Positions 1 to 64,000 of a stretch of 64,000 bases of DNA are shown here, one piece after another. Below the pieces are notes generated by a model. The model did no database searches, was not told where the DNA came from, and saw only the letters and a program-made list of their open reading frames with translations. This DNA is from Pelomyxa schiedti (Eukaryota; Protista; Evosea). The position numbers and the translations under genes were made by a program. The DNA is taken from contig JAHLWZ010000694.1 of assembly GCA_020536535.1 (NCBI GenBank), positions 22,406 to 86,405 of the forward strand. Direction: 5' to 3'. Position 1 is the first letter of the stretch; every line of letters starts with the position of its first letter.

Positions 1-90
1 GCCTGTCCGGATAAGTTCGTTGTCGTGGTAGTTGTCATCTTCGTCGTTTTGATCGGCGTTTTCCTTCTCTGAAGAGTGATTGAATTCCAT
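1..90 (-). CDS. possible 5' end of a gene running off the window (MEFNHSSERKTPIKTTKMTTTTTT...)
   Basis: ATG at 90 opens a frame to the window edge with a Thr-rich low-complexity N-terminus like the neighbouring genes; no domain is visible. Confidence 0.3.
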   Translation of the reverse strand, partial: MEFNHSSEKENADQNDEDDNYHDNELIRTG

Positions 91-741
91 TCAAGATCGT
101 GAACCTCTGGCTTCGAAGGCTGCCATTCACGCCCCGAGATTAGTGATACCGTCTTGGGGGTGAAATAAGATGGTTTGGAACTCATGTTTGAGAAAGGAGA
201 CGAGCAGGGGACTGAGAACCTTAACAATCCACCCTATTGGCACGTGATCCAACACTTGAGGACACATAAAAACGGTCTTATACAGTTCACACAACACTTC
301 CGGGAAAGACGGTTATTTCCAAAACCCAACAACGAGGCCGCCGGAATTTTCCATTGCGCTCGCTGCCTTGTAGGGAAGGAGACATGTAGATATATAGATT
401 GCGCTGATAGCCATCATGGCCGTATAAGGAGATCCAGCTTGACCCGGGTAAGATGTTTGATGCCGAAGTGTTCGTTACGCAGAAATCAGGTTCTTTATGT
501 GCAAGACAAAATGTCTCTTCAGAACTACAAAAAGACCCATCGATGACAGAATTAAGCAGGTCCCAGAAGTCGCAAATAAAGAACTAAAAAAAAACAAGAA
601 GCGAGCTCGCTATTAAAGACCTGCTCGAGGTACAAAACTAGTACCCACAAACAAAACCATAAATACTTATCAAAACCGTTGGCCTCCGCCTTATATTACT
701 AGTTCAGGCCTGTTATTCTTATTATTGAGTTATTGAGAGGA

Positions 742-2459
742 ATGAGTTTAAATCAGTCAGTATCACTACAGGTACCGTAATACTACTTCTATAGTACTTA
801 CTGCTCTCTCTAACTTCTTTTTTTTCTCTTTTTTTTTTTTTCTTTCATCCCATTGTTGTGTTGTCCGTTCATGAACAGGCAAACCAGCAGTCTGGTTATT
901 TCTTTGTTCCTCAAGGCGGCGATTCCGCGTCTCCAACACTACAACAAGCCACCCAAGGGGGTGAACTAGCTCAACCCCAATGCTTTTTGGACTTGGTGCG
1001 ACTTGCCGAGATTCTAAGCTGGAAGCAACGCCAGTATCCGCAAGAACAACAACTTCAAAACCAACAACTTCAAAACCAACAATTCTATCAACCTCCACCA
1101 ACACACCAACCTGCTCCCCAAATACCGGACTTCTGCCAACAAGTACCAACGATACTCGGGATAGGTCAGTACTGGGACTCTGTGGCAGATGCGTTACAAA
1201 CCTCCCAGAACGTGCCAAATCCGATAGTTCCTGAGGGTCCCTCTACACCGCTTCAGAATCAGCAACCAGAACAACAACTGCTGGCGTTGATAGCACAACA
1301 GCGGGAACAGCAGTTCCGACTTCAAGGACAACTGGCATTGTTCGCAGGATTGCAGTCCTTGGTTGACCACACACAGAGAAACCGCCCTCTAAACCAGCCT
1401 CGCCCAAGGCTTGTACCAGATTTAAGTCTCGAGAAAAATCTATACACTTGGCCACAGCCCCAAGTAAAGACGGACTTTCCCTCGAGCCTCATGCCCCCAC
1501 CTGGGTCTCTGCCTCGTGGAGTCCCTTCACTGTGCACTTCACCCCCACCCCCACAAACACCCCCATCACCACTGCCGCCGTCTACACCTTCCAGGATACC
1601 GCCATTGCAACTTGATCCTTTCACAATCGACCCCACAGTAAGACCTAAGTCCAACAACGAGGCAGTAAAAGGAAAAGCCGAGATTTTCCTCTCCTCCGAC
1701 AAGATTTTTAGGCACAAGAAGTTCCAGGTATGGTTTACCCAAATGTGGTCCTCCACTAAGGGAAAAAAAAGATGGTGATCAAGATTGACAAGGCACTTAA
1801 AAACTCTCTGATGCTTAGCAATGATGACATTTTTATTGCTGGTCTGAATGCTAGAGTATGCAGAGAGAAATCCGAAGAAGGTAGTTCAGTGAGTACTTTC
1901 AGTTCTTTAGCCTAACATCCTGTCATAGAAGTAGAAAGCTGCATGCAATGCTCCCCAACTCGAAAACTACTAGTCCTCAATGTGTCACCCCGCTCACCCT
2001 TTTACCCCGGAATGATGTATAAGACAAATCCCAATGCCGATATGGAGGAGTTTATTTTTGATGAGTGCCATTCTAACTGCTCCAGTTCCAGGTTCCTTTT
2101 TCCCTGCTCTCATATCCTATCTTCTAACTTGGAGCAGAGACCATTTGCACACGGCACTGAGAATTGTTGTGGAACTTCACCCTACTCTCATATTGCATTC
2201 TTCCCCTTTCGTTTTGCAGTCCCGCGCTTCCCAAAGCTCAAGTACGAATGACTTGAAAGTCCCTCAAAAAAATCAAGCTAACCTAATCCTCTAAGGGAAA
2301 AGTGCCTCTCCCAAGGCCTCGCGCACTCCGCGCACGCCCAAGCTTTCTCCAATAGACTACGCCAACCTTAATGACTCACCAATATGCAAGCCAACTAAAG
2401 TTCGCCGAACTGCAAACGCACCCCCAGTGCAAGCAATTCCCATTCATCCAAGGGAATAA
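742..2459 (+). CDS. Q/P-rich protein with a C-terminal Cys/His-containing domain; putative transcription factor (5 exons)
   Basis: ATG at 742, GT-AG intron 772-878 into the Q/P-rich ORF, and further GT-AG introns near 1728, 1881, 2092 and 2242. Spliced product contains SCMQC...ECHSNCSSSRDHLHTALRIVVEL...SSPFVLQSR and a basic tail; TAA at 2457-2459. Confidence 0.6.
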
Positions 2460-2639
2460 TTCAGGAAGGGCACAAGGGGATTAGACACCAGCATTATTTA
2501 TCAGCCACCATAGGAATTTGGAACTTACTCCACCACCATGTACTAGTTGAGATATCTATTTAAGGAGGAAAAACGAAACAAAATTTTGTTCATTTTGGTA
2601 AAATAGTTTTTTTTCTCTACCCGAGACTCTCTGGCTTCT

Positions 2640-5382
2640 TTAGGAATTGTTGGTGTTTGTTGTTGGGGTGGCGGTAACAGAAGGCTCTGCTATGGGTTGA
2701 GCAGGCACAGGGACTTGTGTGGCAGAAGTTACATCGGAGGTGGAAACAGTTGGGGCCGGTGTGGGAGTGGGAGTAGTACTTGTAGGCAATGGAAGAGGGG
2801 AGGGATTGGAGGGAGTTGAAGTGGTTGTTGGAACAGCAGGGGTGGTGTCGGCGTGGGCGGCGGTAGAGGGAGGGGTGGCAGGTGTGAGTATGGACGGGGA
2901 CGTGGTGCTGGAAACCATAGCCAAAACGGCATCTTCTAGCTCCTTCCATAGCCTGCTGATGGCCTCAGTGTCCTCCGTGTTTTGTTGTCTGTGAAGCTGG
3001 AAAAATGATTATATAGGCGAAATTGCTTATCTTGTGGTATTGTGGTGTGAACAAATAAGCCATACTTCATTGCGTATTCTGTAGACATTTCTCCTGGCAT
3101 CCGAGCTAACAGATGCCACATCTTCAAGAAGAGAATCTGGCAAGTAGTTTAGTTTATTTTTTTTGTTGAGGGACTTGTAACCTGTTTCATAGGGAACAGA
3201 AAGGTGAGGGAGAAGCATCGCCGGCATTTTGGCCAGCCAACATTCAGCGTCTAGACAGGACATTGTGCTGTGCCTCCATTTTGACCACATTCCAACAACA
3301 CCAAATTGACTTCGTTGGGCTGGTTCAGAAAGAGGTGACAATGGACTGAGAACGAGAGTGACTGGCTGAACACCACATTGAAAAAAATGACCTAACTCCA
3401 GAAAATGGAGAAAATACCTGCACTTCTAGAGCACCTACCACAGGCAGTGTATTGAAAAAGTTTACTGTCGCTTCCACAGTTTCCTGTAAGAGTGTCAAGG
3501 AATGATGTTATTCCACACACCACTACCCTAGTTTCTCCTGGGAAACCGACTACCAGGGCTGCCCTGACTAAAACTGATCTTTCTAACAATAGAGTGAGAC
3601 ATTTTCGTATCATCTATGCTATCATCAAATGTAGAGGGAGACATGAGGAAAGCCACCTCTACTGTTGTGTGTTTGCTCATATTGCTCAAAACTGTTTGTT
3701 CACAGCTTTCAACTCCAATGAAAACAAGTCGGCATCCTGATTTTTGCATCAAATCAGCGATTTCTTCGTCTTGAACTGTATCTGCTCTATTTCAAGTCAG
3801 ATACCTCAGTTATTGCACATCCTTGCATTCTCACCCCTCACCCCCTCCCTTATCATATGAAAATATGCCTGATAAATGCCTTCCAAACAACATGGAGGTC
3901 ACGTTTAATAAGTTCAGTCAAAAATTCCTTTGCCACAGTACGGTTTATAAGAAGATTATCATTGGTAAAGAGTATCTGGAGTGAATGAATAAGAGTGTGA
4001 GGTTAAATGAACTAGGTACTCGTCGGAAACCATCTTTCCAAGGTGGGACACTACTAATCGTACGAAAAATGGAATCAGCACTGCATCGCGTTACATGAGG
4101 GGCAACTGCAGCGTAGTCGCAAAATGAACACCTAAGTGGTGTGAAAACAAGCCTGCTATGCACATTGCCAATCAATGGCATACTTAAATGGGCACCCTTG
4201 TCCAACTTGAACAGGGTACCAGGGTATTGGATATGCTGGTACAGGTATTGCTGACCAATCTACTTCACAATCATTCGGCTCTTCTTCCTCAACTGGAGCA
4301 AATGAGACAACAGGTTCTTGTTAAAGAAGGAAAGTGCACTTGAAGTGAGAGTGAAATTTCCAATATCTGTGCTATACCAAGCTACATTGGGAATTCCCAT
4401 CCATGAAGCATCCCCCTTAAGTTTTGACAATTTGTGAATAAAGCAAGAGAGGGAAAAAAAAAAAAAAATACCTTGAGCAAGCTATTGATCAATTTTATTG
4501 CAGATTTTTCACCATAAAGACTCACAATGAGATAGTCTACAGAAGACTGGAAAGACTGTGGACAAAAAAGAGGGGTGCCATTAATTCTCAAATCCCCAGT
4601 TTCTTTCTGCTTCAAAAAAAGCTTATAGGCCCTCAATATTCCGTGAAAATTGAGAGGGATAAGTTTGATGGATACTTAAAAACACGCATCCCCCCAGCAA
4701 TGACAATAATGCCAGGATTCACTGATTTTGCGTGTGCAGCAATTCTCTCTGTGAACCACCTTTTGGATGTAAAAAAAAAAAAAAAAACAAGATGTGTCCA
4801 CACCATGTTGAAGTAAGTGTTGTGCTTATAAGCAGTAGTTTTGATGCAGCCACCTTCTCCTCAAACCTGGCTCGTGTGGCACGGCAGTAGGAGAACTCCA
4901 CAGAAGCAGGAATTCCACAGTGTGTTTGTACTTGCTGCGCAATTCGGGCAGCACCAAGCATAAGGTGGGCATGCTTTCTCCCAAAGTTAACAAGGGCTTG
5001 TGCTGCTGCTGCGTTCTGCTTTTCTTTAAGCAAGCAAAAAAAAGGGGAAGGGAGTTGTGTTCCGTCCAAGAGGCGAAAAAAAAGAGAGACATTGTGTGTG
5101 GTATGGTTTAAGTCTCACATTCGCTTACTTTGCCGTTTGTGAAGTACTCACACAGGAACGGAATGCTAGCATTGTAGCGGTCCTCAACGAGCAAAGGGTT
5201 CTCTATTACAAGAGGGTTCTCTGGTAGCAGTTACTCGGTGAGCAACAACAACAACTAGCAAAGTAGATCCTTTAATTATAACATAATATAATGTTCTCCC
5301 AGCACCCATCCCTGTTGGCATTAGTTCCCTGCCACTTTGACAACATACCAGCTATTTCGGGTGCCCCGATAACCAGTGCCAT
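2640..5382 (-). CDS. cobalamin (B12)-binding-domain radical SAM protein, multi-exon
   Basis: Spliced translation gives LLLISTT...VNPGIIVIAGG...VDYLIVS..GE (B12-binding-like), QVGQGCPFK|CSFCDY (CxxxCxxC), FTNDN, WKAFIR|ADT, MQKSGCRLVFIGVES..VLSNMSK, VVGFPGET and KWRHSTM. The stop at 2640 follows a Thr/Pro tail. The 5' exons and start are less certain. Confidence 0.85.
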
Positions 5383-5558
5383 CGTCACTTGAACCGACAG
5401 AAAACCAGAATGGATTTTTGATGACCTTTTTTTCCCGAAGGTTCTTTTTGGTGTTGGCGGAAACGGGTTCCGTTTCAGTATTTCCTCTGGTAACAATGAG
5501 GCTGGGGTTCAGGAACCTCCTAAAGGTAACTTCTAACTCCTGGTCAAAGTCCAGCAGT

Positions 5559-7216
5559 CTAGAAATGAGAGTAGAATTCAAGAGGGTGAAGGTCATGTGT
5601 GGGATGTGAGTGTGTGACTATTGAGCGGCGCAGCTGGGTGCATAGGTCACATTTCCCTGAGAAAGTTTGGGCTGGTGGTGCAGTGGAATTTGTTTGGGTT
5701 GTTGTTGCTGTGGTGGTGGTTGTTGTTGTTGCTGCTGCTGTTGGTGTGCTTGTTGTTGTGGTGTTTTGTTGTGGTCTTGTGACTTCTGGGTGGAATTCTT
5801 GGATGTAGGAGAATAGTGACCGGACACCACCGGTGTAGAGGGCATTGATCACGGGGTACTTTAGAGGCGATAAGGGCTTCCCCATGTCTTCCACATCAAT
5901 TCCGAAACCTGGAATACTTCCTGGTGAGGGAAAGTGAGACTTTTCCAGGGCTATTACCACTGCATAGTCCTGGTATGTATTTTCCATACAGGTCCTTTTC
6001 GGATGAGCATTATCGCCATAAAAATGGGTTATTGAAGGTCATACCACATGAAAGTGAGTAACGTTTGACAGGTTTCTATTTAACTGAATGCTATCTCACA
6101 GAAAGAAGAATATTTACCTTGCACACGAACCAGGGTTATCTTCAAAAATCCGTTCTAGGGTCTTTTGTTTTGACAATGGTCTAAAACCTGTTACCCACAA
6201 AATTTCTTTACATAAAAGGTAAACCTTAGGGTCTCTATGGCTCTCCCTCCTGGATGCAACCAATATTTCTCGGATATGTCACTTAGGTAATTGGAGTGTA
6301 ATTGTTGCCAGTCTTCCAATGGATACAGGCGATTTACATCTCGCGATGCTAGGTCCTAATTCAAATAAATGCCTGCACCGTATTGTAGATAAAGCACACT
6401 GCACGAAAGTCTTGAACCCAAGGCATAACATCTGTGAGTAATTAATAACATCGTTGGGGTGCGGTTGATGGCAATACCCATCCCCACATCGTCACAAGCC
6501 GTCAACACGCCCTGAACCTTGGAAAATGGAATGGCCTAACAACAAAAAAAAGCATTACGAACAAAACGTGTAAAAATTGGAGTGAGGAAGCAGTACCTCA
6601 TTGTGAAAGGGAGAAATTGACACTAACAGTGTCCTCAGCCCTCGATCATACAACTTTCTAAGTGTTTCAACTATTACAGTAAACCAATATAAAAGTTTAC
6701 AAACTAAAGAAACCTGCAGAATGTCCATCTCTGAACCAACTTGAATTCGTCTCCACATAGTCAATGGACATGCCTTCCTCGTTAGCAGCCTCTAGGACAC
6801 CACACAACCCTTCAATATTTAGCATGGGTTCTCCACCACCTAAGTGTCTCTAAGATTAAACAAACAATGAAAGATCCGCAAAAATGGCAAATACCAATGT
6901 GGACAGAATAGCAGTGCAGTGCTTGTATCTGAAAGTGCTGTTATTACTCTGAAACAATAAAGAGTGACATGCCCTTTGAAACATCAACTTTGCTTGAGCC
7001 TTTGTAATGTAGTCACGTGCCCTTGTTGGAGAACAGTTGTACAGACAATGTTTGCATCTGAACCCACATTGTGAAAAACAAATAGGTGTAAAAAATAATG
7101 GAGGCACCTGCTGGTGCAGTGATAGTTTGTAATCAACCCTTTTCATTGTGTTGAGTTGCAATGAAAATGTTCCTTGTAAAAGTAATACCCCCACTCATCA
7201 AAGACGTGACATTCAT
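5559..7216 (-). CDS. radical SAM protein with a C-terminal Cys-containing extension, multi-exon
   Basis: MNVTSLMSG|GLITNYHCTSR|CKHCLYNCSP (CxxxCxxC), HLGGGEPML, IDYVETNSSW, LLVSISPFHNE, HFHV|DLYGKYIPGLC, FSGKCDLC; TAG at 5559. Confidence 0.9.
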
Positions 7217-7289
7217 TTTTCAAGTGTTCCACTTCCCCAACAAAATTGACACGAATTCGAAGAAGAAAAGGAAGATGAATCTTTTGGTA

Positions 7290-10200
7290 TCAAGATGAGT
7301 TTGAGAGAGGGCACAAGAGCTCGAGTAGTGACTGTACATTGTGGGCGAACGTGCCATTGAAGCATAGTACTCGCTGCCAGTGGTTGTTGTTGTTGCTGCT
7401 GTTGTTGTTTGAGCTGTTGGTGTTGTGTGTGGGTGACCGTGATCGCGACCGAGATTGTGGCTGCGATTGTGGGTGTGAGTGTGATGCGGGTGGAGGTGTG
7501 ATTGACTTGGCTGGTGCTTTTGATTCTGTTGTGNNNNNNNNNNNNNNNNNNNNNNNNNNNNNNNNNNNNNNNNNNNNNNNNNNNNNNNNNNNNNNNNNNN
7601 NNNNNNNNNNNNNNNNNNNNNNNNNNNNNNNNNGCTGTTGGTGTTGTGTGTGGGTGACCGTGATCGCGACCGAGATTGTGGCTGCGATTGTGGGTGTGAG
7701 TGTGATGCGGGTGGAGGTGTGATTGACTTGGCTGGTGCTTTTGATTCTGTTGTGTGGGTTTCTGGTGTAAGTTCCTTGAGGTTGTGGAACAGGTGCCCAT
7801 GTACCTAGTTATGGGTTGGGTTTTTAGTAAAGTTTTTTTTTTTTTTTTTTTTTTCTTGTGTTGAGGTTGAGTGAGAAAGAGGTATTTACCTTTGCACCAC
7901 TGAGGGGAGATGATGAAAACTTGGATTGCAGTTCAGAATTGACAACCACAACATTGCCAATTTCACTGATGAGGATTGACTTCCATCCTTTGCACGCGTT
8001 GTTGCTGTTGATTTCAAGCCCCCCTGTGGCGGCACTTCCGCGGCTAGTAGGATGCGACCGCTGCGTAACCCCACTGTGATTATGGGATGATGATGTGGAA
8101 GTGGTTGTTGTGTTGGAAGTTCTGCTTTCAAAAGACCTCAATGCGGATGTTAATACAAGGTCTTTGTTGACAAATGGAGGGGGCTCTTGGCTTAAAGAGT
8201 TAGCAATTCTGGCCAGGATTATCGCCTTTTATTGGTTTGATTAGCAGTGACCAATTAATTGCGAACCGGCGTGGCGGAATATGTACCTTCTTTGGTCCTG
8301 CTTCGCAATTCCATTTCGAACAGCTGAATGCAAATCCTGGTAGCATTTTACTCATTTGGCTGTAAATTCTTTTTTCCATAAGCACATCCTTCTACATACA
8401 CATAATGTGAGCACCCCCATACAAAAAAGGATAAGAAAGTACTTTTTTCCAAGGAAGAACGCTTGCAGGAACACACCAGGGTAGAAAAATTCCATATCTT
8501 GCCAGATCCTGATAGATATTTATCTTTCTTTCTCTACTTACTTTGTCATACCTCAAGAAAGAGTGGGGGTGGCTTGGGTTGATTTCCTGGTTCATATATC
8601 AGGGGGAAAACTAGCTTGCATCCTTGCTCTGATACTTCAATAGTTATCTTTTGAGCATGTTAACGCCATGATAGTGAGGAATCGCGAACCTCGAGTGTTT
8701 TTGTGATGAGAATAAGCCAAGCTTTACTTGGTCCACTGGGATATATACACCACCATTTAAATGGTAGTTCCGTGAATCGAGGCTACAGTTGACCTTGGTT
8801 AAAAAAAAAACAAACAAATCTGGCTATACCTGTATTAATGCATGGGGAGTAGCATGAAGTGTATGAAAGGAGATAATTCTGGTAGCTTTATTAAAGGCAA
8901 TTTCGGAAATGCCATCCGTCTGCCATTTTGATTTTTCCTATTCCCATAAATAATGCCATTTATAATTCCATACTCACTACCTTGTCCCACCAGCCAACAT
9001 GAAAGTCTCGAACCAAAACATGAGGGGGCAAGAGATATGAGACTTTTAAGGTAGCGGAGTCAGTTAGATTATCACCTTTCTCTGCAATCAGCGGTATATA
9101 AGTGTGACGTGATATGGAAAGTGACTGGGGTGTGACTATCTGTTTTGTAAGTGCCTCGAAGTTGTGATGTTAGCTACCAGGTCTTAGAGTCCAATTATTT
9201 AACTTCTTGGCTCTTGGGGGAAATCCTAGGATTTCATAATATAGGACACCTCCCTTTTGGAGAAATTATTCCTTGAAAGAGATGAAGAATCCACACGATG
9301 GTAATGAACTCAGATGTGGGTGGAGTAATGACGTCAAATGATGTGTGTAGTAGACGAATGACTGTACTTGTAAGTGCCAAGCTTTCAGGTACCTTGGCAC
9401 AAGTATGTACATTACTAAACTCGATTTCTCCTAACGTTCCAACAGTACTGTGGATGCCTCAAAACCGAGAAAGAACTGGGAAAAATTAACTACCTGTAAT
9501 TCTTGGCAAAATTGACCCAGATTCCAATTACATACGATTTTGTGGAATAGGACACCTGAAAATGCTGGCCTTTGTCACAGTACATATCAGAATACTGGAA
9601 GTAATTCAGATTGGACTAAAGAAAGAACTTGGACCTGGAGAACTTTGGCAGTAGCATCATCTATACAAGAAAGGGAGTGTTCTCGCAAAGTATGCGTAAC
9701 AAAAGGTAACCTCTCTTTCATCTCAGGGTGGTAAAACTGCAAAATTCTACCCTCAGCAATCACCTTGTAGCTTCTTTATTGTGAAGTCATAATAGGAAAA
9801 AGATAAGCTGGCAGCTTACATCCTCTGCTTGTTCAGCAAGTTCCAATACCCGTCGTAAATCTTCATTTCCTTCCTCCAGCCACAAGCTCATGAAAGTATT
9901 TATATCTGACTCGGCCATTGGATTGATTTGATTCCTACCGGTGTTTCTGTACTGTTCCCATTCATATTGTTCGGCTTGCATGATAAGGTGCCGAGCATGT
10001 TCCTGCAGTGCAGGAGTCTCCCAATCCGCAATCTCAGCATCCTCCGGAATTAATTTGTCCTTCTGTTTTCCCTCTAAACCATAGATACAAGAAGAGTGAA
10101 AAATGACCTCGTCCTCATCAATTGCAGCGGTATGAACCCGCGTTGGGCTCGCAGAACTTTTTCGTCTTTCCCCTTCACGTGTCCTATCTGGCCTCACCCC

Positions 10201-10612
10201 TATTTGTTTGGTTTGTGTACAACAAAAAGTGAGATATCCAGAGATACACAAACAAACAGAAATAACGGAACCACCCCACAGTGCTCGGCAGTTCCATCCC
10301 ATAACCCCTCCCCAAACAAGCAACAGGGGGCATTTAACAACATCAAACCCAACGCTGCCAATTGGGGAGGCCCCACGCACCTCCCACACGGCCTGTTGGG
10401 CTAGGACTGCGCCGTCCGCCGCCGCCACTGGCTGTCGATCTCGTGCCTACGGCTGCGGTCGTAGCCGTCGCGCTCCTGGAGGCTTGCTTATGGGCCGATG
10501 CCGCACTGTGGTTGGTTCTGGTCGCTGCCGACGTGGCTGCCGTGGTTGCAGGAGTGCCTGATGCTGATGCTCGTGCTCGTGGATTGGTCGATGCTGCACG
10601 GTCCGTACTCAT
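7290..10612 (-). CDS. DNAI7: CASC1/IC97-like axonemal inner-arm dynein intermediate chain, multi-exon (spans an assembly gap)
   Basis: EWEQY...NPMAESDINTFMSLWLEE matches the Casc1 N-terminal block as I recall it, and EKRIYSQMSKMLPGFAFSCSKWN matches the Casc1 C-terminal block. Many short introns; the last exon ends at TGA 7290-7292. Confidence 0.75.
7534..7633. other. 100-N scaffold gap with a ~121-nt flank duplicated on both sides (7413-7533 = 7634-7754)
   Basis: Identical sequence immediately left and right of the N run. Confidence 0.9.
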
Positions 10613-10798
10613 GGGAGGTTGGCGCTGAACTGAACGAAAACGAAGTGCTGGGAAGTTGATGGTCCGCGGAATGTTTGTTTCGCCGATCACCAAGGCGAGG
10701 TGGTGGTAGAAAAAATTGTACCTATTTCTATTACACTCTTTAATACAGAAGGCCTCGATGTTGCAGTCCGAGATATGCAAACTTTCTTGTAATGTTTC

Positions 10799-12049
10799 TT
10801 ACAATATGAAAGAGCCATTGTACTGCAAAGAGTGAAGGACTTCCCCCTTGAGGCCAAACTCAACAACAATGTGCTGGGAGGGCATTTCAATGACCTGCAG
10901 TCTTTGCTGGTTTGGCTCTATGAGTGCAAGAAGGCCACTACCACAAAGGACACCACCTGTGTTCCTGGAGTATCCAGTGTGGCACATGAGGGGGAGTACT
11001 TTGGTGTTGCTGAGGTCCCAGAGTTCCAAGCAGGTACTTTTTTCCACCAAGAACAGGGAGGAACTCACTTGGTAAATGCCATTTCTGGGATCAAAATACT
11101 GGTAATCTGAATAGAGTCTGTTGGCCTGGCCATTTGAATCCACAATCGCAACAAACCACCCAATTTCCCAACTTGCGTTATTTGTATGAGCAAGCACAAT
11201 GTACACCTTCTGCCGCATACTGTTCTGCATGACTATAAGGTTTTGGACTACACAGTCCCGAGAGTTGAGCGAGTCATCGAGCGCTGTTGTTGTGACAACA
11301 TGCAGGCTTTTTGTTTCGAAGCTCTTGGCAACATCGATCACCACAATTGACCTTACCGTGGTGTTTGGGCTGCGAACTGCAATTGCCGCCTCAGACGAGA
11401 TCACTTGATTGAAGCAAACCAGTTCCCCGCGATAGCCGGGGAGTTGCACAGTGAATACTGGGCATTCAGGGTACTCCGTCGTCAGCTTCGTGATGGCGAC
11501 AGCCTTGTTGACGCCCTCGAGTTTTACAGCCCACATAGCATTTGCACAGTATCTGCCAATTGTCACGTTAGGTAGCACACCTCCTCGCTTCACGACGCTT
11601 TTCTTCCCACTGCAGGTATCCACCACCACCAGCGACACCTGGCCGTCATTATCGTCGTCATGAGTTATAAACCTTCCTTGGTCAATCCACTTCACACTGT
11701 TCTGCGCCACTTGCATGTCACCCATAAGCCCAAGCAACGCCGACACGCCGAACATGAACGTGACCGTGTATTTCCACAGCGAACTCGGCTCCGCGGCGCT
11801 CCCCCGAGCCACATCTGCCTCCACCACGACCACCCTCTTGGTGCCCTCGCCCCAGTCCTCCCACAATTGCTTCACCGCGTGGGGCCCCAGCGCGCGAGCG
11901 GGTGAGCCGGCCCCGCACCGGGGCGAAACCACGGCCAGCGCCAGCGACGAGTGTCGTGCACGTGCGGTCACCCCACCGCTTGCGTACGCCACGATGTCAG
12001 TAAACCAGTCGGGCTTCGTAGCTTTCATCACAAATCCTGCCGTAGTCAT
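10799..12049 (-). CDS. intronless 416-aa hypothetical protein, beta-strand-rich, likely from a lineage-expanded family
   Basis: Uninterrupted ORF with an N-terminal LALAVVSPRCGAGSPARAL...LWEDW motif and a GC-rich 5' part. Confidence 0.75.
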   Translation of the reverse strand: MTTAGFVMKATKPDWFTDIVAYASGGVTARARHSSLALAVVSPRCGAGSPARALGPHAVKQLWEDWGEGTKRVVVVEADVARGSAAEPSSLWKYTVTFMFGVSALLGLMGDMQVAQNSVKWIDQGRFITHDDDNDGQVSLVVVDTCSGKKSVVKRGGVLPNVTIGRYCANAMWAVKLEGVNKAVAITKLTTEYPECPVFTVQLPGYRGELVCFNQVISSEAAIAVRSPNTTVRSIVVIDVAKSFETKSLHVVTTTALDDSLNSRDCVVQNLIVMQNSMRQKVYIVLAHTNNASWEIGWFVAIVDSNGQANRLYSDYQYFDPRNGIYQVSSSLFLVEKSTCLELWDLSNTKVLPLMCHTGYSRNTGGVLCGSGLLALIEPNQQRLQVIEMPSQHIVVEFGLKGEVLHSLQYNGSFIL

Positions 12050-12214
12050 GTCAGTTTTTTTTTTTTTTGAGTTGGGCGGTTTCCAGTTCCAAGCAAATTG
12101 GTGGTTTGGAATTCCACCTTACTTCTACAAATGAGATAGAAGAGACAAGAAAAATGGAGTAAAAACAATATTGTTGTTTATTACAGTAATCAACACAAAG
12201 AAAAGAGGGAGAGT

Positions 12215-14565
12215 TTAGCAGCCCTCGGCGACGTGTACCAGCTCAGATACCGTCGCCTCGTGCGCGGGAGACACAGCGACAATGACTCCTTTGTCTGGTT
12301 CGCGAGCTTCTGCTATCTCTGGCTCGGTGAAAACTTCCATGAATGAGTCCATGAACTTGGGCCCATAGACCCAGTGGATGTCCTTCGCGCCAGTGAAGCC
12401 ATTGAAGCTGTAAGAGCGTCAGAAGTTTAACAAAAAGCAACGCTGGAACAAACCTGCTATGAGCCGCCGTAGTGTAAGCACCCATGTTCTCAAAGTAAAG
12501 GTAGTCTCCAATTCCCAGTTCCGGCAACATGGCCTCCTTGGTAATGCAATCAAGGCTGTCGCAAGTAGGCCCAAAGATCATCGTAGGATAAAGCTTTGTG
12601 TTGTCAATACCAGGCCTCGGGAGGACTTTAGGTTCAGGGTGCTGGTGATCAAAGAAAATGCAGTTGAATGACTGGTAAACCCCATCTGAAATGTAGTAGA
12701 TGAAACGGGCAGGCGCCCCAGTAACGTCACGAACAACTCTGCGGGCAAAGATATTGCACGCAAGGGTATGTGACTTCATAGCAAAATAGCGGCCAGGCTC
12801 TGCCATAAACTCGGTACCAGCAGGGAAACGCTCGAGAACTGGAATCAGTACTTGAGCAATCTGTGAAAGTGTAGGCGTGTCGTGATCAGTCCCTTGGAAG
12901 CCTCCACCAATGTCTAGCACTTTCATTTCGATACCAAGTTCAGCAGCCCACTAATGCGGAATTAGAAAAACGGAACAAAAGGAACTTTCAACAAACCTTG
13001 AACACTTGCAACGCGTCAGAAGCGGATTGAGCAAACGCATTAGGATCCCCACATCCGGATCCAACATGGAAGCTCACCTGATTAAAGAGTGTCAAGAGAC
13101 TGGGCAGGCAAGAGTCAGAAACAAAAATATATTTTGTTTCGGGAAATTGGAGATATTCGGCTATATTTTTTTGACAAAAAAAAAGATAGCAAAAAAATAA
13201 ACCTGTGAAGGGAGAGAGAAGATATTTTTTTATAAGGAGGCTGTAGTTATTTCCAACTGAGAATAATTGATTCAAACGGAGAATATTTTGGGGAGAAATG
13301 TAGGTATTATGATATGAAGGATCAATTGGACTACAGCCATCAAAAAAAATATCGGTAAGGAACAATGAAGTGATTATGTGAGCTTTACACCCATCGATTT
13401 GAAGGATATAAGGTCCACTACATACCAACCAAATAATAACCACCCTCGGTATGAGAGTAAGGATATTATAAGGAGAGGAAAGACGCACCCCTTTGGTCCA
13501 GGCACAGCACAGCCCCAATCTACAAAAAAAAGGCGGGAGAACATTGATATATGGGAGAAAGTAGGCACAACAGCAATAAGCCGAGGGAGTAAACAGAATA
13601 TGTTAGGGGGCTGTACTGTGTCCAGAGCCAAAGGGGCCAGCTAGTACACCAAGTAACCCATCATCACAAATAAAGTGATAATGGATAGGGAATGGATCAT
13701 ACCCCAATCAGATTGAGATCCAACTCAACAGCCAACCTTGTAAGGGGTAAGAAGAACAATAAGCGTGCAACAGAAACTCACTTCAGAAGAGCGGGCACAT
13801 CTTTCATAGAGGCTCCAAACTTCACACTGAAGCGGCACAGTGAGTGGGAATCATCAGTGATGATACGTAAAATCAACTCGGCATCAGGATACAAGCGAGC
13901 AATTTTGCGCATCTCATCGGCGTTGTCAAATGTCATCCTTTTCACCTCGACTTCGCGAGCATGCATGATCTGCGACTCCATTTTGCACGGATTTGCAAAC
14001 ACAATTCTTCGTGTGCTAACACCCATTCCCAGAATAGAATCAATCTCGTTCTTGCTAGCGCAATCAAATCCGGTGCCCAGCCTGGCCAAGGTATGGAGAA
14101 CCCCGGGGTTTGGATTGCACTTCACAGCTGAAGGACAAAGTTAAAATAATAAAAGTAGGACAAGTCGAATACCGTAGTACGGAACTACCATCGGCAAAGT
14201 CGCGCGCCACTGGCGATATTTTTCAACGATCGTCTCCAAGTTGACGACGTAAAAAGGATTGCGGTGTTCGGCGTAAGCGGATTCGACTTTGCGTNNNNNN
14301 NNNNNNNNNNNNNNNNNNNNNNNNNNNNNNNNNNNNNNNNNNNNNNNNNNNNNNNNNNNNNNNNNNNNNNNNNNNNNNNNNNNNNNNNNNNNNNGTAGTA
14401 CGGAACTACCATCGGCAAAGTCGCGCGCCACTGGCGATATTTTTCAACGATCGTCTCCAAGTTGACGACGTAAAAAGGATTGCGGTGTTCGGCGTAAGCG
14501 GATTCGACTTTGCGTGTGATGATTGTCTCGGTGCTATCGTGCGATTCGGCAGAAGAGAGTGACAT
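12215..14565 (-). CDS. ODC1: ornithine decarboxylase (PLP-dependent, fold type III)
   Basis: PFYVVNL, PYY|AVKCNP (PLP lysine), GFDCASKNE, FANPCK, TFDN, KFGA, IG|VSFHVGSG, LDIGGGF, AEPGRYF, FGPTCDSLD, ENMGAYT, SFNGF; TAA at 12215-12217. Confidence 0.97.
13078..13702 (-). promoter_or_regulatory. unusually long structured ODC intron containing three hairpins and a putative 94-nt poison cassette exon (13426-13519)
   Basis: GT donor at 13702 and AG acceptor at 13078 join ...IG|VSFHVG. Inverted repeats at 13488-13516/13607-13636, 13367-13447 and 13239-13338. Cryptic U8GUAG| acceptor and |GUAUGU donor. Confidence 0.6.
14295..14394. other. 100-N scaffold gap with a ~121-nt flank duplicated on both sides (14174-14294 = 14395-14515)
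   Basis: The same ODC exon-1 segment lies on both sides of the Ns. Confidence 0.9.
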
Positions 14566-14983
14566 CTTTCTTTCGGTTTCGGTTGGTGTGTTGCAACGAT
14601 TAACGGAGTGCTGTGCTCTTGAGCTTGACGGTACGAAAGCGACTTGCTTGTGTGTCTTGTCTTTTAGGTTGTAGTGGTTGTAGTTGGCTTTGTTTTGTTA
14701 AAGATGAAGGGTTGTTGCGGCTTGTCTTGCGGGTACGAACTTTTCTTTTGTTGTTTTTTTATTTGTCACAGATCAACGTCAAACGGTTTATAAATGCCAA
14801 CAAGGCAGGTAAATTAATTGCTTCTAGAAGGCTTAGAAGTCTCCGATCTGCGAAAAATGACAGTGAGCAACTGCCGCCTTACCTAAAAGAAACGCACCAA
14901 GAAAAGTTGATTATCATCTTGTTGCCTTCTTGGAACTACTTTCACGGTGATGACCGGTGACCGTTTTTAGACTAGGAGACTTT

Positions 14984-17509
14984 CTAGTCCTCGTGGCGGC
15001 GTTTGTGCTTTGATGATTCGTGGTCGCGCTTGTGCTTGTGTTTGTGATTGTGATTGTGCTTGTGTTTGTGACTATGCTTGTGCTTATGATGATGAGGGTG
15101 GTGTTTGTGCTTGGGTGTGGTTGATTTGCTTGGTTTGGTTTTCTGGGTGTGTTTCGTCTTGGTTGGGGGAGAGCGGGATGCCGGCTTAGCTTTGTAACTG
15201 CTGTCAGAGGAGAACTCTGATTTGCTGCTGTCACTGTCACCGCCGGGATCAGACGCGCTTGGTGATTTCTTTTTGGGCGTCGTGTCTTTCTTCTTCCCTG
15301 GTTTGGTGGCTTTCCCTTTCTTCGATCGGCATTTGGAGGAAGCTGTGCCAAAGTCAGAGTCTGAGGAAGATTCCGAGGATGACGAGGATGAGGATGAGGA
15401 GTGACTTGAGGGTTTCTTGATTTTTGAGGATGGGCAGAACAATTCCTCAGGAGGGCAGACAGGTAGCTTGGCTTTGTCTTCGGTACTTATGGCTTCCATT
15501 TTAAAGTCACTCATAAACACAGAGCCAAGAGGGATCCAGTCAAACGCAGTTGTCTTTACATAGTATTCACATGGGCCATCGCATCCTTTGTATTTCTCAT
15601 ACCATTGAACCAGAACTTCGTCAGAATGGCCTTGCGTGGCTTTGCAATCTGGCAATACAGCTTCGTTGGGTGCTGAGGCAGTTTCTACTTTAATTGTTGG
15701 CTTCGAATCTTCAGTACTAGGTCTAGGTTTTTTTTCTGCTGGGGCAGTGTAGAATCGCACTACAGAAGCAAGCCAATACTTTTCTGCTGAACCTGGAGCG
15801 GGGTGACAAGCTATAGCACCTCCAATGGTTATAGTGCACGTGTGCCTTCTTTTGCGGATGGTAACACTCTGGCTTTGGTCAGTCTTACGCTTTGCTCCTG
15901 GAGAGGTGGAACTGGTCTGTGTTGTTTCAATGGTTTCACATGTGGTTTCACTTGGATTCGTTCCAGTAGGAGGCTTTGTTTCGACTTGATTTGGTGCAGG
16001 AGGCGGGTCTGGGGGAGCGGAAACAGTCTCAACTTCGGGGGAGCCTTGGCTTTCTGAACCAGCATCTTTACTGTCACTGGGGGAATTGACGGCAGACTGC
16101 GGGGATAAAGCTGCGCTCCCTGATTTTCCCTCTAGGAAAATTCAAAATGTGAGAATTAGTCTGCATGAAAAAATCGTCTTGGTACTTTTGTAATGAGACT
16201 GTATCAGGAAGTGGGCAACAGATGTGAATCCCATAACACTCAATTGGGAGGGAAAAATAGGGCCTAGCATTTTAATCAGTATATTATATTCTAACAACTT
16301 TTTCAATATTTTGGATGCAATCATTCACCTGTAGGACGCAAGTGGTTTTTATTCCGACAAATACTGCAGTTGCATATATTGCGGCATGGGGGACACAACC
16401 ATTTTGGATCCTGGAGTGCTTCCCACAGATTTTCACCGTACCGGTGCCATAAACAAGCGCCACAGAATTGTCCTCTGGTGCTCTGCCTCTGTTTTTGAGA
16501 TTGTGTTACAAGTTACTGCACGCAGTACCGGGGTGCAGGAAGAACAGCGTGTTTTCTTGCAGATAGTTTTTTGCCTGCACTGGTGGCAAGTTGTTCCTCG
16601 GAGATACTTCTTAGACAATAAACCCTAACAAGTTTGGAAGATACCATGTACAGGATCATGTTGTCTGCCTTCTTTCTTAGAATCGTTAAAAGGGACAGTA
16701 GCTTTTCCCAAGGAAGTCTGGTACGTTTGGGTAAGTACAGTGAAATACGTGGAACGTGGATATAGTACAAGATGCCGGTCTGTGTAACTCTCTGCAAGAC
16801 TGTCCCTGGGTATTTCTTCCTTTTCGTCACTATCAGTGTCCTTGCCACTGTAATCACTATCTGAATGTTTGCTTGCTGTGCTTGCTGACCTTAGGGGATA
16901 AGTCCTCATGGGGCCTGATGCACGGCGCTATAAGGGATTGAAAACAAATTCCAGTTAGTGAGTTAAATGGAAAGAAGCAGCCTAATAATAGGGGAAGGGA
17001 GATAGGTGACACAAAAATCAATAAGTAGTTTGTAATCAAAAATAAAAGAAGAAACCCCTTTTTTTGGTTTTTTTTTTCCCCCTAACCTGTGTTCTTGGTG
17101 CTCTCGGTTTTGCCCCGCGCAGTGCTGCAGTTGGCACCAAATTGGCGCCGCCATTTCCAAACAACTCTTTCATCACAGCCCTGTTTCGTTGAATGTTGGA
17201 CTCACGGCGCTTGGATATCTCTGCATCACTCACGTCCGAGGACGACGAGGACGAGGCTGATGAGGAGGAGGAGGAGGAGGAGGAAGAAGACGACGAGGGT
17301 GACGATGCTTTTTTGTCGTCATCCGTACTGGTTTCGTCAACGCGTGGTGATTTTGCTTTGGCTTTGACAGGAACTTGTGGGATGACGTCCGTGTGCTCGC
17401 TTGGCGGGATCTCGACGTCAGCGTGTTCCGTTGCAATAGGGCCCACCTCTTCCGCTTTGACACGAACAGTATCGCCCAGTTCTGGCTCCTTTTTGACCTT
17501 AGTTCCCAT
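14984..17509 (-). CDS. CDCA7: CDCA7-like zf-4CXXC_R1 zinc-finger chromatin protein with a Ser/Lys/His-rich tail
   Basis: [16 protein letters not shown] helix; spliced [50 protein letters not shown], followed by GFTSVAHFL. Confidence 0.8.
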
Positions 17510-17772
17510 CGCCAAGCGCTGGTTATTGCGAAGAAGCAAAAAGGGAAAAAAAAAAACCAAGGCGCCAGATCCTAGTTTCCGCGAAGAAAGCCACCCGGAG
17601 TGGCTTGGCTATGGAACGGAATCGTAGATCTCAAGGGCTGGCCTAATTGGACCGTAGCCACTGGCAGCGCAGAGTGGCAGCACCAGAGAGTGATGTCCCT
17701 CAAAACGAGTTGTGCCTGAACGAAATCGGGTCGTTTCTCGAAAGGGAACAAAAAATAAGCCCGAAGTGGTGA

Positions 17773-20700
17773 ATGTCGTCCCGCAGGAAAAAAGCAACGA
17801 GCCAACCACAGACCAACGCAACGCCCCCGTCCACGCCGTCCCATAATGTTGCCGTGGCACCCGGCTCGCCTTCAGTCGGTTCCACGCCAGGCGGCTCCCC
17901 CGAACATCAGCACCAGCAGCAGCAACAGCAACAGCAACATCAAAATCAAAATACAAACCAAACTCACATGCAACAACAACAGCAACCCAATTCCACTGCC
18001 AACACAAGCAACACTCTGTTGGGGAGCAATAACAACAGCAACCAATCTCCGAATCTCATGTCGCAACCGTCACCGCAAATGCAACTGCTGCAGGGGCCTG
18101 CGCTGCAGCAACAAAACGCACCGCCGTTATCGCAGGCGATAGTTGCGTCTACGTCAATACCGATGCAATCAATTCCGACAATGTCGTTTGGTTTAAGCAG
18201 CACCCCTACTGAGGGTTCAGATTTGTGGTCGCAGTATATCGGCTATCTTGACCATGAAATTTCTAGTGCTGTGTTGGACCCATCTTCGAGGTTTGTTTCT
18301 ATTTGAAAAAAAAAAAAAATTTGGTTTGTTAAATATATCCGGTAGATTATGTGACAGTATTGACTGGGAAACCGGGAAAAAGCGATCAAACTGCCGCCAC
18401 AAAGTTTGCTACTTTGCACACAGCTGGGATATGTTGCAGCCACCACGGGCCAGTGTTGATGTGCATGCAAGAGAATATGGTTCTATTCCAATTTCATTTT
18501 ACTTGAAGTTGCAGAATAGAGAACCCAAAATCCGTACTACATTGGCGTACTGTTATCCAACCAAGTGAGCTAACTTCTTGTGCTTTCTCATCTCACATAA
18601 ATAGATATACTGCTCACCTCATAGAGGCAGCTAAAAAAGGAGTAGCACCCACCTATCCTCATAGTAGCGTTTGTAAAATTTGGGCTACACATAGAGGAAA
18701 GTGTCACAAATGGTCCAATTGTGTTTGGGTGCATTTACCATTCGAGCTGATCGACCAATTCCGACATAGTGCAAATTGCTTATTCGGCCGTAATTGTGTT
18801 CTTTTACCCAACTGCAAATATGTACATCCTCCAAATAGCCCTAGTGCTCCTCCAGATGTGCAGTGCTTTGGTGGTAGCGAGCTTGTAACTGTAGTAGAGA
18901 CGGATTCAAACAACAATCAGACAAGAAGAGAAGTACCTATGAACACTATAATGAAGACGCTTCACACAGAACAAGCCGTTGTGCGAAAACAGGAGTTATA
19001 TCTCTGCCCCAATATGTCATTTTGTGACGACTGGCATAACTGTCTTTATGTTCATATTCACCCAGATAGAAGACGTGAAATATTCGGCTTACCTATTCCT
19101 CAACCGCTCTCATCTCCAAATGTCTGGAATGTACAAACTAAAACGCAATCTAAACACAACGCACCACCTCTTCAATCACAACCACAATCCCAAGTCCAGC
19201 TTCAATCACAAACTCAGCCTCAAGTACAATCTCAGACTCAAATGCAACTGCAGACTTCACCTCAACTTCAACCCCAGTCACAATCGATTCAGCAGTATCA
19301 ACAAATTCCGCTCTTGAATAAAGGTCCTTCACAACCAACCCAACCCCAACCACAGACACAGCCCCAATCCCCAGTTCAACCCCCTCAAACCCCACCACAA
19401 AATCCAATACAAACTCCCTCTCAAGTTCCACCTCAGATTTCTAATCAAAATCAGGCCCAGTCTCAATTACCACATATGGTTATGTTCATGCAAACACAGC
19501 CTCATCTAATTCCACCTCTTTCCCCTCAACATGTGAATAATCTTCACATTGACTCCCAAATGCACAATCACCAACACGTTTCACCAACCTTGCGAATGCA
19601 ACTGACACCCCCCCTTTCCTCTCTTCTACTGGCACCGCAGCTCCACATGCTTCAACAATCCGCTACTTCTTCCTCTCAACAAACTGCAGTGCCACTCACA
19701 AATCAGCCTTCAAATCATTTACCGCTATCTCAGGCGCAAGCCCCTATATTGATGATGTCAAACCAGCTTCAAATGCAAGGAAGGGTTACTAACCAAGCAA
19801 GACCGTTGGCCCCTCCATCACAGCTCCAGCAGGCCACACAGCAAGTACAATCTCAGTCACAAGCAGGATCCCAATCACAATCCCGTTCGCCCCAACTGCA
19901 GGCACAGCAGTCACCACGATCACAGCCACAGCAGCCACATATTCAGCTGCAGCATTACCAGCACCCCCAGCAGACTCAATCCTCTTCTAGTCCACCACAA
20001 CCATCTCCACAACTCCCTCAGCCACATTCTCCATCCCCCCCTACTCTGTTTCATCCGATTGCTCAATATCCCACGTCGCATTTAGGGAAACTTGAATCAC
20101 CACCAAACACACCAACATCGCCAAAGCGCACAGATCTTCGAAGCATGCTTAGTCTCCCTGACTGGGAGGGGGAATACAAAGATAACTTCGAAACCAAAAC
20201 TGAACTTCTTGAAAGTAAGTTGCTGGTGCCTTTCGTTCCTTCATCCAACCGTTACCGAAGACAGCTTCAAGAAATGGTTAAGGTAAACTCCCACTACACA
20301 ACCAAGACGTTCCTCACCACTATTTAGAGGGGAATCTATTCATCTCTAGGTGCCGAAAATCAACGTATCCTCTGGCATCCTTCTTTTGAAATAGAGCGGG
20401 ATGAAAACTTTAAGGTTTATCTTGGTATAAGAGAAGAAGATAGCACAGAGGTTGCATTGAAGGTTGATGATCTTAGAGCAGTATTTGAGAATAATATTTC
20501 CCTCTCAGTATTTCCCACCACAACCTGTTGATTATCCCGCTTCTGAACAAATGTTTACCGCGGAAGTGAAGGAGTTCCTGCTCCGGCACTCGCTATCTGG
20601 TGTTCGACATCACTATTCATTTATTCAAAATACAACTGTTCTCGATGCACCTGGATTCAGAGTCAAAGTTGCTCAAAGAGCCCTTGTTCTGGAATTAATG

Positions 20701-22156
20701 GAAGGGTCACTTATAGGTCAACCCTTCTTTACAGCCTGTACTCATATTAACTAGATGTTGTTGATATGTGGAAACAAGACAAGTTATTTGGTACACCACT
20801 TCATTTGCAAAGTGTACGATATATTATTGGCTCTGTATTGACTACGTTACGGGAATTGTGGCAGGAACTTTTTTCCACTCCTAATTATCATTTATGCTCG
20901 AACAACTACTGCATCCATCGCGATATTAAGTATTGACCTCTTTATATCTCTCGTTCTCACAACCTCAATTTAGGCCCGCAAATATTTTTGTTGATGTAAA
21001 CAGAAAAATTAAGCTGATAGATTTCCGGTCTTCTCGAGTTTCTATGAGTGACTTGGTACTCCTCTACTGTTATCTACCTGTGTAACATGATTGCAGAACG
21101 TTGGAAGAACATCCTCTGTCTCTCCCACGTTGACAAAAATTTATGCAAGTCCGGAATCCATTGATGCTTCGAGTGCATCAAGTGATTTATTCTCTGTTGG
21201 CTTAATATTGTATTACCTCCTCACTGGTGAGGAAGATTGGGGATCTTCTGGGGACGCAGCTACCAAAGAAGATTCCTCTGTACAGAAATTCAGTAAATTA
21301 CCTGGATGTTGCATTTCCAAGTGTGTTACGGATTTTTTTTTTTTTTTTAAATACGTTAATACCCCATCTCCAGGTGGCCTCAGAAAGCATATGCCGCACA
21401 TCATCTGATTTGTAACCTTGTCCAGAAGATTCCTGACGAGAGGGCGAACTATGCATCTTTGAAAAACCAGGCATTTGGTCATATACTGAGTCATCCGTTT
21501 TTTTGGTCTGATGAGCGGGTTAGTTCTTTTTTCTTCGGTTTTCCCTCCTTTGTTACCTAACCTAACGTTCTTAGTCTTTAGCCTTTCTTGTGCTACTGGG
21601 AAATTGTAAAACGGACTTCTTTGATACTGCTGTGGCTGTAGTCCTGTATTTTTCCTTCTCTCTTCTTTTTAACTGACTTTTACAACCAAACAAGAATCAA
21701 AGATGCCAACAGTGAAAACTGGCTTGACGCAATAAAAAATAAAGAGATTCATGCCTATGCACACAAGTGGGCAACACAATCTACAACCAAAGCAAAAGCT
21801 CGGCTATCGCATTCTTCGTCACTTCTCGTTGTCATACGGAAATTATATCAGAATTCTGCACTTTTGGAACAACCACTAGTGCATGTTTTGACATCGAATT
21901 ATAACTATTTCCTAATGCAGTTTCCATCTCTTGTGGTAAGCCAGCGTTCTTTCCCTTCCTCCCTCACTCCCACCCGAAAAATCCCAGCCCAGTTCGTCCC
22001 CACTAAATCACAATTCCAACATATTCACAGGTGACCCTATGGGAACACTGCCACAAGAACAGTTTTGGTCCGCACTGCGACAATGTAGTATCTCCACTCC
22101 TCAACATGCCCTATGCACCATCCTTAGACATTGGTGCGGAGCACGAGTGGTTCTAA
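17773..22156 (+). CDS. soluble CCCH zinc-finger + Q/P-rich linker + IRE1/RNase L-like kinase + KEN domain protein
   Basis: Four C-C-C-H clusters (e.g. CLFGRNCVLLPNCKYVH, CPNMSFCDDWHNCLYVH). Kinase motifs EVALK, LVLELMEGSL, IHRDIK|PANIF, LIDFR, YASPE, SDLFSVG, HPFFW. KEN-like region NWLDAI...LLVVIRKLYQN...YFLMQFPSLV|VTLW. TAA at 22154-22156. Confidence 0.8.
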
Positions 22157-22266
22157 TTTTAAATAACAAAACAAAATTCTGTGGCACTTTTCGTTTTACC
22201 CACTTTGTTGTTCAACAAGTTTTTACATTTAAAAAACAAAAATAAGAAAAAAATTGATTTACGCCG

Positions 22267-25200
22267 ATGCAGCCGGGAGTGGGGGAGGAAACCGAGGAAG
22301 AAGAACATGGGCACCCGCAGCAACAGAACCACGTTGGAGGCCAGATTATGGGAGAGGTTCAGTCGCTCAATGCACTTGTAGAACTCCTCTCGCACGTGTT
22401 TACAGACGACGCTGCGCTCGCACCTGTAGGGCCGCCCGCAGACGTCACCCCTGGTGGTGGCGACGGCGGCGGCGGCGACCAAGGCATTATGGGACTCGAC
22501 CACGATGACCAGCACCAGCACCAGCACGGCCACGACGTGCCGGGCGGGGACCAACCTGGCAACGAGGAGCACGAGCACGAGCCCCAGGGCGACGAGGACG
22601 AATGGGAGTGGCAGGAGGATTGGTACGACCCCGAGGACTGGGCCGTGACAGTGCACGGCGGCGGCGATGCAGCCGAGCAAGGACATGATGAGGATGACGA
22701 CGAGGAAGAGGAAGTGGAGGAGGAAGTGGAAGAGGAAGAGGAGGAGGAAGTGGAAGAAGAAGAAGAGGAAGAAGAAGTGGAAGAAGAAGTGGAAGTGGAG
22801 GAGGAAGAGGAAGAAGAAGACGGGGAGGAAGAGGAAGACGAGGAGGAAGAGGAAGAGGGTGAGGAGGAGGAGGAGGATGATGATGATGATGACGACGACG
22901 ATGATGACGACGACGACGACGACGATGATGATGATGAAGAGGAAGAAGAAGAAGATGAGGGGGAGGATGGGCTCCAGGGTGGTGATGGTGGTAATGAGGC
23001 TGTGCAACACAGTGACCAAGGGAGTAGCCACGATGGCAGTGACACTGGTGGCGGTGCTACTGCTACTGCCAATGCTCACGCTAATGAGCACTTGTTTGAT
23101 GGACTAGTTGTGGAAGGGGACCCTAACGGGTCTGTCATCAGGTGCTTGTGCAGGCTGAAAAACGTGCCTGACCTGTCTTTGATTACATCACTGCATCTGC
23201 GATTCACTGTCAGCGTAGAATGTAACCTTTGCCTGCCTTGGTTATTTACCTGGCTGATGGTTTTGTAATTATCAAGGTTTCCTGGACCCAATTGTCAGTG
23301 AAATGATTAACTTAGAGTCACTCTCCATTGTATATGCCAACATTGCGGCCCTGCCAAGGTCAAATTTATAACGAATTGCCCATTTACTCTCTATTTACTG
23401 ATAACACAGCCTGATAGCTTTGCAGAAGCTGAGGTTATTGAACTTATCCTGTAAGAACCTTGTTGCCATTTTTTCTTTTTTATTTCTCCTTTGTTTGACA
23501 TGGAGCAGCCAACATGTTGCGAAATATCAAAGGAATAAGAAACTTATCATCACTGGAAGTACTCAATCTGGACATGAACCCACTTGTTTCATTGACACCA
23601 GCACAAGATTTAGGTCCCCATCCTTTTTTTTTCTTTTTTGCTAAGAGATACACAGAAACATTGCCGAAACTGCATACACTTTCTCTTGTTGGTACAGGTT
23701 TTACAAATCTTTGGTCTCTGGTATGCCTTCGATCCTCAGACACCACATGATAAATCTACAGTTAAGGTGAAAAATCTAAGAAATCTGAAAAACCTGAAAA
23801 ATCTTGTTGTAGAAAATAAGACAACAGAGTGGCATCGAGCTATTGCAAGTGCATTCCAGATAACTTCATGGGATCAGTTTGCTCCCCCTGGTTAACAATC
23901 AATCCATTTAAATTGCATTTCCTTATTTCTTCCAGAGACTCAACAAATACAGTACGACCTTAGCCTTATAGGACAACCCCCTTCCAACAGCAACCCTTTA
24001 CAAAACCTTCTTTTCCATCACCCCCCAAGGGATCCTGGAGACAGTGATATTCTCAAAATGCCACTGTTTGCTCGACTTGCACTGTATCACAACCCAGAAA
24101 CACCTTTAAGACGAAAACTTGTCAAAATCGCCACCACTCCCGTGTGTTACAACAAGTGCTACAGACACTTTTGCATCCACTTTCTTCCTCAATTAAACCA
24201 ACTTGACAGTGTGGCAATAGCAGAGGTAAGGATTCCCTTTATTCGCCTCCCTATTTCACAAACTCTTTTAAGGAGGAAAAAGCTGCCGCTAAGGTCACTG
24301 TGGCACAAAATTTCTTCAAGACCTCCTGTTTAACACTACTACAGTAATACTCTTTTTTCAATATTATTCGTCACCCTCCTCCAGATTACTACAAAGGAGA
24401 CAAAATGGAACGGGAGTTCAGTCGTCCTCACAGGCCATTCGGCAAATCATTCCATCTCCAGTTCACGTTTCGACTCCATGTGCGTTGCAGGGGTTCATTA
24501 AGGAATGCTGAAGAATTTGTAGGTTGGCAGAACGAGGCATCAACAGCTTGCATGAATGTATTCAAAGATTCGAAATTAAAGACCATTTCAAGTGTGGATA
24601 TGTCTCCAAGGCAATTTGAGTATGTTAAACATCTTGCTTCTCCAACATTCGAAACCTTCTCAAAGATACTCCCCAATAATTCCCCATTTCCTTGTGTATG
24701 GCACTGTGGATGGGGAAATCGTTGTTGTAAATCATCATACGGCAGCTCAGATTGGAAAAATGCCAGAAATGTACTTAGTTCCGGTTAATTCACCTCACTT
24801 TATTAAGGCTCGATGGCCAGATCCTGGCCCTTTCCTGGTTGCATCAGTGGTCAAATAAGCACAGATTCTTAGCTGGCTCAGATCAAGGGACTTTGTCTTT
24901 ATATGATATCGATGCCCTCTTTGGTGTGCAGTTGCAGAACAAAACCTGTTAAATAAATCCCCGATTAAGCCGGAAAGACCACATGTGTGAGGAATTATCC
25001 AGCGTTTGATCACCTCACATCAATTCATAGTAACTGCACGGATGACCTTTTTTTGGCAAGTGAGTTACATTTTAGCCGCATACAATCTCTGAGTGTACTC
25101 TTATAGGTGGTTATAAGACATCAATTTGTCTTTACGATATACAAACAAGCAAGCTGGTCCGGGAGTTTACCGATGTGCATAGAAAGCACATTAATGTCAT

Positions 25201-26059
25201 TAAAGTTAGCAATACCATACATAAAATTCTCTCACGTTTATTCCCTAGTTTTCGGGATCCTCTCCTTTTCTTTTTGCTACAAGGTACTTTTTCTTAAATG
25301 AAAGGGTTCTTACTCCTATAAGCTCATTTGACAAGTCTATTGCCTTGTGGGACTCAAGACAAGCCCCAATTGTGAGGCTCTTTTCTTTTTTCTTTTTGTT
25401 AAAAGCCAAAGGAACCGATTTTTCGAAGATACTCTTCACGTGGCAACGTTATGGTTGTATTCTCCCCTGATGACAAATATTTGCTCAGTTCCGCAGTAGA
25501 TAATGTACCCCTTGCGTGCTCATGTAGTTTTCCCTTAATACAGTATAGGAGGTGACCCAGTACTTAACAGAAGATGGACGGCTCCACATGAAGTTCACTC
25601 CCAGCAAACCAACTTTCTGTTAATGTGCACAGATATAACATACAGCAACTTAACAGTGCTAAAAATTTCACTCGAGCGTACTACCTCAAATCCTCCGACT
25701 TCATAATTGGTTTGTCAAGAAGTATCACTAATCTACCCTAACCTCTGACAGTTGGATCATGCAAAGAAAGCTGTGTGAAAGTTCTTTCTTCACAGACCGG
25801 CACACTTCTGAAGGAAGTTTGCTTCGTTGATGAAACTGAACCACTCTTTCCCTCTCTATGTGTGCCGTTTGGACCCAGTTTCAACCAATCTAACTACATC
25901 CAGATGTACAGTCACTCAGAGGGGATCCACACAATCCCTTCCACTTTTCATCACTAATCGCCTAGTATGTAAATTCGAGCCCCTATCATTTTCCCTCACC
26001 AGATTCATAGCCAGCCCTCACTCAAGAGGCCACGAATAAGGCAAGTGAGTCTCTATTGA
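22267..26059 (+). CDS. acidic N-terminus + LRR + WD40 (DWD/DCAF-type) protein resembling plant DHU1
   Basis: LRR units (LSSLEVLNLDMNPL, LPQLNQLD). WD40 region PRQFE|YSP..LVYGTVDGEIVVVNH, HINCTDDLFLAS, SSFDKSIALWDSR, GNVMVVFSPDDKYLLSSAVDN, NFTRAYY, QSLRGDP. Confidence 0.8.
22686..22966 (+). repeat. GAG/GAA and GAT/GAC trinucleotide microsatellite encoding poly-Glu/Asp
   Basis: About 90 consecutive mostly E/D codons. Confidence 0.9.
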
Positions 26060-26164
26060 TACAGCAATTTCCCACCCAATTTGGTGTAGTGGGTTTGTGC
26101 ATAGTGCAATTTAGTTGTGTGCAAAATGTGAAAAAAAAACCTCTTCCAGTATAATTTATTTCTT

Positions 26165-29100
26165 CTATTTCACAATCTTTGTTGGCACACCAACAATTTT
26201 CTTCTACAGGCTGTTACACAGCACATAGAAAGGGATCATTACTGAGCTGGATACAGAATCCACAGCAGACAGCACTGTAAGTGTGAAGGAAGAGAAGCAG
26301 TTTGGGTCATATGTCGCCGGTACAACTGTGTACTGCGTCGATGTAGTTCTTTGTGTTGTCTTCAACTCCAAAGTGATATACTCGGAAAATTGTTCCGTGT
26401 GGGCCACTGGTGTCACACAGTCATGTTGTGAAAACACATACAGTCCCACAAATGGAGCATTAGAGGTGTCTGGGTTCCCACTACTAGTGTTGCCAATATT
26501 ATTTGCTGCAAGCATTATTGTTATTCCCGTGGAGCAGGCGCCAATATCCAACATGTAGGCAGGGTTGTTCCTCCAGCTGGAATTGTTCATGCTCCCGCCA
26601 CACAACCCAGGGCCCCATCTGCCATAAATACAAAGTTCATGCCAATCGCTGGCTTCAGTGAGAGAAAGAGGAATTTCACTGTAAACAGTGATCTAGGAGG
26701 GAAAATGAGGGGTGATATCTGATAGAAAAAGGCAGACCTTGAAGTTGGCTTCATCACCAGGGTCGTGGGTACTGCACATAATGACGTAAGGGCACAGAGA
26801 GGGGTGTAGTGTTACACTAAGTATTCTATCTCTCACATTGACATATTTAGTTTCGTCAACCACATTGGTTGACGAAATAGAAAGTGTTTTCCTTCCTGTA
26901 GTGTCCCCCTTTGACAGTAGTTTGGCACCAATGGTGTGCCGATAGACTGAGGCTTGCCCAAATTTGCGGTAATCACCTAGGCAAATTGTTATGAGGGAGC
27001 ATCTAATCTAAGAAATACCTTGGGAGAGGATAATGAATACTTGGCATGGCTGGGACACTGTAACGTGGAATTGTGGATTTTTCACCCAGGTTGGAAAATT
27101 TGTACAACCACCAGCTGTATTGCGATCCCGCTTCCACTCTGAGAAGAGCGAAGTTTCATGCCATCCCGGGGGAATAGATTTGCACAGTGATATTCGATCG
27201 CATTGAAGAACAAATTCTTCCATAGGAAGGATAAAAGAGCCAGCTCCACTAGTATTGCAAAGTGCGAGTGGTTGGTAATTATACAGCCTTAAGTTTGGAT
27301 ATACCTTAAGTGGGCCAGTTGACTCGGCAGGGGGCGTTTGCAGTGAGCCGTTATAGAATCATCACCCCATGGGTCTCTTAATCTCACATATTGCTTTCCA
27401 TTGATTTCGTGAATACTAATAATTCCATATGCATGATTCGGAACTAGTAAATGCCCACTCATGCTTGAAGGACTTACTGAGTAGTTTGATGTCCTCACGC
27501 ATCCCATCATATACTCCTTTTCGAAGTAATGGACTAGTAGATGCCAAACAGTAACAGCTTCCAGCTTTCTTCCACTTTGTTCGTCGTGCAAATTTAAATT
27601 CATGGCAACACCTCCAGTAAGATCTACTAGAGCATCGCTGTCGTGCCCATTTTCCAATGCAATGTACGAGCCACACATTTTAGCATAAGCCTTCTCCAAG
27701 AGTGCCACCCAATCGAATTTGGCAACAGTATTCCTATTGTGTCCAAATAACGGCACACCGTAGTGTCCACAAGGTATCTGGTCATCCTAGGTGGAATTTT
27801 CAGCGTACAATATGAGAAATTGTCTTGTATTATTTGGATAATTGAAATTAGGTTCCATGTAGCATTAGAAGAAATCAAACTTGCTGAAAACCGCCATACA
27901 ACGATAATTTTCACCCAGACTCTATTACGGAAGAACTTAATAACAAATAGGCCTAAATCAGGTCTGCTCCCTGCAAATAGGGACTTTAAGCGGTCGGGCT
28001 TTCCCGCCATAAGGGAGAATGCACCCCTGTGAAAAGTAAATTCATGCATGGAGGATATTACATACAAAAGCCAGCAGTTACCAAGAGCACCTTGAACTGG
28101 AATTTTTTAGGGTAGAAATTACTACAAGAGGAACAAACCTGGGCCATCGTCACTCGAAATTTGCAGACAGTCAGTTTGGGGTGGAGAGGGGAATTTAGAG
28201 CTTTTTCCTCTAATATCAGAGAGTCGCTGCCAAGTTACACTTGGAAATGAATGTATTTTTTCCTGGTAGTAGAAGAGAGTGAAAAGGTGAGGAAAAAACG
28301 GTTAACATACAGTCTCTAATCCAACTAAGGACTCCTCAGTGGCTGGGAATAACGGGTCCTGGAATTTCGTTTTTGTTGCGATACACTGGGAAATAATGTC
28401 ATTGAGTGCTGCAGATTGTTGTACTATTTTTGTATAGTACGTTTGCTGCTGAGGAATAGGTTTTTGGAGTAATAGTGACGTCCCACTTGGAAGGGGTGGT
28501 GTTACACATGGAAAGAAGGGTGGTGATGTAGGGGGTGGTGAAATACCAGGTGCAAAGAGAGATGGTGAGGTGGGTGGTGTAGTGCCAAATGAAAAGATGC
28601 CTGGAGAGATAGGTAGGGGTGAAGTTGGTAATGGTTGAACGGGACTTGGAGTGGTGGAAGGTGCAGTATTTAGATTAAATGATACAGGTGAAGAGCATGG
28701 TGTGAAGATGATAGGTGTATTCTGCGGGGGAGGTGATGTACCTTGACATGGAGATTGTACAGCACTTGGTGCGGACAATGTTGAATAAAGTGCTGGGGAG
28801 TTGCATACAGGTGTAGGATTTGGGGGAAATGGTGAAGTGGGGTGGTAAAGTGGGGATGCAGTACTTGGAGCTCTTTGTGTTGCTTGATTTGAGGGTGATG
28901 TACCAGGAGAGTAGGCAAACTTATCTGTATTTTGTGTTGCGGAGAAATTGTGCAGACCAGGAAAGAGTATGGGCGTTGGAACTGTAATGGGGTGAGTGGG
29001 TGGAAGTTCTGAGACTTGTGGTGGGAGAGGCAATGGCTGAGATGACAGTGGGGCCGGGAATGAATTCGCTCTCATCAATGGGCTTGCATTAGCCACGGGT

Positions 29101-29581
29101 AGGGGAACCGGGATGGATGGAAGGCTCTATTATAAAACAGTAGATAAATAAGCGAAAGCAGGAGAACATTACCGAAACTAACCTTGCGCAAGTCCACAGA
29201 ATTGGTGGCAGAGAGCGACTGAGCTCTCCTTTTTTTGTCAATGGACTCCGCCAGAGCCAAACACCTCCTGCATAGATCCCTCACAAATGTTTTCATATCC
29301 TCATTCGAGCTGCTCTGTTGCGGTTGAGATCCAGATCCACCGCCGTTTCCCTGTATCACTTGGTTACGTTGCTGCTGCAGCCGGCTGTTTGTGCCCAGAT
29401 TTGTTGCAACTATTGCATACGGCGGAGCAGAAAGTTGTTGGGAGAGAGAAAGGAGACTTTCGCCGGTCGATACGAAACTGCTGTACGCGCGATCTAGATC
29501 GCCGGAGTTTTGGGCCACAACTGCAGCTTTGTACTGGTCAAACAACCGCTGTAGATCTTGCTGGTATTGCTGCTGGTGCAT
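26165..29581 (-). CDS. calpain-family cysteine protease (MIT-like N-terminus, Pro-rich linker, CysPc, two domain-III/C2L modules)
   Basis: FQDPLFPA, QGALGNCWLL, WVALLEKAYAKMCGSY.ALENG...ALVDLTGG, NHAYGI, RLRDPWG, AGGCTNFPTWVKNPQF, CGGSMNNSSWRNNPAY. Confidence 0.9.
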
Positions 29582-29862
29582 CTTTCGTTGTCTTGCTGGT
29601 TTTGTTTTTTGGCTGTTGCGTTTCTTTCTGGAAAAAGCACTCGAGTTGAATTTTTGACATTTCCTTAACGAGGTTGTGTGCTTTGATCGATCTGTGGGTT
29701 GAAGTTACAGCTCTCTGTCCTTGTACCGTGCAGAGCCACCGGCGAGTACGAACGAGATGTGTGCAGTTTCCCAGATGCAAGAGTCAAAGATTAGGGGTAC
29801 TGGCCCGGAGAGGTTTCTGTATTATCAACGAATTCGAAAACAAACTGGCAGTTATTTAAACA

Positions 29863-32800
29863 ATGTACGCCGACGAACTTGGTGACACAGCGCCGCTGGG
29901 CGTACCGTCGCGGGAACGTATGAGGACAGTGTGGAGCGCTCCCGGTGATGGGATGTTCACTCAAATATGCCCCGTATGTTTTGTTTTTTGTTTTTTGTTG
30001 TTTTTTTTTTGTGGGGGGCACTTTGTTCAATTTTGGTGTAGGTTTCGTACTTTAGCAGTTTGTTGGATGACTATTCTCTTGGTTTTGCGGCAATCAAGAC
30101 CTACAAGCACATGTTTCGGTCTGCCAAATCTTATCAGAAATGGTTGTTCGTAACCCCCACCTGTCCAGTATGTTTATCCTTCCTTGGAAAATTTGGTGAA
30201 ATTCAAAACCTGCCACAGGGGGAGAAACTGTTTGACTCGGTGGAATTTGAGGGCACAAGGTCTGTAGCAATTGCAACCGGGCGATCAGAGTACAGCGGCT
30301 CAGTCTTTAACACTAAAACTGCTTATGTTACAGTTGCCTCCTACAAGAAAACCCCTTCATTAAGCTTTTACAATGTTAATGGTATGCAAGTTATAACCGC
30401 CCTCAATTGATCAAAGATAAAAAAACAGGACCTGATAGCCACAACCCAAAACCCTATCTCACTCTAGTGGGAAGAACGGAAATAGCGGGTGATTATTCAA
30501 ATCATCCTCTCACGGCCACAGTAGACGTACGATTTCGCCCAGATGACAACGTTGTTGGCATGTCAGTTGATGATGCTTGGTATTACCTGCAAGTACGTGC
30601 CCCAGAATCTGCCGCTATTAACGGTCTGGGTTCCCCTGTCCAAGCCGACGTGAGATATAATCTTTCGGTTTCTGAGGGTGGAAACAAGTCAGCAGTCATC
30701 AATAGTTTTGACATGAATAAAAGAAACCTTGTACTTGCTGGAACTTTTGGAGTATCGCAATATGATATCGAAACCAAAACCGAGTGCCGAAGATTGTCAC
30801 ATTTTCTTCCCCAACAGTGCCGGTTGGTTGATACCCTCCAATTTCTAGTGATCAATCGTACAAAAGGATTTGGACAAAGTTCTCTCACTTCTGTTGTGTG
30901 AGTTGTGACAGCGTATTGCATTTTCTCGATTTTCGCGATAGAACTTCATGTGTTGGGACTTATCCTCACACTAGTGCTGTTTCATGGTTTTCATTCGAGT
31001 CTTCTCATACAAGTCTCGATTGCCTTTCCTCTGTAACAAGTGAGGGCCTGTACATCTGGGACATGAGGCAGACGCGCCCTGAGGAAATCACCAAAAGCCC
31101 ATTTAGTTGCTGCGAGTTTCAAAATACTCTTTTTGCATGCCATGAGACTGGAATTCATGAATTGAACGATCCGTTCGAGTCAGTCCCACGTGATTCACCC
31201 CGACCGTTTCCCCTTGTTACAACCTTTAGTGAGCATAATCCCTGTTTCGCCTTGTTAGTTGGCAACTCTTCATATGGGAACTTCCACCTACAAACCCCTT
31301 CAAATGATGTGCATGACTTGAAGAGTAGATTGGAAGTCTTTGGAGGATTCAAATGCGACATAGCAACAGAAGTGACTCTGGAGCAATTTGATCAGGAGTT
31401 AGACAAATATGTTCTTCGTCTCACAAAATCTTCCTCACGAGCTATTTCACTTTTCTATTTCTCCGGCCATGGTTATCAAGACCCCTCAACTTCGCAATGG
31501 TTGGAAATGCTGCCACCTCCAATGGCAACTGCACCCTCCAAGAATGACCATATTGACAGATCTATTTCCCTTCAATATATAGTGAGAAACATAGAATCTG
31601 TTGCCTCAGTGAAACTGAGTATTGTAATAGTTGATTGCCCACGAGAAGTCCTGAGCAGTGTAAAACCTGTGCCTACAGCTACCTCACGTCTATCATTCAT
31701 AAGCCCAAAAACGATTATCCTTTATGCCTGTGCTCCAGGTATCCTACTTAAACAAAAGTTAATCTAATGTGAGCAAAAATCTAGGTGCCAAACCCAACGA
31801 ACCTGAAGATCTATTTATGAATTCCTCCCTCATACGCCGCTTAATTTCTGGTACCCTTTTTTTTGTACAGGTTTTTTTTTTTTTTGCAGTCAATCTGACA
31901 ATGGGTCTCCACAGTGACTGATTTGCACCCCACACTGGGCGTTATTGACGCATTCAAAATGATTATCAACCCCCCTGTAATGGAAGTTACTACCTCGCAA
32001 CCTGTCAATTGCTCCATATGGTGTAATTATATGGAGTTCAAGCGGGGCTCTGACTGGTCAACACTGATGGAAACGTCATGGTTTTCAGTTAGTTGTTGCC
32101 TTGCAAAAGCATTCAAAAAGAGTTGGCTGGCAGTGCCATTTCAGTTACCGCAGTTTAAGTATCTTGAAGATGCGTTTGACAGAGTTCTACATGACCTGCC
32201 AGCACCACGGTCCCACCACTTACTCACATTGTTGGAAGGTGAGAAAAATAAGTTAGACACTGTCCGTAATCTGCAAAAACAACTGCCTGAGTGGCTCCAG
32301 TGGTGCTCCATTGCATTTGCACGGAGGATGTGGATTTTTGTGACGCTAAGAGCAATTTCTGGCATTGATTCAATATCTATCTGCGAAGTAAACCACACAG
32401 GAAGCACATCAGGAAAACATCAACCAGGAAGATTAGTCTTTGAAAACATGTCTGCTGTTCTTTCTTTGGATTTTGACTTCTTATTTCGCCGAGATTCTGA
32501 CTCTATCGTGTTCTCTAAAGATAAAAACATCATCTTCCAAGAGCTGGACGCCTTAATTGCCTCTGTTGTGAGAGTAACCACAGACCCTGAAGACCAAAGA
32601 CGTTTAAGTACTCCTGGGCGCATCTCCACGCCAACAGCAAACCTCTTGCAGTCCTGTATGGAATATCCAAATAGCCCCTCTCCCCCCACCACCTCGAGGG
32701 CCCCTTCAGTAAGGCGTTTACCGCCAACTCCCCCTAAAACTTCCTCACCAAGGTACTCCCTTCCAATTCCGCAGAGTTCCCCCACCAATCTCTACTCCAA

Positions 32801-33211
32801 CTCTTCCTTTACTTTGAAGCATTCCATGGAGGGTGTTTGCCGTGGCGCCGGTATGCCAGCACAGTCACCCAAGGAATCATCAAAAATATCTAAAAGTACA
32901 TCTGAAGTGTTATCTACTCCACCCATAGTATGTGCAGTTTTCTTCTCAACACATAAAGTATAATTTTACTCCAGATTCCGCCCGCAACAGGGTCTAGTGT
33001 AGTGGAAGTCTGTGAATGGCTTGAATCAATTGGCCTCACAGAATATATTGCAGCTTTTAAAGAAAACGCCGTAAATGGTCTTGCCTTCGCCGTTCTTAAA
33101 GAAAGTGACTTAACTCAACTGGGAGTGACCAAGATTGGCCATAAAAATCAATTGCAGTGTGCAATTACACAAGCACGTGCAACCTTACCAGCTAGTTTGA
33201 TTCCCGAATGA
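29863..33211 (+). CDS. WD40-like propeller + degenerate caspase-like (Peptidase C14) domain + unknown domain + SAM domain; may be spliced to the next feature
   Basis: LHFLDFR / LYIWDMR WD-like ends; ALLVGNSSY..LQTPSNDV..LFYFSGHG..IVIVDCPR; VCEWLESIGLTEYIAAFKENAVNGLAF..L..LGVTKIGH (SAM). Confidence 0.75.
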
Positions 33212-33318
33212 AATAACGATGAATATAATAACTGTTAATCAGATACATGTCCTTCTCCCACTGTGGAGAGCACCCTTAGAAGGTGATTTGCCACAGCATC
33301 TCTTTTTAGTTTAACCAG

Positions 33319-34432
33319 CTTCAAGCCCCTCAACTGATAATGAGGCTAGTCGCATACAAGAACTGGAGGCTCAACTTCAACGCTTACAAATGGAAACAAG
33401 TAAGCTTAATTTCTGGGAGCCTACTCATCAACACAGCTGCAAGGTGCCTGGGAGGGCCAGAACTTAATTATAAATGCTCGGCTTTTATTGTTGGGAACTC
33501 TGCATACAATCAATTTTCGTTGAACAATACCCTGAACGATGCTAAATGTATTTCAGAGGTAGCGGTTTGCTTCATTAATTCTACTAAACGGATGCAAAGT
33601 TCCTTGGCAACAAGTGCCATTTTGATGTTTCCTATCACACTGATGTAGCCACACTTGCTGATTTTGTTAATCTTCTGGAAGAATACAAGACAAAACTGAA
33701 AATAAGCAAAAGGACCAACAAAGTACACCCCTAGGTGTTGGGTTGTCTCATACACTATTTAGAACGCAAGTATTTTTTATTTTGCTGGTCATGGACGGCA
33801 AGTCAAAGGGCACAATTTCTTACTGATGACAAAAGAGGAATCTGCCTACACCGAACCCAATTTTGGCAAGATGAAATTCCAGGCACCGATGCTAGGAGAT
33901 GTATTGGATGGTCTCAAACACCACTCTGAGTTAGTTATTGCTATTCTAGATGCCTGTCGTGAATCTGATTCCGAAGACAGAGATGAATTTAAAGTATTCA
34001 CCTCTATCTCATTGTTCGTTGTCTAAAATATTCATAGACACGTGGCTTTGGTTCTTCCAGCCAGCTTGCCAAGGAAGACTTCCCAAGTGGTTGTATTGTG
34101 GTCTACCCAACCAGTCCAGGTATATATTCCCTAATCAACAAACTAAACAAAGAACCTAACAAATACGTGGCAGGGAAGGCTGCCCTGGATGCATGTAAGA
34201 TACCTACGAAAAGGGATCACGGATTTTTCACTGGGTGTTTGCTGGATGGTTTCTGCCCTACCTCTATTTCGTGCAACTTACACACAACCCACTAGTTATC
34301 GAGAAAGCCCCACCAGGGAAGCCATTCAGTGATATAATTGATGAGACAATTACCCTTGTACAGTCATTATCCGGCGGTTCACAGACTCCTTGGTTATCCA
34401 AGAGTGTGGGGCAGAGATTTGCCTTGTTCTAG
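33319..34432 (+). CDS. caspase-like (para/orthocaspase-type Peptidase C14) domain with an intact His-Cys dyad; either the last exons of the upstream gene or a separate gene
   Basis: Short coiled coil (RIQELEAQLQRLQ), AFIVGNSAY..LNNTLNDA, IFYFAGHG.Q..GHNFL, IAILDACRE, YPTSPG|KAALD, GFFTGCL, QTPW; TAG at 34430-34432. Confidence 0.8.
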
Positions 34433-34552
34433 CCTGCAATACCCAAACTTATGTTGGCTAATACTAACGTATTGAATTTTTGGCACTAAACAAAATTGCG
34501 CGTGGGCTAAGTACTTAACAATTTTTGTATTTAGAGTCAGACACAGTTTAGT

Positions 34553-36439
34553 TTAGAATTTGTTGTTTGGGTTCAGGTTGGGAGTAGCAGCTGAGGAGGA
34601 TCTTGGTGTGGGTTGAACTTGAGGGGTAGGGGCTTGTGGTGTGGGTGCTTTGAATGGTGTTGGGGTGCTTCTTCCAGTGAGAGAGGGTGTTGTGACGATT
34701 GGGGTGCTGTATGAGGCACGCAGTTGAGGATCAGCAATCTTTCCTAAGCGGTTCATAAGTGAGTGCCCAGCCGGAGAGAGTGCTCCAAATCGGGAACTCG
34801 GAGTGGATGGAGTTGCCATCCGAAACGGAGAGGAAGGTCTACGTTCAAGTTAGGAGTTGAGAGCAATTGCTAGTAGGAAGGATATACTTTGTTATCGTTT
34901 GCAGTCGAAGATTTTGTGCTCTTTTCTCGGTCAAAGCAAGAGCAATTTTTTCTCGTTGCGGGGGCTCGGGTACCTTGAACCTTGGACCTGCAGATGTTAG
35001 TGAGGTAACAAACAATTGGATTAATACCAGGGGTTGTGTCGAGTGGTGTATCAGTTGGATCCAGTCTAAGGGGCGTTGCAGCGATTTTACCCCAGGTTGT
35101 GAGGGGTGAGTCCCCAGGGGCTGGTGAAGGTGTTGCAACAAATGAATAGCCTCCAACCTTTGGTGATTTCCCTGTTAGATCTACAAGATAAAAATGAATA
35201 TTTGCTTATCCATTCTGGATTTGATACCATCAAGATCGATCTGCCTTCCTTCCTGTTGTTTTCGGCGTCTTTCACCAAATTGTTCTTCAGACGTTGTAAC
35301 CATTCCATAGACATGCTCTGTGTCACTCTGGAAAAGAAAGTTAGTGAAGCTCCTCATGAGAGAAAGAATACTTCTTCCGGCTTGGTGTGATGCACTTTTC
35401 CAATAATTCTAGTGTTGGAATACTTTATTTCTTTCTGTGGCCCCGTCATCAATTCTTCCAGCTCCTTGGCAGTCAAAGGTTGCTAATTTGGTGTTAGACA
35501 CATACTGTGGTGACGGAAGAACAAGCACGAAAACCAGCCCCCCCTCCCCAAACAACCAACTCAACCATGGCGCACCCCAGAGGGTGTGTAAAACAGCTGG
35601 TTCTTTGGTTCATATGGCCAAGTCAAAAGTTGAACACTGTCCTTCTCGGCACCTTGCAGCAACAAAGCATCATTCTGTTTCTTGGTCTCCACCAGCCACA
35701 GAGCTTTAGAACGCCTTTTCCTGGAAGCTTTTTCGGAAAGCTTTTCAAAATCCGCATTATCCTCACTGGTATACTTCGAAAGGTAAGCATCAAGATGTAA
35801 GTTGGTGTCAGCTACAGGTTCCTCACTATCACCATCACCATCGCCATCGCCTCCCAACTCGCCCTCCAAGCTTGTTGAAAAAGATGAAGACGATGTAGCA
35901 CAAGGGCCTGTGTCTTGTTCGCGAATTGGTGTTTGTTGCAACGAATGTGAAGGAGTAGTAAAACTAGGAGTTCCTGGATGAAAATGAATCAATATACAAG
36001 CACTAACTCCAAAAGCAAAAGGGGGAGAAAAAAAAAAATAGTATCAATAAGAATAATACTATATAAGATCACTACAATTGAAGTCAACCGAACCTGAGGA
36101 GGCTTTTCGCACTTCGCTCGCCGCCCTAAGTTTGACTTCAACGGATCTCATTTTGCCAATGTCGTCCGCTTCCACCGCCTCGAGGTACTCAAGTCCCAGA
36201 GACAATTTTGTGTTGTCGGGGAAGAAGTCTCGTTGAATGATCTTCTCCATGCCCGTGACGTAGTCGTTTTCTGTCAGCACCTTGGGCTTCTTTGGGCTCC
36301 TGCAGAAGATCTTAACTCAACCGCCACGAGAAAAACCGCAGTGTTTTACAACAAGAAGACAAACATACGGAGCAACGGGGAGAGATTCCTCCTTCAACAC
36401 TAGCGCCGTGTTCGACACCGGTACCAAGTCCTGCGACAT
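34553..36439 (-). CDS. ESS2: splicing factor ESS-2 / DGCR14 homolog
   Basis: KVLTENDYVTGMEKIIQRDFFPD, LHLDAYLSKYTSEDNADF, WPYEPKNQLFY, GPRFKVPEPPQREKIALAL, LSPAG..L, DPQLRASY. Confidence 0.92.
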
Positions 36440-36789
36440 TTGTGAAAAAAATTAAAAACAAATAAAGAGAACAAGAAATTTTCCCTGGTCTCTCACGCCC
36501 ACAGAAATCCTTCCAAATCCTCCCCAAACTTCGTGCACTCCCCTGCTCACACTCTTGTAAAAATCCTCCCTGTTTTTTTTGCAGTCATGGGCCTCACGAG
36601 GACGAAAATACCCTCAAAAGCTGTGGCCTCTGACAGTACAGCACATGTTTTGTTTTTAGTGGGGTGTTTTGTTTTGTTTTTCCCACTAAGAAAAAAGAAA
36701 TTTTTGAGGGCCTTTTTTTATGTACACCTCAGGTGAGTGGGGACTAAAAAAAATTGGTGGAGAGCCCCATTTTGCATCTTCCCGCTCTG

Positions 36790-37414
36790 TCATGTTAGGA
36801 AAAGTGAACAAGAGCTTATGGTCCTTATCCAGTGCCTTGATGTGTCTCTTTTCATTCCATTAGAGAGTGTTTGATGTTTGTCTACTACATACAGGAAACA
36901 TTGCAAAGGACTTTTCACGACAGTTCTTCCATGAATCGTTATAAAAAAGTACGTGGAACGTGGGTTCACTCCGATGCGGGTATATGATAGCACCGCCGAA
37001 CGTCAATTTGTCTCTGGGCCACTTCTGTGAATATAGCCGGTGTTTGTAGGCTCAACAACGTCGAAGGGAAGGCAGCGGCACCTTTGGCGCGGGACTTGTC
37101 CTCTCGGAGGCATATCAACAACACCATGGCACTCGAAAATCAGGCAGTGTGCCAAGTGCTGGTCCCTGAGCGTGCGCGCACGTCGATTGTCGCCACACGC
37201 CCTCTGCAGCATCGGAACCTTACAGCACGCGTCGACGTAGTTCAGCGCGACGCCGAGCGCGTCTGCAAGCTGGGGCCCCGTCGCCACCGTCCCTGGTCTT
37301 GAGCACAGCCTGGCCGCTCAACGTGAGCGCCGCCCGCCAAACGACGTCCACGTCCTCGCCCCCCTCGCTCGTCGGCGACCGGGGAGATGGTGGCATTGGT
37401 GGCGACCTCGCCAT
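36790..37414 (-). CDS. possible small hypothetical gene or pseudogene; exon structure unresolved
   Basis: GC-rich ATG-initiated segment with candidate GT-AG introns, but I could not establish one consistent frame. Confidence 0.25.
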
Positions 37415-37853
37415 TGGGTGCCGCTGCAGCAGCTGTGGTTGTTGCCCTTCGTAACTAAGTCACTTCGTTGCGCTCGTTTTTTTTTTTTTTTTTGGGCGAT
37501 CAAACATCTCCGAAATCTATTCCAGATCGAAGGTGACGCGGAGATGCAGGCTGTCGTAGATCCACATGAAGGCACAATAGTTAACCATTGTTCGTTTACG
37601 TCTTTTCTCTAACATTCTTCCCTCTTCTCTCTGTTCTTCCCTCTTGTTTCCTCTTTTTTTTTTTTTTTTTTTGTGGTTGTTTTAACTAACCGACCAACGG
37701 TGGCATGCACATCATTGCTCCGCCGTGGCGCTGCAATAAACGCGATATACACATGGTTAAGTGGTCACAGGAAAGTCCAAAACGGTCGATTGTTCAAATT
37801 CGCCTTCGCAGTCCCTTCCACCAAGCACGTTATCCAGCGTTACTGCCAAGACC

Positions 37854-38568
37854 ATGACACTCAATGCGACCAACAGCAAAACTAATGCTATCCCTGCAGT
37901 AAGCAACACTACTAGTTCTGTGCCGGCGGCATCTACCACAAAACTGAAATCATACCGGAGCAGGAGAAGGTCACTATCACGCTCTCGCTCGCGGTCTAGG
38001 TCACCAAGGTCACGTTCTCACTCTCGCTCGCACTCACGGTCACGCCCACGTGTGCCCTCACTATCACCGCCGGTAGCAGCCACAACTCCCCCAATACCAT
38101 CTTCTCCACCGGCTACATCCCCGGCACCAGCTTCAGTTCCTTCATCACCACCCCCTACTAGAGGAAGAAGTGATTCTTCTTCATCGTCCTCTTCATCTTC
38201 GCCATCACATAAGAAACACAAGCATAAGCACAAGCACAAACATAAAAAGGATAAGAAAGACAAAAAGGACAAGAGCAAGAAGGATAAAAAGAAGAAAAAG
38301 GAAGTACCACAAGGACCGGTTCCATATTCAACAGTATGCTCTTCCCTCTGACCTTATATAACATTCACGGAACTCATCAACCCATACCACAAAAAATCAT
38401 CAACAGTACTTGCGGACAAAGAGTGATTCTGACTCGGAAGGTACCGGAAGAAGCCTCATTTCTGGCAGAAAAATCAAACTCCACCGGCACAAGACCAAGA
38501 AGGAGAAAGTGGCCGATGCCAACCGCGGAGACTTACTCGAGTTTCTCAATGCACTCTACCAAGACTAG
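37854..38568 (+). CDS. small RS/Lys-His-rich nuclear protein with a conserved-looking C-terminal helix
   Basis: RS repeats, KKHKHKHK/KKDK tract, one intron (~38334-38406), then RSLISGRKIKLH..ANRGDLLEFLNALY; the start is uncertain. Confidence 0.7.
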
Positions 38569-38981
38569 GTCATGCATATGCCTTTGTCCACACCATCACT
38601 GGAACCCAACCCATAATGCCAGTTTCCACCCTTTCTCCTTCCACCTTTTAACTCCTACGCTGCCTTGTCTGTGCCTTTCCGCATCCATTTATAGTCTTTA
38701 CCCTTTCGCTCCCGGCTTTTTTTTAATCTTTCCGCTGAAAAACTCAACAGTATTACAGTAAAAGAATCAAACGGGACAAACAAACCAAACAACAAGACAT
38801 TAAAGCCCTGCTCTCTTACCAAAAATTAAAAAATATCAATATAAGATCCCCAAGACTGCTGCCGCACGTACACCGGCAACACGCGCGAGTCTACGACACG
38901 TGTGCCGTCTTGAACTACGGTGTTGTTTGTTGATTTATAGTGGTGGTTCTGGCTGGAGTCAGTTAGGGAGAGAAGGAAAAA

Positions 38982-41836
38982 ATGAGTAACAACATGTTCG
39001 CACAGACGGCGCGCGAGATCGCCGTCAAGGCCACTGTTCATGCGGACAACAATCGTGTTCCTGAGGCTGTTTATCTGTACCAATTGTCTATTACTTTCAT
39101 TGACAAGGCTGTAGCATGTACCTCTCTTTGTTCATCTCCAGTCCATGTTTTTGTTCACCACACCAACGCAAATTAGGCACCCAGGATGCACAAGTGAATC
39201 AAATATTGCTTAAAACAAAAGCACAATACCGTGAGTACATCGACTCACACAACGACAAGAGTACAGCGCCCCAAGTGCAACCGGCTCCTACACCTCCAAC
39301 ACAAACACCACTGCTCCCAACCCCAAGCAATCCAGCACCCACGGCCCCTGCTGTAACACCAAGCGCACAACCCATTCCCACTCCCACAGCTTCACCTCCT
39401 CTAGTACCAAGTACACATCCTCCGTCAACAGTACTACCGAGTAGCAACCCTTCGACAGCACAAACAAGTAGCAATCCTTCAATCACAACACAACCGCCCG
39501 TTAACCCAACACCAACCACGTTTGTTCCGCAGATTGCCCTTCCTTCAACACCTGCTCCTCTACCTCCAAGTACAAACAACAGCACACAGACAGCTACTGT
39601 ACCATCAACATTAAATACAAACGGTACCCCGACCTCGGGGTCTCTCACTCGCACCATTTCTATGCAACCGACTACCATGCGCTCTCGGAACCTACCAAAT
39701 CCTCCCCGAGCCCATACCCCATCCCCTCCCCCTCCTCCTGTTTCAGTTGCCCCGCGTCCTCCAACGGCTGCTCCTCCACCCCCACCATCTAGTCAGAACA
39801 CTATTATCGTACCACCGCAAGTCCCTGCCAACCCAATTCCCACTGCTACAACACCAACTGGGGCTGTGACATCCCCTTCTCCCTCAAATCCGTCAGTTCT
39901 TCCCTCTCCACCCACATCGTCAAGTACAAGTCCTGTTCTAAAACGAACTCAAACTACACCAGATATTGTTCTTGGAAGTGCTACAACATCTACTCTCACT
40001 TCTAATACAAGTGGGGTTGTTGGATGTGCCGTAGGTTCACTTTCAATACCTGCTCAGCAGCATCTTTCTCATATAAAAGAAGCCCTGAACGCTCAACGAA
40101 CAATTGCCACGCTTCCCCGTGACGCCACAGAAGAACAAAGGTAAAACACCGAATCATAAAGTAAGTTTCACATTTTTTTTTCATAGAGAAACCCACGACG
40201 GCGTAACCGCCCTTTGGAAAGCAGATGACTTTAGAAAAGCAGGAAATTCAGTGGATGCCATAAAACAGTATGAGGTTTGCATTGATCATCTGCTACGAGC
40301 AATATCTGGTAAACAAACAAAAGAGTGTTTTGGAAATCTAAATTTAATACATTTTTGTAACGTCTCACTCAATAATGAATACTTTTTCTTTCTTCTCTTT
40401 CTTTTATTTTATTGTTTTTAGTAGGGGACTCACGAAGATTCAAAAGGAAAGTGTCTCGATTGTCACTGCAGCCCCAACTAACAGACACCGAGCCCAGAGA
40501 GCCTTTACAAATGGTTTGTATCAGTAGTGTTAATTATCATTACTTGAAGTGATTTTTACTAGTCTTCCTATTGCACCACGATAGACTTTGTTAACGACAC
40601 TGTGCAATTGCACGAACGCTTGGGAGGCGGTGGTAGCGGTGCTACTGTATATCGATGCACTTGTGGGGGTCTAACTTTCGTGGCAAAACTAATGCCAGGG
40701 GACATGATGCCGGAGGTCTTTTTCACCATCTTTTTTTCTTGCGTTAACGAAAAACAAAGATGAAAAAAGCTCTTCTGGCGGAAATTGCAGTAATGCATTC
40801 CCTAGATCACCCTAATATCGTAAAATATCTCGGGCATGACCTCAGTAAACCGGTTAATATACCGCCTTTATAAACAAAATGTAACATATTGTTTCCAGAA
40901 AGAAATTCGACTTTACATGGAATACTATACTGATACTCTTTCGGGCGTTATTAAACAACATTTCACCAAGCATCAACTTTTGCCTCCGAGACAAATAGCC
41001 CAGTGGGGATTCCAGATTGCCAAGGGGCTCAAGTATCTCCACAGTCTCACACCACCAATAATACACCGAGGTAAGCCAAATCCTCTGGAGTCTCTTAATC
41101 ATTTCTCATCCCACCCTAGATTTAAAGAGTGAAAATGTATTTTCCCCTTTTTTGTGGTCCTTCTAATCTCAGGTACAGGTATTTGTCACTCGGTACTTTA
41201 GCCTTTTAGTAGTAAATTAAAGACGTGGAATTTGAATACTTCTTACCTTAATACTCAACAATAGAGACCCGCAGAATCAAGTACAATTTCTGAAGATTGG
41301 TACACAAACCTACACAAAGCAACTTGATAAACTTAACCTCCGTAGGCGACTTCGATACAGCGAAAGTTATAGAAGCAGCGAAACTCGCCTATACAAAGAA
41401 CACTGGAACTTTGGGGTACGACCAGTCCAACTTTTGTGTTTGCACTGAAGCCTCTCAAATGGGTTAGATACATGGCACCCGAAGTAGTCAACCCTTCTGA
41501 AAAAGGCTACTCCGACAAAGCAGATAGTATCCATTCGCTATTCCCTTTTTACCGGCTTTTTCTCCTTCATTAACGGCTTTGTCCCTTACAGTTTGGTCCT
41601 TTGGAATGGTACTCTACGAACTTATAGTACTACAGCAGCCCTACTACAACTTCCAACACTTTGAAATCTGGGGTCTTTGTGCAAAGGGAGAGAGGCCAAC
41701 ATTCCACGAGGTATCCGCAGAACGCATGGCTGAGATTGCCGATATTGTGAAATTGTTCAACAAGTGCACGGACTTTAACCCAGCAATCAGACCCACAGCC
41801 AAGAAGCTTATCAACAAACTCAGCCAGTTTATTTAA
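38982..41836 (+). CDS. Ser/Thr protein kinase with two MIT-like helical domains and a Pro/Thr-rich linker
   Basis: MIT-like AREIAVKA..EAVYLYQLSI and KADDFRKAGNSVDAIKQYEVCI; LGGGGSGATVY, FVAKL, HPNIVKY, IIHR|DLKSEN|VF, KI|GDFDTAK, GTLG|YMAPE, WSFGMVLYEL. Confidence 0.9.
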
Positions 41837-42271
41837 GGTGACATGCATTCGTTACTGCAAACACTTAACCAACCACAACACAGAGCCCATAATTACAATA
41901 ACACCATGAGCTAGAGTGTTGGGGTCGAGGCCCCGCCTCGTTGTACCCACCAACTCCCATTGTTGCCAGAATAGAAAATGTTCCCTTAAAATCAAAAAGA
42001 AGAACTCAGGAAAAAAAAAAGAACCTCAACTGTTCTATAAACAAGAGCGAAAAGAAAAAACCAAATCAAAAAAAAAAAAAAAAAAAAAAAGATCTCGAGG
42101 TACCGCGCCGCGAAACCCGTACGTCGACTTCACAACCAACGAGCAATGACGACACACGCATACGATTTTAAAGCACCTTGTTTCTAACATACTTCCCTCG
42201 TCTCCGTTTTTTAACTGGTCTTTTTTTCCCTCATTATTACTGCTACTTTTTTTTTTTCCCTCTCCACAGAG

Positions 42272-46560
<4,289 letters not shown>

Positions 46561-46823
46561 GCAACCTCCAACCACATCAACACCCATTTCAGTGTTCGTT
46601 CCTGTCTCAAAGTCACAAATAACATAACAACGAGGCTCTTGTTTCGCCCAACTGGCTTTTTTTTTTTTTTTTCGTTTTGTTTCCCTTTTTCTTCCCACAA
46701 CGGTACCCGCACCTATTACACTGTTGAAACGGTTTAAAACACTTTGGGAATCCCCTTTGTTGGATGCCAAGGAAACACGTACCAAAGAAACAGCTGTTGG
46801 TGTTTCAAATAAAAGGTTTCCAA

Positions 46824-47161
46824 TTAACACTTCTTGAACCTTGCCATGTCAATAATAATGCCTTTGCTGCTGCTCTGCCCGGCCAAATATACTAGTTGGA
46901 TTTTGGCTTTTGAAAGGGAATCTCCCTCACAATCACCCTCACTGAGTGAGGGCGGTGCTGAGCACAAGAGGCTCATTCCCCATTTTATCCCCCGCTGGGA
47001 TTGAGAGTGCTCTCTGGTGGAAACGGCCTAAGCAAAGTGAGTGTAAATTAATTGTTGGCTGAACCTACTGGGTTTGAAGACTGCTGCTGCCCCCGATTTT
47101 GCTTTTGCTGTAGAATTGAGAGTGCTTGAATTGAATCACCGCTTCCCAAATATATTCCCAT
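46824..47161 (-). CDS. possible small two-exon hypothetical protein
   Basis: ATG at 47161, GT-AG intron (gtaggtt...ttgcttag), then about 65 open codons to TAA at 46824; no recognisable domain. Confidence 0.25.
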
Positions 47162-47764
47162 CCATCCCTCAGAGTGTAGCACATAGCAACCTCGCTCAGT
47201 ATAGCACGCCAACCACCACACCACACTCCAGACACTCTACGACAACGCACAGTGCAACACAGCACCCATGTAAGATCTGCCTTGTGTCGCGGTATCGTTG
47301 TTGTTTTTTTTTTTTTGTAATCATGGTTTAATTTAAGTTTGTTTGCGGAAAAACAACAAAAAAAAGAAAATTAGAATTTTAGATTTTCGCCTGTTGGGAA
47401 GTTCCCAGGGTCTGAGGAACCAATCCCCAATCTGAACTGGAGTACCAGGACGGAATCTGAAGTGGAGGACCAGGACGGACTCTATTGGTTACCAAAGGGC
47501 CTCCCTCCGTGTCGTGAAAAATGAGCACACCAGCGGACACGAGCGGGACAGCCAAGACTTCGAGTTTGCGGTATTTGATTTTCCACTTATCACGTTCACC
47601 GTGTGTTATTTCGTACAACGAACGCGTCTTAATTGAGCCCTTGTTTGACTATCTCAGGCAATGCCTGTTGAGTGGGTGGTGACGTATCAATGTGTGTGAC
47701 TATATCCACCTGAGAACTGTGCAGTGCGGTGTTGGAAGTGACTGCTTAGATGTGAATGATTGAT

Positions 47765-48330
47765 TACCCGAAGCTGGCGGTGGCACTGCCTATTTCGATT
47801 CTGTGACAATTTTCGATTAAGATATGGTACCTTCTGGCAAAATCCTGCTGAATTCGGTGGTGCAATCAATCTTCAGTATGTAATTAATTAATGCCGAAAG
47901 AAAGCCGCCTTTATCGACGGGGAGTACCTACAGGAATGGCGGTGCAATTTACTTCACTGAGCAGAGCACAATTTGTACTACAGTCGGACTTTAATCGGAT
48001 GATTCATCTTTTTACAGGAACTATGCCGTTAAATGGGTTAAATGGGTTCCACTTTTTGAATTCCTTTTGTTCTAATAATATGTTCACGTGACTAGGGAGG
48101 ATGAGGGCGCTATTTGGTCAGCAGTGCGCGGAAGCTTCACTACTGGGGAATAACACTGATGTGAATGGCCACGGCAATTTGGCATGTGGAGTGAATGGCA
48201 CAAGAGCTGTGCCTCTTCCAACACACCAAAAACACAACTGGAAATGTGTTGTGGGGAAGTAGGCATGGCATCGATCCTAGGTAATGATATGACTTTGTGT
48301 GCTATGTATGTAACCTCTGGATACTGGAGT
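47765..48330 (+). pseudogene. decayed fragment of a Pmp-like (FxxN/GGAI repeat) beta-helix surface-protein gene
   Basis: FWQNPAEFGGAINL (47832-47873), FID..NGGAIYF (~47910-47955) and FCSNN..EGAIW (~48065-48117) lie in different frames with stops between them. Confidence 0.4.
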
Positions 48331-48629
48331 GGGTGTGGCCTCAATCAATAAGCCTCTCTGGTTATTCTACCCTTCACTGAAGTCATTTATTTCAAAACCG
48401 GGAAGCAAAGTCCAACTGCGCCGCCAGCAAGTCACTCCCAGTGACAGTTGGAAAAAAATGTAATAGAATGTTTTTTTTTTTGTGTCTTTGGCAAGAATAC
48501 GTTCGTCCTGTTTTATGCCCCAAAATGTACAGAAAAACATAGAACAAAAAAAAAGGGTTCAATTGCTTCTGCTTTGTTTTTTTCTTGGTCTTGATTGACT
48601 GTTTGTGTGAGGTGCGGTGCGGTGCGGTT

Positions 48630-49546
48630 TCATGTTCCAAGTGTGTGTCTCATGTCTTGCTGTTGGTGGTGTATGTTGGTGTTGAACTTGTGCCTGTTGA
48701 ATTGGATGATGTGTCCACTCTCGGCCTCTTGGCCGGACCTGGTTGTCGTATCCCTTGTCGTTGTCGTGACTGATGAACTTCCACTTGCAATTGGTGCACT
48801 GTTGTTGCCCGGGCTGAACTTGTTCCTACTGGATGCGTAAGGTTGCTGTGGCCCAAACTTCCTTTGCAAGGCGGAGATGATATCTTCCTTTGGAAGGATG
48901 CTGTCATCTTCCGCATCCAGTTGCCACGCTGCAAGTAGTGCTTCACCATGCGTCCACCACATGAGCTGCCCAATGTTGTACCCATCACCTGCCCTAATCC
49001 CATTTGCTAGAGCATTCAGGCCATCACGTAACTCACAGGAAGTCCATTCTCCTTGTGGGTTACCACACCGATATTGTTGCGTGTGGCTTCTTGAATGTAA
49101 CAACGAATTTGGTGGTGAGGGACACACTGGGGGCACGTCAAAGTGCACTGTTGGGTGAGCCGAGGATGATGATGGCATTTTTCTTTCAGTAGTCCTCTTC
49201 GAATGTCTGTGTTTGCCCTCGAGTTGATTTGTGGGCCAACGTAGCACCAGTGCGTGCTGCTGCCGGGGGGGACTTGCATGTTGCCGTTTCTGGGATCAGT
49301 GACTTTTATTGTTGTCATTATGAAAGAGTGTTAATCGTAGTAGTAGTTGTTGTAGTAGAAGTAGTAACTGCGGTTACTGTTGTTGTGGCAACATTGGACA
49401 ATCACATAAGGATGAGCAGAACTGGACACAGTGGTATGTTTCCGTCTGTGTTTTAAGTCTTCCTCACTCCCACTAGGGCTGTAACAAAGTTGACGACCAT
49501 TTGTGGGTGAAGGGTTGTTATATATATATATATATATGGTCTGCAT
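48630..49546 (-). CDS. hypothetical protein (structure uncertain)
   Basis: A 205-aa ORF with a globular-looking segment (ELRDGLNALANG..LMWWTHGEALLAAWQL) and low-complexity flanks. Confidence 0.35.
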
Positions 49547-49813
49547 TTTAAACGATGCTCAATCCGTTGTGTCTCACTAATGTATCGTGCGGTGTGATAG
49601 TAAATAAATGGCTGTATTAATCTAATACGTCGTCAAGCAGAAGGGCTTGGGTCGTTTATCGTCGTTGCGTTACCACTGCTCGCGGAGTTTACACTGGTCA
49701 CCGTCACACCATCTGTCAACATTGCCAATGCAAGTTTTTTTGTTTTTAATACAAAGCTTCGGCTGCACAGAAGCAAGTTCCGCCCCAAACGAAAAGAAAC
49801 AAAGTGGGTAAAG

Positions 49814-49873
49814 CAAAGCGTTTAAAAGCGATTCAAAACGGATTCTAAAGCGTTTAAAAGACTTTAAAAGCGT
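49814..49873. repeat. degenerate ~10-bp tandem repeat (AAAGCGTTTA-like), about 6 copies
   Basis: aaagcgttta/aaagcgattc/aaaacggattc/taaagcgttta/aaagacttta/aaagcgt just downstream of the PUS10 stop. Confidence 0.55.
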
Positions 49874-49902
49874 ATCACGGGTGCGTGGGTCCGTTGCAGG
49901 GA

Positions 49903-52312
49903 TTAAACGTCCTCTCCCATGTCTTGGTCGTGGGATTTGAAGTCCCGAACACAAATCCTCTCGGGAATTTTGAAGGCGTAGGGGAGTAGAGGAGCAGGTC
50001 TGATGGGGGGAGGGAAATCGAGTTCCACGCCCATGACATCGAGTTGCAGGATGTCTGTGTCACATCCAAGCATGCTACCAATGTTGGGTGTGGTGCGGCC
50101 TAGGTCGCCGTGAACGAATTCTTTGATGTACCTTGCGTGTTTGGTTAGGACACCGGAAATAAAACTAAGGTGAGAAAGAAAGAAAAAGAAAGGGAAGGAT
50201 ACGTTCCGGCCTGCGTGGTTACGTGGAGAACGAAGAAGTGTGGGGTGTCCAAAACCTCGAAATCGGCTGAATGGACTACTTTCATCCTTGTGGACAGAGT
50301 TCTCCTGTATTGGTTTTAGTATCTGACAACAGGCACATTGATGACAACCTGTGCAGTACTCTGAGAGGTGTCTTCTGGGCTAGTGTCAGGTCCTTAATAG
50401 CCCTGATGGGGGCTAACATTTCAGCAGTTACTTCTTTTGAGCACCACACCAGGGCGCTTTTATTGTCATTAGCAGCTCAGTAGGGTGGGTAGTGGTACCG
50501 GTACGCCTTTCTTTTATTCTCCTCCCCTGCTTTAAGTAGGCTGAGATTTTCTCTTGTTTTTTTTTTCCCCCATTGAGTGAAAGTTGAGATGAGTGGGTGG
50601 CAAACTGGGAAACACGTTGAAGGTGAGAAATCTGCACTTTGTCAGTGCTAGTATTCATTCTCTTTTGAATCTCCCCGTATTCTTCATCAGTGTGGTGTGG
50701 CTTTTTTGGGTTGACAATCTCAAGAACAAATGGCCGGCTATGATAGGTCAAACATGCATAAAAGGTGCTGAACCGTACCCATTACCAAGCATTCTAACAT
50801 CCATATCTTCACGACCCGAGGCAGAAAACTTGTAGCCTATCAGGGACATTACTTGCCGTTAAGGGATGGATCTCCACCGTACCAGATCCTTCAAAAAATG
50901 GTCCTATTGCTTGGTAAATGAGCTCTTCAATTGAGTAATCTCCGTGCCTCTGACCGTCAATGAACCACGGTGATTGACTGAGATTTGGTGAGTATTTGCA
51001 GTACCTCCCTGTAATGTCATGTTGAGTAGTAAGGTAGAGGTATTGTCTACGCACCACCAAGATATATAGAGTCATGTGAAAAAGTTACTTGACAGGTAAA
51101 TTCAGTATCTACTTTTGCAGGAGGGCATGCGCAGTGTTTAATGAACTGATCACGGGTGAGCCCTTGTAGGGCACTTGTTGCTGTATGAATAGATGCCTCT
51201 GGTGTCTGCAATAGATATTACAAAATGGATATGCATAGTGGCGCAGTGTTCTTTAGTTTTCATGAGTTCAAGGTATTTTTTTAAAAGTAGTAACTTAAAA
51301 GGAAAATTGTTTTACATGATTCAAATTAAATTAATACCGTGGTTTGACAAGCGAATTTACGTCGCCGTTGGTTTTGTTGTAAAAATTGAGACTCTGAGAT
51401 TGTGGCAGCATGCAAAATTTGTACATTGATATGAAAATTTGCCTGCGGAGGCTAAGAAACTTTTACATGGGGCTGAACCATCATGCCTTGTATGTAAATG
51501 ACTGGTTTATTTTCGATCCAACTACTGGGCCTGTGACCCACTTGAATGCCTCTTTTATGCTAACTACAGTTTCCTCGGCCAACTTGCCGAACATAGAATC
51601 CCTATGGCAGTTATTACAAGAAAGAAATTGCAGCTCAATGGCAGAGGTGGTTATCCACACCCAAACCGACTGCGAAGGTGATGCCACATTGAATAATCCC
51701 GAACCACAAGAGAAACCGGCAAGGTCACAGTCAATGACCATCCATTGAATTTCCATCCTCCTGCAAGTAGTGGCCTGACAAGAACGTCGTCCACAAAAGT
51801 TGTTTCATGGCATTTTGTCAAAACTCCAAAGCACGTCGGACATACTTTGTGAAATACCGTCAATTGTAAGACCACAAAGGAGACCTAAAATACTCACTTG
51901 GATGTGCAGCAGAGAAGAGTGCTTGATTTTCACACACGTTCCTCAGTGTTGCTATCAAAGTCTATATAGTTAGATATTAATATCGCTTGTTTCCCATCAC
52001 AACATAAAGACCGACCTGATGACCCAGCAAATAAAGCGTGTAAGTTCTTTCACCAAGGAACCTCAGGGCGCAATAAACACACACACCAGCGTCGCTCAGA
52101 ACGCCGACTACGTCTCGCCCAACGCGCTGCCCGTCGGCTGCAACAAATCTCTCACCGAATTGAAACGCTGATGTTGTAGGGGCCGGATCTGTGGTGCTTT
52201 GCCTCACAGTAGTGGAACCACCACTATTGGCCGCTGATGTGGTAGTCGTCGTAGATACCGTAGATGGCGGTAATTCGGGTGCAGATGTTGCCGGTGGCGT
52301 GGTGGAGGCCAT
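49903..52312 (-). CDS. PUS10: tRNA pseudouridine synthase Pus10
   Basis: CVYCALRF, GRYCKYSPNLSQSPW, YKFSASGREDMDVRML, RPFVLEIVNPK, QKTPLRVLHR, TQAGT|YIKEFVHGDLGRTTP, DILQLDV. Confidence 0.95.
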
Positions 52313-52591
52313 TAATGTGGCGATCTATTGGGCAAAAAAAATAACTAAAAAAATATCAGGGCGATTTAGAAATCACGGTGTTCATACGGTAATTCCATTG
52401 CTTACATCACTATACATGTACCTCAACAGAAGCAATTAAGTTGATGAACCCAGTAGGGATACCAGCGAGACGCAATTATGGTTTTCGACTTTCAAACAAA
52501 TTCGTTGTTCGACGAAGGAGTCCTTCGTGGACTGGCATTTTTGGTTGAGCTCAGCAACATGTGGCAGGGGTTTTCAGCCTTACCTGGTTGG

Positions 52592-64000: not shown

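What the first reader, a model, noticed from the sequence alone, without database searches (positions are those of the whole stretch)
13078..13702. ODC intron hides a structured poison-exon module: candidate polyamine-sensing splicing switch
Seen: this intron is 625 nt, about ten times the local norm. On the ODC sense strand it forms hairpin H1 (CCCCUUUGG-C-UCUGG-A-CACAGUACAGCCCC at 13636-13607 pairs with GGGGCUGUGCUGUG-C-CUGGA-CCAAAGGGG at 13516-13488, ~28 bp), H2 (13447-13367) and H3 (13338-13239). The imperfect pairs are mostly G-U on this strand and would be A-C mismatches on the other, which points to selection at the RNA level. The H1 loop begins with a CUAAC branch-like motif and ends in U8GUAG, an acceptor 3 nt before the 3' arm. 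A consensus GUAUGU donor (13425) sits in the internal loop of H2. Together they define a 94-nt cassette exon (13519-13426) with an in-frame UAA (13468-13466) that would truncate ODC before the HVGS motif. Established: polyamine enzymes are under RNA-level feedback (antizyme frameshift, AZIN1/ODC uCC, SAT1 poison exon/NMD), and fungal TPP riboswitches control splicing from introns. Inference: a structure-gated AS-NMD switch, possibly binding polyamines directly, which I do not know to be described for ODC.
Basis: partly seen in the sequence, partly recalled or inferred. Interest (0 to 1): 0.88.

Follow-up and report, generated by a model that had tools for sequence, protein, structure and literature searches.

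The report
Conserved, mostly retained intron in amoeba ODC
One ornithine decarboxylase gene of the anaerobic amoeba Pelomyxa schiedti carries an oversized, tightly folded intron that most transcripts keep, and related amoebae preserve it under selection, so it probably limits how much of this polyamine-making enzyme is produced.

Summary
Window 13078-13702 (minus strand) is a 625-nt phase-0 GT-AG intron in an intact ornithine decarboxylase gene (ODC1) of Pelomyxa schiedti. RNA-verified neighbouring introns are 42-46 nt.

New here:
- Every RNA contig crossing the intron keeps it, while four flanking mini-introns are spliced. Retention puts a stop at the second codon.
- Three related amoebae have a 603-999-nt intron at the same codon. 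Retained transcripts occur in two of them. In the closest relative (relC), at least nine retained and three precisely spliced contigs coexist.
- Synonymous sites between P. schiedti and relC are saturated, yet two intron islands survive: the cassette with both splice sites, and a CAG|GU site.
- H1 is kept by compensatory change.
- All four introns fold better than shuffles, and more so on the sense strand.

No contig includes the cassette, and nothing here bears on polyamine binding.

Verdict: most likely a conserved detained intron with a cryptic decoy or poison exon. It is a new member of a known kind. The scan has not noted it on other DNA.

The parts
12215..14565 (-). ODC1 gene (ornithine decarboxylase). 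Exons lie at 14173-14565, 13780-14127, 13703-13734, 12997-13077, 12454-12950 and 12215-12407. The first exon contains an assembly gap with duplicated flanks.
   Evidence: Pfam PF02784 and PF00278 match. Exon joints come from RNA contigs. The catalytic motifs AVKCN, HVGSG, GGGF, EPGR, PTCDS and GAYT are intact. The NCBI model is P0354.
13078..13702 (-). Long intron: 625 nt, phase 0, GUAUGA..CAG. It is retained in every RNA contig that crosses it. Retention gives GUA UGA, a stop at the second codon.
   Evidence: The homologous intron is precisely excised in relC contig L018 and retained in L020.
13656..13686 (-). Hairpin near the 5' splice site, 12 bp.
   Evidence: Sense z is -3.9 and antisense z is -0.9.
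13607..13636 (-). H1 5' arm. A CUAAC branch-like motif follows it directly.
13520..13533 (-). Internal polypyrimidine tract plus GUAG acceptor, at the 3' end of the H1 loop.
   Evidence: It marks the start of conserved block 1 shared with relC.
13488..13516 (-). H1 3' arm, which forms the first part of the cryptic exon.
   Evidence: In relC the equivalent arm covers the cryptic AG itself.
13426..13519 (-). Cryptic cassette exon (decoy or poison), 94 nt, with UAA at 13468-13466. It is conserved with the relC cassette L020:1242-1330 (89 nt, frameshift to UGA).
   Evidence: No inclusion junction was seen.
13419..13425 (-). Internal GUAUGUA donor. Together with the 5 nt upstream (13430-13426, GGUUG) it forms the 12-mer GGUUGGUAUGUA, which is identical in relC.
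13425..13478 (-). Hairpin H2a inside the cassette. Its 3' arm ends on the donor G.
   Evidence: A similar hairpin exists in relC at intron positions 483-526.
13378..13418 (-). Hairpin H2b.
13221..13353 (-). Hairpin H3: 22 + 9 bp with a 61-nt loop. All three differences between the RNA and the genome fall in this loop.
13161..13202 (-). A 42-nt mini-intron, GUUUAU..AUAG, spliced out inside the otherwise retained intron in runs X2 and X3 but not X1. It is preceded by pyrimidine tract-CACAG, so 13203|13202 has the AG|GU form of a recursive splice site. This is conserved block 2.
   Evidence: Joint. Block 2 matches relC at 5 of 500 shuffles. Coordinates.
13078..13122 (-). The last 45 nt, GUUUCU..CUUGAC..CAG. 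They have the shape of a normal mini-intron and hold the terminal branch-like motif and acceptor.
   Evidence: Read from the sequence. No use as a separate intron was seen.

Best explanation
This is a conserved detained (retained) intron that limits ODC1 output.

Shown: the intron is a genuine spliceosomal intron, because relC transcripts show exact excision. It is 14-22 times longer than normal introns in this lineage. It has kept its position and large size in four taxa while its sequence was randomised. At steady state it is mostly left in transcripts whose other introns are already spliced. The retained RNA cannot make enzyme: the stop comes 2 codons into the intron in P. schiedti and 30-100 codons in for the relatives.

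Also shown: two internal elements are under purifying selection between P. schiedti and relC. One is a cryptic exon with its own pyrimidine tract/AG and GUAUGU. The other is a CAG|GU site whose 5' half is used in vivo. A long-range helix, H1, kept by compensatory change, ties a segment about 65-115 nt downstream of the true 5' splice site to the cryptic acceptor and exon start.

Inferred: the cryptic exon acts as a decoy. Its splice sites engage the intron's terminal sites unproductively, or give an unstable poison isoform, and so hold the intron in. H1 sets how available the cryptic acceptor is. Full excision releases productive mRNA when the enzyme is needed. Polyamines as the controlling signal is a guess based only on what the gene does.
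For: - Retention with flanking introns spliced is seen in 4 of 4 P. schiedti runs, and no contig breaks at the intron borders. The database holds no full-length spliced ODC1 protein from this species' RNA, only the 256-aa downstream ORF.
- A long intron sits at the same codon in three relatives: relA 673 nt (genomic), relB 603 nt (retained in a transcript-like contig) and relC 999 nt.
- For relC, seven metatranscriptome samples gave contigs. Retained contigs are L020 and L101-L108. Spliced products are L018/P0121, P0347 and P0351.
- Paralogue ODC2 has no intron at this site and is expressed and spliced in the same sample.
- Fourfold-degenerate sites are 29% identical between P. schiedti and relC. 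Even so, block 1 (118 nt, the cassette and its splice sites) beats 999 of 1000 shuffles, and block 2 beats 495 of 500.
- H1 duplex z is -6.0 in P. schiedti and -4.5 in relC. Cross-species arm pairs fall at the level of the null.
- Whole-intron z, sense/antisense: -7.8/-3.4, -4.0/-2.7, -4.2/-0.7 and -6.2/-2.4.
- Decoy-exon control of retained introns is an established mechanism (PMC6097662, PMC7373989). So is metabolite-linked intron detention in OGT (PMC7261177, PMC12017769).
Against: - All RNA evidence comes from assembled contigs, not reads, so isoform ratios are crude and minor isoforms are invisible.
- The P. schiedti libraries were tailed with poly(A) polymerase to capture bacterial RNA (PMC10579272). 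They therefore sample total RNA, including nuclear precursors. The library type for relB and relC is unknown.
- No spliced ODC1 contig was found in P. schiedti itself, so the gene could be close to silent there.
- The cassette module is not detectable in relA or relB.
- There are no data from different conditions, so regulation is not shown.
- A second, intron-free ODC2 could carry the main enzymatic load.
- I could not test whether other long introns in this genome behave the same way.
Confidence: 0.5

Rival explanations
1. A structure-gated poison exon is spliced in to give an NMD target, and the folded RNA senses polyamines directly, as a riboswitch would.
For: The cassette, its acceptor and its donor are conserved under selection, and the cassette disrupts the frame in both species. 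H1 abuts or covers the cryptic acceptor in both species. Inclusion isoforms could be destroyed by NMD and then dropped by the assemblers.
Against: No inclusion junction appears in the P. schiedti contigs from four runs or in the nine relC contigs aligned to the retained form. The isoforms actually seen are full retention and full excision. No conserved core is found in relA or relB and Rfam gives no hit. Nothing here tests ligand binding.
Confidence: 0.15
2. A passive oversized intron. A spliceosome tuned to about 45-nt introns removes it slowly. The hairpins and internal splice sites exist only to make removal possible, by compaction or stepwise recursive splicing, and retention is a by-product with no regulatory role.
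For: Normal introns here are 41-65 nt. The libraries are total RNA (PMC10579272). An AG|GU site with a used 5' half lies inside the intron. Hairpins take up about 470 of the 625 nt.
Against: This does not explain why selection has kept a costly 600-1000-nt intron at this one site through saturating divergence, while ODC2 and every neighbouring intron stay small. The cryptic exon cannot serve as a stepping stone, because no GU is regenerated at its 5' edge (AUUGGG in P. schiedti, GCGGAG in relC). Retained forms outnumber spliced forms at steady state.
Confidence: 0.25
3. The intron is long because it hosts an independent non-coding RNA, such as a snoRNA, a small-RNA precursor or another RNA, located in the conserved block or the hairpins.
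For: A conserved 118-nt structured island and several stable hairpins are present.
Against: Rfam finds nothing in any of the four introns. The only GUGAUGA lies 550 nt from the only CUGA, with no terminal stem, and there is no H/ACA layout. The edges of the conserved island coincide with splice signals. No block is shared with relA or relB. The intron is seen joined to exons, not as an excised product.
Confidence: 0.07
4. A decayed inverted-repeat transposon (a MITE or introner) that inserted into ODC1.
For: The inverted repeats H1 and H3 resemble nested terminal repeats.
Against: The sequence is single copy in the 52-Mb genome even at E <= 10. The intron predates the split of four taxa. The arms co-vary, and stability is biased to the sense strand.
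Confidence: 0.03

Closest known systems
Decoy-exon-mediated intron retention (human SF3B1 intron 4, OGT intron 4; PMC6097662, PMC7373989, PMC12017769)
   Same: A large intron is retained while its neighbours are spliced. It contains a conserved cryptic exon with splice-site-like ends that is rarely or never seen included. The retained isoform is non-productive.
   Different: The organism is an amoebozoan whose normal introns are about 45 nt, so the intron is long only in relative terms (0.6-1 kb). A long-range helix clamps the cryptic acceptor. Neither decoy activity nor nuclear detention has been tested.
Metabolite-linked detained introns in enzyme genes (OGT/O-GlcNAc, PMC7261177; MAT2A/SAM via METTL16, from my own knowledge)
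   Same: A rate-setting metabolic enzyme whose mRNA is held one splicing step short of maturity.
   Different: Here no signal, sensor protein or condition dependence is known. The link to polyamines is inferred only from the identity of the gene.
SAT1 (spermidine/spermine acetyltransferase) poison exon, polyamine-responsive AS-NMD (PMC7337517 mentions it; the original work is cited from my own knowledge)
   Same: A polyamine-pathway gene with a frame-disrupting cassette exon.
   Different: Inclusion of the SAT1 exon is observed directly and responds to polyamines. Here no inclusion is observed and the main event is retention of the whole intron.
Eukaryotic TPP riboswitches that control splicing (fungal NMT1, plant THIC; from my own knowledge)
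   Same: Folded intronic RNA next to alternative splice sites in a biosynthetic gene.
   Different: Riboswitches have an aptamer core conserved across wide distances and represented in Rfam. Here nothing is conserved beyond the closest species pair and Rfam has no hit.
Alternative splicing of Chlamydomonas ODC1 (PMC2830987)
   Same: An ODC gene of a protist with several non-productive splice variants, some of them predicted NMD targets.
   Different: A different lineage, with no reported conserved oversized structured intron or cryptic exon.

Membership tests
Spliceosomal GT-AG intron | GT..AG borders and exact excision that restores the reading frame | tested here: met
   The borders are GUAUGA..CAG. 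Exact excision of the homologous intron is seen in relC contig L018 and in proteins P0347 and P0351. Excision was not observed in P. schiedti's own RNA contigs.
Retained / detained intron | The intron persists in transcripts whose other introns are spliced | tested here: met
   Seen in 4 of 4 P. schiedti runs, in relB contig L015, and in relC contigs L020 and L101-L108.
Retained / detained intron | Retained transcripts are polyadenylated, held in the nucleus, and released by later splicing on a signal | not testable with these tools
   The libraries were artificially poly(A)-tailed (PMC10579272). No fractionation or time-course data exist.
Poison cassette exon (AS-NMD) | Exon-inclusion junctions are present in RNA | tested here: not met
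   No 13703->13519 or 13426->13077 joint was found. All retained relC contigs are colinear with L020. Contigs can miss rare or unstable isoforms.
Poison cassette exon (AS-NMD) | A premature stop on inclusion, and conservation of the exon and its splice sites | tested here: met
   P. schiedti has a UAA in frame. The relC cassette is 89 nt and shifts the frame to a UGA. Block 1 is conserved despite saturated synonymous sites.
Decoy exon | A cryptic exon with splice-site-like ends inside a retained intron, seldom included | tested here: met
   This is evidence at the sequence and isoform level only.
Decoy exon | Blocking or mutating the decoy splice sites lowers retention | not testable with these tools
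   This needs antisense or minigene experiments.
Riboswitch | An aptamer core conserved in sequence and structure across species, and a match to a known family | tested here: not met
   Rfam has no hit. No block is shared with relA or relB.
Riboswitch | Specific ligand binding | not testable with these tools
   This needs in-line or SHAPE probing with polyamines.
Recursive splice site | A pyrimidine tract-AG immediately followed by a GU that can act as a 5' splice site | tested here: met
   The site is CUCUCUCCCUUCACAG|GUUUAU at 13203|13202. The GU half is used in runs X2 and X3. It is conserved in relC at L020:1651. Use of the AG half was not seen.
snoRNA host intron | C/D boxes with a terminal stem, or hairpin-H-hairpin-ACA | tested here: not met
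   The sequence was inspected and Rfam was searched.
MITE / dispersed repeat | Several related copies in the genome | tested here: not met
   Searches found only the locus itself.

The most novel reading that the evidence does not exclude
The folded intron is itself the sensor. Polyamines, which bind and stabilise RNA helices, would shift the balance between H1 and the neighbouring hairpins. That would change access to the cryptic acceptor and set the ratio of retained to excised intron. The result would be a protein-free polyamine feedback on ODC at the level of splicing.
Probability: 0.06. Interest if true: 0.92.

Novelty: new member of a known kind. Interest (0 to 1): 0.6.

Why it matters
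ODC is among the most tightly controlled enzymes known, through the antizyme frameshift, rapid turnover and translational control. Control by intron detention has not, to my knowledge, been described for it. In my two paper searches on this topic, the only ODC splicing result I followed up was the set of Chlamydomonas splice variants.

Here a lineage whose introns are about 45 nt has kept a 0.6-1 kb structured and mostly retained intron at one codon of one ODC paralogue. It has done so across divergence that erased all neutral sequence, and the intron holds a selected cryptic exon and a co-varying long-range helix.

If this is a regulatory device, decoy-exon or detained-intron control of metabolic enzymes would extend from mammals to Amoebozoa. 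It would also offer a compact natural system for studying how RNA structure gates splice-site choice. The practical limit is that Pelomyxa is grown only in mixed culture and has no genetics.

Tried and rejected
- 5' splice-site sequestration. The minimum-energy folds pair the GUAUG in all four species. With exon context and shuffled controls the pairing probability is not above the null (0.55 vs 0.69, 0.49 vs 0.56, 0.83 vs 0.64, 0.98 vs 0.62). Rejected as a shared feature.
- End-to-end compaction as a test. All four folds bring the intron ends close together, but this is a generic property of large RNAs (my own knowledge), so I did not use it.
- Open reading frame in the intron. 147 codons are open in frame with exon 4. 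The strand is purine-poor, there is no ATG, and gene calls in relB and relC show no counterpart. Rejected.
- Global alignment of the four introns. Apart from P. schiedti vs relC, no pair exceeds shuffles.
- Profile of the cassette block against relA and relB. No hit.
- RNAalifold on the cassette block. There is only one double change in H2a, so the result is uninformative with two sequences.
- Metagenome scan for more ODC1 relatives. It returned only L018 plus generic ODCs at about 55% identity.
- Mastigamoeba ODC locus. Not on record.
- Antizyme search (PF02100) in the genome. No hit, but the controls did not ring either, so this is inconclusive.
- Intron-length statistics in the genome paper's supplement. 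Not given.
- Close relC strains L107 and L108. Too similar to show covariation.

The joined, spliced ODC1 model was never submitted to any search. Exons were searched by reference, and database proteins (P0001, P0121, L016:3-623) were used instead.
Full report
**What is there.** The minus strand of window 12215-14565 encodes an intact ornithine decarboxylase. Pfam PF02784 and PF00278 match, and all the usual catalytic motifs are present. The genome is that of Pelomyxa schiedti. G000 has 52,367,397 bases in 5337 contigs, which matches the published assembly of 52.4 Mb in 5337 scaffolds (PMC8887013). The RNA runs that carry this locus at 100% identity belong to the P. schiedti single-cell transcriptome series SRR23919866-877. 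The public protein model KAH3759312.1 already treats 13078-13702 as an intron.

It is accurate.
- The interruption lies between ..NLIG and VSFHVGSG. It is 625 nt, phase 0, with GUAUGA..CAG borders.
- RNA contigs show that the other introns of the gene are 45, 45, 46 and 46 nt. Introns of the paralogue are 41-65 nt.
- H1 (13636-13607 with 13516-13488) has 28 bp and 3 G-U pairs. Its duplex energy is -56.2 kcal/mol against -30.9 +/- 4.2 for shuffles, with 0 of 1000 shuffles as good.
- The CUAAC motif, the U8GUAG acceptor, the GUAUGU donor at 13425, the 94-nt cassette and the UAA at 13468-13466 are all in place.
- Whole-intron fold z is -7.8 to -9.6 on the sense strand and about -3.4 on the antisense strand.
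- The sequence is single copy in the genome and has no Rfam match.

**What the RNA shows.** I laid the contigs of four RNA runs, all from one sample and one study, on 12100-14290.
- All four flanking mini-introns are spliced.
- Every contig that crosses the long intron keeps it. X1 carries all 625 nt.
- X2 and X3 carry it minus a 42-nt mini-intron (13161-13202) that has been spliced out from inside it.
- No contig breaks at 13077/13078 or 13702/13703. There is no 13703->13077 joint and no cassette joint.
- Retention gives GUA UGA, a stop at the second codon.
- The protein database holds the 256-aa downstream ORF from these contigs but no full-length spliced product from this species' RNA.

Caveats. 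Contigs drop rare isoforms. These libraries were also tailed with poly(A) polymerase to capture bacterial RNA (PMC10579272), so they sample total RNA.

**Relatives.** Exon-by-exon searches found orthologous ODC1 loci in three other taxa. I did not search the joined spliced model.
- relA is genomic (L013, with a second copy L014). Its intron is 673 nt at the identical codon.
- relB (L015) is a transcript-like contig with no small introns but 603 nt retained at that codon.
- relC is the closest relative, at 86% amino-acid identity. L020 retains a 999-nt intron. L018, from the same species at 99.7-100% nucleotide identity, has it removed exactly.
- The cluster members give more relC contigs, from seven metatranscriptome samples in all. 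L101-L103 read from exon 3 into the intron. L104-L108 read from the intron into exon 4. All are colinear with L020. Two 430-aa proteins (P0347, P0351) come from fully spliced contigs.

So the intron is a real spliceosomal intron, and the retained and excised forms coexist. No contig includes the cassette.

**Paralogues.** The genome also has ODC2 on contig C702, 68-81% identical. It has no intron at this codon and is expressed and spliced in the same sample (L019).

**Selection.** Fourfold-degenerate sites in exons 2, 4 and 5 are only 29% identical between P. schiedti and relC, so neutral sequence is fully randomised.
- In line with this, the introns do not align in general. Five of the six pairwise local alignments score no better than shuffles.
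- The exception is P. schiedti vs relC, which share two islands.
- Block 1 (window 13531-13419 vs L020 1224-1337) beats 999 of 1000 shuffles. It runs from the pyrimidine tract and AG, through the cassette, to an identical GGUUGGUAUGUA. The relC cassette is 89 nt and shifts the frame to an immediate UGA.
- Block 2 beats 495 of 500 shuffles. It covers CAG|GU plus a U-run/A-run hairpin. In P. schiedti this is the 5' end of the RNA-verified 42-nt mini-intron, and it has the AG|GU form of a recursive splice site.
- H1 is also preserved. In relC a 26-bp helix (-43.6 kcal/mol, z -4.5, 0 of 1000 shuffles) joins intron positions 89-117 to 439-466, and it includes the cryptic AG. The arms differ in sequence between the species. 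Cross-species arm pairs reach only -24 and -30 kcal/mol, the level of the null. The arms have therefore co-evolved.
- All four introns fold better than shuffles, and more so on the sense strand: -7.8/-3.4, -4.0/-2.7, -4.2/-0.7 and -6.2/-2.4.
- They also share short enriched words. AAUAUC occurs 9 times against 1.4 expected, usually after a C-run. GUGGUU occurs 5 times against 0.6 expected.
- The cassette block itself cannot be found in relA or relB.

**Interpretation.** The combination points to function rather than accident: one codon, an oversized length kept through saturating divergence, sense-biased structure, two selected internal splice-site elements, a co-varying helix, and retained forms dominant at steady state.

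The best fit among known mechanisms is a detained intron held by a cryptic decoy exon, as described for human SF3B1 and OGT (PMC6097662, PMC7373989, PMC12017769, PMC7261177). Its direct polyamine-sensing step has no support, and the lack of a core conserved across all four species argues against it.

A passive reading is also possible: an oversized intron that this spliceosome clears slowly, with hairpins and a ratchet site that merely help. It remains a serious rival because the libraries are total RNA and I could not examine other long introns. It does not explain why such an intron is maintained at all.

The hosted-ncRNA and transposon readings are weak.

**Limits.** Only one read-laying run was available and it returned contigs. 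Covariation rests on two species. No conditions were compared. The link to polyamines is inferred only from the identity of the gene.

Noticed in passing
window 14185-14500: An assembly gap (N run at 14294-14394) is flanked by a duplicated stretch of about 106 nt from ODC1 exon 1. The public protein model inherits this as a repeated WRATLPM (P0354). RNA contigs show a single copy.
   Followed up: partly
G000 contig C981, L005:920-1650: A second ODC1-like copy at about 92% amino-acid identity. It joins exon-2 residue 89 almost directly to exon-5 residue 76 and has a frameshift, so it lacks the long intron and its flanking exons. It is likely a pseudogene or a collapsed fragment.
   Followed up: partly
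G000 contig C702, L003:1340-3130; transcript L019: Paralogue ODC2 has about 11 small introns (41-65 nt), three of them at positions shared with ODC1, and none at the long-intron codon. It is expressed and spliced in run SRR23919877.
   Followed up: partly
window 13161-13202: A 42-nt mini-intron is spliced out of the otherwise unspliced long intron in two of three runs. The retained RNA is therefore still a substrate for the spliceosome.
   Followed up: yes
window 13266, 13303-13304, 13308: The only differences between the RNA contigs and the genome across 2.2 kb are A>T, a 2-nt deletion and a 1-nt insertion. All three lie in the 61-nt loop of hairpin H3. None lies in an exon or a stem.
   Followed up: partly
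all four introns (window 13078-13702; L013:4187-4859; L015:671-1273; L020:802-1800): Short words are enriched in every intron. AAUAUC occurs 9 times against 1.4 expected, mostly as C-run + UAAUAUC. GUGGUU/UGGUUG are also enriched. They may be protein-binding sites or the two sides of H2a-like hairpins.
   Followed up: partly
L018:1408-1453: The relC contig that has the long intron removed keeps the last 46-nt mini-intron instead, which ends the ORF at ..AAHSR.
   Followed up: no
window 12988-13518: A 147-codon open frame inside the intron is in phase with exon 4. The strand is purine-poor, there is no ATG, and relatives have no counterpart, so it is probably due to composition.
   Followed up: yes
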